Below are positions 1 to 64,000 of a stretch of DNA of 64,000 nt, piece by piece; the first letter of the stretch is position 1; each line of letters starts with the position of its first letter. A program made the position numbers and the translations under genes. The stretch comes from Anaerolineales bacterium UBA5796 (GTDB taxonomy: Bacteria; Chloroflexota; Anaerolineae; Anaerolineales; Villigracilaceae). Below the pieces are notes generated by a model, which did not search any database, had not been told where the DNA came from, and saw nothing but the letters and a program-made list of their open reading frames with translations. Location of the stretch: positions 1 to 64,000 of the forward strand of contig DIDQ01000119.1 of NCBI GenBank assembly GCA_002418215.1, in the 5' to 3' direction.

Positions 1-296
1 ATATCAAAGAGCCAATAAAATTTGCGCAAATCGCCGTTTACAAGCGAAAAAGTACGTTTTTGTGTATTAAGCATGTAAAGGTTGAACCCTGGATGACCAA
101 CACTATCCGGGCTTTGTCACCCTGAAGGAGCGCTTTTCAGCGACTGAAGGGTCTCCTGGACGGTCGCAGAGATGCTCATCTGCACTTGCAGCGCAGGCGC
201 AAGTGTCGCTCCGCTCAGCATGACCTCATTGGGCCTGGTGCGAATAGAGCCGGTTTTGTTCACACTTTTACTGTCCAATACGTAACTATTCAGGCT

Positions 297-413
297 GTCA
301 TTGCGAGGCGGTTGTTGCCGAAGCCCTGGCCTGACGCCAGGACAGGCAATCTCCCGCTAAATGGGCAAACGGGAGACTGCTTCACTCGCAAAGACCGCTC
401 GTTCGCAGTGACA
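297..413 (+). repeat. Nested-palindrome repeat element, family 1, copy A (TGTCATTGCGAGG ... GCAATCTCC ... GGGAGACTGCTTC ... GCAGTGACA). A partial second copy lies at ~186-235.
   Basis: Terminal inverted repeats TGTCATTGCGAGG / GCAGTGACA and the internal pair GCAATCTCC / GGGAGACTGCTTC recur at 20910, 21719 and 39302. Confidence 0.7.
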
Positions 414-841
414 TCGCTATTTTTGAGTATATGGCTGAATAGATACACCAATACAAGATTAGCGGATTCCATCCCGCACTTTGGTGCGCGCGCAAAATAT
501 GTTGCGGCGGCTGCGGCGGCAGCCCGAAAATTCAATGCAAATGTCTATGCCGGAGAGACAACTGTCTATTGTCCCGGCTTCCCATAACCGGTACAATTTT
601 GACATCAATGTTTCCTTTGCCGGGACGTTGACGGGGGAGACAAGGGGGCGGGTGCATTTCAGTCCCTTTGGGAGGCGCGGCGCACCAAAGGGTTCGAGCA
701 GGCAGGTGGGAGGGATTGGAATGCAACACAGGCAAAATGGATCGGTGGGAAAGCCATCCAGGAGTTTCACGAGTGCAAATCGCTGCACCTCGCAGCGCAC
801 AAACAATACACTACACTAACGATTGAAAGGAGCACATCACT

Positions 842-1243
842 ATGGCACGAAAAATTCAGGCCTGGGTAGAGTTCGGGCCGCGCCTGGAACCGAGGGAACC
901 GCTGGATGCGGAGGGGCTGATCCTGCGCATTGTGCAGGCCACCAACCAGAGCCGGGGCAGCGTCAAAGCCATCCTCGACGAACTGGACAGCCAGCTCGAA
1001 ATTGCCCTGCAGGAAGGCACCATCGTGCAACTTCCCAACGGCATGCACTTCCAGCCGATCGGCAAGCGCAACGGCAAGATAGAAATCAGGGTACGCATCA
1101 ACCCGGACCTGCTCAAGCGCATCAATGCCATCTTCCGCGGCAAATGGCGCAACCCGGAGAATATCGGCAAGACCGAGGATGAGATCTTCGACCAGTGGGA
1201 TGCGGCCCATCCCGGCGACCCGGTTGACAGGAGCAGCCTCTAA
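842..1243 (+). CDS. Hypothetical protein (133 aa)
   Basis: Clean ORF with an AAGGAG Shine-Dalgarno 8 nt upstream. A strong intrinsic terminator follows it. No recognisable motifs. Confidence 0.6.
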   Translation: MARKIQAWVEFGPRLEPREPLDAEGLILRIVQATNQSRGSVKAILDELDSQLEIALQEGTIVQLPNGMHFQPIGKRNGKIEIRVRINPDLLKRINAIFRGKWRNPENIGKTEDEIFDQWDAAHPGDPVDRSSL

Positions 1244-1272
1244 AATACAGCCACTCGATACCAAACCAGGAC

Positions 1273-1308
1273 CAGCCTGACCGTGCAATCAGGCTGGTTG
1301 TTTTTTTT
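1273..1308 (+). terminator. Rho-independent terminator
   Basis: Stem CAGCCTGA ccgtgcaa TCAGGCTGG followed by a T9 run. Confidence 0.8.
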
Positions 1309-1313
1309 ACAGA

Positions 1314-1437
1314 TCGAACTAGTTCGATCTTGTTGTCGAACTAGTTCGATCGCGACATTGAACTAGTTCGATCGCGCTGTCGAACTAGTTCGAGTCACGA
1401 GTCGAACTAGTTCGATTCGCAGATCGAGCAAGCTCGA
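1314..1437. repeat. Array of six 14-bp perfect palindromes TCGAACTAGTTCGA (the last copy is degenerate, TCGAGCAAGCTCGA) at an exact 22-bp period
   Basis: Copies start at 1314, 1336, 1358, 1380, 1402 and 1424, so the spacing is constant at 22 bp. Confidence 0.85.
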
Positions 1438-1538
1438 CCGCGCCGTTAGGGTTATTCATTGCATCGTTGTTCCAAAAACGCAGGTGCTTCTGATTGGGCG
1501 TGACATGGGTAGATTCCACAACAAATGCCCCCACCCGG

Positions 1539-1643
1539 CCTCCCCCGAAAATCCAAAGTGCGGAATTTTCGGGGGAGGGGCAGAGCCTGTGTCCGCAAGT
1601 CAACAAAGCCTCCCCCATTTTCAAGAGCGGAAAATGGGGGAGG
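1539..1643. repeat. Two related G-rich hairpins (CCTCCCCCGAAAAT...ATTTTCGGGGGAGG and CCTCCCCCATTTT...AAAATGGGGGAGG)
   Basis: Stems of 13-14 bp at 1539-1578 and 1609-1643. They sit between the palindrome array and the 3' end of vsr. Confidence 0.7.
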
Positions 1644-1733
1644 TTGGAGGGGGCGGGGTTGGCCGACTCGCGGTGTTTACTACATTGGCGAAAAATCTTC
1701 TGGTCTCCTTGTAAATATCAATAAGCATTAGCA

Positions 1734-2198
1734 TTAACTAGACCTTGTAACACCTCTGATTTCGCTGCTGGAAGTATTTTCAACCAACCAGGTAGCAATT
1801 TTTTTTATTAATTCATCGAAATCCAGTTTTTTTCTTCCCTTTAAGGCGCATTCCCAAATTATAAGGACTTTCCATCCCAATTTTTTCAATTCAGCAATAT
1901 TTTTTATGTCTCGCTCTTGGTTTCCTGTAATTTTCCCCCCCCAAAATTCCGGACGAGTTGACGGCCACTTAAATAAATGGCAATCATGCCCATGCCAGAA
2001 ACATCCATTGATTTGAATTACTGCCCTATATTTTGGAAATACCAGATCGGGCTTCCCCGGGAGAGATGCAACATGTAAGCGATATCGAAATCCTCTTTTG
2101 TGGATGGCTGTGCGTATTCTGATTTCCGGTTTTGTATCTTTCCCCTGAATTCCTGACATCATTTTACTTCTGGTTTCAGGTGAAACTACATCGGTCAT
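1734..2198 (-). CDS. vsr: Very-short-patch-repair endonuclease (Vsr)
   Basis: About 150 aa with a conserved FWHGH motif and the overall Vsr pattern (KPD/E ... F.HGC.WH). It lies in an operon with a Dcm methyltransferase. Confidence 0.85.
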   Translation of the reverse strand: MTDVVSPETRSKMMSGIQGKDTKPEIRIRTAIHKRGFRYRLHVASLPGKPDLVFPKYRAVIQINGCFWHGHDCHLFKWPSTRPEFWGGKITGNQERDIKNIAELKKLGWKVLIIWECALKGRKKLDFDELIKKIATWLVENTSSSEIRGVTRSS

Positions 2199-2206
2199 AT
2201 TTCAAC

Positions 2207-3532
2207 TTACTCCAGCAACATTAACATGCCTGGCCTGGATGTTTGGCGAGCAAGCCAGGCTTGCAAATCTGTAAAAGCCTGTCCCCGCATACGCAAGAAT
2301 GCCTTTTTATTTTTTATTTTTTCTAGTTCAATAGTTATCACATGTCGAGCGCTGAAAAAGAAATAATATTCGCCAGCCGGCAACGGATCGTCTAAAAATA
2401 CAGGCCCAAACTTTAAAATAAATTCAGCCTTCTTGATCTTCGCTTTTTCTGTGGCAGGTATAAGGATACCGGCTACAAAACGAGCAATACGAATATTATT
2501 CTGGGAATGATCACAAGAAGCATTTACTTCCACTATTACAGATTTGGAAACAGGTTCCAGTGCAGCCCTATAGGCATCTTTTTGATTTTCCTTGCAATTC
2601 ATAAAATCATCTAAAACTTCTTCAATTGAAGGAACATGTGCCCATTTTTGCGATAAGTCTAAATATATATTCCCGGCATAAAATCGCTTCGTTTCATCTA
2701 CAGCCAAATGTAACATAGTATTTAGTTTTGCTTTGGCGCGTATATCTTTGCTTGAAGACGAATTCATAATTTCAGCAGAGTACGGAGAAAGAGATTTATT
2801 TACTTTGGAGTTATTACTTTCCATTCGATCAGAATGTAATGGATTTAGAGAACCATACAGAGCATTCAAACAAAGATTGGCGTCCAGTTGTTTCCCAGCC
2901 TCAGCTTCTGCCATCGCATGTAACAATTGCAGGAATTGGGTATTCCAGGCACTGCGCCATTCCGCTAGGCTTTTTGTATCATTGCTTGTAAGAGCAGATA
3001 ACGCATTTGTGACCATTGTAGCTGCTTTATGGCTATTTTCCTCCCATACTTGAAGAAGTAATAAAGGACTAAAGCTGTTCAATTCAGTTTGGATTTTGGA
3101 AAGGATAAGTTTTATGTTCAGGTTGCCTTTGATATCTTTACATTCTGTTTTGGTTAAACGAGAAACAAAGACTGGGTTTGGAATATTGGGTTCTGTAAAC
3201 ATAGTTTCTTCAAACAATTCTTGCAGTTCAGGATGTTTTGTCCATACAAGGACTCCGTATGGACCGTTATCCGGTCGCAATATCCCCATCACATACATAA
3301 GCAAAGTTGACACTTTTGATTTGTCTGAAGAAACTCCACCATCTAGCAAATCCATATCCAGGATTGCTAATCTTACACCAACCAATCTTTGACTTTTTAG
3401 TGGAAGTGCAGTTCTGGTTCCATCAAAATATGTGGAAGAAATGCCTAGTTTTGAAAGTCCTTTGAGCATTGGAAGGGCTTCCTTTTCATCATCATCAACA
3501 ACGATAACCCTTGTTCCACTTAATCCATTCAT
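2207..3532 (-). CDS. Receiver (REC)-domain protein with a ~300-aa C-terminal domain of unknown function
   Basis: The N-terminus reads RVIVVDDDE (acidic pocket), LAILDMDL (candidate phospho-acceptor Asp) and TKHP (Lys-Pro). The C-terminal 300 aa carry no recognisable motif. The ORF overlaps its neighbours by 4 nt, so it is co-operonic. Confidence 0.6.
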   Translation of the reverse strand: MNGLSGTRVIVVDDDEKEALPMLKGLSKLGISSTYFDGTRTALPLKSQRLVGVRLAILDMDLLDGGVSSDKSKVSTLLMYVMGILRPDNGPYGVLVWTKHPELQELFEETMFTEPNIPNPVFVSRLTKTECKDIKGNLNIKLILSKIQTELNSFSPLLLLQVWEENSHKAATMVTNALSALTSNDTKSLAEWRSAWNTQFLQLLHAMAEAEAGKQLDANLCLNALYGSLNPLHSDRMESNNSKVNKSLSPYSAEIMNSSSSKDIRAKAKLNTMLHLAVDETKRFYAGNIYLDLSQKWAHVPSIEEVLDDFMNCKENQKDAYRAALEPVSKSVIVEVNASCDHSQNNIRIARFVAGILIPATEKAKIKKAEFILKFGPVFLDDPLPAGEYYFFFSARHVITIELEKIKNKKAFLRMRGQAFTDLQAWLARQTSRPGMLMLLE

Positions 3533-5679
3533 TTTTTATTTCCTCCAAAGATCAATGCAACGACGGCTCCGTTAAATTCGTCAGGAAGAGAAATCTCTCC
3601 AATTTCTGGAAAAACTAACCGCCCCCCTTGAGCTTTCATAACCTGATCAGCAAGGTGCAATCCAAGTCCCATGCCATCCGGCTTTCTGCTAATAAATGGT
3701 TCAATTAAGTACTCAGGAGGATCAACAAACCCTGGGCCATTATCTGCAATCACAATTGCTGGTCCTTGGTCAAATTCCTTAGTCATTCCGATATAGATTT
3801 TCTTCTTATCAACTTGTTCTCCCCATTTGTTATCCAGCCACCAAATCGAATTATCAATTATATTCATCAGAGTTGATATCGTAAGTCGTTTGCTGCAATT
3901 GGTTTCAAAATTACCTTGCCTTGTATCGGAAATTAATTTTATGTTGTGGTTCTTAAGTCTTAACTCGGTGTTAAATACTGCCTGAGAGATCATAGTTCCT
4001 GCTTTTTCACGAGTTATCCCCGATCTTCTTATAAGGCTGGCAAAACCTTCGACTAAATCTGCCAAATGCTTTGCTAAATTTCTAATGCGGGGGCTGGCCT
4101 TTTCTTCTTGCACAGCTCTTGAAAGTTCATCTATCCCTTTTTCTACTTCATGAATAACTATTGAAAGACTTAACCCGGCACTTGCGCTTGTCAAAAAACG
4201 ATCTCGGATAAGAATAAAGTCAGATTCAATCCTGTTAATGTATGGTCCAAGTTCACTTGTTAGTTTTTTCCTTTCTATAAGGTTGCGTAACTCGGAAAGG
4301 TCTTCAATAACCGGTTCTTTGATTTTTTTACTACTGTATGCATTCCGAATACGTGTCTTGTCTTTGTTACGCTCGGCTTGTATTTGAACAACCGCTTCGG
4401 TAACTGCGTCCTTGAAAGCTCGAAATGCTTCATTGTCTACAAAACCTTCTCGATTTGTTTTTTCAATTAAACCTGAACTGGCCTCAATATCTAAGGACGC
4501 AGCCCCAACTACCAAGTTGTTACTTATTCGCTGTGTTGGCACATTCACTCGTTTTCCGCCTAAATTCAGCCAATCATTGCCAGGTTCTCCATAATCATAA
4601 ACCCGCATCCCGGCTCTATACACTCGTATTCCGCCAGACTCGTCAAGAAAATCTTTCAGCCCTTGTTTATCCGTTACTCCAAGTGATAATATTTTAGGCT
4701 CACGGTCAAAAATATAAAGATCAATATGGATTGGCCCAACTTCTCTTAGAAGAGTTTTGCTTGAAATATCCTTCGGTAAATCGAGCTTTACATTTTGAAC
4801 ATTTCGAGCATCGATTTTGTCTAGCATGGCAGGCAATGGGACAAATGAATAATTATAAAAAAGCTTAACAGTTTGAGTGTTATCCGGGTCTGCCTCTATA
4901 TCGCAGTTTGCACGAAATAGAGAATATTCCAAAACTGTTTCCACCGTCAACAATTTATCCAACCAATCTTTATTCTCAGTAAGCACGAGTTCAGTATTGA
5001 ATTCCCCGATTTCGTCAAAAGGTGAACAAATTGACATTACCGCACGTGCAAGTTCCCGAACCATGCCTCGGTTCCATACATTGCGTAGATTCTCAATTTC
5101 GATTTTTGTTCCTGTCTGACTCCCGGTAAAAACTTGCGGTTCTCGTTCTACAACTACAACGGGAACATCTTCTAAATATTTATGTTTTGTAAAATCGTTC
5201 CAATCTATCTCAACAAAAACTTCTGGCTGTTTTTTTTTGCGTGTGACTAGTCTGACCTTCAATCCCAATTTATGAGCAGCAAACCGGCCAACACCTTTCT
5301 CGCCAAGTGGCAAGCGGCCATATTTTGGCGTCCTTTCATCATTCTCTCGTTGTTTAGCTTTATAGTCAGTTCCGGGCTCAAGCCATACGTGTGTAACAGT
5401 ATCAAAATCCATACCAATCCCTGTATCTTCCACCGTAATCAAACCCTTATTCTGGTCAGTCAAGTTTGACATTGTTACTTTTACACCAGGGGAGTCCGCA
5501 TCATACGCATTTTTAACTAACTCAAACACCGCAATTCCGGGATCCTTGATAAGCTGATCACCTAATAGTAACAATAATCTAGCTCGTGGGCGGAAAGTAA
5601 ACTCATTTGTCATGGCGCTCTTCCCATCTTGATGAGGCATTTTATTATCTTCATCCATTTTTAACCAAGCTCTTAACAA
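3529..5679 (-). CDS. Dual GHKL-ATPase protein. The N-terminus is a MORC/MutL-like HATPase_c_3 domain; the C-terminal half is a histidine-kinase-like H-box plus HATPase_c domain.
   Basis: The N-terminal Bergerat-fold motifs are ELVKNAYDA (N-box) and DTGIGMD (G1). The middle region has IVIHEVEKGIDEL, a candidate H-box. The C-terminal motifs are LMNIIDNSIWW (N), IADNGPGF (G1) and GMGLGLHLA (G2). The true start may be an internal Met. Confidence 0.65.
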   Translation of the reverse strand: MLRAWLKMDEDNKMPHQDGKSAMTNEFTFRPRARLLLLLGDQLIKDPGIAVFELVKNAYDADSPGVKVTMSNLTDQNKGLITVEDTGIGMDFDTVTHVWLEPGTDYKAKQRENDERTPKYGRLPLGEKGVGRFAAHKLGLKVRLVTRKKKQPEVFVEIDWNDFTKHKYLEDVPVVVVEREPQVFTGSQTGTKIEIENLRNVWNRGMVRELARAVMSICSPFDEIGEFNTELVLTENKDWLDKLLTVETVLEYSLFRANCDIEADPDNTQTVKLFYNYSFVPLPAMLDKIDARNVQNVKLDLPKDISSKTLLREVGPIHIDLYIFDREPKILSLGVTDKQGLKDFLDESGGIRVYRAGMRVYDYGEPGNDWLNLGGKRVNVPTQRISNNLVVGAASLDIEASSGLIEKTNREGFVDNEAFRAFKDAVTEAVVQIQAERNKDKTRIRNAYSSKKIKEPVIEDLSELRNLIERKKLTSELGPYINRIESDFILIRDRFLTSASAGLSLSIVIHEVEKGIDELSRAVQEEKASPRIRNLAKHLADLVEGFASLIRRSGITREKAGTMISQAVFNTELRLKNHNIKLISDTRQGNFETNCSKRLTISTLMNIIDNSIWWLDNKWGEQVDKKKIYIGMTKEFDQGPAIVIADNGPGFVDPPEYLIEPFISRKPDGMGLGLHLADQVMKAQGGRLVFPEIGEISLPDEFNGAVVALIFGGNKK

Positions 5680-6679
5680 CCTTTGTCATCACTGGAGGAC
5701 ATACACCATTCCCCATCAACTTAATTCGATCACGTCTGGTTAATCCAGGAATACTGTCTAACTGAAAATCTGGTGTAAAGCCCATCGCCAACTTTAATTC
5801 TTCCGGTTGTAGCATCCTCATCACATGTCCATTTTCACTTGGCGTTACATAGGCAAAGCGATCAAGTGTAGTAATTGTGCCTAATGGCTCCTCAATACTT
5901 TGCCAGCCTTTATTTTTTTTGCGTCCGGAACCATAATACACGAGCAAGAATGAAGTGTTATTGCCAAGAACTGAAATTGCCCGTTCAGCCGAATGAATTG
6001 TATTTTCTGCTCTGCCCGGTTTTCTCAAAGGAGTGAATTTATATTTTCCAGAATTATCAATAATTGTTGAGGCTGGTTTGGTAATGACATATTCGGCGGC
6101 TGGTTCCGCTGCTTTTCCAGTCAAGGAACACAATAAAAACAAACGCTCTCGTGACTGAGGAACACCCAGATTTTTAGCATTAATTATCGTTTTTTTTACA
6201 AAATATTTCAATTCCCATAAATTTTCAAGCAAGTCCTTAAACTTATCCCATGATTCAAATTCAGTCACATTTTCAATAACCATCCATCGTGGTCTAAACA
6301 CTCTGGCAAATCGAACAGCCTCAAATGCTGTCATTTTGCTTTCTTCGTCTCTTTCAGCATTCCCCTTTGCCTTGGAATGATTTGTACATTCGGGGGATGC
6401 CAGGATTAAATCAATATTACCGATTGACGATTTAAATTGGCGAATCTCTTCGTCTGTTAATTTTTGCAAGTCTGTCTGGAATACCTCAGCTTTAGGGAAA
6501 TTTGCCTTATATGTTTTTATTGCCAAATCCCACATATCAAATCCAGCAACAACATCAACACCAGCTTTTGTTGCTCCAAAGCTGCTTCCACCTGCACCGC
6601 AGAACAAGTCAATTGCTTTGATTTTTGTCTCATACATAAGCTTATCCTGTAGTTTCCTTAAAGCATAAACACTTGCCAA
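5651..6679 (-). CDS. dcm: DNA (cytosine-5)-methyltransferase (Dcm family)
   Basis: Motif I is DLFCGAGG. Motif IV is PC, read as ASPECTNHS. Motif VI is ENV. Motif VIII is QSRERLF. Motif X is GNGV. Confidence 0.9.
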   Translation of the reverse strand: MASVYALRKLQDKLMYETKIKAIDLFCGAGGSSFGATKAGVDVVAGFDMWDLAIKTYKANFPKAEVFQTDLQKLTDEEIRQFKSSIGNIDLILASPECTNHSKAKGNAERDEESKMTAFEAVRFARVFRPRWMVIENVTEFESWDKFKDLLENLWELKYFVKKTIINAKNLGVPQSRERLFLLCSLTGKAAEPAAEYVITKPASTIIDNSGKYKFTPLRKPGRAENTIHSAERAISVLGNNTSFLLVYYGSGRKKNKGWQSIEEPLGTITTLDRFAYVTPSENGHVMRMLQPEELKLAMGFTPDFQLDSIPGLTRRDRIKLMGNGVCPPVMTKVVKSLVKNG

Positions 6680-7118
6680 CCTCTAATCGTTTTTTGCTTG
6701 TTGGCACATACCACGCGTTCATTCTTTTATCCCAGGCGCGTATTTGTAAAAATTGTTCCCATGAAAATTGATAGAGAGCATTAAGAGTATAGTCGGGAGC
6801 CAATATCACGATCAATAGGTATTCAAAAAGCTGTTTATCCGGGTTTTGTTCATCAGGGTAAATAGTTCCTGTTTTACTACCCTTTTGAATAGTTTTGATT
6901 GAAAATCTTTCCCCATTTCGTGAAAGCGCATCCACATTTTTTGATCCTGGTGCGGATGCCGTTAAATTAGATAGTCCAGGTGTATTACGAAAATAATTTA
7001 TTGCAGCAGCTTCTCCGATTTCACCCACTGAAAAAGAAAGACCTCGGGTGCGCATTTCCCGCTCGACTTCAATTCGAAGTGATATTAGTACATCATCGTT
7101 CAGGGTTGTTATATCCAC
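6642..7118 (-). CDS. Hypothetical protein (158 aa); first gene of the island operon
   Basis: AT-rich ORF overlapping the dcm start by 38 nt. It has a weak PD-(D/E)xK-like pattern (VDAL ... ERFSIK) that could not be confirmed. Confidence 0.45.
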   Translation of the reverse strand: MDITTLNDDVLISLRIEVEREMRTRGLSFSVGEIGEAAAINYFRNTPGLSNLTASAPGSKNVDALSRNGERFSIKTIQKGSKTGTIYPDEQNPDKQLFEYLLIVILAPDYTLNALYQFSWEQFLQIRAWDKRMNAWYVPTSKKRLEVGKCLCFKETTG

Positions 7119-7341
7119 GTATGTTCCTGGCCTGAAATGTTTTATCTATTAAACCACATCATTTATGTGATTTACCAGCCACATCCAAATTTTATTCTAA
7201 TAAACTGTATCAAACAATAAAAAATTTTTGCAAATTCGAAATTAGGGTTCCGGAGTTTTCTTTTACCCAATTCCCGAATATCGAATAGCTACTCCCCGCT
7301 CCCCTCTCCCCCAATTCTCTAACACTCCTCCAACCTGCCTC

Positions 7342-7370
7342 TGTTATAATTTTCCCTTCGAAAGGGAAAA
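7342..7370 (+). promoter_or_regulatory. Extended -10 promoter (TGTTATAAT) followed by a leader hairpin TTCCCTTCGAAAGGGAA, upstream of secA
   Basis: TGnTATAAT sits 28 nt upstream of the ATG. A perfect 7-bp stem lies between them. There is no Shine-Dalgarno; the sequence just before the ATG is CACCTCC. Confidence 0.5.
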
Positions 7371-7377
7371 CACCTCC

Positions 7378-10300
7378 ATGCTTCAAAAATTTGTCAATAT
7401 TTTCGGGGGCGACCCCAATAAAAAAGAAATCAACAAGATCAGCGAGATCGTCGAGCAGGTCAACGCCTTCGAGCCGCAGTTCGAAGAACTCAGCAACGAC
7501 GCCTTGCGCGCCAAAACGGACGAGTTCCGGGCGTTGTTGAAGTCTGAGTTGGAAGGCGTCGAGAACGAAGACGAGCGCAAGAAAATCGAGCAGGCCGTCC
7601 TCGACGAGCTCCTGCCCGAGGCCTACGCCGTCGTCCGCGAAGTCTCGAAACGGACCCTGGGCATGCGTCCCTTCGACGTGCAGATGATCGGCGGGATCGT
7701 GTTGCACCGGGGCCAGATCGCCGAGATGCGCACCGGCGAAGGCAAGACCCTGGTCGCCACCCTGCCGATCTACCTCAACGCCCTCACCGGGCGCGGCGTC
7801 CACCTGGTCACGGTCAACGATTACCTGGCCCGGCGTGACGCCCGCTGGATGGCCCCCATCTACCACTTCCTCGGCCTGTCAGTGGGCGTGCTGCAAATGG
7901 CTGCCGCCACCGAGAACGGCAAGAAAGCCTTCATCTACGATCCCGAAAAAGAATCCACCCAGGAAGACCAGCACCAGTTGCGCCTGGTGGACCGCCGCCG
8001 GGCCTACGAAGCCGACATCACTTACGGCACCAACGCCGAGTTCGGCTTCGATTACCTACGCGACAACATGACCATGCGCCTCGAAGACCGCGTTCAGCGG
8101 GGCCACTATTACTGCATCATTGACGAAGTGGACAACGTGCTGATAGACGAGGCCCGCACCCCGCTCATCATCTCCGGCCCAGCCTCGGGCGACCTGGAAT
8201 GGTACGGGCGCATGGCCCAGATCGTCAAGCAACTCAAGCCTGAAGATTACGAACTGAGCGAGAAAGACCGCAGCATCTCGCTGACCGAGATAGGCGTGGC
8301 CCACGTCGAACAACTGCTCGGCCAGCCGCTGATGGACCCCGACCGGCCCGAAGACCTGAACCCGGAGCAGGCCCGGCTGATGGGCTACCTCGAACAGGCC
8401 CTGCGCGCCCAGTACCTGTTCCACCGAAACAAGGATTACCTCGTCCAGGCTGGCAAGGTGGTCATCGTGGATACCTTCACCGGCCGCCTGATGCCCGGAC
8501 GCCGCTGGAGCGACGGCCTGCACCAGGCTGTGGAAGCCAAGGAAGGTGTGCGGGTGGAGCCTGAGAACATCACCTACGCCACCATTACTCTGCAAAACTA
8601 TTACCGCATGTACGAAAAACTCTCCGGCATGACCGGCACCGCCCTGACCGAGGCCGAAGAGTTCAGCAAGATCTACAAACTCGAAGTCCTGCCCATCCCC
8701 ACCAACCTGGAACACAACGCCACCCGTCCCGGCTCGCCGCTGGTGGAGCGCAAGGACAAGGACGAAGACGGCTACGAGTATTCGTTCTTCATGCCAAGAG
8801 ACGCCACCTCCGATAACGGGCCGGTGCTTTGGCGGCGCAAGGATTACCCCGACGTGATCTTCCGCTCGCAGGAGGCCAAGCTGCGCAACATCGTGCGCGA
8901 GGTGGTCTTCAACCACGCACTTGGGCGTCCCCTGCTGATCGGCACCACCTCGGTCGAAAGTTCCGAGCGCCTGTCGGAGCGGCTGCGGGCCGAACCGGTG
9001 CGCCGCCTGATGCAGGTCCTGCTTATCCGGGATGCCTGGATGGGGGCCAACGGCCGCGAAGAAGACGGGCGGCTCATCCCTGAACTTGTACCGTTGAACG
9101 CGCCCCTCGAACGGATCCAGGCCCCGGACCTGCGCCAGTTCGCCCGTCCGCTGGAGTTATCTCTCAATCCCGAGGACCAGGCCAACCTGTCGCGGTTGAT
9201 CGAACTGCTGGGGTTGTCGGCGGAGAACCATGACCGGCTGAAGTCGGTGCTCCAGGGCGGAGTCCCGCATCAAGTTCTCAACGCCCGCAAACATACTGAG
9301 GAAAGCCAGATCATCGCCGGGGCGGGCGCGTTCGGGGCAGTGACCATCGCTACCAACATGGCCGGTCGCGGGGTGGACATCAAGCTCGGCGGCGAGATGG
9401 CCGAGGAGATCATTGCCATCGTCAACCGGGTGCTGAAACGCACCGAGGCCGAAGACCCCTACGAGATGAGCATGGAGGAGCGCCGTCAGGCCCTGCTCAA
9501 GCTCGACCCCTCGGAATACGGCATCTACGAAGCCGAGATCAAACACTTTTTGCAATACTTCGAAGACATGGCCCAGGTGAAAGCCCTGGGCGGCCTGCAC
9601 GTGATCGGCTCGGAACGCCACGAAGCCCGACGGATTGACAACCAGCTGCGCGGCCGCGCCGCCCGCCAGGGCGACCCCGGCTCGTCGCGCTTCTACCTCT
9701 CGCTCGAAGACGACCTGATGCGGCTCTTCGGCGGGCAGCAGGTCAGCGGCTTGATGGACCGCCTGAAAGTGGACGAGTCGCTGCCGCTGGAGGCAAAGCT
9801 GGTCAGTAACATCGTCGAAGGCTCGCAGCACCGGGTGGAAGGGGCCAACTTCGACGTCCGCAAGCACCTGCTCGAATACGACGACGTGCTCAACTCGCAG
9901 CGCGAACGCATCTATTCGCAGCGCGACCGGGTCTTCACCAAAGACGACCTGACCGACGACGTGGCCGGCATGCTCCAGGCCGAGGTCGAGACCCGCGTCC
10001 CGGCTGCCCTGGCCGACGAGGAAGGCCCATGGAAGCTGCTGGCCTGGCTCGAACAGACCCAGCCGACCTTCAACACCGCCGACGGGCTGTTCCCGTCTTA
10101 CACCTATCGCCTGCTGCTGGACGAGATCGAGGACGGCAGCCGCGAACAGATCCTGTCCCTGGTGCGCCGGGCCGTCGAGACCGAGAACGGGCACATCTGG
10201 CGCGCCGTCGCTGCCACGATAGACCGCACCGCTGAAAGCCTCGACAGCCAGATGGATGAACGCCGGGAGGCCCTGGAGACCTTCCTGGAGGCCCTGGGCG

Positions 10301-11391
10301 ACCGCGATGAGACCGACACCCGCCGCCCACAGGAACTCCTCGAGGAATTGCAGTCCCTCGCCCGCGTGCCCCTGCGCCTGAACAACGAACAACTGCGCCA
10401 ACTGGCGGACGACCCCGAAGGCCTTGCAGACGATATCGAAGAACAGGTCGAACAGGCGCTCACCGCAATTGCCGTCTCCCGCCTGCTGTCCACACTCGAA
10501 TACCGCCTGGGCGAATCGCTCAGCCTCGACAAGAACATCCTGGCCCGCCTCGAATGGGACGAATTGGTCGGGAAGATCACCGGCGCGGCCCGCCGGGCGC
10601 TCGAGGGCCGCCTCGAAATGCTGGTGAGCCAGGCCGGGCGCGACCTCGACATCCTGCTCCAGCGCGGCCGGCCGCAGAGCGACGATGAACGCATCCGCCT
10701 GCTGGGGTCGCTTTCCCAGGGGTCCCGCACCGCCTTCGACGCCAAAACCCACCGCCAGGTCCGGCAATCCTTCGCCCGCTTCAATTATCTCTTCCTGGCC
10801 GCAAAATTGCTGGAAAACCGCAGCGATGGAGCCGTGGCCGAGGACGTGCTGGAGCATCTCGAAATAGCCCAGGAGACGCTGGGACGCGCCTGGGGGACCA
10901 GCGAATACGCCCGCCTGTCCCGGAACGCCGCATCCCTCGCGGACTTTGGGCCGGCTGCCGCTATTTTCACCGAGTCGCGTCGGGAGGCATCTCCCGCCTC
11001 CCTGTCTGACGAGGAGCGCGAGACCCTGATGGAGTCGCTCAGCCGCGCCGTCCAGACCCAGATCTACCGCCAGGTGCTGCTCAACGCCATCACCGAACTC
11101 TGGGTGGAGTACCTGACCAAGGTCGAAGCCCTGCGGGTTGCCATCGGGCTGGAGGCTTACGCCCAGCGTGACCCGCTGGTACAATACAAGACCCAGGCCT
11201 CCGAAATGTTCCAGAACCTGCTGGGCGATATCCGCTCAGCGGTGGTCAGCCGCATCTTCCTGTACCAGCCCCGGGCTTACGCCGCCGCCCGCATCGTCGA
11301 AAGCGAAGAAACCGTCCTGTCCCAGCCCCAGCCGGTCACGGCCGCGGCCCAGGACGGCGGCAAAAAGAAAAAGAAGCGCAAACGACATTAG
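7378..11391 (+). CDS. secA: Preprotein translocase ATPase SecA; unusually long at 1337 aa, with insertions in NBD2 and a Lys/Arg-rich C-terminal tail that has no zinc finger
   Basis: It carries the Walker A motif MRTGEGKTLVA, the DEAD-like motif DEVDNVLIDEARTPLIIS and the conserved SecA motif RGRAARQGDPGSSRFYLSLEDDL. The tail ends GGKKKKKRKRH with no cysteines. Confidence 0.95.
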   Translation: MLQKFVNIFGGDPNKKEINKISEIVEQVNAFEPQFEELSNDALRAKTDEFRALLKSELEGVENEDERKKIEQAVLDELLPEAYAVVREVSKRTLGMRPFDVQMIGGIVLHRGQIAEMRTGEGKTLVATLPIYLNALTGRGVHLVTVNDYLARRDARWMAPIYHFLGLSVGVLQMAAATENGKKAFIYDPEKESTQEDQHQLRLVDRRRAYEADITYGTNAEFGFDYLRDNMTMRLEDRVQRGHYYCIIDEVDNVLIDEARTPLIISGPASGDLEWYGRMAQIVKQLKPEDYELSEKDRSISLTEIGVAHVEQLLGQPLMDPDRPEDLNPEQARLMGYLEQALRAQYLFHRNKDYLVQAGKVVIVDTFTGRLMPGRRWSDGLHQAVEAKEGVRVEPENITYATITLQNYYRMYEKLSGMTGTALTEAEEFSKIYKLEVLPIPTNLEHNATRPGSPLVERKDKDEDGYEYSFFMPRDATSDNGPVLWRRKDYPDVIFRSQEAKLRNIVREVVFNHALGRPLLIGTTSVESSERLSERLRAEPVRRLMQVLLIRDAWMGANGREEDGRLIPELVPLNAPLERIQAPDLRQFARPLELSLNPEDQANLSRLIELLGLSAENHDRLKSVLQGGVPHQVLNARKHTEESQIIAGAGAFGAVTIATNMAGRGVDIKLGGEMAEEIIAIVNRVLKRTEAEDPYEMSMEERRQALLKLDPSEYGIYEAEIKHFLQYFEDMAQVKALGGLHVIGSERHEARRIDNQLRGRAARQGDPGSSRFYLSLEDDLMRLFGGQQVSGLMDRLKVDESLPLEAKLVSNIVEGSQHRVEGANFDVRKHLLEYDDVLNSQRERIYSQRDRVFTKDDLTDDVAGMLQAEVETRVPAALADEEGPWKLLAWLEQTQPTFNTADGLFPSYTYRLLLDEIEDGSREQILSLVRRAVETENGHIWRAVAATIDRTAESLDSQMDERREALETFLEALGDRDETDTRRPQELLEELQSLARVPLRLNNEQLRQLADDPEGLADDIEEQVEQALTAIAVSRLLSTLEYRLGESLSLDKNILARLEWDELVGKITGAARRALEGRLEMLVSQAGRDLDILLQRGRPQSDDERIRLLGSLSQGSRTAFDAKTHRQVRQSFARFNYLFLAAKLLENRSDGAVAEDVLEHLEIAQETLGRAWGTSEYARLSRNAASLADFGPAAAIFTESRREASPASLSDEERETLMESLSRAVQTQIYRQVLLNAITELWVEYLTKVEALRVAIGLEAYAQRDPLVQYKTQASEMFQNLLGDIRSAVVSRIFLYQPRAYAAARIVESEETVLSQPQPVTAAAQDGGKKKKKRKRH

Positions 11392-11406
11392 AAATCCGGT
11401 GTCCAG

Positions 11407-12453
11407 TTGAAAAAAGACAAGACAACGGCCTCTCTCAATATTTATAAGGTATTGCCCAAGGTCGAATTGCACCGCCACCTGGAGGGATCGCTGCGTATTG
11501 CCACCATGCTGGAGATCGCCGAACAGCACGGCGTCACCGTCCCGCCCAGCATCGTGGACTTGAGCAGCCTGGTCCAGGTGCAAGATGAAGAGCCGTTCAC
11601 TTTCACCAATTTCCTCGAAAAATTCAAAACCCTGCGCCTGTTCTACCGCTCGCCGGAGGTGATAGACCGCATCACCCGCGAAGCCATCGAAGACGCGGCC
11701 CGCGACAACGTGCGCTACATGGAACTGCGCTTCACGCCGGTGGCCCTCAGCCGGGCCGAGGGTTTCCCGCTCCACGACGTGATGGCCTGGGTCTGCAAGT
11801 CCACCCGCAGGGCCGCCGACGAATTCGGCATCACCGTGCGCCTGATCGCCTCGGTCAACCGCCACGAGAGTGTCGAACTGGCCGAGCAGGTGGCCTGGCT
11901 GGCCGCCGGTCACATCGAAGACGGCATCCTGGGCCTCGACCTGGCCGGGAACGAAGCCGAGTATCCCGCCAGGCCGTTCGAAGGCATCTTCAAGGAGGCC
12001 CGCCAATCCGGCCTGAAGACCACCGTCCACGCCGGGGAGTGGGGCGGCGCGCAAAATGTGGGCGAGGCCATCCAGGTGTTCGACGCCGACCGCATCGGCC
12101 ATGGCGTGCGCGTCCTCGAAGACCCGTCGGTGGCGGCGCTGGCCCGCGAGCGCGGTGTCGTGTTCGAGGTCTGCATCACCAGCAACCTCCAGTCCGGCGT
12201 GGTGTCCGCCGTCAGCGCCCACCCCCTGGCAGCCATGCTTGGGTCCGGGCTGAACGCCACCCTCAACACCGACGACCCCAGCGTCTCGCGCATCACCCTG
12301 ACCCACGAGTTCAAGCTGGCCGCCGAAGACCTGGGCCTGCCGTTCGAGGCGCTCAAGGAACGGGTGCTGGCCGCGGCCAGGGCCTCCTTCCTGCCGGATG
12401 CCGAGCGTATGCTGCTGGTCGCAGAAGTGGAAAGCAAATTGGCTCGCTTATGA
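11407..12453 (+). CDS. add: Adenosine deaminase
   Basis: Contains ELHRHLEGS, SVNRHES and HAGE metal-ligand motifs. The start is TTG. Confidence 0.85.
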   Translation: MKKDKTTASLNIYKVLPKVELHRHLEGSLRIATMLEIAEQHGVTVPPSIVDLSSLVQVQDEEPFTFTNFLEKFKTLRLFYRSPEVIDRITREAIEDAARDNVRYMELRFTPVALSRAEGFPLHDVMAWVCKSTRRAADEFGITVRLIASVNRHESVELAEQVAWLAAGHIEDGILGLDLAGNEAEYPARPFEGIFKEARQSGLKTTVHAGEWGGAQNVGEAIQVFDADRIGHGVRVLEDPSVAALARERGVVFEVCITSNLQSGVVSAVSAHPLAAMLGSGLNATLNTDDPSVSRITLTHEFKLAAEDLGLPFEALKERVLAAARASFLPDAERMLLVAEVESKLARL

Positions 12454-12628
12454 CGCCACCACGCAGGCGCAAAGACCGTCAAAGGCGCTCCTTTGCGGAT
12501 TTTGCGATTGTGTGGTGACCTTTAACCACCCTCACCCCACCCCTGCTTTGGTGGTCGAGTAGGACGAAGTCCGCCTCGAGACCAGGGAGAGGGGCAAGGG
12601 GCGAGGGATCAGACCAAAGGAGACTCCC

Positions 12629-15364
<2,736 letters not shown>

Positions 15365-15384
15365 TAAGTGTTGCGTATTGCGTA

Positions 15385-15464
15385 AAGAGAGACTCGCCGG
15401 GAGGCGAGTCTCTTCACTTTTGCCTAAGGCACGGATATCAACAAGACCGGCTCACCGCCGGTCT
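15385..15464. terminator. Two hairpins between convergent acnA and the flotillin gene (AGAGAGACTCGCCgggaGGCGAGTCTCTT and AGACCGGCtcaccGCCGGTCT)
   Basis: GC-rich perfect stems in a convergent intergenic region. They look like bidirectional terminators. Confidence 0.65.
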
Positions 15465-15471
15465 CTCTTGT

Positions 15472-17463
15472 TTACTTCGGTTGCTTGGGTCCCGATTTCT
15501 TCTCCATATCCTTGCGGATTTGCTCGCGCAAGGTTTCGGCGGCAGCCGAGCGGGGCTGCTGGGCGGCGGTATCGGCCATGGCTCCGAACCGCTCTGAGAG
15601 CAGCATGGTCAGCAGGCCTTCCATGATACTGCTGCTGGTGGAACTGGCGCCATCTTCGCCGCCACCGCTACTGACGACCACACGCGGCACCACGTCCACG
15701 CCGGATTGCTGGATGGCCTCGGCGAAGCGGTTGAGCACCTGCTGGGTTACCTGGAACTGCGGCCCGCCGTAAGCCCGGACCTGTTCCTCTGTAGCCAGGG
15801 CTTGAGCAATACCCACGCGGGCAACTTTCTCCGCTTCGGCTTCGGCCAGGGCGCGGATTTGGGCTGCCTGCTGGATTGAACGCTGGTACTCGGCCTTCCC
15901 CTGGTCGGTCTGGATATTGATGTTCAACTCGGCTTCGGTCATCCTGGTCTGCATCTGGGCACGCGCCTCAGCCTCGCGCAGTTCTCGTTCCTTGACAGCG
16001 GCCTGCTCCTGCCGCCCGTAGGTTTCGATCTGCTCTGTGGCGATCTGCCGCGAGCGCAATTGGGTCAGGATGGTCTCGATCTGCTTATCTTCGGCAGATG
16101 AAGTCGGCGTGCCGATCAGCACCTCTTCCAGTTCGAGGTTGTAATGCTCGAATTTGGCCTTCATCTCCGAGCTGGCAATATCCTGGATGGCGCTGCGCTC
16201 CTGGATGAGTTGGATCAGCGTGCGGGTCTGGCCGATGTTCTTGAAATAGGCGGCCACCATAGGGTCCAGGGTTTGTTCGACCAGGCGTTTGATGTCGCCG
16301 AAGCGCTGGATCACCAGTGGGGCCTTCTGATAGTCAATGTGGATGACGACCGAGAGCGGCAGCGACGGCTCGAACGCATCCTTGGTGATCAGCGAGACCT
16401 CAGTCAGGTTCTCATCGTAGCGGTGCGCGCCGACTTCGGTATGGATCCATTTCAGAATGATGTTCGTCGTCGGGACGGAGATCACGCTCCCGGCGTAGGT
16501 GTTGAAGGCATACTTGCCGGGCAGCAGGGGTTCGCTCCACACACCCCGGTTCCCCCTTTCCACCAACTCGCCGTGACGATATTCTGACCCTGAAATATCG
16601 GCTCCCGTGGTGCCGGTATAAGACACCACCACGCCCACGTTGCCAACCTCGATGATGGTTTTTTGGATCATCTCTACCGTGGCGAACAGGCGGTCGATGT
16701 AATACGTGCCTTCCACCAATACCTGTAGCTGGCGGCCACGGAAGCCGCCCGCCGCCAGGAAGTGGTCGGCATCCTGGAAGTTGTTGTGATAGGTTTCCGG
16801 CTGGCTGACATCATCGCCAACGATAGGTGCGATGATCTCACCCTGGGTCAGGGATGGGCCGTCGTGGACCGTCACGATGCCAACCTTGTCATCCGTATCC
16901 TTGATGACCACGGGGCGAAAACCGCCGCGCTGGGCAATTACCTCGGCCATGCTACGGATAGTCTCGGCTTCCTCTTTGCTCAAAGAAATGGTGTAAATGC
17001 GCTCATCCGTGATGACGATGAACTGCACCAGGTTGATGGCATAGGTCCCCTCCCTCAGGATGCGCCGCTGGGGGCCGCGCTGCCCGCCGTTTCTCAGGAA
17101 GTTCTCGACATCCTGGAAATCCTGGACCGCGGCATTGGAGGCCAGCACCTGGGCCGGTTCCAACTGCATACCGTCGCGGGCAAAAATGTAGCCGATCTTG
17201 CCCTGCGAGATGGTTACCAGCGGCATGGTATGGACTACAAATTGGATAGGCATCAGGTAGTGCAGGCCACCGCGCAGGATTTTCGGCTGGTAACCGGCCT
17301 CCCCGTTCAGGGCGATCAGGCCTGATTTGACCGAGCCTTTGCCGCTGAACCGTTTCTCAACGATACCGATCCGGTTGTTGGGGATGAACCGTATTCCTGA
17401 AAGGATAATCAGGACGACGATCCCGATAGGCACCAGATACAATGCAAGAAGAATGTCCAACAT
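15472..17463 (-). CDS. Flotillin-like SPFH/band-7 protein (YqiK/FloT family)
   Basis: It has an N-terminal transmembrane segment, an SPFH core, and a C-terminal flotillin-type region rich in Ala, Glu and Gln coiled-coil repeats (AEAEAEKVARVGIAQALATEEQ). Confidence 0.8.
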   Translation of the reverse strand: MLDILLALYLVPIGIVVLIILSGIRFIPNNRIGIVEKRFSGKGSVKSGLIALNGEAGYQPKILRGGLHYLMPIQFVVHTMPLVTISQGKIGYIFARDGMQLEPAQVLASNAAVQDFQDVENFLRNGGQRGPQRRILREGTYAINLVQFIVITDERIYTISLSKEEAETIRSMAEVIAQRGGFRPVVIKDTDDKVGIVTVHDGPSLTQGEIIAPIVGDDVSQPETYHNNFQDADHFLAAGGFRGRQLQVLVEGTYYIDRLFATVEMIQKTIIEVGNVGVVVSYTGTTGADISGSEYRHGELVERGNRGVWSEPLLPGKYAFNTYAGSVISVPTTNIILKWIHTEVGAHRYDENLTEVSLITKDAFEPSLPLSVVIHIDYQKAPLVIQRFGDIKRLVEQTLDPMVAAYFKNIGQTRTLIQLIQERSAIQDIASSEMKAKFEHYNLELEEVLIGTPTSSAEDKQIETILTQLRSRQIATEQIETYGRQEQAAVKERELREAEARAQMQTRMTEAELNINIQTDQGKAEYQRSIQQAAQIRALAEAEAEKVARVGIAQALATEEQVRAYGGPQFQVTQQVLNRFAEAIQQSGVDVVPRVVVSSGGGEDGASSTSSSIMEGLLTMLLSERFGAMADTAAQQPRSAAAETLREQIRKDMEKKSGPKQPK

Positions 17464-17597
17464 TTTTTGTTCCTTTTGATTTTTATCGGCTACGTAATAT
17501 GCACATCATAATACGCTTTCCCGTGAATTGGCCGCGAGAGAGATGGGTCCTTTGGGTCCGCGTTATGTTATTCACCCTGGAAGGCCTGGGAGTTGTC

Positions 17598-18314
17598 TTA
17601 CCTGGACGCCGCCAAATACAACACCGCTGCCAGCAGGAGCACCGCAACTATCAAGGCCAGGCCGGCCACAGCCCAATTGCCCATGTAACCGAAGACTATG
17701 CCTGCCGCAATCGCCAGGGTGATGGCCTGCATGGCCCGCAGCGTCTCGAGGCGGCGGCCGAGCAGGGGCTTGATCCCGGCCGGCCACAACAGCAGGCCGC
17801 CGACCAACCCAAGCAGGCTGACCGCCGATCCGATCAGGAAGACCTGCATCCCGCCGATGCCGCTGAAGGGCAGGAGCATCGTACCGCAGGTGCCCTCGCG
17901 CGACTCGAACTGGTACTCCGGCAGGATGAAAACCTTCGCCAGCACGAAGAAGCGCAGGTCCACATCATTCTCCGAAACCGTCCATTCCATTGTCCCGGTC
18001 TCCCCGGCGGGGATCGTCAGGCGGGCTTCCTCGAAGCGGAAAAGACCCCGGTTGCTGATCGTGATTCGCACGAGCGGTTCGATCGTTTTCCCGGCGTTAT
18101 TCGCCGCCTTGATGCTGACCACGCCGGTTTCGTCCTGGGTCAGGAAGACCGGGCAGGTCACGGTCAGGGGCTGTTCGCCTATTTTCTGGAAATTGTAAAA
18201 GGTGGCTTCCAGGTCAGGCCATAACAGCCCGACGGTCAGCAAGAGGCCAATCACAACGCCAACAGCGAAAAGGGCCAATCCCAGCTTGTGCTGGTATTTC
18301 GATGGGGTACTCAT
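17598..18314 (-). CDS. Membrane protein (238 aa) encoded with flotillin
   Basis: It has two hydrophobic end segments and a soluble middle. It converges onto the flotillin gene start region. Confidence 0.55.
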   Translation of the reverse strand: MSTPSKYQHKLGLALFAVGVVIGLLLTVGLLWPDLEATFYNFQKIGEQPLTVTCPVFLTQDETGVVSIKAANNAGKTIEPLVRITISNRGLFRFEEARLTIPAGETGTMEWTVSENDVDLRFFVLAKVFILPEYQFESREGTCGTMLLPFSGIGGMQVFLIGSAVSLLGLVGGLLLWPAGIKPLLGRRLETLRAMQAITLAIAAGIVFGYMGNWAVAGLALIVAVLLLAAVLYLAASR

Positions 18315-18375
18315 AGTTGCAGATCAACTTCCTTCTTGAGGAGATATTCACAAACCGTTCGTATTTTACACGCTT

Positions 18376-20826
18376 TTACCCGGCCAGTTTTGCCACCGTC
18401 ACGCCTGCGCCGCCTTCTTTTTCGCTGCCTTCCTCGAACGAAGCCACGTGCGGATGGCCGCGCAGCATCTCGCGCACCGACTGGCGCAGTTTGCCCGTCC
18501 CCTTGCCGTGGATGATGCGCACGAAAGGCATCCCGGTCAGGAAGGCCTGTTCGAGATAGCGGTCGAGCCTGTCGAGGGCGTCCTCCGACATCTGGCCGCG
18601 CAGGTCCAGTTCCATGCCGGGGCCGGAGGTGATCACCGGGGCCGATGGTTTGCTGCTGTCCAGGCGCGGCGTCACTGCCGGTTGGTTCTCCGGCTGATCG
18701 CTGACCGCTGAAAGCTCTTCAGCCTTCCGCTGCAAATCGCCCAGCTTGGCCCGCACCCGCAGCGCCCCCACCTGCACTTCGGCGTCTTCCTCGCCCAGAG
18801 CCGTCACCACCCCCTCCCGGCCCAGCGAACGGACGGTCACTTTTTCGCCCAGGCGCAGCGGCCCGGACACGGCGGCAATCGGGGATTTCTTCCTGGTCGC
18901 TTTCTTCTGGACTTTCTCCTCGATGACTTCGGCCTGCTCGATGACCGGTTTCAACGCTTCGAGCGGCTGGCGGGCCTTTTGCAGCTCCCGCCTCAACTCC
19001 TGGATTTCGGCCTGGAGCGCCGCGGCCTGGGCCTCGGCCTGCTCCCTGGCCTTGTCCAGGATCGCCAGGCGCTCGTCCTCGATTTTCTCCATCTTTTCGG
19101 CGAGTTCCCGCCGCAGCTTGTGGACCTCACTGCGGGCTTTTTCGGCCTTGTTGCGCTCCTTGAAGGCCAGTTTACGCTGGCGATGGATGTCGTCCAGCAG
19201 TTTATCGGCGCGTAAATCGTCGGGGCTGACCTCGCTCCTCGCCGCAGCCAGGATGCTTCCGTCCAGGCCGAGGCGCTGGGCGATGGCCAGGGCGTTCGAG
19301 CGGCCCGGCAGGCCGATGGTCAACTGGAAGGTCGGGCGCAGGGTGCGGATGTCGAATTCCACGCTGGCGTTGACCACGCCCTCGGTCACGTGGGCGTAAG
19401 TCTTCAACTCCGGGTGGTGGGTCGTGACCAGGGTGGTGATGCCCCGCTCTAGCAAATGGGCCAAAATCGCCCGCGCCAGGGCCGCGCCCTCCTGCGGGTC
19501 GGTGCCTGCGCCGAGTTCGTCGAGGATCACCAGCGACTTCTCATCCGCCTGTTCGAGAATGCGGATGATGTTGGTCACGTGGCCCGAAAAAGTGCTGAGC
19601 GACTGCTCGATGGACTGCTCGTCGCCGATGTCGGCGTAGAGGGCTTCGAAGACCGAAAGCTCCGAACCGGATTGGGCCGGGAGGTGCAGTCCGCTCTGGG
19701 CCATCATTATCAGCAGGCCGACGGTTTTGAGGGCGACGGTCTTGCCGCCGGTGTTCGGCCCGGTGATGACCACCGAACGGGTTTCAGACGGCAGCGCAAA
19801 ATCTATGGCGACCACGGTTTTTGGGTCGAGCAGCGGGTGGCGGGCCTGGTACAAGCGGATCAGCTTTCGGCTCTCAGCTTTCAGCGGTTCTTGCTTAGGA
19901 TCAGAGTTGCTCTTACCTAACCGCTGACCGCTGACTGCTGACTGCTCTTGAATTATCGGCTCACTGGCCCTGATCGCCTCGGCATACTTCGCTTTGGCAA
20001 AAGCCAGGTCCAGCAGCGCCAGGGCCTCCACGCCCCAGGTGATCTCGTCGGCGTGGGCGGCGACCTGCCAGCACAACTCGGCCAGCACGCGGCGTTCCTC
20101 ATCCCGTTCGGCCAGTTGCAGTTCGCGCCATTCGTTGTTCAGTTCCACCACCGCCAGCGGCTCGACGAACAGCGTCGCCCCAGACGATGACTGGTCGTGG
20201 ACGATGGACTTGATCTGCCCCTTGAACTCGGCCCGCAGCGGGATGACGTAGCGCCCGTCCCGCTGGGTAATGAGCGCGTCTTGCAGCATGGTCGTGGTCT
20301 TGCCATCGGTCAGGTACTTTTGCAGTCTGGACATCAGCCGTTCGTGGGCCACCCGCACCTGGGCGCGGATGCTGCCCAGCTTGGGCGAGGCCGAATCGAG
20401 CACTTCGCCTTTGTCGGACAGCACGCGTGAAATGGCCTCGACCAGTCCCAGCGCGGCGGGCAGCGAGACGGCAATCCCGGCCAGGCGCGGGAATTGCTCA
20501 GTCTTCTTTTCGAGCAATTTCTTGAGTTCACGGGCCGAGATCAGCGTGGATTTGATGTCGAGCAGGTCGCCGGGGTCGAGCACGCCGCCGCGCCGGGCCA
20601 GGTCCACTTGCGGGCGGACGTCGTGAGCGCCGCCGATGGTCGCGTCGCTGGTGTCAAGCAGCAGGCGCGCCTCGCTCGTCTCCTGTTGCAGGCGGCGCAC
20701 CTCGTCCATAACGGTGGCAGGCTTCAGGTCCCGGGCGAGCGCTGCCGAAGCCGAAAAGGCGCAGTTCCCGGCCAGCCGCTCCAAAATCTTGGGGTATTCG
20801 AGCACGGTGAGGGTCTTGGTGTCCAT
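18376..20826 (-). CDS. mutS2: Endonuclease MutS2, with a C-terminal Smr domain
   Basis: Walker A is GPNTGGKTVALKTVGL. The Smr tail reads VRIIHGKGTGKLRQSVREML. The start was chosen at MDTKTL. A tandem heptamer insertion lies at 19919-19947. Confidence 0.9.
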   Translation of the reverse strand: MDTKTLTVLEYPKILERLAGNCAFSASAALARDLKPATVMDEVRRLQQETSEARLLLDTSDATIGGAHDVRPQVDLARRGGVLDPGDLLDIKSTLISARELKKLLEKKTEQFPRLAGIAVSLPAALGLVEAISRVLSDKGEVLDSASPKLGSIRAQVRVAHERLMSRLQKYLTDGKTTTMLQDALITQRDGRYVIPLRAEFKGQIKSIVHDQSSSGATLFVEPLAVVELNNEWRELQLAERDEERRVLAELCWQVAAHADEITWGVEALALLDLAFAKAKYAEAIRASEPIIQEQSAVSGQRLGKSNSDPKQEPLKAESRKLIRLYQARHPLLDPKTVVAIDFALPSETRSVVITGPNTGGKTVALKTVGLLIMMAQSGLHLPAQSGSELSVFEALYADIGDEQSIEQSLSTFSGHVTNIIRILEQADEKSLVILDELGAGTDPQEGAALARAILAHLLERGITTLVTTHHPELKTYAHVTEGVVNASVEFDIRTLRPTFQLTIGLPGRSNALAIAQRLGLDGSILAAARSEVSPDDLRADKLLDDIHRQRKLAFKERNKAEKARSEVHKLRRELAEKMEKIEDERLAILDKAREQAEAQAAALQAEIQELRRELQKARQPLEALKPVIEQAEVIEEKVQKKATRKKSPIAAVSGPLRLGEKVTVRSLGREGVVTALGEEDAEVQVGALRVRAKLGDLQRKAEELSAVSDQPENQPAVTPRLDSSKPSAPVITSGPGMELDLRGQMSEDALDRLDRYLEQAFLTGMPFVRIIHGKGTGKLRQSVREMLRGHPHVASFEEGSEKEGGAGVTVAKLAG

Positions 20827-20909
20827 AGCAGGGGAATTAAACCACAGATTTCGTAACGCGGAATTCATTCCGCACAATACCAGAAGACAGTAAAATACTT
20901 CTTGGAAAG

Positions 20910-21011
20910 TGTCACTGCGAGGAACGAAGCAGTCTCCCTATCTAGCAGGAAGATTGCTCACCAGCACTTGCGCCAGGTGCAAGTGTCGGGAAAACCACCC
21001 TCGCAATGACA
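20910..21011 (-). repeat. Family-1 nested-palindrome element, copy B
   Basis: Reads TGTCACTGCGAGGAACGAAGCAGTCTCC ... CCCTCGCAATGACA. The first 27 nt are identical to copy C. Confidence 0.75.
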
Positions 21012-21028
21012 GTTAACCAGGTGACCCC

Positions 21029-21709
21029 ATGACCCTCGACCTTGACCGTATCCAGGCTTTGCTCTTTGACGTGGACGGGACGCTCAGCGACACCGACGAC
21101 GTTTACGTGCAGAAGTTCGAGCCGTTCTTCCGCCCGTTCCGTCCCCTGCTCCCAGGGCGGGACTCCTTTCGGGCTGCCCGCCGTTTCGTGATGTGGGTCG
21201 AGGCCCCCGGCAATACCCTGATCGGCCTGCCCGACATCCTCGGCCTGGACGACGAGCTGCTCGGCCTGTGGGAGTGGCTCAACCGCCGCCGCCCGCGCCC
21301 GATGAAGCATTTTCAACTCGTCCCCGGCGTGGACGGGATGCTGGCCCGCCTGGCCGGGAAGTACCCGATGTGTGTGGTCAGCGCCCGCGACGACCGTTCG
21401 ACCCGCCTGTTCCTCGACCAGTTCGGCCTGACGGGTTATTTCGAGGAGATCGTGACCGCCGTCACCGCCGAGCACACCAAGCCCTACCCCGATCCGTTGT
21501 TCTACGCGGCGAAGAAGCTGAGCCTCAGCCCGGAGAACTGCCTGATGATCGGCGACACGACCGTGGACATTCGCGCCGGCAAGGCCGCCGGGTCGCAGAC
21601 GGTGGGCGTGCTGTGCGGCTTTGGCGAACGCCCCGAGCTGGAACGCAAAGGCGCGGACCTGATCTTACAGTCCACGCCTGAATTGGCGGATCTATTGTTG
21701 GGGGGATAA
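21029..21709 (+). CDS. HAD-superfamily hydrolase (phosphoglycolate phosphatase-like)
   Basis: It has the HAD motif I FDVDGTL and a C-terminal GDT.VDI..G motif. Confidence 0.8.
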   Translation: MTLDLDRIQALLFDVDGTLSDTDDVYVQKFEPFFRPFRPLLPGRDSFRAARRFVMWVEAPGNTLIGLPDILGLDDELLGLWEWLNRRRPRPMKHFQLVPGVDGMLARLAGKYPMCVVSARDDRSTRLFLDQFGLTGYFEEIVTAVTAEHTKPYPDPLFYAAKKLSLSPENCLMIGDTTVDIRAGKAAGSQTVGVLCGFGERPELERKGADLILQSTPELADLLLGG

Positions 21710-21718
21710 CGTTTACGT

Positions 21719-21808
21719 TGTCACTGCGAGGAACGAAGCAGTCTCCAGCTTACCGGGAAACGTCCGGCTGGTGCAGATTGCTTCGGGAAAGAGCGCCCTC
21801 GCAATGAC
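21719..21808 (-). repeat. Family-1 nested-palindrome element, copy C
   Basis: Same termini as copy B and the same orientation. Confidence 0.75.
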
Positions 21809-21813
21809 TCTAT

Positions 21814-22878
21814 TTAATCTTCCGGCTTGGCGAAGATCATCCGCCCGGCGGCGGTTTGGAGCACTTTGGTGACCATCACCTCGATCTGCTTGTTGAGGTA
21901 TTCCTTGCCGTTCTCGATCACCACCATCGTGCCGTCATCCATGTAACCCACGCCCTGGTTCTGTTCCTTGCCCTCCTGGATGACCAGGATCGAGAGCGCC
22001 TCGCCCGGCAGCACCACCGACTTGACCGCATTGGCCAATTCGTTGATGTTCAGGATGGTCACGCCCTGGAGTTCGGCGATGCGGTTCAGGTTGTAATCGT
22101 TGGTCAGGATCGGGCAGCGCATCTGCCGGGCCAGGATGACGAGCTTGTCGTCCACCTCGCGCACGCCGTCCACGTCTATGTCGCTGATGCGCACCATTAC
22201 GTTGGGCTGCTTTTGCAGATCGGCCAGCACTTCCATGCCGCGGCGGCCGCGCTGGCGGCGCAGCCCGTCGGGTGAATCGGCGATGTATTGCAGTTCGTTG
22301 AGCACGAAGCGCGGGATCAGCAGGGTGCCGGGCAGGAAGCCGGTGCGGGCGATGTCGGCCACCCGCCCGTCAATGATGACGCTGGTGTCGAGCAGGATGG
22401 TGCGGGCGCTTTGTCCCCAACTTCCGCCGCCGTTATTTCCCCCGCTTTCACTGTTGCGGTTGGTGAATGAAGACAGCATCCCCATGATGTCGCCCTGGCG
22501 CATGATAAAGAGGGATACCCCGAAATAGGTAAAAAGCAGCACGCCCACAAAAGGCAGGAGGCTGCCAAACGGTTCCGGCAGCAGCGAGAGCGGGAAGGCC
22601 AGCAGGGCCGCGACCAGCAGACCGGTCACCAGGCCGAACAGCCCGGCGAAGAGCGTTTCGGCGGCCACCCGCCCCAGGATCGAACGCAATGCCCGCAGCG
22701 GACGGGTGGTCAGCAGGGGCGTCAGGACCAATCCCGCCAACGCGCCGACCAGTCCGAGAACCACGGAATAAAAAAGTTGATAAGATTTGTAAAGACTACC
22801 CAGAGCATATCCCCAGTAGGCCCCCAGGATAGCGATCACAACCATACCGACCAAACGGATAATAAAATCAATGCTCAT
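21814..22878 (-). CDS. Membrane-anchored PIN-domain protein with a C-terminal TRAM domain (YacL-like)
   Basis: It has four N-terminal transmembrane helices. The PIN core reads ILLDTSVIIDGR. A TRAM-like beta domain lies at the C-terminus. Confidence 0.7.
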   Translation of the reverse strand: MSIDFIIRLVGMVVIAILGAYWGYALGSLYKSYQLFYSVVLGLVGALAGLVLTPLLTTRPLRALRSILGRVAAETLFAGLFGLVTGLLVAALLAFPLSLLPEPFGSLLPFVGVLLFTYFGVSLFIMRQGDIMGMLSSFTNRNSESGGNNGGGSWGQSARTILLDTSVIIDGRVADIARTGFLPGTLLIPRFVLNELQYIADSPDGLRRQRGRRGMEVLADLQKQPNVMVRISDIDVDGVREVDDKLVILARQMRCPILTNDYNLNRIAELQGVTILNINELANAVKSVVLPGEALSILVIQEGKEQNQGVGYMDDGTMVVIENGKEYLNKQIEVMVTKVLQTAAGRMIFAKPED

Positions 22879-23008
22879 TTGTTAAAATACTCCTTGAACC
22901 GAATGAAAACAGAATAAATTCCTTTGGATGATAGCATGTCTGGGAGATAGCGTCAATCGCCCATTCCCAGGTCTGATAAAAGTCAAACGCAAGAGCAGGA
23001 CACAATCA

Positions 23009-23018
23009 TTGTTATAAT
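23009..23018 (+). promoter_or_regulatory. Extended -10 (TTGTTATAAT) about 170 nt upstream of moaA. The long leader is a possible riboswitch.
   Basis: TGnTATAAT is followed by a 170-nt leader with hairpins (GGAGCGCGGACTTCAGTCCGCCAGGC). A GGAGG Shine-Dalgarno lies at 23177. Confidence 0.35.
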
Positions 23019-23190
23019 GGTAAAACATTTTCATCAGAAAGAAATGAGAATGGAATGATGTTTCATCACATCCGCCACCCTTTCGTATCTATCCTGGAGC
23101 GCGGACTTCAGTCCGCCAGGCATCGGCAAGCTGGCGCCTGCGTTCCTTTTTCGGATAGGTTCTCAACAATTTTAGAAGTAAGGAGGTAAC

Positions 23191-24171
23191 ATGGCTATTG
23201 ATCGCTTTGGGCGTAATATTCATTACCTCCGCATCAGTTTGACCGACCACTGCAACTTGCGTTGCATTTACTGTATGCCGGAGGACATGACATTTCGGCC
23301 TAATTCCGAATTGATGCAGGATGACGAAATCCTGCTGTTCACCCGTTTGTTCGCCAGCCTGGGGTTCGACAAGATCCGTTTAACGGGAGGCGAGCCGACC
23401 GTCCGTGCCCATGTGGTGGACATCGTGCGGGGGATCGCCTCGACCCCGGGCATCCGCTCCGTTTCAATGACAACGAACGGTATGCTCCTGTCCCGGTTGG
23501 CCGAACCCCTGGCCGAGGCCGGGTTGCAGCGGGTCAACGTCAGCATTGATACCCTCGACCCCGTCAAGTTCAAACGCCTCACCCGCTGGGGCAAACTGGA
23601 GGATGTCTGGGACGGCATCCAGGCCGCTGAAAAAGCCGGTCTGACCCCGATCAAGCTCAACGCGGTGGTCGTCAAAGGCTATAACGAAGAAGACGTGGTG
23701 GACCTGGCGCGCCTGACGCTGGAACGTCCCTGGCAGATGCGTTTCATCGAGATGATGCCCTTTGCCGGGGCAACCGACATCCAGACTCAGCAGATCGTGA
23801 CCGCCTCCCAGATCAAGGAGCGCATCGAAGCCGCCGTCGGCCCGATGGAAATCGCCAACGACGGCAAACTGGACGGCGAGGCGCGGCTCTTCCGCATCCC
23901 GGGGGCGCAAGGGGATGTCGGTTTCATCTCGTCGGTGACCATGCCGTTCTGCGCTTCCTGCACCCGCGCCCGCCTCACCTCGGACGGCGTGCTGCGCATG
24001 TGCCTGCTGCGCGAAAAAGAAATAGACCTGCTTGCCCCGCTGCGCGCCGGCGCCGGCCTCGACGACCTGCGCCAGTTGATCCTCGAAGCCGTCTGGCTCA
24101 AGCCCTGGGGACATGGCCTGGCTGAGGGCGCAATACCGCTCAACCGGGTGATGAGCGAAATTGGAGGTTAG
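23191..24171 (+). CDS. moaA: GTP 3',8-cyclase MoaA (molybdenum cofactor biosynthesis)
   Basis: It has the radical-SAM CNLRCIYC motif and C-terminal auxiliary-cluster cysteines FCASCTRARL. Confidence 0.9.
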   Translation: MAIDRFGRNIHYLRISLTDHCNLRCIYCMPEDMTFRPNSELMQDDEILLFTRLFASLGFDKIRLTGGEPTVRAHVVDIVRGIASTPGIRSVSMTTNGMLLSRLAEPLAEAGLQRVNVSIDTLDPVKFKRLTRWGKLEDVWDGIQAAEKAGLTPIKLNAVVVKGYNEEDVVDLARLTLERPWQMRFIEMMPFAGATDIQTQQIVTASQIKERIEAAVGPMEIANDGKLDGEARLFRIPGAQGDVGFISSVTMPFCASCTRARLTSDGVLRMCLLREKEIDLLAPLRAGAGLDDLRQLILEAVWLKPWGHGLAEGAIPLNRVMSEIGG

Positions 24172-24897
24172 ATGTCCTTGACCGGAATCAAGGCCGTCCT
24201 CTTCGACATGGACGGCACCCTGCGCGAGAGCCAGCCGACCGGCGGTGAGGTCTTCACCGACTACGCCCTCTCCCTCGGCCTGCCCATTACCGAGCACAAC
24301 CGTATCCTGGCGGCCCGTTGGGAGCATTATTATTTTGCCGGTTCGCCCGAAATCCGCGAGGACTTCCAGAAATTCGGGGATGACGACAAGGGTTTCTGGC
24401 AAAATTTTGGGCAAAGGCGGCTGGTCGCGCTGGGATGTTCCGTCCAGCAGGCCGATGAGTTGGCCCCGGCCTTCGCGATCCACATGGAAGAAAACTACAA
24501 ACCCAAAGACATCATCCCTGAAGGGGCAATCGAAGCGCTCGTAAATTTACAGCAACGGGGCTACTTGCTGGGGGTCGTCTCCAACCGAGACCTGCCCTAC
24601 CATGACCGGCTCAAGGAACTTGGGCTGGCCCCCTATTTTTCGTTCTCCCTGGCGGCGGGTGAAGTCAATTCCTGGAAACCCAGCCCCGGCATCTTCGAGG
24701 TGGCCCTCAAGCGGGCCAGGACGATGGCTTACGAAACCGTTTACGTGGGTGACAATTATTTTGCCGACGTGGTCGGGGCGCGCAACGCCGGGTTGCTGCC
24801 CATTCTTTACGACCGGCTGGGAATCTTCGACAACCCGGGCTGCCCGGTCATGACCTCGTTTTCACAGCTTCCGGCTTTGTTGAACGGGAGGGCCTGA
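24172..24897 (+). CDS. HAD-superfamily hydrolase
   Basis: Contains the FDMDGTL motif I. It is translationally coupled to moaA and to the malic enzyme gene. Confidence 0.75.
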   Translation: MSLTGIKAVLFDMDGTLRESQPTGGEVFTDYALSLGLPITEHNRILAARWEHYYFAGSPEIREDFQKFGDDDKGFWQNFGQRRLVALGCSVQQADELAPAFAIHMEENYKPKDIIPEGAIEALVNLQQRGYLLGVVSNRDLPYHDRLKELGLAPYFSFSLAAGEVNSWKPSPGIFEVALKRARTMAYETVYVGDNYFADVVGARNAGLLPILYDRLGIFDNPGCPVMTSFSQLPALLNGRA

Positions 24898-26246
24898 TGG
24901 CCTGGGAACGCAAACTCATGCGCACCGTGCGCGTCCGCAATGACCAATCCCTGGGCATCCTGGCCCGGCTGCTCTCCGCTATTTCGGATGCGGGCGGCAG
25001 CGTGGGCGGCATCCAGATGCTGAACGAGACCTCCCACCACGTCACGCGGGATATTACCGTCTATGCCGAGGATGAGGACCAGATGGCGCAGGTACTGGAT
25101 GCCATGCGTGCCAATGAAGGCACGCGCATCGTCGCCATCCGGGACGAGGTGCTGGAGCTGCACCAAAAGGGCAAGATCGCCATCCGCAGCCGTTTCCCGA
25201 TCGATTCCCTCGCCACCCTGCGCCGGGTCTACACCCCCGGCGTGGCCGAAGTCTGCCGCCGGATCGCCAGGGACCCGTCGCTGGCGAAACTTTACACCAG
25301 CACCAGCCACATGGTCGCCATCGTGACGGACGGCACCGCCGTGCTGGGTCTGGGCGACATCGGCGCGCTGGCCGGGATGCCCGTGATGGAGGGCAAAGCC
25401 ATGTTGATGGAAACCCTGGTCGGCCTGTCCGGGATCCCGATCCTGCTCGACACCCAAGACCCGGATGCCATCGTCGAGACGGTCGCCAACATCGCCCCGA
25501 CTTTCGCCGCTATCCAACTGGAGGATATTTCAGCCCCGCGCTGTTTCGAGATCGAGGAACGCCTGCAAGCCCGGCTCGACATCCCCGTGCTGCACGACGA
25601 CCAGCACGGCACGGCCGTCGTCTCGACCGCGGCCCTGCTGACAGCCACGCGTGAAACCGGCGCCGACCTGTCCAAAGCCGTCATCGGGCAGATCGGGCTG
25701 GGCGCGGCCGGCAGTGCCATTGCCAACATGCTCATGCGCCTGACCGGTAATCCTGTGCTCGGCACCGACCTGAACGAAGACGCCCTCGCCCGCCTCGAAA
25801 GGAACGGCGGCCAGCGCGCCACCCTGACCGGGATCATGGCCCAGGCCGACATCGTCATCGCCACCACCGGCGCGCCGGGGCTGATCAAACCGTCCATGGT
25901 GCGGCCCGGCCAGATCATCCTGGCGCTTTCGAACCCCAACGCCGAGATCGAACCGGACGCGGCCATGCAGGCCGGGGCCGCCTACGCTGCCGACGGCAAG
26001 TCCGTCAACAATGTGCTCGGCTTCCCCGGCATCTTCCGCGGTGCCGTGGACGCGGACGCGCCCCGCATCACCCACGAGATGCTGGTCGCTGCGGCCGAGA
26101 CCATTGCCAGCATGACCCCGCCCGGCGATCTGGTCCCCAATGCCCTCGATAAAAAGGTCCACCTGGCTGTGGCCCGCGCCGTAGCCGAGAAAGCCTACGA
26201 GCAGGGCATCGCCCGCGCCGAATACGTGCCTTACGTGGAAGATTGA
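24897..26246 (+). CDS. NAD(P)-dependent malic enzyme with an N-terminal ACT-like domain
   Basis: It has the malic enzyme signature VYTPGVAEVC and a GLGAAGSAIA dinucleotide fold. Confidence 0.85.
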   Translation: MAWERKLMRTVRVRNDQSLGILARLLSAISDAGGSVGGIQMLNETSHHVTRDITVYAEDEDQMAQVLDAMRANEGTRIVAIRDEVLELHQKGKIAIRSRFPIDSLATLRRVYTPGVAEVCRRIARDPSLAKLYTSTSHMVAIVTDGTAVLGLGDIGALAGMPVMEGKAMLMETLVGLSGIPILLDTQDPDAIVETVANIAPTFAAIQLEDISAPRCFEIEERLQARLDIPVLHDDQHGTAVVSTAALLTATRETGADLSKAVIGQIGLGAAGSAIANMLMRLTGNPVLGTDLNEDALARLERNGGQRATLTGIMAQADIVIATTGAPGLIKPSMVRPGQIILALSNPNAEIEPDAAMQAGAAYAADGKSVNNVLGFPGIFRGAVDADAPRITHEMLVAAAETIASMTPPGDLVPNALDKKVHLAVARAVAEKAYEQGIARAEYVPYVED

Positions 26247-26413
26247 AGTTTCCAACTTGCAAAGTTCAATCTCCAACTTGGAAACTTTAATCTCCAACTT
26301 GGAAAATTTAATCTCCAAGTTGGAAACTTTAATCTCCAAGTTGGAAAATATATTTTCCAACTTGCAAAATAAAATCTCCCGGTTGCAAACCAAACTTTGC
26401 AACCGGGAGATTT
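26247..26413. repeat. AT-rich tandem array of about seven 21-bp units (TTTAATCTCCAACTTGGAAAA), each containing the palindrome TCCAACTTGGA. It ends in a 14-bp-stem hairpin CTCCCGGTTGCAAA/TTTGCAACCGGGAG.
   Basis: The units were read directly. The array lies in the convergent intergenic region after malic enzyme. ORFs 26257..26484 and 25530..26441 are translations of this repeat. Confidence 0.85.
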
Positions 26414-26430
26414 GCGTTATGGCCCAGGGA

Positions 26431-26518
26431 GTGCGTCGCACCTCCCCAAACGGGGCTTTTCAGGCGGGAAAATATCCCGTTTAACGGGATTCCTCCCAAA
26501 AGTCAGGTGCGACGCACC
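26431..26518 (+). repeat. Family-2 MITE-like element, copy a (GTGCGTCGCACC ... GGTGCGACGCACC)
   Basis: Its terminal inverted repeats and homologous interior are shared with the copies at 29863 and 48384. Confidence 0.75.
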
Positions 26519-26525
26519 GCCCGGC

Positions 26526-27758
26526 TTACTTGCCGTTCTGGGCCAGCATCTCTTTCAGCGTCAGGCTCAGGCGGGTGACGCCCTCACGGATGGTCTCCGG
26601 CGAGGAGAAGGAGAAGTTTAGGCGCATGGTATTGTCGCCGCCGCCGTTGGCGTGGAAGGCTGCGCCGGGCACGAAGGCGACTTTCTTCTGCACGGCCACT
26701 TTGAAGACTTCGGCCGCGTCCATGCCAGCGGGCATGATGCCCCACAGGAACATGCCGCCCTGCGGACGGGTGTAACGCACTTCCGGCGGGAAGAGTTCAT
26801 CCATCATTTCGAGCATCACGTCCCGGCGCTCCTTGTAAGTAGCCCGGATGAGCTTGACGTGTTCGTCCAGGAAGCCGCCTTTGGCGACCTCGTAAGCCAC
26901 CATCTGGTTGAAGGTGGCGGTGTGCAGGTCGGCACCCTGTTTGGTCATCACCATCTTGCGGATGACCTCCGGCGGGGCGATCACCCAGGCCAGGCGCAGG
27001 CCCGGGGCCAGCAGCTTCGAGAAGGTGCTCAGGTAGATGACGTTGCCGCTGTAATGGCCGCCGTTCGGGCCGCGGAACTCGCTGTCGAGAGTGACCACTG
27101 CCGGGATGTGCTCGCCCTCGTAGCGTAACTGTCCGTAGGGATCATCCTCCACGATCGGGACCCCGTACTTGTCCGCGATTTCGACCAGCTTTTTGCGGCG
27201 CTCCAGGCTGAGCGTCGTCCCCGAAGGGTTCTGGAAGTTGGGCAGCACATAAATGAATTTGGGGCCAACCCGCAGCGCAGTTTCCAACTCGTCCACGATC
27301 ATGCCGTTCTCATCCGACGGCACGGAAATGTACTGCGCCCCGTAGGCGTTCCAGGCCTGTAAAGCGCCCATATACGTGGGCGACTCGACCACGATGTAAT
27401 CGCCGCGGTTGATGAACAGCCGCCCGATCAGGTCCAGGGCCTGCTGCGACCCGGAAGTGATCTGCACGTTCTGGGTCATGATTTCGATCCCGTAGCGGGT
27501 GGTATGGCGGGCGATCATATCCCGCAGCGGCGTAAATCCTTCAGTAGCCCCGTATTGCAGCGCCAATCCGCCTTGCTGACTTAGAACCGCATTGCAGGCT
27601 TGCTGGAATTTTTCGAGCGGGAAAACTTCCGGGGCGGGCAGCCCGCCGGCAAACGAGATGATGTCCGGCTGCTCCGTCAACTTGAGCAATTCCCGAATGA
27701 CCGAACTGCGCATGTGCTTGGTGCGATGGGCAAATCGGTATTCCCAGGGTGTTTGCAT
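26526..27758 (-). CDS. PLP-dependent aminotransferase, class I/II (2-aminoadipate / aromatic aminotransferase-like)
   Basis: 410 aa with a class-I aminotransferase fold. Confidence 0.75.
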   Translation of the reverse strand: MQTPWEYRFAHRTKHMRSSVIRELLKLTEQPDIISFAGGLPAPEVFPLEKFQQACNAVLSQQGGLALQYGATEGFTPLRDMIARHTTRYGIEIMTQNVQITSGSQQALDLIGRLFINRGDYIVVESPTYMGALQAWNAYGAQYISVPSDENGMIVDELETALRVGPKFIYVLPNFQNPSGTTLSLERRKKLVEIADKYGVPIVEDDPYGQLRYEGEHIPAVVTLDSEFRGPNGGHYSGNVIYLSTFSKLLAPGLRLAWVIAPPEVIRKMVMTKQGADLHTATFNQMVAYEVAKGGFLDEHVKLIRATYKERRDVMLEMMDELFPPEVRYTRPQGGMFLWGIMPAGMDAAEVFKVAVQKKVAFVPGAAFHANGGGDNTMRLNFSFSSPETIREGVTRLSLTLKEMLAQNGK

Positions 27759-27831
27759 TCATACTCCTTTGGTAGATTTTTCGAGCAAACACCCCCCGTC
27801 AGATAGACGGGGGGTGTGGTATCCCTTACAT

Positions 27832-29118
27832 TTAGACCCAGCCTCGAAGCTCCATGGCCTTGACCACGCGACCGATGGCGACCATGTAGGCCGCATCGCG
27901 CATGTAAACGCCTTCCTTCTCGCTCATTTCGAGCACACCGTGGAAGGCGGAGGTCATCTTGTCGTCCAGCTTTTGCAGCACTTCGTTCTTCGACCAGTAG
28001 AAGTTCATATCGTTCTGAACCTGTTCGAAGTAGGAGGTCGTCACGCCGCCCGCGTTGCACAGGAAATCGGGGATGTTGAAGATCTTGTTGGCCTTGAAGA
28101 ATTCGTCCGCTTCGGGGGTGGTGGGGCCGTTGGCGCCTTCGGCCACGATCTTGATGCGGCTGGACATCTTCTTGACCGACTCGGCATTCACCTGGCCTTC
28201 GAGCGCGGCCGGGATGAGCACGTCGGCTTCCTTGGTGATCCAGGCGTCGCCGTCTTCCACGACGTAACCGGCCCGGGTGGCCTGGTCCTTGTCAATCGTG
28301 CCATACTGATCGGTAATCGAGAGCAGGAAGTGTGGGTCCACGCCGTCCTTGTGGCTGTAGGTGTAGGCAGTGCGGTCGTTGCGGTCCCAGCATGAGACGC
28401 AGGCCACCTTGCCGCCCAGCAATTCGACGAAGCCGATGGCCGCATACTGGCTGACGTTGCCGAATCCCTGCAAGGCCGCCACCGATTTGGTCGAGTCCAT
28501 GCCGAGATGCTTCATGGCTTCGCGCACGGTGTAGATCACGCCGTAGCCGGTCGCTTCGGTGCGGCCTTCCGAGCCGCCGCCGCCCAGGGGCTTGCCGGTG
28601 AACACGCCGGGAGTGTACTCGCCCACCAGCTTGGAATATTCGTCCATCATCCAGCCCATCATCTGCGGGGTGGTGCCCACGTCCGGGGCCGGCACGTCCT
28701 GGCGCGGGCCGATGTTCTTCCACATATTCTGCACCCAGCCGCGGGTCAGGCGTTCTTTTTCGGGGGTGGTCAGCGTGGCGGGGTCCACGATGATACCGCC
28801 CTTGCCGCCGCCCAGCGGGATGTCGGCCACGGCGCACTTCCAGGTCATCCAGGTGGCCAGGGCGCGCACGGTATCGAAAGTCTCGTTCGGGTGGAAGCGG
28901 ATGCCGCCCTTGTTGGGGCCGCGGGCGTCGTTATGCTGGACGCGGAAGCCCTGGAAGACGCGCAGCGAACCGTCGTCCATGCGCACCGGGATGCGGAAGG
29001 CGTATTCGCGCATCGGCCAGCGCAGCACTTCAGCAATCTGCGGGTCGAGGTTGAGAAGTTTGGCGACACCGTCAAATTGGTGCTGCGCCATTTCAAAAGC
29101 GTTGATTGTTCCTGACAT
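27832..29118 (-). CDS. gdhA: Glutamate dehydrogenase
   Basis: Contains the GDH signature region GGGKGG plus GFGNV. The start was chosen at MSGTINAFE, which has an upstream GGAGAA Shine-Dalgarno. Confidence 0.9.
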   Translation of the reverse strand: MSGTINAFEMAQHQFDGVAKLLNLDPQIAEVLRWPMREYAFRIPVRMDDGSLRVFQGFRVQHNDARGPNKGGIRFHPNETFDTVRALATWMTWKCAVADIPLGGGKGGIIVDPATLTTPEKERLTRGWVQNMWKNIGPRQDVPAPDVGTTPQMMGWMMDEYSKLVGEYTPGVFTGKPLGGGGSEGRTEATGYGVIYTVREAMKHLGMDSTKSVAALQGFGNVSQYAAIGFVELLGGKVACVSCWDRNDRTAYTYSHKDGVDPHFLLSITDQYGTIDKDQATRAGYVVEDGDAWITKEADVLIPAALEGQVNAESVKKMSSRIKIVAEGANGPTTPEADEFFKANKIFNIPDFLCNAGGVTTSYFEQVQNDMNFYWSKNEVLQKLDDKMTSAFHGVLEMSEKEGVYMRDAAYMVAIGRVVKAMELRGWV

Positions 29119-29160
29119 GTTTTCTCCTGCTAGGATGGTGGTACATCTTTGTAAAAATAT

Positions 29161-29192
29161 ATAAGCGGGCACCCGGACGGGGGCCCGCTTAT
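29161..29192 (-). terminator. Rho-independent terminator for the upstream dinB-family gene
   Basis: AAGCGGGCacccggacgggGGCCCGCTT followed by a T-rich run on the minus strand. Confidence 0.6.
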
Positions 29193-29325
29193 TTTCAGAA
29201 TATGTTGCGCAACAAGATCATAGATTTATTTTTGCCTTCAACTGCTGTGCAACTTAACCTTACATGATTTTATTCAAAGCGTCAATATGAGAGTCATCAC
29301 TTCTTCCCTATGATTACCCAACCTT

Positions 29326-29838
29326 TTACCATTCTCCAGCATAGATGATCGCCAGCCCTTCCAACACCCTGGCGCTGTAAGCGTACTTCAACTCGTTCAA
29401 CTGGCGGATGTGCAGCAGGTCGTGGACGGTCCAGGCCGCCAGGAAATCCCCGGCGGAGATGCCCGCCAGCGGCTCGTGGAGGTATTTCACCTCCCAATCG
29501 GCGCGGGACAGGGACCTGATCCAGGCCAGATTCCTTTCCCGTTCCGACAGGAATCCCGCCAGCGACTCCCCCGGGTCGCGCCCGTTATAGCCGCGTTCCG
29601 TCACCCACTCCGCCGGGCGGATCGGCGAAAACTTGTCAGGGCTGCCGGAGAACAGGTGACGGATGCGGGCCGGGAAGTCCTCCCGCTCTTCGTCCCACAA
29701 GTGGTTGACCACCTCCAGCATGGACCAGTCGTTCGCGCTCGGCTTCCAGCGCATCTGTGTTATGTCAATCCCGGCCACAAAAGTTTCGATGATTTTTGAA
29801 TTGGCTTCCAGTTCGCGGATACAGTAATCGAGGTTCAT
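29326..29838 (-). CDS. DinB/YfiT-family metal-dependent protein
   Basis: Contains the four-helix-bundle His motif HDLLHIRQ. Confidence 0.7.
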   Translation of the reverse strand: MNLDYCIRELEANSKIIETFVAGIDITQMRWKPSANDWSMLEVVNHLWDEEREDFPARIRHLFSGSPDKFSPIRPAEWVTERGYNGRDPGESLAGFLSERERNLAWIRSLSRADWEVKYLHEPLAGISAGDFLAAWTVHDLLHIRQLNELKYAYSARVLEGLAIIYAGEW

Positions 29839-29862
29839 GTTTCATCCTTTCGGTCTGGTCAG

Positions 29863-29947
29863 TGCGTCGCACCTTTCTAAAAGTGATTTTCCCAGGCTGA
29901 AAAATCGCCAGTTTGACGGAATTTTTCCAAACGTCTGGTGCGACGCA
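29863..29947 (+). repeat. Family-2 MITE-like element, copy b
   Basis: Same terminal inverted repeats as copy a. Confidence 0.75.
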
Positions 29948-30007
29948 CTCGCGAAAAAATCAAGGACTTTCACAGAAGACTTCCGAAATCTGGTCTAATT
30001 TTCAACC

Positions 30008-30022
30008 GTGGGTATTATATAA
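30008..30022 (+). promoter_or_regulatory. Promoter-like 15-mer GTGGGTATTATATAA (contains TATAAT) upstream of tex. An identical copy is at 61738-61752.
   Basis: Exact 15-nt identity at two loci. A -10 hexamer sits 10-30 nt from each start codon. Confidence 0.45.
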
Positions 30023-30031
30023 TACGCCGGA

Positions 30032-32182
30032 TTGTTTGGTAAAATCGCCGCCATGACCCACGCCGTTAAAATCGCCAATTTGATCAACGCCAAACCCTCC
30101 CAGGTGGACGCAGCCGTCCGCCTGCTGGACGAGGGCAACACCGTCCCCTTCATCGCCCGTTACCGCAAGGAAATGACCGGCTCACTCGACGACGAGCAGG
30201 TCCGCATCGTGGCGGATGAGATCGTCCGCCTGCGGGCCATTGACGAGCGCCGCGCCGCCATCCTGTCCTCCATCGAGGAGCAGGGCAAACTGACCGACGA
30301 ACTGCGCGCCGCCATTGAAGCCGCCGGGACGATGACCGCCCTCGAAGACCTGTACGCCCCCTACCGGCCCAAACGCCGCACCCGGGCCATGATCGCCCGC
30401 GAGCGCGGCCTCGAACCGTTGGCCGAACAGATCCTCTCGCAATCCCTCGAAGGCTCGCCCGAGGAAGCCGCAGCCCAATTCATCACCGAGGACGTCCCTA
30501 CTGTCGAAGATGCCCTGCAAGGCGCACGCGACATCGTGGCCGAAACCATCAGCGACAACGCCAACGTCCGCCAGGCGACCCGCGAAAAAGCGCTCAAGTT
30601 TGCTAAACTGACCGCTGAAAAAATCGAAGATGCGGTGGATGAAAAGCGCGTCTACGAATCGTATTACGAATATTCGAATACCGTCAGCCGTTTGCAGCCC
30701 CACCAAATCCTGGCACTCAACCGCGGCGAAAAGGAAAGCGTGCTCCGGGTCCGCGTCCAGGTCGCCGAGCGCGACTGGCTCGACCCGATCCAGGCCGAGT
30801 TCGAGGAAGACATCCTCAGCCCCTTTGCCGAGCAACTCGAACTCGCCATCCAGGATTGCGCCGAACGGTTGCTGCTGCCCTCCATCGAGCGGGACGTGCG
30901 CCGCGAACTGAGCGAAAAAGCCGACACGCACGCCATCAACGTCTTCGCCACCAACCTGCGCGCCCTGCTCGGCCAGCCGCCGCTCGCCGGCCAGACTGTG
31001 CTCGGCCTCGACCCCGGCTTCCGCACCGGCTGTAAGGTGGCGGTGGTTGACCCCACCGGCAAACTGCTCGACACCGGCACGATCTATCCCCACGAGCCGA
31101 AAAACGACTGGACCGGCGCGCTCAAAACCCTCGAAGCCATGGTCGAGCGCCACAACGTCACCCTCATCACCATCGGCAACGGCACCGCCTCACGGGAAAC
31201 CGAAAAACTGGCGTCAGAATTAACACGCAACACGCAACAAACCAAGTACCTGATCGTGAATGAAGCCGGAGCCTCTGTCTACTCCGCTTCGCCCCTGGCG
31301 CGGGCCGAATTCCCCGACCTGGACGTGTCCATCCGCGGCGCGGTCTCCATCGCTCGCCGCGCCCAAGACCCGCTGGCCGAACTGGTCAAAATTGACCCCA
31401 AGTCTATCGGCGTCGGCCTCTACCAGCACGACGTGGACCAGACCGCCCTCAGCCACTCCCTCGATGGGGTGGTCGAATCGGTCGTCAACCATGTCGGCGT
31501 GGACCTCAACACCGCCAGCCCGGCCCTGCTCACCCACGTGGCGGGCGTCGGCCCCAAACTGGCCGCCAGCATCGTCGCCTACCGCGACGAAAACGGCGCG
31601 TTCACATCCCGCGCCGACCTGCGCAAAGTCTCCGGCCTCGGTCCCAAAGCCTTCGAGCAGAGCGCCGGTTTCATGCGGATTCGGGACGGGGCTGATCCAT
31701 TGGACGCTTCCGCCATCCATCCCGAATCCTACCCCATTGCCCAGGCCGTCCTCGAGCGCGCGGGACTGTCAGCCGGGTCGCCGCCAAATGAACGGAAACC
31801 GGCCCTGGAGTCCCTCACCGCCAAAATCCCCACTGACAAATTAGCCGCCGAACTGGGCTGCGGCCTCCCCACCCTGAACGACATCCTCGAGCAGCTCGTC
31901 CGCCCCGGTCGTGACCCCCGCGCCGACACTCCCGCCCCCATCCTGCGCTCCGACGTGCTCAAGATGGAGGATTTGCTCACCGGCATGACCCTGAAAGGCA
32001 CGGTGCGCAACGTGGTGGACTTCGGCGCGTTCGTGGACATCGGCGTCAAGCAGGACGGCCTGCTGCACAAGAGCCAGATCCCGTTCGGGACGGTGCTCAA
32101 GGTCGGCGACATCCTCGATCTGGAAATCCTGAAAATCGAACCCGAACGCGGGAGGATCAGCCTGGGGTGGGTGAAGGCATGA
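30032..32182 (+). CDS. tex: Transcription accessory protein Tex (YqgF/HhH/S1 domains)
   Basis: Collinear with Tex and ends in an S1 domain. The start is TTG at 30032 or ATG at 30053. Confidence 0.9.
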   Translation: MFGKIAAMTHAVKIANLINAKPSQVDAAVRLLDEGNTVPFIARYRKEMTGSLDDEQVRIVADEIVRLRAIDERRAAILSSIEEQGKLTDELRAAIEAAGTMTALEDLYAPYRPKRRTRAMIARERGLEPLAEQILSQSLEGSPEEAAAQFITEDVPTVEDALQGARDIVAETISDNANVRQATREKALKFAKLTAEKIEDAVDEKRVYESYYEYSNTVSRLQPHQILALNRGEKESVLRVRVQVAERDWLDPIQAEFEEDILSPFAEQLELAIQDCAERLLLPSIERDVRRELSEKADTHAINVFATNLRALLGQPPLAGQTVLGLDPGFRTGCKVAVVDPTGKLLDTGTIYPHEPKNDWTGALKTLEAMVERHNVTLITIGNGTASRETEKLASELTRNTQQTKYLIVNEAGASVYSASPLARAEFPDLDVSIRGAVSIARRAQDPLAELVKIDPKSIGVGLYQHDVDQTALSHSLDGVVESVVNHVGVDLNTASPALLTHVAGVGPKLAASIVAYRDENGAFTSRADLRKVSGLGPKAFEQSAGFMRIRDGADPLDASAIHPESYPIAQAVLERAGLSAGSPPNERKPALESLTAKIPTDKLAAELGCGLPTLNDILEQLVRPGRDPRADTPAPILRSDVLKMEDLLTGMTLKGTVRNVVDFGAFVDIGVKQDGLLHKSQIPFGTVLKVGDILDLEILKIEPERGRISLGWVKA

Positions 32183-32258
32183 TCCCTGCGTGATATACTT
32201 TCGCAAAATTCGCAGGGCGATTTGAGAAGTCGCCCTGCGATATATCAGGAGATGTGTT

Positions 32259-33290
32259 ATGGAAGAAAGCAAAGCAAGAATTGCCTGGATTGATCTGGTA
32301 CGGGTGATAGGCGCACTGTTGGTGGTGATGATCCACGTCAATGGGCAGGCGCTCAGAGACTGGGGCGAGATTCCGGTGAGTTGGTGGATGGTCAAGAATG
32401 TTTACAATGCCACGGCGCGCATTGCGGTGCCATTGTTTTTTATGGTCAGTGGTTATTTGCTGCTTCAAAAGAGTGACGATATCCTGGTATTTTTCCGCAA
32501 ACGATTTTCGAAAATCCTTGTCCCTTTTCTGGTCTGGTCTATCGTCTTTCTCTTTTATCTGGATAAAGCGCAATCTATTCGGGTAATGGTGGAAAGGATA
32601 CTGGAAGACAGGGTTGTTTCACATTTGTGGTTCCTTTATCCCCTGATCGGGATATACCTCATCGTGCCGTTTTTATGGGGCTTCACTGCTCCCGATAAAC
32701 GCGTGTTTTTATACATCTTCGTTGGTTTCTGGTTCATTGCCCAGCCTGTGTACACTTTGGTTGAACGATATCTTGGTGTAACGATTGCTATTCCCTTATC
32801 TTTTTTCGAAGGTTATGTTGGCTATTTTGTTCTGGGGTATTTGTTGGGCACAATGAAAATAGACCGCCGTATGCTCATGGTGGGGGGCAGTTTGTGGCTG
32901 GCGGCTAACTTGTTTACGATCTTGATCACGTATTTTCTTACAATAGAAAAGGGGAAATTCAATGGCATGTATTACACTTACCTTCAACCAAACATCATCT
33001 TTGCTTCAGCCGGGGCTTATTTGTTGCTGATGTGGGCGGGTGAACAAAAGATATTTCAGACTTCCTGGTTGCAAAAATCCTTGCTCGTCGTATCCCAAGC
33101 CAGTTTCGGTATTTACTTGATCCATCCGCTGATTTTGAGGATATTTCGAAGCCTGACAGACCAGTTCAAAGCCTTGACTGCTCACCCGGTCTGGGGGACG
33201 CCGCTCGTGACGCTCGCCTTGTTCACACTATCGTTTATCGCTGTGTATATCTTGCAAAAGATCCCCATCCTAAGGCGGACGGTTTCGTAA
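32259..33290 (+). CDS. Acyltransferase family-3 membrane protein
   Basis: It has 10-11 transmembrane segments and an N-terminal HVNG motif region typical of OafA-like acyltransferases. Confidence 0.75.
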   Translation: MEESKARIAWIDLVRVIGALLVVMIHVNGQALRDWGEIPVSWWMVKNVYNATARIAVPLFFMVSGYLLLQKSDDILVFFRKRFSKILVPFLVWSIVFLFYLDKAQSIRVMVERILEDRVVSHLWFLYPLIGIYLIVPFLWGFTAPDKRVFLYIFVGFWFIAQPVYTLVERYLGVTIAIPLSFFEGYVGYFVLGYLLGTMKIDRRMLMVGGSLWLAANLFTILITYFLTIEKGKFNGMYYTYLQPNIIFASAGAYLLLMWAGEQKIFQTSWLQKSLLVVSQASFGIYLIHPLILRIFRSLTDQFKALTAHPVWGTPLVTLALFTLSFIAVYILQKIPILRRTVS

Positions 33291-33394
33291 GGGGAAATTT
33301 TCCGGCAAGAGCCTGGCGAGTTGGAAACTCTCCATAAAATAAAAATGCCCCTGCTTTTTTACGAACAGGGGCATCTGTTTTTAGATATGGAGAT

Positions 33395-35200
33395 TTACAA
33401 CTCGCAGTACCGGTCAATCTTCTTGCCGATGACTGCCAGGCTGTCTTCCCAGAACTTGCGCGAGCGGATGTCTATCCCGAAGCGGGCGGCCAGGTCGGCG
33501 GCGGGGGCTTCGCCGGTGGAGGCCAGCAGGTTCTTGTAATCGTCCACGAAGGCCGGGCCGCGCTGCTGGTAGATGGCGTACAGTCCCAGCCCGAAGAGCA
33601 GGCCGAAGGCGTAGGGGAAGTTGTAGAACGCCAGGCCGGGGAAGTAATAGTGCGGCTTCCAGGTCCACATGTATTTGTGGCGGAAGTTTTCGTCCAGGCC
33701 CTCGCCGTAGGTGGCCGCCTGGGCCCGTTCCATGATGTCGCACAGGTCAGCCGCCGAGAGGTCCGATTTTTCGCGGCGCTCGTGGACCTCCTTCTCGAAC
33801 AGGAAGCGCGAGTAAATATCCACGATCACCTGGGCATCGCCGATCAGCCGGGTCTCCAGGATGGCGAGTTCCTCCTGCGGGTCGGTGGCCTGGGCCAGCA
33901 CAGCCTCCATGATGATGGTCTCGCACATGATCGAAGCCGTTTCGGCCAGGGTCATGGGCGTGTCCTGCTGGAGTTCGGTCTTGCCGGCCTGGTAAGCGCA
34001 CTCGTTATGGAAGGCGTGACCCAGTTCGTGGGCAATGGTGCTGACCTGGTCGAGCGTCCCGTCGAAGTTGCACAGCACGCGGCTTTCCTTGACGCCCGGC
34101 ACGCCCATGCAGAACGCGCCGCCGCGTTTGCCCTCGCGTTGTTCGCCGTCAATCCAGCGGCTGTCGAAAGCCCGTTCGGCGAAGGCTTCCAGTTCGGGCG
34201 AGAATTTGCCGAAATTTTCAAGGATGAAAGCCCGGGCTTCCTCCCAGGAATATTCCTTGTTGGCGTTGCCAGACGGGGCGAAGACATCCCACCAGGCCAG
34301 GCTTTCCTTGCCGAAGCGTTTGGCCTTGGCCTTGAAATACTTGCGGAACATGGGGAAGGAGGCTTCCATCGCGCCCATCATGGCTTCCAGGGTCGGGCGG
34401 TCAATGCGGGCCATGTCTATCGGGGCATGCAGGGCGTCTTCACGGCCGCGGCGCTTGTCGAGCGAGTTGGCTGTGCCTTTGATGCCGTTCATGGCGGCGG
34501 TCAGCGGCTCCTCGACCGATTTCCAGGCGGCCATCTCGGCTTCGTAAGCCCGGCGGCGCACGGATTCATCCGGGTGGGAGTGCAGGTTGATCAGGGCCGG
34601 CATGGGCAGTTTCTTGACCTCGCCGTCCAGCTCGAAGTCCACGGTCAGTTGCGAGGTGACGGTCCCCTGGAGCTTGTTCCACGCCATCGCGCCGCTCAGC
34701 CCGAGTTCGGCAGCCAGGGCCTCCTCGTTTTCGGCCATCATGTATTTGGATTGTTCGGCGGCATCTTTCAGGGCAAAGGCGTGGGCTTTGGCGGTTTCGT
34801 CAGCCGCGATGATCCCGTCCAAAACGGGAGCCAGCTTGCCGGTCCAGGCCTGGAACTGCACCGCCAGGTTCTGCATCCGCACGCCGACCATCTGGAACTC
34901 GGACATCTTCTTCATTGCCAGCGTGTCCCGTGAATCCGTAGAGACAAAAGAGTGGATGAAGGCGCGCACCGTGCCGGACAGTTCATACATCTCGTTGAAG
35001 CGTTTCACGCTCTCGCCGACCAGCCCCGCCAGTTCCGGGACCGGTGTGCCGGCGTCCGTTTTGGAGACTTTTTCGGCAAACAGGCGTTCCAGCTCGCCGA
35101 CCTGGGTTTTCACCTGTTCGACGGCATTTTCGAACGCTTTGGACTCGAGGCTTGGATAGACATTGGTCAGATCCCAATGAGGAATGGTGGAAGCAGACAT
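33395..35200 (-). CDS. pepF: M3-family oligoendopeptidase F
   Basis: Contains the HELGH zinc motif and downstream Glu. The start was chosen at MSASTIPHWDL, which has an AGGAGA Shine-Dalgarno. Confidence 0.85.
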   Translation of the reverse strand: MSASTIPHWDLTNVYPSLESKAFENAVEQVKTQVGELERLFAEKVSKTDAGTPVPELAGLVGESVKRFNEMYELSGTVRAFIHSFVSTDSRDTLAMKKMSEFQMVGVRMQNLAVQFQAWTGKLAPVLDGIIAADETAKAHAFALKDAAEQSKYMMAENEEALAAELGLSGAMAWNKLQGTVTSQLTVDFELDGEVKKLPMPALINLHSHPDESVRRRAYEAEMAAWKSVEEPLTAAMNGIKGTANSLDKRRGREDALHAPIDMARIDRPTLEAMMGAMEASFPMFRKYFKAKAKRFGKESLAWWDVFAPSGNANKEYSWEEARAFILENFGKFSPELEAFAERAFDSRWIDGEQREGKRGGAFCMGVPGVKESRVLCNFDGTLDQVSTIAHELGHAFHNECAYQAGKTELQQDTPMTLAETASIMCETIIMEAVLAQATDPQEELAILETRLIGDAQVIVDIYSRFLFEKEVHERREKSDLSAADLCDIMERAQAATYGEGLDENFRHKYMWTWKPHYYFPGLAFYNFPYAFGLLFGLGLYAIYQQRGPAFVDDYKNLLASTGEAPAADLAARFGIDIRSRKFWEDSLAVIGKKIDRYCEL

Positions 35201-35306
35201 CTTTTCTCCTGAATAAAGTTGTGAATGGGGAAACGAACCGACCGGGCAAGTATACTCCACTCTGGCGCTTGCCTTTTCCTTTGAAACCCTATACAATTTC
35301 ATTACC

Positions 35307-35528
35307 ATGAACGCTGATACAGTGCGCCTCCTTTTGCTCGGTTTTCTGGTTGCCATGTTCGCCCTGGCGGTGATGTTTTTACGGCAGCGGCGCTTGTCCA
35401 CTTGGGCTTATGCGCTTTGGGGGTTGTTCGCCCTGCTCGTCCCGGCGGTTGGGCCGTTCCTGGTCATCCTGTCCCGGCCCGGGAAACCTCGCCTTTTGCA
35501 GCGCAAGAAGCGTTTGTCTCATCCGTAA
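35307..35528 (+). CDS. Small membrane protein (73 aa)
   Basis: Two transmembrane helices. It lies upstream of two further membrane-protein genes. Confidence 0.4.
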   Translation: MNADTVRLLLLGFLVAMFALAVMFLRQRRLSTWAYALWGLFALLVPAVGPFLVILSRPGKPRLLQRKKRLSHP

Positions 35529-35537
35529 TTCCTGCAG

Positions 35538-36020
35538 GTGACAATTATGAAACAAGATCGTTTTCTCATCGGCATCCTGGCAGCCATTGGGGTTTTAGCC
35601 GTCGCGTCGGTGGCGGTATTCCTGATTCGTGGCAATGACCAGACCTACCTCCCGGACGATACGCCCGAAGGTGTAGTCCATAATTTCGTGTTGGCCATCC
35701 AGCAGCGGGATGTGGAGCGCGTCTACAGCTACCTGGCCGACAAGGACTACAAACCGACCTATGAAGAGGTGCGCCAGGCCATCCTGGTGGAAAAGATCGG
35801 TGATGTCAATAACGGCGTCCAGGTCCTCGGTTCGGAGGTCAAGGGGAATGAAGCCACAGTTGATGTAAGCATCATTTACGCCGGCGGCGGGCCTTTCCAG
35901 GAAATTTACAGTAACAACGGGACGGCCCTGCTGATAAGACAAAACGGGGCCTGGAAGATCGAATCCATGTCTTACCCGTTCTGGTCCTGGAACTGGTATT
36001 CGGAACCGCCCAAACCGTAA
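35538..36020 (+). CDS. Hypothetical membrane-anchored protein (160 aa)
   Basis: An N-terminal signal anchor followed by a soluble domain. Confidence 0.55.
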   Translation: MTIMKQDRFLIGILAAIGVLAVASVAVFLIRGNDQTYLPDDTPEGVVHNFVLAIQQRDVERVYSYLADKDYKPTYEEVRQAILVEKIGDVNNGVQVLGSEVKGNEATVDVSIIYAGGGPFQEIYSNNGTALLIRQNGAWKIESMSYPFWSWNWYSEPPKP

Positions 36021-36053
36021 TTTGTAGAACGATTTGCAGGTCACGCTTCAAGC

Positions 36054-38006
36054 GTGACCTGCGGAATCATGGAGGTCAACATGAGTACCGTGCGTCGTCT
36101 TTACTTCTATGCCGTGACCATTGTCAGCATGGAGGTCGTTTTGTGGGGGTTGATCGGGCTGGCGCGTGAGACTTTCTCACCCGATGTGATAGGCAGCACT
36201 GCCGAACGCCTGGCGCGGGCGCTCTCGCTGATCCTGGTGGGAGTGCCGGTCTTCGTGGGACACTGGTGGGGCGCGCAGCGCAGCGCCCAAAATGACATGG
36301 ACGAGCGCACTTCGGGTGTGCGTGCCCTGGCGCTGTACGGCATCTTGCTCGGCACGCTGGTGCCGGTGGCGCAAAACGGCCTGGCGCTGGTCAACCGCCT
36401 GTTCCTGTCCATTTTTGATGCGCCTATCAGGAATGCGGTCATTGGCGGGAATCAGACGATCACCGATAACCTGATTGGGATGGTGATGAACGCTCTCATC
36501 GCGGCGTACTTTATCCACATCTTGCGCGAGGACTGGAAGGTGGTCCACCCCAGCGAAACCTTCGCGGACGTGCGGCGGCTGTACCGTTACCTGTGGGTGA
36601 TCTACGGCCTGATTATGGTCGTGGGCGGCCTCCACCAGGTGATCAGCTACATCTTTGCCGCATCTGTCTATTCGGACGTTTCCCTTCAAGCTTTGCCTAA
36701 TGGAATATCCCTGCTCGTGGTCGGCCTGCCGTTATGGGTAATGGTCTGGAAAACCGCCCAGGATGCGCTGGCCGAAGCGGGCGAACGCTTCTCCATGCTG
36801 CGGCTGGGAATCCTGTATGCGCTGGCATTGGCAGGAGTCATTACAGTCTTATCCTCTGCCGGGGTGGTGGCGAACGTGCTCTTGCGCTGGATATTTGGCG
36901 AAAGTTTTACCTTTTCACAAATCATCAACGACGTGCGCGGCGCGCTGGCCATCGGCATCCCGCTGGGAGGGGTATGGGCTTATTACGGCCACTGGCTCGC
37001 GAGGGATATGGCCCAGGTGAGCGAAGCCCCGCGCCAGGCCGGGATGCGGCGGCTGTATTTTTACATTCTTTCACTGGCAGGATTGGTCGCCTCCTTCGTC
37101 GGGATCGGGTCGCTGCTGGCGTTCCTGATCCATACCCTGCTTGGTTTCGGGACATGGGCCGGTTTCTTGCGCAACAACCTGGCCGGCGCGCTGGCGATGC
37201 TGCTGGTCAGCCTTCCACTGTGGTTGTTGACCTGGCGACCGATGCAGGCCGAGGCCCTGGGCATGGACGACGCCGGGGACCACGCCCGCCGCTCGATGGT
37301 GCGCCGGGTTTACCTGTATCTCGTATTGTTCAGCACCGTCATCGGCGGGATGGCCAGCGCGGTGGGGATGTTGTTCATCCTGCTTTCGGCGTTGCTGGGA
37401 AGCCGCTCGAACTTCTTCTTGCGAGACTTGCTGGATGTGCTGCAATTGTTTGTGTTGTTCGTGTTGTTCCTGGCCTATCACTTCCAGGTGCTGCGCCGGG
37501 ACGGGTCGCAGGCCGAGCGCGCCCTGGCCGCCAAACACGCGGCCTTCCCGGTGCTGGTGTTCGACTCGGGCGTGAACGGGTTGTCGCAGGCCATCGAGGA
37601 GGCCATCCAGAAGCAGACGCCGAAGCTGCCGGTGGTGCGCCAGAGTATCGAGAACGGGCTGACCGCCGAGGCGCTCAAGACGACGAAGGCGGTCGTCCTG
37701 CCGGGAGACCTGGCGGTTGCGCCGCCGGAAGCGCTGCGGGTGTGGTTGAGCCAGTTTAACGGGAGCAGGCTGGTGGTCCCGCGCGAGACGCCGGGCTGGG
37801 TCTGGCCCGGCTGGCCGCGCCGTTCGGAAGCGGATACCGCCCGGCAGGCCGCGAACGCCGTCCGTCACCTGGCAGAAGGGCAGGAGGTCCGCTCCGGCGG
37901 CGCTTCATCCGGCTGGATGACGGTGGTCTACATCATGGCCGCCTTGTTCGGGGTCCAGTTGGCGTTTATGCTGCTGGCCCTGGCCATCTCGACGATTTTC
38001 GGGTAA
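36054..38006 (+). CDS. Polytopic membrane protein with a 4-fold internal repeat (RRLYFY-x-TM-TM modules)
   Basis: Four paralogous modules begin VRRLYFYAV, VRRLYRYLW, MRRLYFYIL and VRRVYLYLV. Confidence 0.6.
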   Translation: MTCGIMEVNMSTVRRLYFYAVTIVSMEVVLWGLIGLARETFSPDVIGSTAERLARALSLILVGVPVFVGHWWGAQRSAQNDMDERTSGVRALALYGILLGTLVPVAQNGLALVNRLFLSIFDAPIRNAVIGGNQTITDNLIGMVMNALIAAYFIHILREDWKVVHPSETFADVRRLYRYLWVIYGLIMVVGGLHQVISYIFAASVYSDVSLQALPNGISLLVVGLPLWVMVWKTAQDALAEAGERFSMLRLGILYALALAGVITVLSSAGVVANVLLRWIFGESFTFSQIINDVRGALAIGIPLGGVWAYYGHWLARDMAQVSEAPRQAGMRRLYFYILSLAGLVASFVGIGSLLAFLIHTLLGFGTWAGFLRNNLAGALAMLLVSLPLWLLTWRPMQAEALGMDDAGDHARRSMVRRVYLYLVLFSTVIGGMASAVGMLFILLSALLGSRSNFFLRDLLDVLQLFVLFVLFLAYHFQVLRRDGSQAERALAAKHAAFPVLVFDSGVNGLSQAIEEAIQKQTPKLPVVRQSIENGLTAEALKTTKAVVLPGDLAVAPPEALRVWLSQFNGSRLVVPRETPGWVWPGWPRRSEADTARQAANAVRHLAEGQEVRSGGASSGWMTVVYIMAALFGVQLAFMLLALAISTIFG

Positions 38007-38157
38007 ACGGAGTCCAGCGTCTCTGGACGTTAGGATTCTTGGGTGGTCGGACTCCAAAATCTCCCGATTTTGGAGTCCGAAGTAAAAAATTTTGACTTTT
38101 AGACTTTCTCAGGATATACTTTTTCGCACCCCACATAGAAGAGAAGAGGATGAGGCG

Positions 38158-39288
38158 ATGAAGGTCACCATTCTGCAAGAGAACCTGGCTCACGGTTTGA
38201 GCATCGTATCACGAGCAGTTTCGCCGCGCAGCACCCTGCCGGTGCTGGCGAATGTGCTGGTCGCTACCGACGAGGGGCGGCTGCGCCTGTCGGCTACCAA
38301 CCTGGAACTGGGAGTCACCTGCTGGCTCGGGGCGCGGATTGACGAGGAAGGTTCGACCACCGTCCCGGCGCGCACGATCACCGACCTGGTGAACACCCTG
38401 CCCGGCGACCAGGTGAACCTGTCGCTGGATGCCAGCACCCAGACGTTGAACGTGCGCAGCGGCACTTCGAACACCGACATCAAGTGCATTGATGCCCAGG
38501 AATTCCCGCCCCTGCCGACGCCGAACCTGGATGAAGCCCTGCACATCAATGTGGCTGATTTCAAGGAGATGATCCAGCAGGTGGCCTTCGCAGCTTCGAC
38601 GGACGAGGCCCGCCCGGTGTTGATGGGCGTGCTGGTGACGGTGGACAAGGACAAGATCACCATGGCTGCCGCGGACGGTTTCCGCCTGTCGGTGCGCAAG
38701 GCGTTGATTTCGTCCGCCGCGCCGCAGCCGGTGAGCGCCATCATCCCGGCCCGCGCCCTGAACGAACTTGCCCGGGTGGCTTCGGACGGGAGCGAGACGA
38801 TCGCGATGTCCATCCCCCAGGGGCGCGGGCAGGTCATCTTCCGGGTCAAGGACGTGGAGGTGGTCTCGCAGTTGATTGACGGGACTTTCCCGGACTACCA
38901 GCAGATCATCCCGCGCTCGTATAAATCCCGCACCCTGGTCTCGACCGCTTCCCTGCTCAAGGCCTGCAAGCAGGCCGAGATCTTTGCCCGCGAAGGCTCG
39001 AACGTGGCCCGCCTGGACATCAAAGCCAGCGGCGAATTGGAGCCGAGCGAGATCGAAATCTCGGCCACCTCCGAGGAGACCGGCTCGAACGAGACCATCG
39101 TCGAGGCCACCGTGGACGGCATCGGGCTGTTGATTGCTTTCAACGTCAAGTTCCTGCGCGAAGTGCTGGAAGTGATCAAGTCGCCGAACGTGGCCATCGA
39201 AACCAGCGCCCCTAACGCGCCCGGCGTGATCAAGACCGTCGGCGATGACGATTTCATCCACGTCATCATGCCGATGCACCTGGGGTAG
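38158..39288 (+). CDS. dnaN: DNA polymerase III beta sliding clamp
   Basis: Collinear with DnaN. The start is MKVTILQENL, preceded by GAGGA. Confidence 0.9.
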   Translation: MKVTILQENLAHGLSIVSRAVSPRSTLPVLANVLVATDEGRLRLSATNLELGVTCWLGARIDEEGSTTVPARTITDLVNTLPGDQVNLSLDASTQTLNVRSGTSNTDIKCIDAQEFPPLPTPNLDEALHINVADFKEMIQQVAFAASTDEARPVLMGVLVTVDKDKITMAAADGFRLSVRKALISSAAPQPVSAIIPARALNELARVASDGSETIAMSIPQGRGQVIFRVKDVEVVSQLIDGTFPDYQQIIPRSYKSRTLVSTASLLKACKQAEIFAREGSNVARLDIKASGELEPSEIEISATSEETGSNETIVEATVDGIGLLIAFNVKFLREVLEVIKSPNVAIETSAPNAPGVIKTVGDDDFIHVIMPMHLG

Positions 39289-39301
39289 AGCCGGTTACCG
39301 G

Positions 39302-39417
39302 TGTCATTGCGAGGGCGGTGGTCTTCCGCCCGAAGCAATCCCCAACCGCCCAAGCGGGAGACCGCTTCGCCATCCTTCGACTTCGTTTCACTTCGTTCAG
39401 GACGGCTTGCAGTGACA
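39302..39417 (+). repeat. Family-1 nested-palindrome element, copy D
   Basis: Reads TGTCATTGCGAGGG ... CGAAGCAATCC ... GGGAGACCGCTTCG ... GCAGTGACAG. Confidence 0.75.
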
Positions 39418-39566
39418 GAATTAAGATAAGCGGCAGGTTTTCAAATTCTGCCGCTTTTTGATTTGGAATCTCACCGTATGCAGAGCGTCCCGAAGGTTTT
39501 CGCAATCCATTCTCGTTTTCTTCCCAAACCTTCGGGACGGTGGGTAACATCAGTTAGAATATCCCC

Positions 39567-41891
39567 ATGACTCTCCCCACTCCCTCGTCCGATTCGGTTC
39601 TCAATATTTACCTGACCCTGACCCAGTACCCCATCCTGAGCGGGCGCATCCGTTCGCGTATGCGGCACGAGCTGTTTTCGCGCGGCATCATCAGCCAGGA
39701 TGATTTTGAGGCCGAGGCGCGGCAGAAGGCCATCGACTCGCAGGGGCGCGAGGGATTATACAATCCCTACGCCGAGGAAAGCTCGGAGGTCTGGGAGATG
39801 CGGCTGGGGCGCATCCGCGACGCGTTGACGGACTTCTATTTTGCTTATAACCTGCCCTACCAGGATTTCCAGTCCATCGTGCAGAAGATCTTGACCGAGC
39901 GCGGCAGCCTCGAATCCGATTTCGTCTGGTTCAACCCGGAGCTGGCTCCCCACGATATGCTATTCGAGCAGGCGCGCATGATCGCCCGGATGCCGGAAGA
40001 GGAACGCGCCAAATACCGCGCCCGCTTGCAGGAGATCAAGGTGGTGCTCATCCGCACCATGGTCAGCGACCAGTTGCAGTACATCAAGCTGGCCCGCAAA
40101 TGGTTCAAGGTGGCCGACCTGGACGAGATCCGCCGACGCAAGATCGGGATGGGCAAGGTCGGCGGAAAGGCAGCCGGGATGCTGCTTGCCATGCGCATCC
40201 TCAAGGAGACCGCGCCGCCCGAACTCCGGGATAGTTTCCGCACCCCGGAATCGTTCTACATCGGCTCGGACGTTTTCTACAATTTCATGTCCCAGAACGG
40301 GCTGATGCACTGGAACGACCAGAAGTTCAAGTCGGAAGAAGAGATCCGCTCCGATTTTCCCCTGATCCGGGCCGAGTTTTCAAAGGGACAGTTCTCGCCG
40401 GATATCCTCAAGCGCCTGGAAGAAGTGATCGGCGAGGCGGGCAACCGCCCGTTGATCGTGCGCTCGTCGAGCCTTTTGGAAGATAATTTTGGCACCTCCT
40501 TCGCGGGCAAATACGAGAGCATCTTCTGTCCCAACCAGGGCACACCCGAAGAAAACCTGTTCGCCTTGACCAATGCCATCACCCGCATCTACAGCAGCGG
40601 GCTGCACCCTGACGTGCTGCTCTACCGTCACCACAAGGGCCTGGCCGAATACGACGAGCGGATCGCCATCCTGATCCAGTTCGTGGAGGGGGAGCGCTTT
40701 GGCCGTTACTACCTGCCGCACGGCGCGGGCGTGGCCTTCAGCCGCAACCTGTACCGCTGGTCGCCGCAAATACTCAAGGAAGATGGGTTCGTGCGCCTGG
40801 TCTGGGGCCTGGGGACGCGGGCGGTTGACCAGACCGGGAACGACTACCCCCGTCTGGTGGCGCTTTCGCACCCGCTGCTCCACCCCGCGGCAGACGTCAA
40901 ATCCATCAAACGCTATTCCCAGCAATACGTGGATGTCATTGACCTCGAAGCCAACGCTTTTATGAGTCTGCCGGTCAAGGCAGTGCTCTCCGCCCGCTAC
41001 CCGGCGATGCGCTACGTGGCCCAGATAGACCAGGACGGCTACCTGACCGCCCCGCGCACCAACCTGGTGGAGGTGGGCAAGCTGGTCATCACCTTCGACG
41101 AATTGCTGCGCCGCACGCCCTTCGCCGGGCGGATGCGCGAAGCCCTGAACCTGCTCGAAGACCATTACAACTCCCCGGTGGATACCGAGTTTACGGTCGA
41201 AATCATCAACCCCGGCGAGATCAGGCCCGAGGTCCGTATCACGCTGCTGCAATGCCGTCCCCAGAGTCACATTGATAACGGCGGAGACGCCCAACTGCCG
41301 CAGAACCTGGCAGAGGGCGACATCATCTTTTCCACCCATCGCATGGTCCCGCGAGGGGTGGTCGAAGAGATCCGTTACGTGCTCTTCGTCCCGCCTGAAG
41401 GTTATTTCAGCCTGGGGACCCAGGCTGAGCGCAACAAACTGGAGCGCAGCATCGGCGAACTCAACGCCGCGCTGGCCGACGAACAATTCATCGCCGTCGG
41501 CCCGGGGCGTTGGGGCACGGCCAGCCCCGACCTGGGTGTCCACATCGGCTACGCCGACATTTACAACACCCTGGCGCTGGTCGAACTCTCCGGCGAGGGC
41601 ATCGCCAACGCGCCGGAACCGTCCTTCGGCACTCATTTTTTCCAGGACTTGATGGAAGCCAGGATCTACCCGCTGGGGATTTACCTGGACGACCCCGATG
41701 TGGTCTTCAACCGGGATTTCTTCTACAAGACCCCCAACCGCCTGGACCGGTGGCTTGGCCCCGATAAAGCGGCCAACTCTTGTCTGCGGCTTATCGCCGT
41801 GAAAGATTATCGCCCTGGTCACCACCTGTCCCTGGTAATGAACGACGACCTGGGGAAAGCAGTTGCCTTTTTGAAGAAAGACGAAAGTTAA
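39567..41891 (+). CDS. PEP/pyruvate-binding (PPDK_N-type ATP-grasp) domain protein
   Basis: Contains IGMGKVGGKAAGM, matching the nucleotide-binding loop of PEP synthase/PPDK. There is no obvious phospho-His or TIM-barrel domain. Confidence 0.65.
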   Translation: MTLPTPSSDSVLNIYLTLTQYPILSGRIRSRMRHELFSRGIISQDDFEAEARQKAIDSQGREGLYNPYAEESSEVWEMRLGRIRDALTDFYFAYNLPYQDFQSIVQKILTERGSLESDFVWFNPELAPHDMLFEQARMIARMPEEERAKYRARLQEIKVVLIRTMVSDQLQYIKLARKWFKVADLDEIRRRKIGMGKVGGKAAGMLLAMRILKETAPPELRDSFRTPESFYIGSDVFYNFMSQNGLMHWNDQKFKSEEEIRSDFPLIRAEFSKGQFSPDILKRLEEVIGEAGNRPLIVRSSSLLEDNFGTSFAGKYESIFCPNQGTPEENLFALTNAITRIYSSGLHPDVLLYRHHKGLAEYDERIAILIQFVEGERFGRYYLPHGAGVAFSRNLYRWSPQILKEDGFVRLVWGLGTRAVDQTGNDYPRLVALSHPLLHPAADVKSIKRYSQQYVDVIDLEANAFMSLPVKAVLSARYPAMRYVAQIDQDGYLTAPRTNLVEVGKLVITFDELLRRTPFAGRMREALNLLEDHYNSPVDTEFTVEIINPGEIRPEVRITLLQCRPQSHIDNGGDAQLPQNLAEGDIIFSTHRMVPRGVVEEIRYVLFVPPEGYFSLGTQAERNKLERSIGELNAALADEQFIAVGPGRWGTASPDLGVHIGYADIYNTLALVELSGEGIANAPEPSFGTHFFQDLMEARIYPLGIYLDDPDVVFNRDFFYKTPNRLDRWLGPDKAANSCLRLIAVKDYRPGHHLSLVMNDDLGKAVAFLKKDES

Positions 41892-41945
41892 AGAAGGAGT
41901 GCAGACTTAAGTCTGCACTCTCTCATGGGGAAAATTCTGTCGGTT

Positions 41946-44900
41946 TCACTTCATCAACTGTTCCACCCGGCTCTCGCCGGTGCTGTAATATTTGGCATCC
42001 TTGTGGTGGACAATGATCGCCGCAGTGGATTGCTCGGGGATCAACTGGTAGGCCGCGCTCAAGCTCATACCCAGTTCCTTTTCCACCGGCAGCAAGTCGA
42101 AGACTTTGCGGTGGTCTTCCAGCTCGGGGATGGCGGGGTAGCCCCACGAGTAGCGTTTGCCCTGACCTTCGGCGAGTCCCAGCTCGCGGCGGATGTGGCG
42201 GTGCAGGTACTCAGCGGTCGCTTCGGCGGTCTGGACGGCCAGCCCGTGGGTGAAGTAGGCTTCAGAGTAGTCGCCTTTGGCTTGCAGGGCGTCGAAGCGT
42301 TCGGTGGCTTCCTGTCCGACGGTCACGACCTGGAAGGCGACCACGTCCATCTGGCCGGAGTCAACGCTGGCGAAGTAATCGGCGAGGCAGAGATTGCTGT
42401 CGAAGTTTTGGCGGGGGAAGTGGAATCGTGTCGCGTGTTCCGTTGTGTCGGGTTTGTAGACAATGAGGTCGTCGCCGTCAGCCTGGCAGGGGAAGTAACC
42501 GTAGACGGCCTGGGGTTTGAGCCAGCCGGTTTGCAGGGCTTCTCTTTTCATGGCGGCCAGCCGAGTCCCAAATTCTGTTTGCAGCCGCTCCCACTCTGCA
42601 CCGTGGGCGTTCTTGGCCCCCCACGAGAGACGGTACAACTCGCTGAGGCTAAGGTGTTGGAAGACCAGCTCGAGGGGCATGTCTTTGACGAGCCGGTAGC
42701 CGAGTTTTTCGGGCAGTCCGATGGGAGCGGGCACAACGTTCGACCGTTGGCCGCTGGCCGTTGACCGTTGACCCCATTGGGAAGAACGACCCAACTCAAA
42801 GTCCGCTTCCTTGCGCAGGTTTTCGAGCAGGGCGGGTTTGCGATCGGGGTTGATCAGTTGATCCATCGTTTCAAGGCCTTCGAAGGCGTCCTTACAGTAG
42901 AAGACGCCCGGTTCGTAGTACCCGCCGTCCTCGGTTTGCAGGATGCGGCGTCCGAAGCGGCGGTTGATGGCCGCCCCGCCGACCAGCACGGGGATGTCCA
43001 GTCCGCGCCGCTGCAACTCGTTGACGATGAGCGGCATCTGCTTCGAGGTAGAGACCAGCAGCGCCGACAGGCCAATGGCCGTGGCGTTGACCTCGGCGGC
43101 CTTGCTGATGATGGTTTCGGCGGGGACCTGTTTGCCCAGGTCTATCACGTCGTAGCCGTTGTTGGCGAGGATGGTTTTGACCAAATTTTTGCCGATGTCA
43201 TGCACGTCGCCGTAGACAGTGGCGATCACGACCAGCCCCTTGCTGACGCCCTCGACTTTTTCAAGGTAGTTTTCCAGGTGGCTGACGGATTTCTTCATCA
43301 CCTCGGCAGATTGGAGCACAAAGGGCAGGATCAACTCACCCGCCCCGAACTTGTCGCCGACTTCTTTCATGGCGGGGAGGAGGACGGTGTTCAGAATTTC
43401 AACCGCTTTGATGTGATTCTGCTCTCTTTGTCCCTTGTCCCCTATCCCTTTCTCAGGGGAAAGGGGGTAGGGGATAAGGGAGTCGATATCACTCTCAACC
43501 CCTTCCTTATGGCGGTGGACGATCTTCCAGTGCAGACGCTGTTCGGGGGTCATGCCTTCGGTGGGGTCAGTCTTATCGGGACGGGTCTCAGACCCGCCCG
43601 TACCCATCGCCTCATAATGTTCGATGTAACGCTGCAACGCATCCGGGCGGCGGTTGAAGATCAGGTCTTCAGCCAGTTCCTTTTCGCCGGCGGGGATGTC
43701 GGCGTAGGGGGTGACGTGGGCCGGGTTGATGATCGCCATATCGAGTCCGGCCTGGACGCAGTGGTAGAGCATGACCGAGTTCAGGGCCGGACGGGCGTGG
43801 GCTGATAGCCCGAATGACAGGTTCGACACGCCGAGCGAGGTCAACACGCCGGGCAGGTTCTGCTTGATGAGACGAATTCCTTCGATGGTCTCGATGGCGG
43901 ATTCGGCAAATTCGGGGTCGCCGGTGGCGAGGGTGAAGGTCAGGGCGTCGTAGACCAGGTCTGCGGGCTTGAGTCCGTGCTCATCCACGGCGATGTCGTA
44001 GAGGCGTTTTGCCACGTCCAGTTTGCGCTCACGGGTCTTGGCCATGCCGCTCTCGTCAATGGTCAGGACGATGACGGCGGCATTATATTTTTTGGCAAGC
44101 GCGAAAACTTTATTCGCTTTTTCAGGCCCAGACTCAAGATGGGTGGAGTTGATGAGGCAGCGGCCGGGAGCGGTCTGGAGGGCAGCTTCGAGCACGTCCA
44201 GTTCGGTGGTGTCTATTACCAGGGGGACTTCGACGCCCATAGCCAGTTTCTTGACCGTGCGGCGCATCAGGTCCACCTCGTCGGGGCGCTCGGTGACGGC
44301 GGTGGAGATGTCGAGGGCGTGAGCGCCGTATTCGACCTGCTCGCGGCCGATCTCCAGGATGGCGTCGTAATCTTCTTCGAGCAGCAGGCGCTTGAACTTG
44401 CGCGACCCCTGGGCGTTGCAGCGTTCGCCGATCAGGGTTGGCGGGGGGTCCTGTCGCATGGAGATGGCCGACATGGCGGAGGCAAGTTGAGGTGTGGAAT
44501 GAAGCGGACGTGTTCCGTGGGGCGTGTTCCGTAATTTGTCCACCAAAAGTTTGAGGTGTTCGGGCGTCGTCCCGCAGCATCCGCCGACCACCGAGATATT
44601 GTGTTTGGTCACAAAGTCGTACAGGTCGTTCGCAAACGGTTCGGGTTCGAGGGGGTAGACGGCCTGTCCGTCCACGTTGAGGGGCAGGCCGGCGTTGGGG
44701 ATGCAGGAGACGGGCAGGGTGGAGGTTTCGCCGAGGATGCGGATGGGTTCGCGCATGTGTTCGGGGCCGGTGGAGCAGTTGAGGCCGATGACGTCTATGC
44801 CGAGGCCTTCGAGGATGGCCAGGGCGGCGTTGACGTCGGTGCCGAGGAGCATCCGCCCGGTCGTATCGAGCGTGACCTGGGCCTGGATCGGCAAGTGGAC

Positions 44901-45530
44901 GCCGGTCTCGGCGAAGGCCTGGTGACAGCCGGTTATGGCGGCTTTGACTTCGAGGATGTCTTGCGAGGTTTCGATGAGCAGCAGGTCTACGCCGCCGCGG
45001 ATGAGGCCGACAGCCTGCTCGCGGAAGACGTCCGCCAGTTCGTCGAAGCTGACGTTCGAGAGTTCCGGGTCGTCGGCGGAGGGCAGTTTGCCGGATGGGC
45101 CGATGGAGCCAGCGACGAAACGGGGATGCGAGTTAGGAGTTAGGCGTTGTGAGTTAGGCGTTGCAGATGACGTGTCTACCTGGGTACCTGTGTACTCGTC
45201 TGCCAATCGACGCGCTAACTTTGCGGCTGTCTCATTGATTTCAAGAACTCTGTCCTGCAAGCCATATTCCTTCATGGTGATGCGGTTGGAGCGGAAGGTG
45301 TCGGTTTCGAGCACGTCCACGCCGACTTCGAGGAACGAGCGGTGGACTTTTTCGACGGCTTCGGGGTACGAGATGACGAGGTAATCATTGCAGCCGTTGT
45401 ACTGTTCGCCGCCGAAGTGTTCGGCGGTCAGGTTTTGGAGTTGCAGGCTGGTGCCCATGGCCCCGTCGAAGACGAGGACTTTCGTTTCGAGGGCGTCGAG
45501 GTATTTTCTATTTGTATATTTTCGAGTCAT
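41946..45530 (-). CDS. metH: Cobalamin-dependent methionine synthase
   Basis: All four modules are present: Hcy, folate, B12 with the DVHDIGK motif, and AdoMet. Repeat-derived in-frame insertions lie at ~43431-43480, 45129-45163 and 42741-42773. Confidence 0.95.
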   Translation of the reverse strand: MTRKYTNRKYLDALETKVLVFDGAMGTSLQLQNLTAEHFGGEQYNGCNDYLVISYPEAVEKVHRSFLEVGVDVLETDTFRSNRITMKEYGLQDRVLEINETAAKLARRLADEYTGTQVDTSSATPNSQRLTPNSHPRFVAGSIGPSGKLPSADDPELSNVSFDELADVFREQAVGLIRGGVDLLLIETSQDILEVKAAITGCHQAFAETGVHLPIQAQVTLDTTGRMLLGTDVNAALAILEGLGIDVIGLNCSTGPEHMREPIRILGETSTLPVSCIPNAGLPLNVDGQAVYPLEPEPFANDLYDFVTKHNISVVGGCCGTTPEHLKLLVDKLRNTPHGTRPLHSTPQLASAMSAISMRQDPPPTLIGERCNAQGSRKFKRLLLEEDYDAILEIGREQVEYGAHALDISTAVTERPDEVDLMRRTVKKLAMGVEVPLVIDTTELDVLEAALQTAPGRCLINSTHLESGPEKANKVFALAKKYNAAVIVLTIDESGMAKTRERKLDVAKRLYDIAVDEHGLKPADLVYDALTFTLATGDPEFAESAIETIEGIRLIKQNLPGVLTSLGVSNLSFGLSAHARPALNSVMLYHCVQAGLDMAIINPAHVTPYADIPAGEKELAEDLIFNRRPDALQRYIEHYEAMGTGGSETRPDKTDPTEGMTPEQRLHWKIVHRHKEGVESDIDSLIPYPLSPEKGIGDKGQREQNHIKAVEILNTVLLPAMKEVGDKFGAGELILPFVLQSAEVMKKSVSHLENYLEKVEGVSKGLVVIATVYGDVHDIGKNLVKTILANNGYDVIDLGKQVPAETIISKAAEVNATAIGLSALLVSTSKQMPLIVNELQRRGLDIPVLVGGAAINRRFGRRILQTEDGGYYEPGVFYCKDAFEGLETMDQLINPDRKPALLENLRKEADFELGRSSQWGQRSTASGQRSNVVPAPIGLPEKLGYRLVKDMPLELVFQHLSLSELYRLSWGAKNAHGAEWERLQTEFGTRLAAMKREALQTGWLKPQAVYGYFPCQADGDDLIVYKPDTTEHATRFHFPRQNFDSNLCLADYFASVDSGQMDVVAFQVVTVGQEATERFDALQAKGDYSEAYFTHGLAVQTAEATAEYLHRHIRRELGLAEGQGKRYSWGYPAIPELEDHRKVFDLLPVEKELGMSLSAAYQLIPEQSTAAIIVHHKDAKYYSTGESRVEQLMK

Positions 45531-45679
45531 GATTACTCCTGATTTTTAGCCGCGAATTTCGCTAATTCACACGAATTATTTTTTAACCGAGAAGGGACAA
45601 ATTTCGCCCAGAATGCTATTGTATCTTGACAGCCTGGTTTTTAAGTTGTACAGTATTTCTGTACGACTTGGAGACTTTT

Positions 45680-45970
45680 ATGACCATCGAATTCACCTAC
45701 ACCAGCGCCCGGGAGCAGTTTGCCAGCCTGCTCGACCGCGTGTCCAAAGACCGCGAGGTGGTGATTATCCAGCGGCGCGGGGCGGAGGATGTTGCCATGA
45801 TCTCCGCCGATGAACTCGCCAGCCTGACCGAAACCGCCTACCTGCTGCGCTCACCGCAAAACGCCGAGCGGATTTTGTCCGCTTTGGGGCGAGCGTTGAA
45901 AAACGAGGGCGAAATCCAGTCCCTGGAAGACCTGCGCCGCGAGGTGAGACTTGGCGGCGAAAACGCGTGA
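45680..45970 (+). CDS. yefM: YefM/Phd-family antitoxin
   Basis: About 96 aa with Phd/YefM N-terminal similarity. It overlaps the toxin gene. Confidence 0.75.
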   Translation: MTIEFTYTSAREQFASLLDRVSKDREVVIIQRRGAEDVAMISADELASLTETAYLLRSPQNAERILSALGRALKNEGEIQSLEDLRREVRLGGENA

Positions 45971-46226
45971 GGCGGTCTTCCAGCCCGAATTCATCGAAGA
46001 CCTGCGCTATTGGGTCGAGGCAGATCGCAAATTAGCGCTTCGCGCCTTCGATTTGATCGAAGCCATCCTGCGCGACCCATTCGAAGGTATCGGCAAGCCC
46101 GAACCGCTCAAATATCTTGCGCCGGGATGCTGGTCGCGGCGGCTGACGCAGGAGCATCGCATTGTCTATCTCGTGCGTGATGAGCGGATTGACTTTTTGC
46201 AGGCGAGATACCATTACAGCAAATAG
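45951..46226 (+). CDS. yoeB: YoeB/Txe-family toxin (RelE superfamily)
   Basis: Contains LAPGCWSRRLTQEHRIVYLV and a C-terminal HY. The start is TTG and overlaps yefM. Confidence 0.75.
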   Translation: MAAKTREAVFQPEFIEDLRYWVEADRKLALRAFDLIEAILRDPFEGIGKPEPLKYLAPGCWSRRLTQEHRIVYLVRDERIDFLQARYHYSK

Positions 46227-46394
46227 TTTTCTCAATTCTATCTCCGCACGGGGACAAGCCCCCGTGCTATTCGCACGAAGCCGACTCAAGTCGGCTCCCC
46301 CTAAAAGGGGGTATGAGTCCGCTTGAGCGGGCTTTGCAGGCGTAACCCGACGGTTCATCGTCGGGCGGGCATGAGGGGAAAGCAACGTTATATT

Positions 46395-47178
46395 TCAATC
46401 GTCTCCGCATCTTTCAACACCGATCTCGCCCAGGCGGGATTCGGCGGGCTGAAGCCCTGCCTCAGTGCGTGGAAGTCCGCTCAAGCGGACTCGCTTGCCA
46501 GCCCGAAGCGCTTCTATGAACTGAGCAGGCGGCTTTAGCTCTGCTCTCTCAATCTTCATCAATTTTCTCATAAACCGCAACCAGTTTGTTTTCGCGATGG
46601 TGTTCTTTTTGCCTCGCGGCATACTCCATAACAGTCTCCAATGATCTCTCGCCGATGGATAAAACACCATAACCGCCTTGCCACTTGAATTGACCATCGC
46701 TGCCATCCATGTGGTTGATGGCATAGGCGCTTGCTCCTTTGAAGTGACGGACACACTCTGCCACAGCAAGTTTAGGTGGAATGGAGGCGACGATGTGAAC
46801 GTGATCTTCTGCGTTCCCCGCCGCGTGGATTTTCACACCCAATTCTTTAGCCTTGTTGTATATGACGCCGTAGAATATTTTCTCACGTTCGGGCGTGATA
46901 CCGGCTTCACGGTTTTCGGTAGACCAGATGATATGATAATGAAGTCTCCAGTAGGCCATGGTGTTTTTCTCCAGAAACTTGTGTTCACCTTGTGATTCGG
47001 CGGGCTGCCCTTCCAGGGGGCTTCGCACAATCCCTGCCTCAGTGCGTGGAAGTCCGCTCAAGCGGACTCGCTTGCCAGCCCGAAGGGCTTCCATGAACTG
47101 AGCAGGCGGCTTCAGCCCCGCTCTCTCAGAGTATCGCAACCGTCTCCGCATTTTCCAACACCGATCCCGCCCAGGCGG
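46395..47178 (-). mobile_element. IS200/IS605-like (or RAYT) element. The tnpA gene is framed by direct-repeat blocks arranged Y-X-tnpA-X-Y.
   Basis: Block X is about 100 bp and includes the hairpin AGTCCGCTCAAGCGGACT; copies lie at 46440-46552 and 47041-47128. Block Y is about 38 bp (CGTCTCCGCAT.TTTCAACACCGATC.CGCCCAGGCGG); copies lie at 46400-46437 and 47140-47178. Confidence 0.65.
46549..46959 (-). CDS. tnpA: Y1 (HUH) transposase, IS200/IS605 TnpA or REP-associated tyrosine transposase
   Basis: The HUH motif is HVHIV, the start is MAYWRLHYHIIWST, and a catalytic Tyr region follows. About 136 aa. Confidence 0.75.
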   Translation of the reverse strand: MAYWRLHYHIIWSTENREAGITPEREKIFYGVIYNKAKELGVKIHAAGNAEDHVHIVASIPPKLAVAECVRHFKGASAYAINHMDGSDGQFKWQGGYGVLSIGERSLETVMEYAARQKEHHRENKLVAVYEKIDED

Positions 47179-47551
47179 TCACGTCTTCACAGTAATCTTC
47201 GGCATTTTCCATCCGAATATCGAGGATCGTTTTCTTCCACGAAGTCTTTTTGATGACCGGTTTTCCATCTCTCGACGTGAATTTGAAGGCCCGCTTGCCG
47301 CTGTCCACCGAATCCTTGACCTGTTGGCGGATCACCGACGGCGATTTCCCCTCCACGATGAATTCGCGCAGGAGGTCGCGCTCGTACAGCCAGCCTTCCC
47401 GGCTGAGTTGGCTGGAATGTTGCAGCATGTACGCGCAGACCGTCAAATTGTGGACGGCTCCGTAACGCAGGTCAGAAAATTCGAGGGCGAGACATTCGTC
47501 GAAGCGCGTTTTGCAAAGAGAGTTCAGCGCGCCGCATTCGGGGCAGGTCAT
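47126..47551 (-). CDS. Hypothetical Cys-containing protein (about 140 aa)
   Basis: Starts MTCPECGALNSLC. Its C-terminus is encoded inside the right-hand X-Y block. Confidence 0.45.
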   Translation of the reverse strand: MTCPECGALNSLCKTRFDECLALEFSDLRYGAVHNLTVCAYMLQHSSQLSREGWLYERDLLREFIVEGKSPSVIRQQVKDSVDSGKRAFKFTSRDGKPVIKKTSWKKTILDIRMENAEDYCEDVTAWAGSVLENAETVAIL

Positions 47552-48027
47552 TTCTTCTGCTCCCACAACCAGATGATGAAATCTTGGGGGAAAGTCGGCG
47601 CGCCGCAACGGTGGAGTTTTTCGAGGACGGTGGCGCGGTGGTCGGTGCCGTGGTTGACCAGATGCAGCAACACCGTCCAGCGCGGGGCGGGGATGGTGGC
47701 GGGATTTCTGTTCAGATCGGTGTTGGTGAGGGCGGCGGCGTAATCCGCCAAATCGGCGGCAACCTGCTCGAACGCGGCGCGGGCAGACCCTCGGGTGGGA
47801 TACTGCTCCGGGTCGAGGTGACCGGTATCCGGGTCCGATTTGAGTCCGGCCAACCAGCGGCGGTCGGTCGAAGCCAGGTGGACCATCAGATTGCGGATCG
47901 AGCCGCGAGAGTAGGCGTCATCCTGTAAAAATTGTTCGTCGCTGATCTGGTCAATCGAATCCCAAACGCGGCGGGCGATGGCGAGGTGATATTCGACGAA
48001 GGTACGAACCATTTCGATCTGCGGCAT
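47548..48027 (-). CDS. DinB-family protein
   Basis: Contains HLVNHGTDHR. Confidence 0.7.
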   Translation of the reverse strand: MPQIEMVRTFVEYHLAIARRVWDSIDQISDEQFLQDDAYSRGSIRNLMVHLASTDRRWLAGLKSDPDTGHLDPEQYPTRGSARAAFEQVAADLADYAAALTNTDLNRNPATIPAPRWTVLLHLVNHGTDHRATVLEKLHRCGAPTFPQDFIIWLWEQKK

Positions 48028-48145
48028 GACCGTCTCCTGACAACAAAAGCGCCTCTCTGGAAACGAGAGGCGACGCCAGCAGGACGACTTCTCTCATCTT
48101 CCAGTGGTGGATGCCCGCGAGGAGCATCCCTACTGCCGGAATTGG

Positions 48146-48276
48146 CACCGTGTTGGTTGTTAGTCGAATGGTCGCTTGGTCTCGTGGTCGTGTAGTCGCC
48201 TGGTCATTGACCAATTGACTACGAGACTATCAGACTGTGCGACTACCAGGCTGCCTGACTAACAGACTACCACCGG
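48146..48276. repeat. Imperfect 130-bp palindrome built from octamer repeats: GGTCnnnn x5 on the left arm and GACTnnnn x7 on the right arm
   Basis: Left arm: ggtcgctt ggtctcgt ggtcgtgt agtcgcct ggtcattg. Right arm: gactacga gactatca gactgtgc gactacca ggctgcct gactaaca gactacca. Confidence 0.6.
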
Positions 48277-48367
48277 TTGCCGAGGCTTCACAGGGCCGGT
48301 CCCTCTGCCTCTCTGGATGAGTACAGGTTCAATTGTCCCGGCAGTTTATCACAGGCGTGGATGAGTG

Positions 48368-49288
48368 TCAACGGCCTTCGGAAGTGCGTCGCACCTTCCT
48401 AAATGGGGTCCTTCCAATCTGAAACAGAAACCATTTTTTGGCATTTTTCCCAAAGGCCTGGTGCGACGCACCCTCGGGATATTCTTCACCGTCCCACCAG
48501 AGCAGGGCGCGCTGCAAGGCGGCAAAAACGCCCACCGCCGGGAGGGTCATCACCACCGAGGCGGCCATCAGCAGCGGCCAGTTGGTCTTGTCCATCTCCT
48601 GCAACTGGAGCAGGCCGACCGGCAGGGTGTAGAGCGTCTGCGAGCGCAGGTAAAGCAGCGGCGAGATGAAATCGTTCCAGTAGAACAGGAAGGACAGCAT
48701 CCCGACCGCCATCAGGGCCGGGCGGGCCAGGGGCAGGGCGATCTTCCACCAGATTTGGAGGAGGGAGGCCCCGTCGAGTTTTGCGGATTCGACGACGGCC
48801 GGGTCCACCCGGCGGAAGGTCCAGTAGAAGAGCAGGATGAAGAGGGGGCTGGATCCCATTATGGCAGGCGCGACCAGGGCCAGGCGGGAGTTGGTCTGCC
48901 CGATCCAGGCCAGGAGCAGGAAGCGCGTCAGCCACAGGGCCGTGACCGGGATCATTTGCAGGGCCGCCGAGAGCACCAGCAGGCGCAGGCGGGCGCGCTT
49001 GCCCAACAGCGACATCCCGAACCCGGCCAGTGAAGCGGTGGCAAGGGTCAGGGCCACGCCGATGGCGGTGGTGATGGCTGAATTGAGGAGGTAGCGTCCG
49101 AAGGGCAGGATATCGAAGATGCGGGCGTAGTTGGAAAGAACCAGCGGCGAGGGGATCCATTCGATGCCGCGCGGCGGGGGCAGTCCCGGCTGGCGCAGGG
49201 AGGCCGAGATCATCCAAAACAGCGGCAGGATGAACAGGCCGGTCAGGGCCAGCGAGACCAGGGTCTTGGGCAGGCGGCTAATCTTCAT
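48368..49288 (-). CDS. Carbohydrate ABC transporter permease (MalG-type)
   Basis: Six transmembrane helices and an EAA-like loop. Confidence 0.85.
   Translation of the reverse strand: MKISRLPKTLVSLALTGLFILPLFWMISASLRQPGLPPPRGIEWIPSPLVLSNYARIFDILPFGRYLLNSAITTAIGVALTLATASLAGFGMSLLGKRARLRLLVLSAALQMIPVTALWLTRFLLLAWIGQTNSRLALVAPAIMGSSPLFILLFYWTFRRVDPAVVESAKLDGASLLQIWWKIALPLARPALMAVGMLSFLFYWNDFISPLLYLRSQTLYTLPVGLLQLQEMDKTNWPLLMAASVVMTLPAVGVFAALQRALLWWDGEEYPEGASHQAFGKNAKKWFLFQIGRTPFRKVRRTSEGR
48384..48471 (+). repeat. Family-2 MITE-like element, copy c. It is embedded in the 3' end of the permease ORF.
   Basis: Same termini as copies a and b. It encodes the last ~30 aa of the 306-aa permease. Confidence 0.75.
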
Positions 49289-50159
49289 CGAACCCCCAGC
49301 CTTCGACCAGGTTGTAAAGGATGACGACCAGGATGATGGTCACGATGAAAACCATCAGCATCACCGCCGCGGCCTCGCCGAAGTGCATCCCGTCGAAAGC
49401 GGTTTCATAGATGTGCAGCGGGGTGAAGTGGGTGGCGTAGTATGGCCCGCCCCGGGTCATGATGTAAGCGGGCGTGAACGTGCTCTGGAACGAGAGCACC
49501 ACGTCCCGCACGCTGAGCAGGACCAGCCAGGGGCCGAGCAGGGGCAGGGTGATGGCGGTGAACGTCTGCCAGCGGTTGGCTCCGTCTACGCGGGCGGCGT
49601 CGTAGGTCTCGCGCGGGATGTGGCGCAGCCCGGCCAGCAGGATGACGAATCCCTCGCCGATCTGGAAGAGCGAGGCCAGGACGATGGCGGGTAACGCCCA
49701 GGCGGAGTCCGAAAGCCAGGAAGGGGCAGGCAGGCCCAGGGTCCGGAGCGCAGGGTTGAGCGGCCCGTAAAACGGGTTCAGGATCCAGGTCCAGACCAGC
49801 GCGTAGGCGGTATCCGGGATGACCGTCGGCAGGTAAATGGCGGCGCGGTACAGTCCCGTCGCCCTGCCCGGACGGCTGTAAAGCAGGGCCAAGCCGAGCG
49901 CGCCGAGGATCCGCAGCGGCACCGCCTGGAGGATGTAGAGCAGGGAATTGATCAGGGCCACCCAGAAAAGCAGGTCGCTCTTGACCCACTGGAAGTTCTG
50001 CCAGCCGACGAAGACCGGGCGGCCCATGCCGCTGTAGCGGGTGAAGGCAATGACAAACGAAACGCCCGCCGGGAGGACCACGAGCAGCAACGCGCCCATC
50101 AGGTAGGGGGTCAGGAAAAGGTAGGGCTGGAGGCGGCGCGAGCGGGCCAGGCTATTCAT
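49278..50159 (-). CDS. Carbohydrate ABC transporter permease (MalF-type)
   Basis: The start was chosen at MNSLARS, which gives an ATGA overlap with the stop of the binding-protein gene. Confidence 0.85.
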   Translation of the reverse strand: MNSLARSRRLQPYLFLTPYLMGALLLVVLPAGVSFVIAFTRYSGMGRPVFVGWQNFQWVKSDLLFWVALINSLLYILQAVPLRILGALGLALLYSRPGRATGLYRAAIYLPTVIPDTAYALVWTWILNPFYGPLNPALRTLGLPAPSWLSDSAWALPAIVLASLFQIGEGFVILLAGLRHIPRETYDAARVDGANRWQTFTAITLPLLGPWLVLLSVRDVVLSFQSTFTPAYIMTRGGPYYATHFTPLHIYETAFDGMHFGEAAAVMLMVFIVTIILVVILYNLVEGWGFDED

Positions 50160-51423
50160 TTTCGGTGAAGTATATCCGCGTGCGCTGGATGGCCCTTTGG
50201 AGGGCGTCGAGGGTGTCGGTCTGGCCGTAGAAGCCGCGCCACAGTTCATCGGAGGCGATGTCTTCGATCTCGATCCAGTTGAAGTGGACGGGCAGGGCGT
50301 GGATGTAGGGGATGGTGTCGAGGAAGACCCGGCTGTTGGCCGGTTTGGCCGATGGGTCGAGGAAGGCGGGCGAGTTGGCGACCGAGATGAGCGAAGGCAC
50401 GGTGCGCCCGGAGGCCGCGACGATGGTCTGGCCCTCGGTCGAGTTGGCGAATTCGATGAAGGTCCAGGCGGCGTCCTTGTGCTTCGAGGCGCTCGGCAGG
50501 CAATAAGCGTCGGCGTGCAGGATGCCCGCCTGGGTCTTGCCGCGCGGCAGGGGGGCCACGTCCCAGGCGAAGGCGGCGGATTCGCGGTAGGTCGGCACGC
50601 CGCGGCGGCTGTTGAAGAACATGGCCGTGCGCCCGTTGATGAAGCGGCTCTCGCTGTCTTCGGCGGTTTCCTCGTCGAGACTGGGCGCGACGTGGTGGAC
50701 GGTTTGCAGGCTGAAGAAGAACTCGGCGGCCTGGATGGCTGTGGTGCTATCGAGGGTCAGGGTGGACGGGTTGGCGTCGTAATCCACGACCTGGCCGCCC
50801 GCCTGCCAGACGAACGGGGCCAGGCGGATGAGCGAGGCCTCGATCCCGACCCCGAACTGGTCGGTCCGGCCGTCGTTATCCAGGTCTTGGGTCAGGGCCT
50901 GGGCCGCAGCCAGGAAGTCTTCCCAGGTCCAATCGTTGGCGGGATAAGGCACGCCGGCCTGGTCGAACAGGTCTCTGTTGTAGTAAACCACCAGGCTGGA
51001 GATGTTCTGCGGGATGCACATCAACTCGTTCAGCCACTTGAACGGCTCGACCGCCTCCACGTAAAAATCGGATTCCTGGATGAGGCTGGATTTTGCCAGG
51101 TAAGGCCCCAGCGGTTCGAGCGCGCCGGACTGGGCGAAGGCCCCGTAGCGCCGGTAGTTGATCAGTACCACGTCGGCGGGCGTGCCGGCCACCATGTCGG
51201 CGGCGAGGCGGTTGCGGTAATCCGCCTGGCCGGGGACGTGGATCAGTTCCACCCGGATTTCAGGATAAGCCTGTTCGAAGGCGGCCACCAGGGTCTGGTA
51301 GGCGGCCAGTTCGGCCGGATCGCCGAAGACCATAAATGAGATTTCCTCCCCGGCGGCGGGCTGGCAGGCAGTCAAAATCAGGGTGAAAGCGATGAGCGTG
51401 AAAAGGATTGTGCGGGTTTTCAT
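50152..51423 (-). CDS. Extracellular solute-binding protein family 1 (sugar ABC), lipoprotein
   Basis: The start is MKTRTILFTLIAFTLILTAC, a lipobox. Confidence 0.85.
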   Translation of the reverse strand: MKTRTILFTLIAFTLILTACQPAAGEEISFMVFGDPAELAAYQTLVAAFEQAYPEIRVELIHVPGQADYRNRLAADMVAGTPADVVLINYRRYGAFAQSGALEPLGPYLAKSSLIQESDFYVEAVEPFKWLNELMCIPQNISSLVVYYNRDLFDQAGVPYPANDWTWEDFLAAAQALTQDLDNDGRTDQFGVGIEASLIRLAPFVWQAGGQVVDYDANPSTLTLDSTTAIQAAEFFFSLQTVHHVAPSLDEETAEDSESRFINGRTAMFFNSRRGVPTYRESAAFAWDVAPLPRGKTQAGILHADAYCLPSASKHKDAAWTFIEFANSTEGQTIVAASGRTVPSLISVANSPAFLDPSAKPANSRVFLDTIPYIHALPVHFNWIEIEDIASDELWRGFYGQTDTLDALQRAIQRTRIYFTENE

Positions 51424-51618
51424 GTCTCCTCCGGGCACAGGCTGAACAGTTGGGGATTCTAACACAGCCAATGCGCCGCAGTGACAGCGGGTGCGGAAAG
51501 GGAGCGCCAAAATGTCGGTAAAAGAAACGGAGTCCGGTGTCTCCCGGTTTTGGGCTTCGGGGCAGGCGTTGACCGATTCGGTTTTTTCGAGTAGACTTTC
51601 GATTAAGTTTTTTCTTAA

Positions 51619-52599
51619 TTGATTATGAAAAAAGTCCAACCTGTTCACGCATTCGACCAGATCAAGCTGTTGGCGGATCCCCGCCGGATGGAGATCCTGC
51701 GCCTGCTCATGGCCGCGCCCGCCACGCTGACGCAACTGGCCCGGACCCTGGGCCGGTCACCGGCATGGGTGCGCCATCACATCCTTGCGCTTGAATCCGC
51801 CAACCTGATCGAACTGGCCGAAACCCGCCTGGTCGGCAAAGTGACCGAGAAATATTACCGGGCCAAAGCCAGCGCCATCCTGCTTCAAGAGATCATCCTC
51901 CCCCAAACCAACAAGCCCGTGCTCGTATTCTCCGGCAGCCACGACCTGGCCCTCGAAACGGTGGCAGACCAGTTGTCCCGGCACGTGACGCTGTTGAATC
52001 TTCCGGTCGGCTCACTGGATGGGCTGGTCAATTTGCGCCAGGGACTGTGCCACGTGTCTGGCGCGCATCTCCTGGACGAAAGCGGCGAGTACAACACTCC
52101 CTTTGTCCGCCACCTGTTCCCCGACCATGACATGGAAATCATCACCCTCGCCCACCGCACCCAGGGCCTGATCGTTGATTTCGGCAATCCCAAAACCATC
52201 CGCGACATCCGTGATCTGGCGCGGGAGGAAGTCCGCTTCGTGAACCGCAATACCGGTTCGGGGACGCGGTTGTGGTTCGACCAGGAACTCAGGCGTCTGG
52301 GGATTTCTCCCGAACAGATAAACGGCTACGGGCAGGCAGTTAGAACGCATAGCGAGGCCGCTGCGCTGGTTGCCAAAGGCATTGCCGATGCGGCTGTCGG
52401 CTTGCAGGCCGCGGCCTACCAGCACAGGCTGGAATTTATCCCGCTCTTCGATGAACGCTATGACTTGATCCTGCCGAAGGAGCAGGAAGAGAATCTCCTG
52501 CCCCTGCTGGACTATATCCAAACGGCTGCATTCCGCCAGGATGTCGATTCGCTCACAGGTTACAACACGTCCCACAGCGGAGAGCAAATTTCTTTCTAG
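51619..52599 (+). CDS. Transcriptional regulator: ArsR-type winged HTH with a C-terminal PBP-like domain (TunR/ModE-like)
   Basis: The N-terminal HTH is RRMEILRLLMAAPATLTQLARTLGRSPAWVRHHILAL. The C-terminal periplasmic-binding-protein-like fold has a GSGTR motif. It is adjacent to the tupABC-like genes. Confidence 0.65.
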   Translation: MIMKKVQPVHAFDQIKLLADPRRMEILRLLMAAPATLTQLARTLGRSPAWVRHHILALESANLIELAETRLVGKVTEKYYRAKASAILLQEIILPQTNKPVLVFSGSHDLALETVADQLSRHVTLLNLPVGSLDGLVNLRQGLCHVSGAHLLDESGEYNTPFVRHLFPDHDMEIITLAHRTQGLIVDFGNPKTIRDIRDLAREEVRFVNRNTGSGTRLWFDQELRRLGISPEQINGYGQAVRTHSEAAALVAKGIADAAVGLQAAAYQHRLEFIPLFDERYDLILPKEQEENLLPLLDYIQTAAFRQDVDSLTGYNTSHSGEQISF

Positions 52600-52738
52600 C
52601 AGGAGGGAAGAATGAAATTCAGTGCTCGCAATGTATTGGAAGGAAAGAAGCCCAGGTGGTGATCAAGGCATCGAATATGATGGTTGCCGACGATTGTCTT
52701 CCGCGGGTTTAAACAATCACTTTTAAGGAGATAGAAGT

Positions 52739-54049
52739 ATGAAGTACCCCCGATTTACATTTTTGCTCGTAACAGTTTTTGCCCTGCTCCTGGCCGCCTG
52801 CGGACCGGCGACCACGCCTGAGCCTGCTCCCGCGACCGAGGCCCCCGCGGCGACTGAAGCCCCGGCGGCTACCGAAGCCCCTGCCGCGACTGAAGCGCCT
52901 GCCGCGGCCCTGCAAGTCACCGGCGACGTTGCCAGCGCCCAAGCCTGGACCGAAGACGAGGTCAAGGCCATGCCCGCCATGGATGTCGAATCCGTGAACA
53001 ATAAGGGCGAGAAAAGTTCTTACACGGGTGTGTCGCTCAGCGAATTGCTGGCCGCAGCCCAACCCAACGCGGATGCCAGCGTGGTAACTTTTGTGGCCGA
53101 TGATGGCTCCACTGCCGAAGTCAGCTTTTATGGCATCCAAGCGTGCAGTAATTGTATCGTTTCTTTCCGCAGCAATGGCGGTTTCAGCGTTGTCATGCCG
53201 AATTTCCCGGCCAGTTTGCAGGTCAAGGGCGTGGTCGAAATTCAGGTAGCCGCGGAGCAGGCTTCCGCGCCTGGAAACCCGACCCTGATCCTGGCGACAA
53301 CCACCTCCACACAGGATTCCGGCCTGCTCGATGTGCTGGTCCCCATGTTCCAGGACGCGACCGGCTTCACTGTCCAGACTGTGGCGGTGGGTACCGGGGC
53401 CGCCTTGAAGATGGCCGAAGAAGGCAACGCGGATGTACTTTTGGTCCACGCACCCGCTTCTGAAAAGGCGTTGATGGATGCTGGCTGGGGCAATAACCGC
53501 TACCTGGTCATGCACAACGACTTTGTCATCGTCGGCCCCGCGGCAGACCCGGCTGGTATCCAAGGCGCGCCCACTGCGGTGGAAGCCCTGCAAAAGATCG
53601 CTGATGCTGGAGCCAGCTTCATCACCCGCGGCGATGACTCGGGCACCAACAAGATGGAAATCAGCCTGTGGGGCCAGACCGCGGCTGATCCGACTGGACA
53701 AACCTGGTACATTGATTCCGGCCAGGGCATGGGCGCCACGCTGACGATCACCTCTGAAAAACAGGCCTACACCCTGACCGACCGCGCCACTTACCTGGCG
53801 AACAAGGAAAACCTTGACCTTGAAATCCTGGCCGAGGGCGATGCGGCCCTGCTGAATGTGTACCACGTCATCACTGTCAACCCCGAAAAGTGGCCCAAGA
53901 GTAATTACGAGGCCGCAATGGCTTTCTCAGGTTTCATGGTCAATCCCGCCATCCAGCTTGTGATTGGCGAGTTCGGCGTGGACCAGTTCGGCCAGCCGCT
54001 CTTCTTCCCGGACGCGGACAAGACGGATGCCGACCTCGGGCTGGACTAA
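52739..54049 (+). CDS. tupA: Tungstate/molybdate-type ABC substrate-binding lipoprotein (TupA-like) with an extra ~150-aa N-terminal domain
   Basis: It has a lipobox LLAAC, an (ATEAPA)x4 linker, and the TupA hallmark LILATTTSTQDSGLL. Confidence 0.7.
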   Translation: MKYPRFTFLLVTVFALLLAACGPATTPEPAPATEAPAATEAPAATEAPAATEAPAAALQVTGDVASAQAWTEDEVKAMPAMDVESVNNKGEKSSYTGVSLSELLAAAQPNADASVVTFVADDGSTAEVSFYGIQACSNCIVSFRSNGGFSVVMPNFPASLQVKGVVEIQVAAEQASAPGNPTLILATTTSTQDSGLLDVLVPMFQDATGFTVQTVAVGTGAALKMAEEGNADVLLVHAPASEKALMDAGWGNNRYLVMHNDFVIVGPAADPAGIQGAPTAVEALQKIADAGASFITRGDDSGTNKMEISLWGQTAADPTGQTWYIDSGQGMGATLTITSEKQAYTLTDRATYLANKENLDLEILAEGDAALLNVYHVITVNPEKWPKSNYEAAMAFSGFMVNPAIQLVIGEFGVDQFGQPLFFPDADKTDADLGLD

Positions 54050-54123
54050 ACCAATTTTTGGGTAGGGGCAGTAGGGGCAGGTCTCAGACCTGCCCCTACA
54101 AGAACCTGCCCTACGAGAATGTT

Positions 54124-54777
54124 ATGATCTTCGACGCCGAAGTCTTTCAAATTACCTTGCTTTCGTTACAAATCTCAGCCCTGGCAACCGGGCTGAGTCT
54201 GTTCATTGGCCTGCCGTTCGGAACACTTCTGGCGCTGGGTAAATTCTATGGGCGCTCGTTCCTGTTGAGCATGGTCAATACCGGCATGGGACTCCCCCCC
54301 GTGGTAGTTGGCCTGTTCGTAGCCATGATGCTCTGGCGTTCCGGCCCGTTGGGAGATTTGCGCCTGATCTACACCCCGACTGCCATTATCGTGGCCCAGG
54401 TGATCATTTCATTTCCGGTCGTCACCGGCCTGACCGCCGCCGCGCTCCAGGCGCTGGATCCTCGTCTCCGATTTCAGCTCTATGGCCTGGGCGCCTCCCG
54501 CACGCAAATGATCTGGATGCTCTGGCGGGAGGCCCGCCTGCCCCTATTGGCCGCTCTCATGGCGGGATTCGGTTCGGTCATTTCGGAGGTTGGCGCATCA
54601 ATGATGGTGGGGGGAAATATCCGCTATCAGACCCGCGTCCTGACCACAGCCATCGTGCTCGAAACCGGTAAAGGCCATTTCGATATTGCTATTGCCCTCG
54701 GCATCCTGCTCTTGACGATAACTTTCCTTGTCAACTGGGCCTTGACCTGGATCCAGCAACGCGGGGCCAGACGATGA
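54124..54777 (+). CDS. tupB: ABC permease (TupB-like)
   Basis: Five or six transmembrane helices. ATG at 54124. Confidence 0.8.
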   Translation: MIFDAEVFQITLLSLQISALATGLSLFIGLPFGTLLALGKFYGRSFLLSMVNTGMGLPPVVVGLFVAMMLWRSGPLGDLRLIYTPTAIIVAQVIISFPVVTGLTAAALQALDPRLRFQLYGLGASRTQMIWMLWREARLPLLAALMAGFGSVISEVGASMMVGGNIRYQTRVLTTAIVLETGKGHFDIAIALGILLLTITFLVNWALTWIQQRGARR

Positions 54778-55526
54778 CCGGAATCATCGAGATTCGGGAT
54801 TTGCTGGTCAGGCGCGGCAAGCAGCCTGCCCTGGAACTGAGCCGGCTGGTTATCGAACAGGGCGAAGTATTGGCGGTCGTTGGGCCGAATGGCGCCGGCA
54901 AAAGCACCCTGTTGTTGACCCTGGCGCGCCTGCTCAAGCCTGAGCGGGGAGAAATCCTGTTCCACGGTCGACAGGCCGCGGCGGAGTCTGATACGGCTTA
55001 TCGCCGCCGGATTGCGTTGGTGATGCAGGACCCGCTGCTGTTCGACACATCGGTGTTCGAGAATGTCGCTTCCGGGCTTAAGTTCCGGGGTGTGGCCAAG
55101 GACGAAATCCGCCGCAAGGTGCCGCTCTGGCTGGAACGCCTGGGGGTGGGACACCTGTCGAAACGGCGGGCAGGCCAGTTGTCCGGGGGCGAGGCGCAGC
55201 GCGTCAGCCTGGCCCGGGCGCTGGCGCTGGAACCCCAGTTGCTCCTGCTGGACGAACCCTTTTCTGCCCTCGATCCGCCCACACGCAGCCGCCTGCTGGA
55301 CGATCTGGGCGCTTTGTTGGAAGAAACGGCCGCCACAACCGTTTTCGTCACTCACGATTTGGGCGAGGCGACCCAGCTTTCCGGTCGGATAGCAGTCATT
55401 GTGGGCAACCGCTTGCGGCAGGTGGGTAGTCCGGCTGAAGTTTTTTCTGCGCCCTCCGACGAAGACGTGTCGCAATTCTTGAACCACAAAACACCGGGCA
55501 ATCATCGGCGTAAGGAGAGTTTGTAA
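54774..55526 (+). CDS. tupC: ABC ATP-binding protein (TupC-like)
   Basis: Walker A is GPNGAGKST, the signature is LSGGEAQRV, and Walker B is LLLLDEP. Confidence 0.85.
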   Translation: MTGIIEIRDLLVRRGKQPALELSRLVIEQGEVLAVVGPNGAGKSTLLLTLARLLKPERGEILFHGRQAAAESDTAYRRRIALVMQDPLLFDTSVFENVASGLKFRGVAKDEIRRKVPLWLERLGVGHLSKRRAGQLSGGEAQRVSLARALALEPQLLLLDEPFSALDPPTRSRLLDDLGALLEETAATTVFVTHDLGEATQLSGRIAVIVGNRLRQVGSPAEVFSAPSDEDVSQFLNHKTPGNHRRKESL

Positions 55527-56212
55527 TGCGCTATTTCATTGGTCTTGATGATACCGACAACCACGAGTCGCGCGGCACAGGCCACCTGGCACGCGTGATG
55601 GCCAAGGCGCTGGCGCAGGATTTTCACCTCCTCGGCGTAACCCGCCACCAGCTCCTGGAGGATGAGCGCGTACCCAAAACGGCCAAAAACAGTTGCGCGG
55701 CCATCCTGTTCGAAGGCGAGGCTGTTCTGCTGGAAGAACTGGCCGACTTCGCTCGCAAAATGATGCAGGAGGATTTCCAGCCCGGCAGCGACCCGGGCCT
55801 GTGCGTGGCCTCGGCTGTGCCGGATGAGGTGATCGCCTACGGGCAGCGCGCCCGGCGTGAATTCTTGTGCCAGCAGGAGCCGCGAGACCTGGCCGCTGCC
55901 CATGGCATTTTCCTGGAAGGACTCGGCGGCGACGAAGGCGGCGTGATCGGCGCACTGGCGGCGGTGGGCCTGGCCGCCTCGGGGGATGACGGACGCTATG
56001 TCGAAGTCGGCTCGATCCGGGACCTGGAAGGCCTGCTCCCGATTTCACGCGTTCTTGCGTCCGGGATCGCTTCCGTAAAAACCCTGGACGGCGCGCTTGT
56101 ACTTGGCGGGGTGATCCTGACCGATAAAATGCGTCCCGCCCGCCGGGATGGACAGCCGGTTTTATTTGTTGAGCAAGAAGTTGGTTACTGGCTGCCTTTG
56201 AAACTGGACTGA
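55526..56212 (+). CDS. Hypothetical protein (228 aa)
   Basis: Translationally coupled to tupC. The N-terminus reads MRYFIGLDDTDNHESRGTGHLA. Any resemblance to DUF1743/TiaS-type N-termini is from memory only. Confidence 0.45.
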   Translation: MRYFIGLDDTDNHESRGTGHLARVMAKALAQDFHLLGVTRHQLLEDERVPKTAKNSCAAILFEGEAVLLEELADFARKMMQEDFQPGSDPGLCVASAVPDEVIAYGQRARREFLCQQEPRDLAAAHGIFLEGLGGDEGGVIGALAAVGLAASGDDGRYVEVGSIRDLEGLLPISRVLASGIASVKTLDGALVLGGVILTDKMRPARRDGQPVLFVEQEVGYWLPLKLD

Positions 56213-56256
56213 TTGACCGATGTCACCCTGGGTGGTAGCGAAGGGTCTCTGCCACA

Positions 56257-57726
56257 GTGTTGGAGATTCTTCGCTGCGCTCAGGATGACATGCCCCGATT
56301 GATTCCCGTGTTAAGAGCTAACCAAGTCTCCTTTCGATACCCGCAGGAAGGCCACGGCCTGGAACCGGTTTCGCTGGAAATCGCGCCGGGTGAACTGACC
56401 CTGGTCACCGGGCCATCGGGCTGCGGCAAAAGCACCCTGGCCCGCTGCCTGATGGGGCTGATCCCGCACCTGTATCACGGTGAATTGACAGGCGAAGTCT
56501 GGCTCAACGGCTACCGCACTTCGGATGCGTCCATGTGGCAACTGGCTGAGAAGGCCGGCATGGTCTTCCAGAATCCCGCTGCCCAGATGCTGGCCCCCAG
56601 CGTGGAAGACGAGATCATCTTCGGCCTGGAAAATCTCGGCCTGCCGCCCGAAGAGATCACCTCCCGGCTCGAAAACGTATTGCAAGACTTCAACCTTACC
56701 CACCTGCGCCAGCGCAACCCGCAGACGCTTTCTGGCGGGGAACAGCAACGCCTTGCCCTGGCCGCCATCATGGCCCGCCAGCCCCAGGCCCTGATCCTGG
56801 ACGAGCCGCTCTCGATGCTCGATACGACCGCCGCCGGGGACTTGATCGCCTATCTCCAGCGTTTCGCCGCCGAAGGCAAGACCCTGATCGTGTTCGAGCA
56901 CCGCCAGGAATACCTGGACGACGTTCCGGGGTTGCGCCACATCGCACTTGAAGGCAAGGCGAAAGAAGAAAGGAAGGTTCCTTCAGCCAACCCCCTGCCG
57001 GCACAGGAAAGCTTCAGACTGGAAGTCGAAAACCTGGGCGTCCAGCTTGGCGGGCGAATCGTACTCCAGAACCTGAACCTGTCGCTCGACAGCGGCCAGA
57101 TCCTCGTTGTGGTGGGACGTAACGGCGTCGGCAAGACCACCCTGCTGCGGTCCCTGGCCGGCCTGCAAAAGCACAGCGGCAGCGCCAAAGTGGTCACGGT
57201 ACGTGGCGAACAACCTCCCAATCTGGGCATGGTCTTCCAAAACCCCGATCTGCAACTCTTCAACGCCAGCGTGCGGGACGAAATCCTCTACCGCCTGCCC
57301 CGCCCCGACATGGCTTACTACCGCTGGCTGGTCGCCGCCCTCGGCCTCCAGCCCTACGAAGCCACCCCGCCCCTGCTGCTCAGCGAAGGCGAGAAAAAGC
57401 GCCTCGCCCTCGGCCTGGTGCTGATGCGCCGTCCTGCCCACGGCGTGCTGCTGGACGAGCCTTCGCTTGGGCAGGACCACGCCCACAAAGATATCCTCGT
57501 CCACATGCTGCGGATGCTGGCGGACGCCGGTCAACTGGTGATGATGACCACCCATGACCTGACCCTGGCCTCACAAGCTGACCGGCTGATCTTGCTCGGA
57601 CCGGAAGGCCTGCTCGCCGATGGCCCAACCGCTTCCGTGCTGGAAGATGATTCCGCCTGGGCTAAGGCCGGGATCGCCCTTCCCAACTGGTTCCTGCGTG
57701 AACACAAGACGGGGGGATCCGGGTGA
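56257..57726 (+). CDS. Fused double ABC ATPase (ECF transporter EcfA1-EcfA2 / CbiO-type)
   Basis: It has two NBDs (GPSGCGKST and GRNGVGKTT) and two LSGG/LSEGE signatures. Confidence 0.8.
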   Translation: MLEILRCAQDDMPRLIPVLRANQVSFRYPQEGHGLEPVSLEIAPGELTLVTGPSGCGKSTLARCLMGLIPHLYHGELTGEVWLNGYRTSDASMWQLAEKAGMVFQNPAAQMLAPSVEDEIIFGLENLGLPPEEITSRLENVLQDFNLTHLRQRNPQTLSGGEQQRLALAAIMARQPQALILDEPLSMLDTTAAGDLIAYLQRFAAEGKTLIVFEHRQEYLDDVPGLRHIALEGKAKEERKVPSANPLPAQESFRLEVENLGVQLGGRIVLQNLNLSLDSGQILVVVGRNGVGKTTLLRSLAGLQKHSGSAKVVTVRGEQPPNLGMVFQNPDLQLFNASVRDEILYRLPRPDMAYYRWLVAALGLQPYEATPPLLLSEGEKKRLALGLVLMRRPAHGVLLDEPSLGQDHAHKDILVHMLRMLADAGQLVMMTTHDLTLASQADRLILLGPEGLLADGPTASVLEDDSAWAKAGIALPNWFLREHKTGGSG

Positions 57727-58451
57727 GAGTAGGCCAAACAGGTCGCTCGCACCGGGTATCCCTGGTGGATGCCTCGCCGCTACGAAAAGCGGACCCGCGC
57801 GCCAAGCTGTTCATTAGCCTGGCCGTTTCGTTGGTTGTCATGATGCCCCTGGAGCGACTGGCAATTTTTCTCGGCCTGTACATTTTTTTCTTATGGTGGG
57901 CGCGTTTATTGATCCCTTCTGCCCAACAAATCTGGCGTCTCAAGTGGCTGCTGATCGTTCTGTTTGCCTTCGATTGGTGGTTGATCAGCCTGGAACATGC
58001 CCTGCTGATCTGCACCCGTCTGGCCCTGCTCACGGGCGTCTTTGCCCTGTTTTTTTCAACCACCACCACACGTGAATTGGGCCTGGCCCTGGAAAGATTG
58101 CGCGTGCCTTATCGTTATGCTTTCAGCTTGAGCCTGGCCTTCCAAAGCCTGGGGCTGCTGGAGGATGAGTGGCGCGCCATCCGTGAAGCGCAGCTATCTC
58201 GCGGGGTCGAGCCAAGGATTTTTTCGTTCAGGCAGCTTGTCAGCCAGGTCGGTGACCTGATCTCGCTGGCGGTACCGGCCATCGTCCTGACCACCAAAAG
58301 AGCCTGGGCCATCACTGAAGCCGCCTATGCGCGCGGCTTCGATTCGCCGCATCGCACTTCGTACCGCACCTTGTCCTTTTCCCGGTTTGACTTTGTCTTG
58401 ATGGCCGGCGCGGTCATATTGATTGCCCTTTTATATTGGAGGTTTGCATGA
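57723..58451 (+). CDS. ECF transporter transmembrane component (EcfT/CbiQ)
   Basis: Contains the conserved ARG-containing loop motif (AIREAQLSRG). Confidence 0.75.
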   Translation: MRVGQTGRSHRVSLVDASPLRKADPRAKLFISLAVSLVVMMPLERLAIFLGLYIFFLWWARLLIPSAQQIWRLKWLLIVLFAFDWWLISLEHALLICTRLALLTGVFALFFSTTTTRELGLALERLRVPYRYAFSLSLAFQSLGLLEDEWRAIREAQLSRGVEPRIFSFRQLVSQVGDLISLAVPAIVLTTKRAWAITEAAYARGFDSPHRTSYRTLSFSRFDFVLMAGAVILIALLYWRFA

Positions 58452-58945
58452 GTTTTAGTCAACGTGTCGTGGTTGCAGTGGTCATCTTGCTGGTAATCGT
58501 GGGCGTTGTCATGGGAGTTGATTATCTGCAACGGCAAAAAGCGGCTTCACTCGCGCCAGCCGACATCCTGCCAGGCTCGATCCCAATCTTTATCAACGGC
58601 AATCTTGTCGCCAGTTTTGTGCCAGATGATCTGAGTCAACTGCAAAATGTCAGCTTTGTGGATGCCGAAGAAGGCAAAACCCAGGATGGCTGGCTGCTGC
58701 GGGATGTGCTCTTCCTGTACTTAGGTGAAGACAACCTGCTAGCCGGCACGCAAGTTACCGTTTCCAGTTCCAGCCGCGAGAAGTCCCATACCCTGGCTTG
58801 GGCCGAAATTGACCGCCAGGAGAATATGGTCATTTTCGACCTTTCGGGACGCGGGACGCTGAAATTGGTGTCCAAAATCCCGGGTTTTGATACCCGCGAT
58901 TCCTGGATTCAGGATGTTAACAAGATCGAGCTTAATACCCCATAA
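58448..58945 (+). CDS. Membrane-anchored hypothetical protein
   Basis: ATGA overlap with ecfT. A single N-terminal transmembrane segment. Confidence 0.5.
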   Translation: MSFSQRVVVAVVILLVIVGVVMGVDYLQRQKAASLAPADILPGSIPIFINGNLVASFVPDDLSQLQNVSFVDAEEGKTQDGWLLRDVLFLYLGEDNLLAGTQVTVSSSSREKSHTLAWAEIDRQENMVIFDLSGRGTLKLVSKIPGFDTRDSWIQDVNKIELNTP

Positions 58946-58967
58946 CATAGATTAGAGGCGCATTGCC

Positions 58968-59516
58968 ATGAAACCGCGTTCCTTTTCAACTTTTCACTTG
59001 ATCCTTTTGGCCTTGTTCTCGGCCCTGGTCATCGTAGCCAAAATTGCTTTGCGTACCCCGCTGCAACTCCCCGGGCATTCAGGGATTTTCTGGATGGCAA
59101 TCATCGTGATCGGAGCAAAAGTTGTCCATAAACCGGGGGCGGCTTCGATCATTGGAATTACATCCGGCCTGCTGGCAGGTTTCCTGGGATTGGGAGATTT
59201 CGGCGCCCTGAACACTTTCCTTTCCTATGCGATGGTAGGTGTGGCATCCGACTTGCTCTTGTGGCTGCTGGGCGGCGATACCGAAATCCTTATCGTTGCC
59301 ATTCTCGTGGGGATTTTTGGGCACATGGGCAAATTCCTGACCAAGTGGGTGTTTGGGGTGATAACCGGCGCGCCGCTGGGTTTCGTGGCGCTGGGGTTGC
59401 TCCGCTCCATCATTGGATATATCGTTTTTGGTGCTGTCGGAGGGCTTTTGGGTTGGTTGACACTGAAGGCTTTGCGCCGCGCCGGTTTCTTCGCTTACCT
59501 GGCTGAAAAACGATAA
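58968..59516 (+). CDS. Putative ECF transporter S component (substrate-capture protein)
   Basis: Five or six transmembrane helices. It lies downstream of the EcfA1A2-EcfT genes. Confidence 0.55.
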   Translation: MKPRSFSTFHLILLALFSALVIVAKIALRTPLQLPGHSGIFWMAIIVIGAKVVHKPGAASIIGITSGLLAGFLGLGDFGALNTFLSYAMVGVASDLLLWLLGGDTEILIVAILVGIFGHMGKFLTKWVFGVITGAPLGFVALGLLRSIIGYIVFGAVGGLLGWLTLKALRRAGFFAYLAEKR

Positions 59517-59657
59517 ATTTCTGGCCCGAGCATCTTGGAGCACGGTCTCCCGCCTGCCGGGCAAGCCTCAACTTGCGCGCCATTTAAGCAGCCTGTTTAA
59601 TGGCAAACCCCGCGCCTGCGCGCGGGGCTGCCAAACAAACTCGGGGAGGAAAAATGG

Positions 59658-59882
59658 CTAAACGGTAAACGGATCGTAATCGGGGTTCGTACCTGCCCAT
59701 ACGCAGGCCAGTTTTTCGAACTTGTTGCAGGTCATACCCTGCGAGCAGCGGTGAGCCGTCACCCGCGGCGGCTGGTCGGGCAGGAACTCGGCCGGATAGA
59801 CCAGGCGGGCTTCGAGGGCCACATCGCTGCCGGCGTGTTCACAATAACAAATCTTACTGACTTCCCAAACTTGTTTTGCCAC
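59658..59882 (-). CDS. Small Cys/His-rich protein (74 aa)
   Basis: GTG start with a GGAGGTG Shine-Dalgarno. It has a CxC.H ... C....C ... C pattern. Confidence 0.45.
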   Translation of the reverse strand: MAKQVWEVSKICYCEHAGSDVALEARLVYPAEFLPDQPPRVTAHRCSQGMTCNKFEKLACVWAGTNPDYDPFTV

Positions 59883-60048
59883 AACGCACCTCCAAACTAC
59901 ATCCCTAGTTTACGCGATCAGCGGTTTTTAGGATAGTGACAGGCATCACATCCTGGCATGACAAAGCGCCTATATTCACCCGTAATTATCCGCTTAAGCG
60001 AATGTGATTTGGGTGTGTTTCAAATGAGTTGAAACACACCCAGGCGAT

Positions 60049-61347
60049 TTACCGCTCCGCCAGGCGGAAGATTTGGCCGTTATCGCCAACGAAGAAAATT
60101 TCACCGGATTCGTCCATGCCGAACGAGGTGACCGACACCCCCGCCTCGAACAGGACCTGGGCCTGCCACTGACCCTCGACATTTAGCAGCCCCCAGATAT
60201 GCCCGCTGCAATAGTCCGCATAGAAGTAGATGCCCTGCCATTCGGGCATCGCCCCGCGATAGACATACCCGCCCGTCACCGAGCAGCCGACCTGGTGGCT
60301 GTATTCGGCCACCGGGTCAATGTAGGGGAAGTTCATCTGCGGCTCACCCTGGTAGTGGTGCAGGCCCTCGTAAATATTCCAGCCGAAGTTCAACCGGCCG
60401 GTCGAACCGGCTGGGAGGAAATTGATCTCCTCCCACTTGTTTTGGCCGACATCCGCGATGAACAGGTCGCCGGTGAGCGGGTCGAATGAGAAACGCCAGG
60501 GATTGCGCAGGCCGTAGGCCCAGATTTCGGGGAAGCCGCCACCCCCCGCAAAAGGATTATCGGGTGGGATGGCGTAGGGGTCGCCGTTGTCCACGTCGAG
60601 GCGCAGGATCTTGCCGAGGTAGGTATCCGTGACCTGGGCATAACCAAGCGGATCGCCGGCCGAGCCGCCGTCACCGAGGCCGAGGTAGAGGTAGCCGTCC
60701 GGGCCGAAGGCGACCATGCCGCCGTTGTGGTTGCGGTAAGGCTGCTGGACCCGGAGCAGGACCGTCTCGCTGGCCGGGTTGGCCTGGTTGGGGTCGGCGG
60801 CGGTGACGTTGAACCGGGCGATCACGGTGTTGCCGTTCAGGTCGGTGTAGTTGACGAAGAACCGGCCGTTTTCAAGGTACCGTGGATGGAAAGCCAGGCC
60901 GAGCAGCCCCTGTTCGTTGGCGCTGCTGCCGACGCGGTCGGTGAGATCGAGGAAGGGAGTTGCGAGCAACTGTCCATCGGCGAAGACGCGGATGCGCCCG
61001 GCCTTCTCGACGATGAACAGCCGCCCGGAGCCGTCGCCGGCGTTTTGCAAATCCACCGGGCGCTGGAGGCCGGAGAGGACTTCGACCCAGGCAAAAGCGC
61101 CCGGATCGGGGAAGGTTGTGGCGGGTTGGGGTGTGAGGGTGGGGGATGGTACAGGGGAAGGGGTCGCGTTGGGCGCGGGGGATTCTGTCGGCGGGAGGGG
61201 TGACGGGACCTGGCTGGGGGCCTGGCTCGGCGTCGAAACGGGGGGCGGACCGGGGTCCGGGGTGGAGGCGGGGGCGCAAGCGGCGAGGATAAGCGCAAGC
61301 GCCAAAGTTACCGGTAAAGGGGATTTGTAAGTCATTTCAATCCACAT
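60049..61347 (-). CDS. PQQ-dependent soluble sugar (glucose/sorbosone) dehydrogenase, beta-propeller; lipoprotein
   Basis: It has a lipobox LAAC, a Pro/Ser-rich linker, and a GSDH-family propeller with motifs GLLGLAFHP and HNGG. Confidence 0.8.
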   Translation of the reverse strand: MWIEMTYKSPLPVTLALALILAACAPASTPDPGPPPVSTPSQAPSQVPSPLPPTESPAPNATPSPVPSPTLTPQPATTFPDPGAFAWVEVLSGLQRPVDLQNAGDGSGRLFIVEKAGRIRVFADGQLLATPFLDLTDRVGSSANEQGLLGLAFHPRYLENGRFFVNYTDLNGNTVIARFNVTAADPNQANPASETVLLRVQQPYRNHNGGMVAFGPDGYLYLGLGDGGSAGDPLGYAQVTDTYLGKILRLDVDNGDPYAIPPDNPFAGGGGFPEIWAYGLRNPWRFSFDPLTGDLFIADVGQNKWEEINFLPAGSTGRLNFGWNIYEGLHHYQGEPQMNFPYIDPVAEYSHQVGCSVTGGYVYRGAMPEWQGIYFYADYCSGHIWGLLNVEGQWQAQVLFEAGVSVTSFGMDESGEIFFVGDNGQIFRLAER

Positions 61348-61723
61348 CCTGTGTTTCGCCGTCTATGATATCCGAGTCTTCGTCCACATCCCTGGATACG
61401 CCGGATATGACGGTTCGGAGGGCATTCAGGTGTTCCTGGACGATTTGCGGCGGGCACATTTCGATGAACATGTACAACCCGGCCCACACAATGGCAACAT
61501 CATCGAGCGCCCCGACGAATGGGGCGAGCAGCCCGGGCACAAAATCTATAGGGGAAACAAGATAGATGAGCGAACCGAGGGGGAGCAGTTTGAGCCAAAA
61601 GCTGACGCGTGGATCGCCCATCAGGCGCAAGATGAGTTTGATGCGCTGGGCAATATCCTGGAAGATGCCGGTTGGGGGCGGGGCAATGTTTCGGATATTT
61701 CTCTTGGGTTTTTCTTCAGGCAT
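61337..61723 (-). CDS. DUF1232 (YkvA-like) membrane protein
   Basis: Contains SPIDFVP...GxxDD. Confidence 0.6.
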   Translation of the reverse strand: MPEEKPKRNIRNIAPPPTGIFQDIAQRIKLILRLMGDPRVSFWLKLLPLGSLIYLVSPIDFVPGLLAPFVGALDDVAIVWAGLYMFIEMCPPQIVQEHLNALRTVISGVSRDVDEDSDIIDGETQDVD

Positions 61724-61737
61724 GGGATTTTCTCCTT

Positions 61738-61752
61738 GTGGGTATTATATAA
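61738..61752. promoter_or_regulatory. Second copy of the promoter-like 15-mer GTGGGTATTATATAA
   Basis: Identical to 30008-30022. It lies about 15-20 nt upstream of the DUF1232 start on the opposite strand. Confidence 0.4.
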
Positions 61753-61805
61753 CGTCAAGGAGGAAGGTGGGTTGCAAGGGGGCAAAACGGCCACCCGGCT
61801 GAGAG

Positions 61806-62234
61806 TCAGGCTGCTTCAAAATACTCTCGCAACAACGCCGGGATTTCGGCGGCGATGGCATCCCGCACGTCCCGGAAAGCGTGCAAAATTTCGGCCTCGT
61901 TGCCCTGGGCTTTGGCCGGGTCAGGGAAGCTGTGGTGGGTCTTCCGACCTTTGCCCAGCCAGACGGGGCATTCTTCGGCAGCCGAATCGCAAACAGTGAT
62001 GACCAGGTCGAAATCGAGACCTTTGAACTCGTCGGCGTGTTTCGAGCGGCCTTCGTGCTGGATGCCGATCTCTTCGAGGACGCGCAGGGCAAGCGGGTGG
62101 GCGTACCCGGCCGGCTTCGTCCCGGCGCTGACAGCCATCCACCGGTCGCCCAGGCGGGCGTTGACGATGGCTTCGGCCATTTGCGAGCGGCAGGAATTTC
62201 CGGTGCAGAGGAAGAGCACTTTATTAGGGGGCAT
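61806..62234 (-). CDS. arsC: Arsenate reductase, LMW-PTPase family (thioredoxin-coupled)
   Basis: Contains the CTGNSCRSQMAE P-loop and downstream Cys residues. Confidence 0.85.
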   Translation of the reverse strand: MPPNKVLFLCTGNSCRSQMAEAIVNARLGDRWMAVSAGTKPAGYAHPLALRVLEEIGIQHEGRSKHADEFKGLDFDLVITVCDSAAEECPVWLGKGRKTHHSFPDPAKAQGNEAEILHAFRDVRDAIAAEIPALLREYFEAA

Positions 62235-62332
62235 GGGTCACCTGTTCGATAATTCTATACAAATTCGATGCGTTTCAGGTTAAAAGGCGGTTAACGTTAT
62301 TGTGAAGCCTCCAGCATTGACGCGCAAGCTGT

Positions 62333-62363
62333 GTTAGATTATTATCTAACAAATTAGATAATT
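62333..62363. promoter_or_regulatory. Nested palindromic operator-like site GTTAGATTATTATCTAACAAATTAGATAATT, lying between arsC and the MFS gene
   Basis: TATTATCTAA/TTAGATAATT arms flank a 3-nt spacer and overlap the second inverted repeat GTTAGAT/ATCTAAC. AT-rich. Confidence 0.5.
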
Positions 62364-62385
62364 GTCTATAAGGAAGATTTTTGGA

Positions 62386-63654
62386 ATGAGTCCTGCACTG
62401 AAGCAAGTTTTGGTCACTTATGCCGCACGGGTCGGCGCGTTCAGCCGCAATGCCCGCCTGTACCTGGTCAGCGCGGTGTTGACCGGGGCGGCTTTTGGCG
62501 TGTACCGCCTGCTGTTCAATTTCTACGCCCTCAGCCTGGGCATGGACGAGAGTATCATCGGCCAGCTCATCACCACTGCCAGCATGACCTCGCTGATCGC
62601 GGCCCTGCCAATGGGCTACCTGGCCGATTTCCTGGGGCGCAAACGGTCGCTGCTGCTCGGCGGCGGGCTGGTGGTCTTCTCTATTGTGGCGATGGTTTTG
62701 TGGCCGTCGCGGGCCATGTTCGTGGCGATGAATATTGTCAGCGGGCTGGGGCAGGGCCTGTCGGCGGTGACCATGTCGCCGTTTCTGGTGGAAAATAGCG
62801 GCGAGGAGGAACGGACCTACCTGTTCAGCTTGAGCCAGGGATTGCAGATGATGTCTGGTTTTGCCGGGAACTGGATCGGCGGCTATATCCCGACCTGGGC
62901 CGGCAGCCTCCAGAATGTCTCTGCGACGAGCAGCGCGGCCTACGCCTGGGCGCTGGGGATCGTGGCTCTGGCCGCCGGGATCGCCTTGCTGCCCATGCTC
63001 TGGCTGAAGACCCCCAAGCTTGGCGCGGTCCAGCGTTCGGTTTTTGCCCCGCTGCGCTACGCGGCCGAACAGCCTGCCCTGCTGACCAAACTTGTCCTGC
63101 CGATGCTGATCACCTCGCTCGGCGCGGGATTGATCATGCCGTTCATGAACGTTTTCTTCCGCACCGTCCACTTCCAGCCGGACCCGGTGATCGGGGCGCT
63201 GTTCGCCTGGGGATCGCTGGCCATGGGGATCGGCATCCTGGTCGCCCCGCCGATGGCCGATAGGATGGGCAAGATCCAACTGGTGGTGGTGACCCAGGCG
63301 CTCTCGATCCCGTTCCTGATCCTACTTGGGTTTGCGCCCTGGTTCTGGGTCAGCGCGGCAGCCTACTACATCCGGGTGGCGCTGATGAACATGGGCGGCC
63401 CGGTCTACAACGCCTACGTGATGGAGAAGGTCGAGCCTTCGGCGCGGGCAACGGTGGCCAGCCTGGTGAGCATGTCGTGGAATTTCGGCTGGGCCTTCAG
63501 CCCGACGGTCAGCGGCTGGATGCAGGTCAAGTATGGCTTCGGCCCGTCCTTCATCGGGACGATCAGCCTGTACGCCGTGGCCGTATTCCTCTACTGGCGC
63601 TTTTTCTGGTACCCGGACCGGAAACGGGCACTCCATCCGGCCGCGGCGGATTGA
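62386..63654 (+). CDS. MFS transporter
   Basis: Twelve transmembrane helices and an MFS motif GYLADFLGRKR. AGGAAG Shine-Dalgarno. Confidence 0.8.
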   Translation: MSPALKQVLVTYAARVGAFSRNARLYLVSAVLTGAAFGVYRLLFNFYALSLGMDESIIGQLITTASMTSLIAALPMGYLADFLGRKRSLLLGGGLVVFSIVAMVLWPSRAMFVAMNIVSGLGQGLSAVTMSPFLVENSGEEERTYLFSLSQGLQMMSGFAGNWIGGYIPTWAGSLQNVSATSSAAYAWALGIVALAAGIALLPMLWLKTPKLGAVQRSVFAPLRYAAEQPALLTKLVLPMLITSLGAGLIMPFMNVFFRTVHFQPDPVIGALFAWGSLAMGIGILVAPPMADRMGKIQLVVVTQALSIPFLILLGFAPWFWVSAAAYYIRVALMNMGGPVYNAYVMEKVEPSARATVASLVSMSWNFGWAFSPTVSGWMQVKYGFGPSFIGTISLYAVAVFLYWRFFWYPDRKRALHPAAAD

Positions 63655-63689
63655 GACGCAAGCAAACCAAAGGACGCACCGTGGATTGA

Positions 63690-64000
63690 TCAGCGGGCGC
63701 GGGCTTGAGTCTGTAAATTTGCGAAATCCGCGTTAGAAAAGTTCATTGCCCTGTTCGCCGTTTCGACGACGTAATCCACCATCCGGGCCGGGATGTCCAC
63801 GCCGGTGGCGGCGATACTGTTGCGGAACTCCATCGTGTGGTTCACCTCGTTGACCGTTAGCCCGTCCGCCGTTTCGAACAGGTCAATCGCCAGCAACCCG
63901 CCGCCCACAGCCTGCGCCGTGCGCTGACAGATGTCGCTCAACTCGGGCGTCAGCGGACAGTTGGTCGCTACGCCGCCGCGGGCCGTGTTGGTGATCCAGT
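63690..64000 (-). CDS. ATP-grasp ligase of the RimK/LysX family. Only the C-terminal part is in the window; the gene runs past the end.
   Basis: Reads ...[16 protein letters not shown]...[25 protein letters not shown]. The reading frame stays open upstream of the listed Met. Confidence 0.65.

What the first reader, a model, noticed from the sequence alone, without database searches (positions are those of the whole stretch)
1734..7118. AT-rich five-gene island that couples Dcm and Vsr to a GHKL-ATPase/histidine-kinase protein and a receiver-domain protein
Five tightly overlapping minus-strand genes are involved. In transcription order they are the 158-aa unknown protein, Dcm, the 716-aa double-GHKL protein, the 441-aa REC protein, and Vsr. 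The overlaps are 38, 29, 4 and 9 nt. GC content here is about 40%, against about 65% elsewhere. No integrase or transposase is present. The island sits directly in front of secA.

Dcm plus Vsr is the classic core of a C5-methylation module, but no canonical restriction endonuclease is present. Instead the cassette carries an N-terminal MORC/MutL-like ATPase, a histidine-kinase-like H-box plus catalytic domain, and a cognate receiver-domain protein with an unknown effector domain. MutL/MORC-type ATPases are known to occur in restriction-modification contexts (prokaryotic MORC/paraMORC). I am not aware of a described system where such an ATPase is fused to a phosphorelay module.

I therefore flag this as a candidate signalling-regulated restriction or defence system.
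Basis: partly seen in the sequence, partly recalled or inferred. Interest (0 to 1): 0.85.

Follow-up and report, generated by a model that had tools for sequence, protein, structure and literature searches.

The report
Kinase-gated methylation defence cassette
This AT-rich five-gene island is a horizontally acquired member of an already described bacterial cassette that links a cytosine methylase and its repair enzyme to a MORC-like sensor kinase and a receiver protein. The island's "unknown" first gene is in fact a homologue of nucleases that cut methylated DNA.

Summary
Five co-oriented minus-strand genes at 1734-7118 have 39.5% GC against 60.5% for the rest of the window.

The reading needs three corrections:
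- The 158-aa "unknown" protein is a BisI-superfamily homologue, the type IIM methyl-dependent restriction enzymes (PADLOC E=4e-50). A nuclease-family gene is therefore present.
- Two of the stated overlaps come from taking the longest ORF, and the fourth is an 8-nt gap.
- The architecture is not undescribed. Bellieny-Rabelo et al. 2021 defined this pair with an upstream C5 methylase and a downstream Vsr. A 2025 preprint validated "Ambrosia", which has a methylase, an HSP90-like kinase, a receiver and a type IV nuclease. Its kinase AbrB is homologous to this one (hhalign 99.9%).

New observations:
- In 27 non-redundant loci, the kinase is present in 27, this Dcm in 24, a T:G repair gene in 24, and an m5C-dependent-type nuclease gene in 20. 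Twelve of those nucleases are MspJI-like and eight are BisI-like. This gives a context for the MspJI-methylase linkage that was called unexplained in 2010.

Verdict: a new member of a known, still mechanistically open kind.

The parts
6642..7118 (-). First gene: a 158-aa BisI-superfamily homologue (type IIM, m5C-dependent restriction enzymes). It has a PD-(D/E)xK-type core with E36, D63, S73-I-K75 and E99.
   Evidence: PADLOC mREase_II models: PDLC03213 3.8e-50, PDLC03205 1e-34, PDLC03204 2e-24. Pfam DUF6998 9e-5, below cutoff. PDB Eco15I 8q5m: E 0.05 with the single sequence and 0.01 with the family profile, over residues 5-139, with vDA aligned to iDA and sIK aligned to QIK. Catalytic motif of the BisI family from PMC11347163. 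D63, S73, K75 and E99 are invariant in 21 homologues. The start codon is GTG, and the public call has the same length.
5651..6637 (-). C5 cytosine DNA methyltransferase (Dcm), 328 aa from the ATG at 6637. The longest ORF runs to 6679.
   Evidence: PF00145 6e-41 and TIGR00675 1.5e-36. Best PADLOC model is DrmMII PDLC02654, 7.6e-97 over its full length. Motifs FCGAGG, ASPEC(T), ENV, QSRER and GNGV are present. The unusual motif IV, ASPECT, is conserved in all 34 cassette Dcm copies examined.
3529..5613 (-). Soluble sensor kinase, 694 aa. N-terminal MORC/paraMORC-type GHKL ATPase (about 5110-5535). Conserved middle region with EKTNREGF (4441-4464). H-box His488 (4150-4152). C-terminal kinase ATP-binding domain (about 3613-4011).
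   Evidence: HATPase_c_3 3.1e-17 and HATPase_c 4.6e-13 with two stretches. NCBIfam: BbrUII/HgiDII restriction enzyme over the N-terminal 160 residues only, plus many histidine kinases over the C-terminus. PDB kinases. Invariant motifs in 21 homologues down to 40% identity. Homologous to Ambrosia AbrB, hhalign 99.94%, E 1.5e-36. Start codon per the public call.
2207..3532 (-). Receiver-effector protein, 441 aa. Receiver domain (residues 1 to about 150; 3083-3532) with phospho-acceptor D59 (3356-3358). Helical bundle (about 153-280). MazF/CcdB-like beta-barrel domain (about 285-431; 2240-2680) with invariant E335, C340-D341, Q344 and R433.
1734..2198 (-). Vsr very-short-patch (T:G mismatch) repair endonuclease, 154 aa.
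   Evidence: Pfam Vsr 1.3e-30. TIGR00632 2e-42, above cutoff. PADLOC Vsr 2e-45.
1609..1643 (-). Terminator-like hairpin downstream of vsr, the likely 3' end of the operon.
   Evidence: 14-bp stem with 8 GC pairs on the minus strand. Perfect inverted repeat I16. This is a consensus match only.
7119..7377 (.). Divergent intergenic region between the cassette and secA, and the right-hand GC transition. The cassette promoter presumably lies here.
   Evidence: GC rises from 0.36 to 0.56 across 6751-7750. Sequence read. No promoter was called by the scan.

Best explanation
The island is a horizontally acquired, operon-like defence cassette of the class defined by a paraMORC-type soluble sensor kinase and a cognate receiver protein. 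That class is called HEF_HK / Response_reg_2 in the 2021 description, and its validated relative is Ambrosia. Here the pair is wired to a C5 methylase, a nuclease of a methyl-dependent family, and a T:G repair enzyme.

Proposed working:
1. The kinase's N-terminal MORC/MutL-like ATPase clamp senses an infection-linked state of DNA. This step is inferred.
2. That drives autophosphorylation on His488 and transfer to Asp59 of the receiver protein. The motifs are shown; the chemistry is inferred, supported by the loss of defence in Ambrosia AbrC D60A and AbrB N40A.
3. The phosphorylated receiver protein releases the output. The output is licensing of the Dcm plus m5C-dependent nuclease pair, so that DNA methylated by Dcm is cut ("methylate and cut", the Ambrosia working model). 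Activation of the receiver protein's own MazF/CcdB-like toxin-fold domain may act together with this or instead of it.
4. Vsr, or an HhH-GPD glycosylase in sister cassettes, repairs the T:G mismatches that deamination of 5-methylcytosine leaves in the host genome.
For: **Family membership**
- The receiver protein family aligns over its full length with the E. coli member that sits next to a GHKL kinase, a dcm and an HNH gene (hhalign 99.7%).
- Plasmid relatives in Agrobacterium and Burkholderia are also paired with the kinase, Vsr and Dcm.
- The architecture and neighbourhood match PMC8011034.

**Link to a validated system**
- The N-terminal 399 residues of AbrB match the kinase alignment at hhalign 99.94%, E 1.5e-36.
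- In Ambrosia all five genes are needed for defence. D60A in the receiver and N40A in the GHKL motif NAYDADA abolish it. The methylase and nuclease are induced on infection.

**Conserved synteny**
- In 27 non-redundant loci the kinase is present in 27, this Dcm family in 24, a T:G repair gene in 24 (18 Vsr, 6 HhH-GPD), and an m5C-dependent-type nuclease gene in 20 (12 MspJI/AspBHI-like, 8 BisI-like).
- The MspJI-like gene of locus L005 hits MspJI itself at 8.6e-64.
- Starting instead from the BisI-like gene, 3 of 4 loci again carry the kinase and a receiver protein.
- Two unrelated nuclease families with the same substrate class occupy the same slot beside a methylase that makes that substrate.

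**Intact catalytic motifs**
- Both GHKL modules, the H-box, the receiver quintet and Dcm all keep their motifs.

**Effector fold**

**Genomic context**
- Other loci sit among defence or mobile-element genes: AbiE, HepT/MNT, a DISARM-like set, relaxase, prophage genes.
Against: - Nothing here is experimental for this cassette.
- The Ambrosia receiver AbrC (209 aa) is not homologous to this 441-aa protein beyond the receiver fold. Its methylase is N6-adenine and its nuclease is HNH, so transferring its mechanism is an analogy.
- This receiver protein has no detectable DNA-binding output domain. The transcriptional gating shown for Ambrosia may therefore not apply.
- A T:G repair gene in 24 of 27 loci implies that the host genome regularly carries this Dcm's 5-methylcytosine. 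That fits constitutive self-marking better than methylation only on infection.
- Four to seven loci lack any recognised methyl-dependent nuclease (for example L043, a clean Dcm-kinase-receiver-Vsr set). The nuclease is therefore an accessory, not core.
- The 158-aa family has an invariant Ser where BisI enzymes have the metal-binding Gln. Its similarity to a solved BisI enzyme is weak (E 0.01). Its activity and methyl dependence are inferred.
- The H-box is assigned by position and invariance. It is not covered by any sequence match to known kinases.
- The Pfam copy used never reported PF19191 or PF19192 for any member.
Confidence: 0.5

Rival explanations
1. A self-marking R-M-like system with a signalling effector. 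Dcm methylates the host genome all the time as the self mark, which explains Vsr. The MORC-like kinase detects unmethylated (foreign) DNA, or loss of methylation after the cassette is lost. It then phosphorylates the receiver protein, whose MazF/CcdB-like domain arrests the cell, giving abortive infection or post-segregational killing. The BisI-like or MspJI-like nuclease has a specificity orthogonal to Dcm and is a complementary add-on against phages with methylated DNA.
For: - A T:G repair gene is present in 24 of 27 loci.
- Minimal cassettes without a methyl-dependent nuclease exist, for example L043.
- The same BisI-like plus Dcm pair is attached to helicase or DISARM-like modules in L068 and L069. 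Dcm's best PADLOC model is the DISARM methylase DrmMII. In DISARM the methylase protects self (established knowledge).
- Orthogonal coexistence is the explanation proposed for LpnPI and M.LpnPI in PMC2938202. The authors inferred it from an active M.LpnPI; they did not test LpnPI on GGNCC-methylated DNA.
- The receiver protein has a toxin-like fold.
- The N-terminal GHKL resembles that of the BbrUII/HgiDII restriction enzymes.
Against: - It does not explain why the nuclease slot is filled, in 20 of 27 loci, by two unrelated families that both need exactly the modification type Dcm makes.
- In Ambrosia, methylation by AbrA did not protect phage from the system.
- M.MspJI expressed alone showed no activity.
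Confidence: 0.3
2. An ordinary regulatory or repair module, not a defence effector. The kinase-receiver pair only tunes expression of a neighbouring R-M system, as speculated in 2021. Alternatively, the MutL-like ATPase simply assists Vsr in very-short-patch repair, as E. coli MutL does.
For: - PMC8011034 proposes regulation of R-M systems.
- The functional link between MutL and Vsr is cited in PMC2292703.
- The Ambrosia data show transcriptional induction.
Against: - The receiver protein has no helix-turn-helix or other DNA-binding output by Pfam, NCBIfam or fold search.
- The kinase-receiver pair stays linked when Vsr is replaced by a glycosylase (6 loci) or is absent (3 loci).
- In Ambrosia both the kinase and the receiver are essential for defence.
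Confidence: 0.1
3. A chance juxtaposition in a defence island. On this reading an orphan Dcm-Vsr pair, a solitary methyl-dependent nuclease and an unrelated two-component pair merely lie side by side.
For: Defence genes cluster in islands, and gene order varies. The nuclease can be upstream, divergent or downstream, and Vsr can lie on either side.
Against: - The same gene families recur together in dozens of unrelated contigs from several phyla, and in one contig attributed to an archaeon, with overlapping or near-abutting reading frames.
- One 6.2-kb contig carries essentially just these five genes.
Confidence: 0.03

Closest known systems
HEF_HK / Response_reg_2 two-component-like pair linked to C5 methylases and Vsr (Bellieny-Rabelo, Pretorius and Moleleki 2021, Genome Biol Evol, PMC8011034; Pfam PF19191 and PF19192)
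   Same: - A soluble kinase built as HATPase_c_3, then an H-box (His followed by Glu), then HATPase_c.
- An adjacent protein of about 440 aa whose only recognisable part is a divergent receiver domain with DD, D, T and K.
- A C5 methylase upstream and Vsr directly downstream.
- Spread by lateral transfer.
- An E. coli member and plasmid members are homologous to the window's proteins.
   Different: - That work is purely computational. It reports no effector domain for the receiver protein and does not mention methyl-dependent nucleases.
- It was drawn mainly from Proteobacteria.
- The Pfam copy used here did not report PF19191 or PF19192 on any member. Membership in those two Pfam families is therefore not shown directly.
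Ambrosia defence system (bioRxiv 10.1101/2025.09.30.679545): AbrR (XRE regulator), AbrA (N6-adenine methylase), AbrB (kinase / HSP90-like ATPase), AbrC (receiver), AbrD (type IV HNH nuclease)
   Same: - The kinase is homologous: hhalign 99.94% over the N-terminal about 390 residues, with the same NAYDADA motif that was mutated (N40A).
- The logic of the parts is the same: methylase, kinase, receiver, and a nuclease of a modification-dependent type, in one cluster.
- The phospho-acceptor Asp is at nearly the same position (D60 against D59).
- Sister locus L071 even has an XRE gene and a canonical receiver protein.
   Different: - The methylase here is C5-cytosine, not N6-adenine.
- The nuclease is BisI-like PD-(D/E)xK (or MspJI-like in sister loci), not HNH.
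- The receiver protein is 441 aa with a helical bundle and a MazF/CcdB-like domain. It is not homologous to the 209-aa AbrC, which is said to carry a winged helix.
- There is no XRE gene in the window.
- A T:G repair gene is added.
- Ambrosia is reported only in Gammaproteobacteria.
MspJI and BisI families of m5C-dependent restriction enzymes (type IIM/IV), with their puzzling neighbouring C5 methylase and vsr genes
   Same: - The window's first gene belongs to the BisI superfamily by PADLOC models.
- Sister cassettes carry close MspJI homologues (8.6e-64 to PDB 4F0P).
- The MspJI locus itself was described as nuclease plus vsr plus C5 methylase. About half of the MspJI family members lie next to a methylase gene, almost all of them predicted 5mC-specific, and the authors called this unexplained (PMC2938202).
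- BisI lies next to an inactive C5 methylase (PMC4926085).
   Different: - Those papers treat the nucleases as stand-alone enzymes and do not mention the kinase or the receiver protein.
- The 158-aa family has SxK where BisI enzymes have QxK.
- It is only distantly similar to the solved Eco15I.
paraMORC GHKL ATPases of restriction-modification operons (Iyer, Abhiman and Aravind 2008, PMC2292703) and the GHKL-containing BbrUII/HgiDII restriction enzymes (NCBIfam NF050001)
   Same: - An N-terminal GHKL ATPase with MutL/MORC-type motifs and a conserved region after it.
- Neighbourhoods with cytosine methylases, Vsr and HNH nucleases.
- NF050001 matches residues 51-212 (numbered on the 716-aa longest ORF) at 3e-20.
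   Different: - The score of 72 bits is far below the NF050001 cutoff of 550, and only the ATPase part matches.
- This protein continues into a histidine-kinase core rather than a nuclease domain.
- No receiver partner was described in 2008.
Detocs, and Pgl/BREX (recalled from general knowledge, not tested here)
   Same: - Detocs is a defence system built on a histidine kinase and receiver-effector proteins.
- Pgl couples a methylase to a kinase and restricts DNA that carries the system's own modification.
   Different: - No PADLOC model of any such system matched the kinase or the receiver protein.
- The sensor, effector and methylase families are different.

Membership tests
HEF_HK / Response_reg_2 cassette (PMC8011034) | Kinase-like protein with N-terminal HATPase_c_3, an H-box with a core His followed by an acidic residue, and a C-terminal HATPase_c; soluble | tested here: met
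   Both Pfam domains are present. H488-E489 is invariant in 21 homologues, together with N, G1 and G2 boxes. Transmembrane segments were not formally predicted.
HEF_HK / Response_reg_2 cassette (PMC8011034) | Adjacent gene for a protein with a divergent receiver domain (DD, D, T, K) and no other known domain | tested here: met
HEF_HK / Response_reg_2 cassette (PMC8011034) | Match to the Pfam models PF19191 and PF19192 themselves | tested here: not met
   Neither model was reported for the window proteins, 30 homologues, the plasmid relatives or the E. coli member, even at E up to 10. I cannot tell whether the models are narrow or absent from this copy. Homology to an E. coli member next to the kinase, dcm and HNH is shown instead.
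HEF_HK / Response_reg_2 cassette (PMC8011034) | C5 methylase upstream and Vsr downstream of the pair | tested here: met
   True in the window. In 27 comparable loci, Dcm is present in 24 and Vsr in 18.
Ambrosia (10.1101/2025.09.30.679545) | AbrB-type HSP90-like / histidine-kinase ATPase | tested here: met
   hhalign 99.94%, E 1.5e-36, 29% identity over 371 columns, using the first 399 residues of AbrB from the preprint's Table S1. The C-terminal half of AbrB was not available.
Ambrosia (10.1101/2025.09.30.679545) | AbrC-type receiver protein (209 aa; the authors report a winged helix) | tested here: not met
   hhalign probability 0.08% against the 441-aa family. Only the stretch around the acceptor Asp aligns.
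Ambrosia (10.1101/2025.09.30.679545) | N6-adenine methylase AbrA, type IV HNH nuclease AbrD and XRE regulator AbrR | tested here: not met
   The window has a C5 methylase, a PD-(D/E)xK BisI-like protein and no XRE gene.
Ambrosia (10.1101/2025.09.30.679545) | Anti-phage activity that needs every gene | not testable with these tools
   This needs plaque assays.
BisI family of m5C-dependent restriction enzymes | PD-(D/E)xK core with a helix Glu, a catalytic Asp and a QxK motif (PMC11347163) | tested here: inconclusive
   E36, D63 and K75 align with Eco15I and are invariant. However, the Gln is replaced by an invariant Ser. The similarity to Eco15I is weak (E 0.01-0.05), whereas the PADLOC mREase_II models match strongly.
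BisI family of m5C-dependent restriction enzymes | Cleavage only of GCNGC-type sites that carry several 5-methylcytosines | not testable with these tools
   This needs purified protein and methylated substrates.
MazF/CcdB/Kid toxin superfamily (C-terminal domain of the 441-aa protein) | SH3-like beta-barrel toxin fold | tested here: inconclusive
MazF/CcdB/Kid toxin superfamily (C-terminal domain of the 441-aa protein) | Sequence-level relatedness or known catalytic residues | tested here: not met
   The profile search of PDB finds no toxin.
Plain type II restriction-modification system | A nuclease blocked by the cognate methylation, paired with the methylase | tested here: not met
   The only nuclease-family gene belongs to methyl-dependent families. 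The match to the BbrUII/HgiDII restriction enzyme covers only the ATPase part, at 72 bits against a cutoff of 550.

The most novel reading that the evidence does not exclude
The cassette is an inducible "write-then-cut" immune system. It also accounts for why MspJI- and BisI-family enzymes, both of which have members sold as laboratory reagents, so often sit next to C5 methylases. On this reading a MORC-like DNA clamp fused to a histidine kinase detects infection. It signals by His-Asp phosphotransfer to a receiver protein whose MazF/CcdB-like domain acts as the switch or as a toxin. That unleashes the Dcm, so that invading DNA is marked with 5-methylcytosine and then destroyed by the m5C-dependent nuclease. 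Vsr or a glycosylase cleans up the mutagenic traces in survivors. This would be a phosphorelay-controlled epigenetic self/non-self system with a new class of receiver output domain.
Probability: 0.2. Interest if true: 0.8.

Novelty: new member of a known kind. Interest (0 to 1): 0.55.

Why it matters
The cassette family is large. The receiver protein alone has about 1,900 clusters at 50% identity, and the kinase search returned 4,950 hits among the 8,000 candidates scored. It spans many phyla, but only a distant relative (Ambrosia) has been tested.

This analysis adds three things:
- The output domain of the receiver protein has a toxin-like fold rather than a DNA-binding fold.
- Methyl-dependent nucleases of two unrelated families are regular members of the cassette. 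This gives a functional context to the MspJI/BisI-methylase-vsr linkage that enzymologists flagged in 2010 and left open.
- T:G repair is supplied interchangeably by Vsr or by an HhH-GPD glycosylase.

If the kinase really reads DNA state through a MORC-like clamp, this would also be a tractable bacterial model for how MORC ATPases couple to DNA methylation.

Tried and rejected
- **Plain type II R-M:** rejected. The only restriction-enzyme-family match on the kinase covers its ATPase domain at 72 bits against a cutoff of 550. The 158-aa protein belongs to methyl-dependent families.
- **DISARM or Druantia membership:** rejected for the window, despite Dcm's best PADLOC hits (DrmMII, DruM). No helicase, DUF1998 or PLD genes are present. 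One sister locus does lie beside DISARM-like genes.
- **Pfam PF19191 and PF19192:** never reported, even at E up to 10.
- **Sequence-level link of the receiver protein's C-terminus to MazF or CcdB:** none found.
- **Sequence search of the 441-aa protein against PDB:** nothing.
- **Genome-contig scan with the full-length alignment:** largely wasted.
- **First metagenome attempt with 19 sequences:** failed for lack of a conserved stretch. The second attempt, with 8 closer sequences, worked.
- **Viral contigs:** no relative found.
- **Mobility signatures:** no tRNA in 1-12000, and no flanking direct repeats in 1000-7600.
- **Rfam on 1-8000:** nothing.
- **Promoter scan:** counts were no higher than in shuffled sequence, and no site was called in the 7119-7377 spacer.
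- **Cluster look-up:** The host is therefore only inferred to be a high-GC bacterium, possibly Chloroflexota, because several close homologues come from Anaerolineae.
- **Supplements of PMC8011034:** not held.
- **The V. cholerae WASA paper:** it mentions paraMORC but concerns other systems.

Full report
**1. What is in the sequence**

| Gene | Coordinates | Size |
|---|---|---|
| Vsr | 1734-2198 | 154 aa |
| Receiver protein | 2207-3532 | 441 aa |
| Double-GHKL protein | 3529-5679 (longest ORF) | 716 aa (694 aa from the ATG at 5613) |
| Dcm | 5651-6679 (longest ORF) | 342 aa (328 aa from the ATG at 6637) |
| BisI-like protein | 6642-7118 | 158 aa |

GC is 39.5% over 1734-7118 and 60.5% over the rest of the window, with sharp transitions near 1650-1750 and 7150-7350.

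The same contig exists in public data. Its gene calls start Dcm at the ATG at 6637 (328 aa) and the ATPase at the ATG at 5613 (694 aa). The real spacings, in transcription order, are a 4-nt gap, a 37-nt gap, a 4-nt overlap and an 8-nt gap.

The genes are still packed like an operon. A strong hairpin at 1609-1643 on the minus strand lies about 90 nt after vsr. There is no tRNA in 1-12000, no flanking direct repeat in 1000-7600, and none of the five island genes is an integrase or transposase. A second public contig of 6.2 kb carries essentially just these five genes.

**2. The individual proteins**

*Vsr and Dcm.* Both are unambiguous. Dcm has all catalytic motifs. Its motif IV is unusual, ASPECT, and is conserved in all 34 cassette copies examined.

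*The kinase.*
- The N-terminal GHKL module is of the MORC/MutL/Hsp90 type, with motifs ELVKNAYDA, DTGIGM and GEKGVGRF.
- A strongly conserved middle region follows (YGEPGNDWLNLG, EKTNREGF).
- Then comes an invariant His488-Glu489, followed by a kinase ATP-binding domain with N, G1 and G2 boxes.
- All of these persist in relatives down to 40% identity.
- The H-box is assigned by position and invariance only. The sequence matches to known kinases begin just after it.

*The 441-aa protein.*
- It has no hit in Pfam, NCBIfam or PADLOC.
- D14, D59 and K128 are invariant. D13 and T98 are nearly so. This is a phosphorylatable receiver domain.
- I modelled residues 153-441 separately (pLDDT 83). After a helical bundle, the last ~150 residues form a beta-barrel.
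- There is no sequence-level support. I treat this as a fold resemblance, not membership.
- Invariant polar residues (E335, C340-D341, Q344, R433) suggest a functional site.

*The 158-aa protein.*
- It is not unknown. It matches four PADLOC models of type II methyl-directed restriction enzymes; the best is 3.8e-50 over nearly the whole protein.
- It aligns over its full length, though weakly, with the BisI-family enzyme Eco15I (E 0.05 with the single sequence, 0.01 with the family profile).
- The catalytic Asp and Lys of the BisI family (PMC11347163) line up with invariant D63 and K75.
- The metal-binding Gln is an invariant Ser here. Activity is therefore plausible but unproven.

**3. Conservation elsewhere**

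I collected loci in four ways:
- around homologues of the receiver protein;
- by a metagenome scan keyed on its C-terminal domain, which gave 52 loci;
- from plasmids;
- from one E. coli chromosome.

I classified the neighbouring genes with profile searches. After collapsing near-identical copies and requiring enough flanking sequence, 27 loci remain.

| Feature | Loci (of 27) |
|---|---|
| Kinase | 27 |
| This Dcm family | 24 |
| T:G repair gene | 24 (18 Vsr, 6 HhH-GPD glycosylase) |
| Gene of an m5C-dependent nuclease family | 20 (12 MspJI/AspBHI-like, 8 BisI-like) |

- In the 3 loci without this Dcm family, the public annotations show another C5 methylase gene nearby.
- The MspJI-like gene of L005 hits MspJI itself at 8.6e-64.
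- At least one locus (L043) is a clean Dcm-kinase-receiver-Vsr set flanked by housekeeping genes. The nuclease is therefore a frequent accessory, not core.
- Starting from the BisI-like gene instead, 3 of 4 loci again contain the kinase and a receiver protein. These include one contig attributed to a Nitrososphaeraceae archaeon and one locus lying beside DISARM-like genes.
- The fourth locus joins BisI-like plus Dcm to helicases only.
- The receiver protein family has 1,925 clusters at 50% identity, nearly all full length.

**4. What is already known**

- Bellieny-Rabelo et al. 2021 (PMC8011034) described exactly this pair from 644 regions. They reported 91.6% linkage, a C5 methylase upstream, Vsr downstream and descent from paraMORC ATPases. 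[quoted passage not shown]
- They reported no effector domain and no methyl-dependent nucleases.
- The Pfam copy available here never reports those two models. However, an E. coli neighbour of the kinase, dcm and an HNH gene aligns over its full length with the window's receiver family (hhalign 99.7%).
- A 2025 preprint validated Ambrosia in Pseudomonas. It has an XRE regulator, an N6-adenine methylase, a kinase / HSP90-like ATPase (AbrB), a receiver (AbrC) and a type IV HNH nuclease.
  - Every gene is needed for defence.
  - AbrC D60A and AbrB N40A abolish defence.
  - The methylase and nuclease are induced on infection.
  - The authors propose that the system targets its own modification.
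- The first 399 residues of AbrB are homologous to the window's kinase (hhalign 99.94%, E 1.5e-36). AbrC is not homologous to the 441-aa protein.
- In 2010 the discoverers of MspJI noted that about half of its family lies next to a methylase gene, almost all predicted 5mC-specific, and that some also keep a vsr gene. They called this unusual and unexplained, and found M.MspJI inactive when expressed alone (PMC2938202). BisI also sits next to an inactive C5 methylase.

**5. How it most likely works**

*Shown*
- The parts and their intact motifs.
- The conserved linkage.
- The homology of the sensor kinase to one that is required for defence.

*Inferred*
- The MORC-like clamp senses a DNA state.
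- His488 passes phosphate to Asp59.
- The phosphorylated receiver protein releases the output.

For the output I see two live models.

*Model A, methylate and cut.* Dcm is licensed on infection and the m5C-dependent nuclease cuts the marked DNA. The following favour it:
- the Ambrosia data;
- the inactivity of M.MspJI on its own;
- two unrelated nuclease families, both needing the very modification Dcm makes, filling the same slot.

*Model B, self-marking.* Dcm is constitutive, the kinase-receiver pair responds to unmethylated DNA through a toxin-like domain, and the nuclease is orthogonal. The following favour it:
- the near-universal T:G repair gene;
- cassettes that lack a nuclease;
- the DISARM-like contexts.

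I rank A slightly ahead of B and give the class assignment itself high confidence. A purely regulatory or repair role is unlikely, and so is chance adjacency.

**6. Verdict**

It missed the identity of the first gene, and it overstated novelty.

The locus is a new member of a published class that has been tested only in a distant relative. The observations added here are the toxin-like fold of the receiver output, the regular membership of MspJI/BisI-type nucleases, and the interchangeable T:G repair genes. These make it a worthwhile experimental target, but not a categorically new system.

Noticed in passing
window 1312-1446: Six copies of the 14-bp palindrome TCGAACTAGTTCGA at a regular 22-nt spacing. 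They lie between the terminator of the HU-like gene (842-1243) and the island. They look like an array of protein-binding sites.
   Followed up: no
window 1539-1578 and 1609-1643: Two perfect hairpins with 14-bp stems that share the core CCTCCCCC...GGGGGAGG. The second is terminator-like on the minus strand after vsr.
   Followed up: partly
window 7378-11391: SecA is 1,337 aa, far longer than the usual ~900 aa, and ends in a Lys-rich tail.
   Followed up: no
L068:1-14498: The kinase, receiver protein, Dcm, BisI-like gene and HhH-GPD gene lie between a 939-aa N6/N4 methylase and a 1,371-aa helicase, an MZB/DUF1998 gene and a PLD gene. That is a DISARM-like set.
   Followed up: no
L071:6290-11624: This locus reads Vsr, XRE regulator, BisI-like, Dcm, kinase, then a 358-aa protein with a canonical Pfam receiver domain that is unrelated to the 441-aa family (hhalign below 1%). 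The receiver partner has been replaced by a non-orthologous one, and the XRE gene gives an Ambrosia-like layout.
   Followed up: partly
L015:2979-11152 (E. coli ES7 chromosome): An island carries an IS1-disrupted kinase, a 486-aa receiver-family protein, a second dcm and an HNH nuclease. It is inserted into the chromosomal dcm gene next to yedJ.
   Followed up: partly
L003:8329-9081 and five other non-redundant loci (L028, L030, L032, L035, L038): An HhH-GPD glycosylase replaces Vsr in the cassette. It sits either after the receiver gene or between Dcm and the kinase.
   Followed up: partly
L029:376-1620: A 414-aa protein with no Pfam hit occupies the slot upstream of Vsr-Dcm where other cassettes carry the methyl-dependent nuclease. 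It may be a third nuclease family.
   Followed up: no

What the first reader, a model, noticed from the sequence alone, without database searches (positions are those of the whole stretch)
3529..5679. A single polypeptide carries two GHKL ATPase domains: a MORC/MutL-like one at the N-terminus and a histidine-kinase catalytic domain at the C-terminus
The N-terminal motifs are ELVKNAYDA and DTGIGMD. The C-terminal motifs are LMNIIDNSIWW, IADNGPGF and GMGLGLHLA. A candidate phospho-His lies in IVIHEVEKGIDEL.

This architecture is unusual. It could sense DNA state through the MORC-like module and signal by phosphotransfer to the downstream REC protein.
Basis: seen in the sequence. Interest (0 to 1): 0.7.

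Follow-up and report, generated by a model that had tools for sequence, protein, structure and literature searches.

The report
MORC-like ATPase fused to histidine kinase
The gene really does encode a protein with a MORC/MutL-type ATPase at one end and a histidine-kinase core at the other, paired with a receiver protein beside a cytosine methylase, but this layout is widespread and was described in 2021, so it is a new member of a known, still uncharacterised defence-type module.

Summary
The ORF probably starts at ATG 5613, giving 694 aa rather than the 716-aa TTG ORF. It encodes a MORC-like ATPase module (GHKL plus transducer), a coiled coil, a DHp hairpin and a histidine-kinase catalytic (CA) domain. 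Both ATP sites are invariant in homologues. The proposed phospho-His is His in 85 of 87 diverse homologues.

The next gene overlaps it by 4 bp. It encodes a CheY-fold receiver with all five catalytic residues conserved, fused to a 300-aa domain with no Pfam or PDB relative.

Both genes sit in a low-GC five-gene operon: BisI-like 5mC-dependent nuclease, C5 methylase, this kinase, the receiver protein, Vsr.

The architecture is not rare: 1,113 clusters at 50% identity match at E<=1e-30, across many bacterial phyla and two MAGs labelled archaeal. It was published in silico in 2021 as HEF_HK/Response_reg_2, and a similar methylase-kinase-receiver-nuclease system (Ambrosia) was shown to defend against phages in 2025. 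The window pair is a sister branch that Pfam's two models miss.

My best reading is a phosphorelay-gated, methylation-linked defence module. The effector chemistry is unknown. Interest is moderate.

The parts
3529..5613 (-). Kinase-like paraMORC gene, 694 aa from ATG 5613.
5014..5613 (-). N-terminal GHKL ATP-binding domain (residues 1-200). Motifs ELVKNAYDA, DTGIGMD, GEKGVGRF and TGT are invariant or nearly so in 87 homologues.
4444..5013 (-). Beta-rich transducer (S5-like) domain with inserts (residues 201-390). It forms the MORC/MutL-type ATPase module with the GHKL domain. Conserved RVYRDG..YGE.G.DWL and EKTNREGF motifs.
   Evidence: MORC3 aligns over 293 residues
4189..4443 (-). Long helical (coiled-coil-like) linker, residues 391-475.
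4024..4188 (-). DHp-like helical hairpin, residues 476-530, with the H-box IVIHEVEKG. The candidate phospho-His H488 (H510 in the 716-aa numbering) is codon 4150-4152.
3532..4023 (-). Histidine-kinase catalytic (CA) domain, residues 531-694. N box (NIIDNSIWW), G1 (DNGPGF), F box and G2 (GMGLGL) are all conserved.
2207..3532 (-). Partner gene, 441 aa. Its start overlaps the kinase stop (ATGA), with a GGAGGA ribosome-binding site.
3128..3532 (-). Receiver (REC) domain of the partner, residues 1-135. The predicted phospho-acceptor D59 is codon 3356-3358.
2210..3127 (-). Effector domain of the partner, residues 136-441: a helical bundle plus an alpha/beta part. No Pfam, NCBIfam, PADLOC or PDB relative. 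Invariant C340-D341 (codons 2510-2515); also W163, E164, D235, E335, R433 and G435.
5651..6637 (-). C5 cytosine DNA methyltransferase (328 aa as called on the identical contig). Motif IV is the variant SPECTNHS, shared with related loci.
1734..2198 (-). Vsr very-short-patch (T:G mismatch) repair endonuclease.
6642..7118 (-). 158-aa protein (called S158 in this report), a BisI/Eco15I-family putative 5mC-dependent restriction endonuclease. First gene of the operon.
   Evidence: PADLOC mREase_II, 3.8e-50; Eco15I, E 0.05
1609..1643 (-). Terminator-like hairpin (14-bp stem) after vsr; probable end of the operon.
1730..7450 (.). Low-GC island (36-43% GC against 60-65% in the flanks), between secA and an HU-HIG gene. 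No tRNA gene or integrase.

Best explanation
The ORF encodes a soluble kinase-like paraMORC. An N-terminal MORC/MutL-type ATPase module (GHKL plus transducer) takes the place that a sensor domain has in ordinary histidine kinases. A coiled coil joins it to a DHp-CA kinase core.

Proposed mechanism:
1. The protein dimerises through the DHp.
2. ATP-driven closing of the MORC-like gate, probably on DNA that lacks the cassette's own 5mC mark, is transmitted through the coiled coil.
3. The CA domain phosphorylates H488.
4. The phosphoryl group passes to D59 of the translationally coupled receiver protein.
5. This switches on the receiver protein's 300-aa effector domain, which acts against the invader.

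The adjacent C5 methylase marks self DNA, and Vsr repairs the T:G mismatches that 5mC deamination causes. The whole is a horizontally acquired, restriction-modification-like defence cassette.

Shown here: the domain architecture, intact catalytic residues in both ATP sites, the H-box, the receiver residues, and the gene linkage.
Inferred: dimerisation, the DNA trigger, phosphotransfer, and the effector activity. The effector's chemistry is unknown; its hallmark is an invariant Cys-Asp.
For: - Architecture.
- Catalytic conservation: E31, N35, D38, D63, G65, K106, N588 and D624 in 87 of 87 homologues; H488 in 85 of 87. For the receiver, D59 and K128 in 63 of 63, D13 and T98 in 62 of 63, D14 in 61 of 63.
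- Linkage in 80 loci from different species. A partner detected by profile lies directly downstream on the same strand in 62. Eleven more have a receiver-like ORF there, judged from the N-terminal sequence in all 11 and with weak Pfam receiver hits in five of the nine scanned.
- A C5 methylase lies within 7 kb in at least 50 of the 80 loci, usually abutting the kinase gene. Vsr is present in 43. An HhH-GPD glycosylase flanks the cassette in 4 loci, in some of which no Vsr was detected.
- Operon signs: ATGA overlap, terminator, low-GC island.
- DNA link: EcoRII-N is fused to two homologues. The GHKL domain matches the BbrUII/HgiDII restriction-enzyme model at E 3e-20. paraMORCs sit in restriction-modification operons (PMC2292703).
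- Precedent: in the Ambrosia system a methylase, an HK/HSP90-like ATPase, a receiver protein and a nuclease are all needed for phage defence, and mutating the receiver Asp (D60A) abolishes it (bioRxiv 10.1101/2025.09.30.679545).
Against: - No biochemical evidence exists for this subfamily.
- Pfam HisKA, HEF_HK, Response_reg and Response_reg_2 do not score on the window proteins.
- The effector domain has no recognisable nuclease motif or fold match. An invariant Cys is atypical for nucleases.
- The window protein has no identifiable sequence-specific DNA-binding domain.
- Some loci carry a separate conventional type II nuclease, so the kinase-receiver pair need not be the restriction arm.
- In the window's own clade a 5mC-dependent nuclease often precedes the methylase. 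This fits a different logic.
Confidence: 0.55

Rival explanations
1. Transcriptional control. The kinase and receiver are an ordinary regulatory two-component system. On infection it switches on expression of the neighbouring methylase and nuclease genes, as the Ambrosia authors and PMC8011034 propose. The partner's C-terminal domain would then bind DNA.
For: The Ambrosia working model has a REC-wHTH protein and infection-induced expression. PMC8011034 suggests regulation of restriction-modification systems. XRE-type HTH genes lie upstream in some related loci.
Against: No HTH or wHTH was detected in the partner by Pfam in 63 members. Full-length OmpR/NarL-type regulators align only over the receiver part. 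The C-terminal domain is 300 aa with invariant Cys-Asp, Glu, Asp and several Arg, which looks enzymatic rather than like a small DNA-binding module.
Confidence: 0.15
2. Methylate-and-cut system. The phosphorelay controls a pair made of the C5 methylase and a 5mC-dependent nuclease (here the BisI-like 158-aa protein). On infection, DNA is marked by the methylase and then cut by the methyl-directed enzyme.
For: A putative 5mC-dependent nuclease lies directly upstream of the methylase in 5 of about 10 loci of the window's clade. It comes from two unrelated families, BisI-like and AspBHI_N+Mrr_cat. Ambrosia combines a methylase with a type IV HNH nuclease. HNH_2 neighbours are noted in PMC8011034.
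Against: Only 1 of 80 diverse loci has a BisI-like gene, and AspBHI/Mrr does not appear among the 25 most frequent flanking families listed. So the nuclease is clade-specific and optional. Vsr, or in a few loci an HhH-GPD glycosylase, accompanies the methylase. That argues the host DNA is methylated all the time, which would be lethal if the neighbour cut that pattern. BisI itself coexists with C5 methylases of other specificity (PMC4926085).
Confidence: 0.12
3. ATPase only. The C-terminal kinase-like domain is a second GHKL ATPase or dimerisation module of a restriction complex, and no phosphotransfer occurs. The receiver-like domain serves only as a docking module.
For: No Pfam DHp or receiver model reaches threshold. 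GHKL domains work without phosphotransfer in MutL, MORC and the BbrUII/HgiDII enzymes.
Against: His is kept in 85 of 87 homologues with an acidic neighbour, and the N, G1, F and G2 boxes are intact. All five receiver catalytic residues are kept in 61-63 of 63. Such conservation is hard to explain without phosphoryl chemistry. In Ambrosia the D60A mutation kills defence.
Confidence: 0.1
4. Repair helper. The MutL-like module is an accessory of Vsr, as E. coli MutL stimulates Vsr. Together with the methylase it forms a self-contained very-short-patch repair kit rather than a defence system.
Against: Vsr is missing from 37 of 80 loci, while a receiver partner is present in at least 73 of 80. This reading does not explain the kinase core or the effector domain.
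Confidence: 0.05

Closest known systems
HEF_HK / Response_reg_2 'two-component-system-like elements' linked to C5 methylases and paraMORCs (Bellieny-Rabelo et al. 2021, PMC8011034; Pfam PF19191, PF19192)
   Same: Same domain order, HATPase_c_3 + DHp with a His-acidic H-box + HATPase_c. The protein is soluble. A receiver-like gene is adjacent, with a C5 methylase upstream and Vsr often downstream. The window kinase is a full-length homologue (31% identity, E 1e-90, His aligned) of a protein that scores at the HEF_HK threshold. The partner's Cys-Asp and C-terminal R-x-G motifs recur in partners that score near the Response_reg_2 threshold.
   Different: PF19191 and PF19192 do not score on the window proteins or their close relatives. 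Partner effector domains align only in short motifs, and hhalign aligns only the receiver part. The published work is purely computational.
Ambrosia anti-phage system (bioRxiv 10.1101/2025.09.30.679545)
   Same: One operon combines a DNA methylase, an HK/HSP90-like ATPase, a receiver protein and a modification-dependent nuclease. Defence needs the receiver Asp.
   Different: Ambrosia has an N6-adenine methylase, a REC-wHTH regulator, an HNH nuclease and an XRE gene. Here there is a C5 methylase, a receiver fused to an unknown 300-aa domain, a BisI-like nuclease and Vsr. I could not obtain AbrB or AbrC sequences, so homology and a two-GHKL layout for AbrB are untested.
MORC / paraMORC GHKL+S5 ATPases of restriction-modification operons (Iyer, Abhiman and Aravind 2008, PMC2292703)
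   Different: Described paraMORCs carry nuclease, TIR or unknown C-terminal extensions and pair with helicases or nucleases. Here the extension is a kinase core paired with a receiver protein. The MORC-specific sequence motif was not tested.
BbrUII/HgiDII family restriction enzymes (NCBIfam NF050001)
   Same: Their N-terminal GHKL domain matches at E 3e-20 over ~160 residues. PADLOC REase_II matches at E 1e-10.
   Different: The score is 72 bits against a cut-off of 550. Nothing beyond the GHKL domain matches.
Canonical HisKA-type sensor kinases with CheY-like regulators (for example HK853-RR468)
   Different: There is no membrane or PAS/HAMP sensor; a complete second ATPase module takes its place. 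No Pfam HisKA or Response_reg hit. The output domain is unknown.

Membership tests
HEF_HK kinase-like family (PF19191; PMC8011034 group 1) | Pfam HEF_HK model scores at or above its gathering score (24.1 bits) | tested here: not met
   No hit even at E<=10 for the window protein. No hit in 44 diverse relatives at E<=1e-3. The model is in the library: relatives L083, L079 and L078 score 24.1, 23.8 and 22.0 bits.
HEF_HK kinase-like family (PF19191; PMC8011034 group 1) | Architecture HATPase_c_3 + DHp with conserved His-acidic pair + HATPase_c | tested here: met
   Transmembrane segments were not predicted here; no membrane or canonical sensor domain was detected.
HEF_HK kinase-like family (PF19191; PMC8011034 group 1) | Full-length homology to a protein that carries HEF_HK, with the His aligned | tested here: met
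   BLASTP against the L083 kinase: 31% identity over residues 6-662, E 1e-90, with IHEVEK aligned to THEFAR.
HEF_HK kinase-like family (PF19191; PMC8011034 group 1) | Adjacent receiver-like gene; C5 methylase and Vsr nearby | tested here: met
   Window operon. In 80 loci: partner 62 (+11), Dcm at least 50, Vsr 43.
Response_reg_2 receiver-like family (PF19192) | Pfam Response_reg_2 model scores at or above 27 bits | tested here: not met
   No hit in the window partner or in any of 63 homologues at E<=1. Distant partners L079, L081 and L083 score 25.2, 16.5 and 16.9 bits.
Response_reg_2 receiver-like family (PF19192) | (beta-alpha)5 receiver fold with acidic pair, phospho-Asp, Thr and Lys | tested here: met
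Functional histidine kinase | ATP-dependent autophosphorylation on the H-box His and transfer to the receiver Asp | not testable with these tools
   Only sequence and model evidence: H488 in 85 of 87, D59 in 63 of 63.
MORC / paraMORC ATPases | GHKL domain with intact Bergerat motifs followed by an S5-fold transducer domain | tested here: met
MORC / paraMORC ATPases | MORC-specific signature motif, or assignment to one of paraMORC1-5 | not tested
   No profiles of these families were available. PMC2292703 describes paraMORC1 as having an uncharacterised C-terminal extension.
BbrUII/HgiDII restriction enzymes (NF050001) | Full-length match at or above 550 bits | tested here: not met
   72.2 bits; only profile positions 25-181 of 659 match.
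Ambrosia defence system | Five genes: XRE, N6 methylase, HATPase, REC-wHTH, HNH | tested here: not met
   The window has a C5 methylase, no XRE, no HNH, and no wHTH detected in the partner. Sequence homology to AbrB and AbrC was not testable because the sequences are not held.
Known PADLOC defence systems (PADLOC-DB v2.0.0) | A PADLOC model hit on the kinase or the partner | tested here: not met
   Only REase_II matches, on the GHKL part of the kinase. The partner has no hit.

The most novel reading that the evidence does not exclude
The receiver-fused 300-aa domain is a new enzyme class. It has an invariant Cys-Asp after a beta strand, a C-terminal R-x-G motif, and no Pfam or PDB relative. 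It would be switched on by phosphorylation from a MORC-type DNA clamp. The cassette would then be a restriction-like system in which DNA sensing and effector firing are separated by a His-Asp phosphorelay, and in this clade it would cooperate with a 5mC-dependent nuclease. It would also give the first direct biochemical read-out (phosphorylation) of the conformational state of a MORC ATPase.
Probability: 0.25. Interest if true: 0.75.

Novelty: new member of a known kind. Interest (0 to 1): 0.4.

Why it matters
MORC ATPases silence genes in animals and plants, yet how their ATP-driven clamp is coupled to an output is still debated. A bacterial MORC-type module wired directly to a kinase core gives a simple, measurable output for that clamp.

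The family is very large and sits beside cytosine methylases in many phyla, but no member of this branch has been tested. Its effector domain also has no known relative. Showing what it does would add a signalling step to the known repertoire of restriction-type immunity.

The finding as written, however, repeats a published in-silico description.

Tried and rejected
- Pfam HisKA, HEF_HK, Response_reg and Response_reg_2 on the window proteins: no hits. I first suspected the two newer models were missing from the library. They are present and score on distant relatives.
- A search for bona fide E. coli members, using Enterobacter and Salinivibrio relatives as DNA queries against complete E. coli genomes: no match.
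- Supplementary tables of PMC8011034 are not held.
- A PD-(D/E)xK reading of the C-terminal domain was considered and dropped. The conserved residues (E335, C340, D341, Q344, R351) do not fit the motif, and the Cys is invariant.
- A DISARM reading, prompted by the methylase's strong DrmMII match, was rejected because no drmA, drmB or drmC genes are present.
- Detocs was rejected on the partner's domain content, and no PADLOC model hit either protein beyond REase_II on the GHKL part.
- No tRNA gene, integrase or flanking repeat was found that would define how the island was acquired.
Full report
**1. What is there**

Window 1730-7450 is a low-GC island, 36-43% GC against 60-65% in the flanks. 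It lies between secA (7378-11391, + strand) and an HU-HIG gene. It holds five minus-strand genes:
- a 158-aa protein (7118-6642), called S158 below;
- a C5 DNA methylase (6637-5651);
- the ORF in question (5613-3529);
- a 441-aa protein (3532-2207);
- Vsr (2198-1734).

A 14-bp-stem terminator-like hairpin follows at 1643-1609. That TTG lies inside the end of the methylase gene. ATG 5613 has a GGGAAGAG ribosome-binding site, was chosen by the gene callers on the 100%-identical metagenome contig, and is where homologues begin to align. The kinase stop overlaps the partner's start (ATGA), with GGAGGA upstream.

**2.

Sequence evidence:
- Pfam HATPase_c_3 matches residues 27-168 of the 694-aa protein at E 2.8e-17.
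- NCBIfam histidine-kinase models (AtoS, PrsK, LvrB and others) match residues ~570-690 of the 716-aa ORF at E down to 3e-9.
- PDB kinase sequences match at E 1e-4 to 1e-3.

Model evidence. An AlphaFold2 model built on 87 diverse homologues has mean pLDDT 90.8. It shows:
- a GHKL domain (residues 1-200);
- a beta-rich transducer region (201-390);
- long helices (395-475);
- a helical hairpin (477-503 and 508-529);
- an alpha/beta domain (534-690).

**3.

The candidate His is H488 in the 694-aa numbering, H510 in the 716-aa numbering, codon 4150-4152. It sits on the first helix of the hairpin. Conservation in 87 full-length homologues of 28-49% identity:
- The residue is His in 85, and the next residue is acidic in 83.
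- N-terminal site: E31, N35, D38, D63, G65 and K106 are in 87 of 87; G67, G104, G107 and G109 in 86; T169 in 85.
- C-terminal site: N588 and D624 are in 87 of 87; N584, G626 and G628 in 85; F640 in 84; G647, G649 and G651 in 83-86.

Neither ATP site looks degenerate.

**4. The partner**

Residues 136-441 form a helical bundle plus an alpha/beta part. Invariant residues are W163, E164, D235, N271, G287, C340, D341, R433 and G435; nearly invariant are E335, Q344 and R351. No PDB structure matches this part above the receiver hits. No PDB sequence matches. A database search with the domain alone finds it only in the same roughly 440-aa receiver fusions.

Across very distant partners, including those on Campylobacter and Enterobacter plasmids, two motifs persist. 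One is a beta strand followed by (T/N)-P-x-C-D, with the Cys invariant in 19 of 19. The other is a C-terminal R-x-G. I cannot name its activity. An invariant Cys argues against a classical nuclease.

**5. How common, and in what company**

An exhaustive HMMER search of 1.84 billion cluster representatives gives 6,915 hits at E<=1e-3, 3,925 at E<=1e-10 and 1,113 at E<=1e-30. The word-indexed search found at least 4,950 hits, and the top 120 are all about 695 aa with the same two Pfam domains.

Eighty loci, each from a different species genome, span Thermodesulfobacteriota, Acidobacteriota, Myxococcota, Verrucomicrobiota, Planctomycetota, Chloroflexota, Bacteroidota, Bacillota, Pseudomonadota, Cyanobacteriota, Spirochaetota and others, plus two MAGs labelled as archaea. 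My ORF and HMM scan of these loci finds:
- the partner directly downstream on the same strand in 62;
- a C5 methylase within 7 kb in at least 50, mostly abutting the kinase start;
- Vsr in 43.

Of the 18 loci without a detected partner, 11 have a receiver-like ORF directly downstream. That call rests on the N-terminal sequence in all 11, and five of the nine scanned gave weak Pfam receiver hits. Several of the rest are cut by contig ends.

Pfam on 119 flanking ORFs adds 12 more C5 methylases. It also shows ResIII, AIPR, HNH_2, EcoRII-C, MvaI/BcnI and HerA, the usual content of defence islands, and four HhH-GPD glycosylases. In L008, L094 and L095 the glycosylase is present and no Vsr was detected. 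That looks like a non-orthologous replacement for T:G repair.

Plasmids also carry the pair, in Burkholderia, Rhizobium, Agrobacterium and Campylobacter pTet-type plasmids. On a Rhizobium gallicum plasmid the order is kinase, partner, hypothetical, dcm, vsr, 'type II restriction endonuclease'.

**6. Relation to what is known**

PMC8011034 (2021) describes 'two-component-system-like elements':
- kinase-like proteins with HATPase_c_3 + a new DHp domain (HEF_HK, PF19191) + HATPase_c;
- 91.6% linkage to receiver-like proteins (Response_reg_2, PF19192);
- C5 methylases upstream and Vsr often downstream;
- a proposed origin from paraMORCs.

That is this architecture and this context. The two Pfam models do not score on the window proteins. 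They do score at or just under threshold on distant relatives in my set: the L083 kinase at 24.1 bits (equal to the gathering score), the L079 kinase at 23.8 bits, and the L079 partner at 25.2 against a cut-off of 27. The window kinase aligns with the L083 kinase end to end (31% identity, E 1e-90) with the two His residues in register. So the window pair is a sister branch of the published family. The kinase is homologous throughout. The partner shares the receiver and the Cys-Asp and R-x-G motifs, but is otherwise too diverged for hhalign beyond the receiver.

Iyer et al. 2008 (PMC2292703) had already placed MORC and paraMORC GHKL+S5 ATPases in restriction-modification operons with cytosine methylases and Vsr. 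A 2025 preprint validates 'Ambrosia': XRE, N6 methylase, HK/HSP90-like ATPase, REC-wHTH and a type IV HNH nuclease. All five genes are needed against phages, and the receiver mutation D60A abolishes defence. I could not obtain its sequences, so its homology to the window proteins is untested.

**7. Mechanism**

Shown:
- an intact MORC-type ATPase module;
- an intact kinase core with a conserved H-box;
- an intact receiver, translationally coupled to the kinase gene;
- tight linkage to a C5 methylase and a T:G repair enzyme;
- residence in a horizontally acquired island.

Inferred:
- The kinase core dimerises through the DHp, as all HisKA-type kinases do.
- The N-terminal GHKL domains close on ATP binding, as in MORC, MutL and GyrB.
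- That movement is passed along the coiled coil to control autophosphorylation.
- The phosphoryl group goes to D59 and activates the unknown effector.

DNA as the trigger is suggested by several points. paraMORCs have a role in restriction-modification. The GHKL domain resembles that of BbrUII/HgiDII restriction enzymes (E 3e-20). Two homologues carry an N-terminal EcoRII-N DNA-binding domain. The frequent presence of Vsr or a glycosylase argues that the methylase acts constitutively on host DNA, as a self mark. I put 0.55 on this phosphorelay-gated, restriction-like reading.

**8. Rivals**

- Transcriptional control, as modelled for Ambrosia (0.15). No HTH is detectable, and the output domain looks enzymatic.
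- Methylate-and-cut with the 5mC-dependent neighbour (0.12). This is attractive because of the recurrent neighbour described in section 9, but that neighbour is optional across the family, and constitutive methylation would be suicidal.
- ATPase only, with no phosphotransfer (0.10). This is contradicted by the conservation of His and Asp.
- A MutL-like helper of Vsr (0.05). Vsr is absent from 37 of 80 loci.

**9. An unexpected pattern**

In the window's own clade (kinase at least 64% identical), a putative 5mC-dependent nuclease sits directly upstream of the methylase, on the same strand. The gaps range from 2 to 41 bp in the related loci, and in the window only four bases separate the two genes. 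This holds in 5 of about 10 loci with readable context, and the nuclease comes from two unrelated families.
- The BisI/Eco15I-like 158-aa protein is in the window and in L093 (54% identity). In L024 it lies between the partner and Vsr.
- AspBHI_N+Mrr_cat proteins are in L089, L090 and L096.

Replacement of one family by another at the same position suggests a functional tie, and it echoes Ambrosia. BisI itself lies next to a C5 methylase gene and tolerates methylases of different specificity (PMC4926085). A simple reading is therefore a two-layer cassette. The methylase-linked arm deals with unmodified DNA, and the type IV arm deals with phages that carry modified cytosines.

**10. Verdict**

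The phosphotransfer idea is reasonable and passed the tests available in silico. The claim of rarity is wrong, because the architecture is widespread and already described. The window adds a member of a sister branch that current Pfam models miss, with an effector domain of unknown chemistry. Interest is 0.4.

Noticed in passing
window 6642-7118 (-); also L093 2692-3186 and L024 10508-11026: A 158-aa BisI/Eco15I-family putative 5mC-dependent restriction endonuclease is the first gene of the operon; four bases separate it from the start of the C5 methylase gene. Evidence: PADLOC mREase_II at 3.8e-50 and PDB Eco15I at E 0.05. Homologues of 54% identity occupy equivalent places in two other loci.
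   Followed up: partly
L089 2670-3986; L090 2783-3961; L096 1434-2759: In close relatives of the window cassette, the slot upstream of the methylase holds an unrelated 5mC-dependent enzyme type (RE_AspBHI_N + Mrr_cat). One family replaces another at the same position, which suggests a functional tie between the methylase-kinase-receiver cassette and type IV restriction.
   Followed up: partly
L008 10380-11132; L094 7957-8661; L095 9623-10306; L096 3755-4402: An HhH-GPD DNA glycosylase flanks the cassette in these loci. No Vsr was detected in L008, L094 or L095, so it is probably a T:G mismatch glycosylase replacing Vsr. That would imply the methylase acts constitutively on host DNA.
   Followed up: partly
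window 2510-2515 (-), partner residues C340-D341; alignment A6: An invariant Cys-Asp after a beta strand, written (T/N)-P-x-C-D in distant partners, and a C-terminal R-x-G motif are the only features shared by the effector domains of all partner subfamilies. These include partners on Campylobacter and Enterobacter plasmids. No known fold or family matches.
   Followed up: partly
proteins P0285 and P0314; also P0238, P0239, P0242, P0258, P0290, P0305, P0327: Some kinase-like homologues have 130-240-aa N-terminal extensions. In two of them the extension is the EcoRII-N sequence-specific DNA-binding domain. In the others it is unidentified.
   Followed up: partly
L022 (MAG labelled Cenarchaeum sp.) 6734-15372: Three kinase-like paralogues lie in tandem on one strand, with partner-like ORFs between or overlapping them.
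   Followed up: no
window 5651-6637 (-): The C5 methylase has motif IV as S-P-E-C-T-N-H-S (Pro-Glu-Cys instead of the usual Pro-Cys). This variant is shared by several methylases of related loci in other phyla. The best PADLOC match is the DISARM DrmMII model (7.6e-97), although no other DISARM gene is present.
   Followed up: partly
L088 (Rhizobium gallicum plasmid pRgalIE4872a) 3521-10118: Here the kinase-partner pair is followed by a hypothetical gene, dcm, vsr and an annotated type II restriction endonuclease. In some loci, therefore, a conventional nuclease accompanies the same methylase.
   Followed up: no
window 1609-1643 (-) and 1730-7450: A strong terminator-like hairpin closes the operon. 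The island has sharp GC boundaries but no tRNA gene or integrase, so its insertion mechanism is unclear. Direct repeats were not searched for.
   Followed up: partly
window 842-1243 (+): A 133-aa HU-HIG (HU-like DNA-binding) protein gene lies just outside the island. It is also present on the identical metagenome contig.
   Followed up: no
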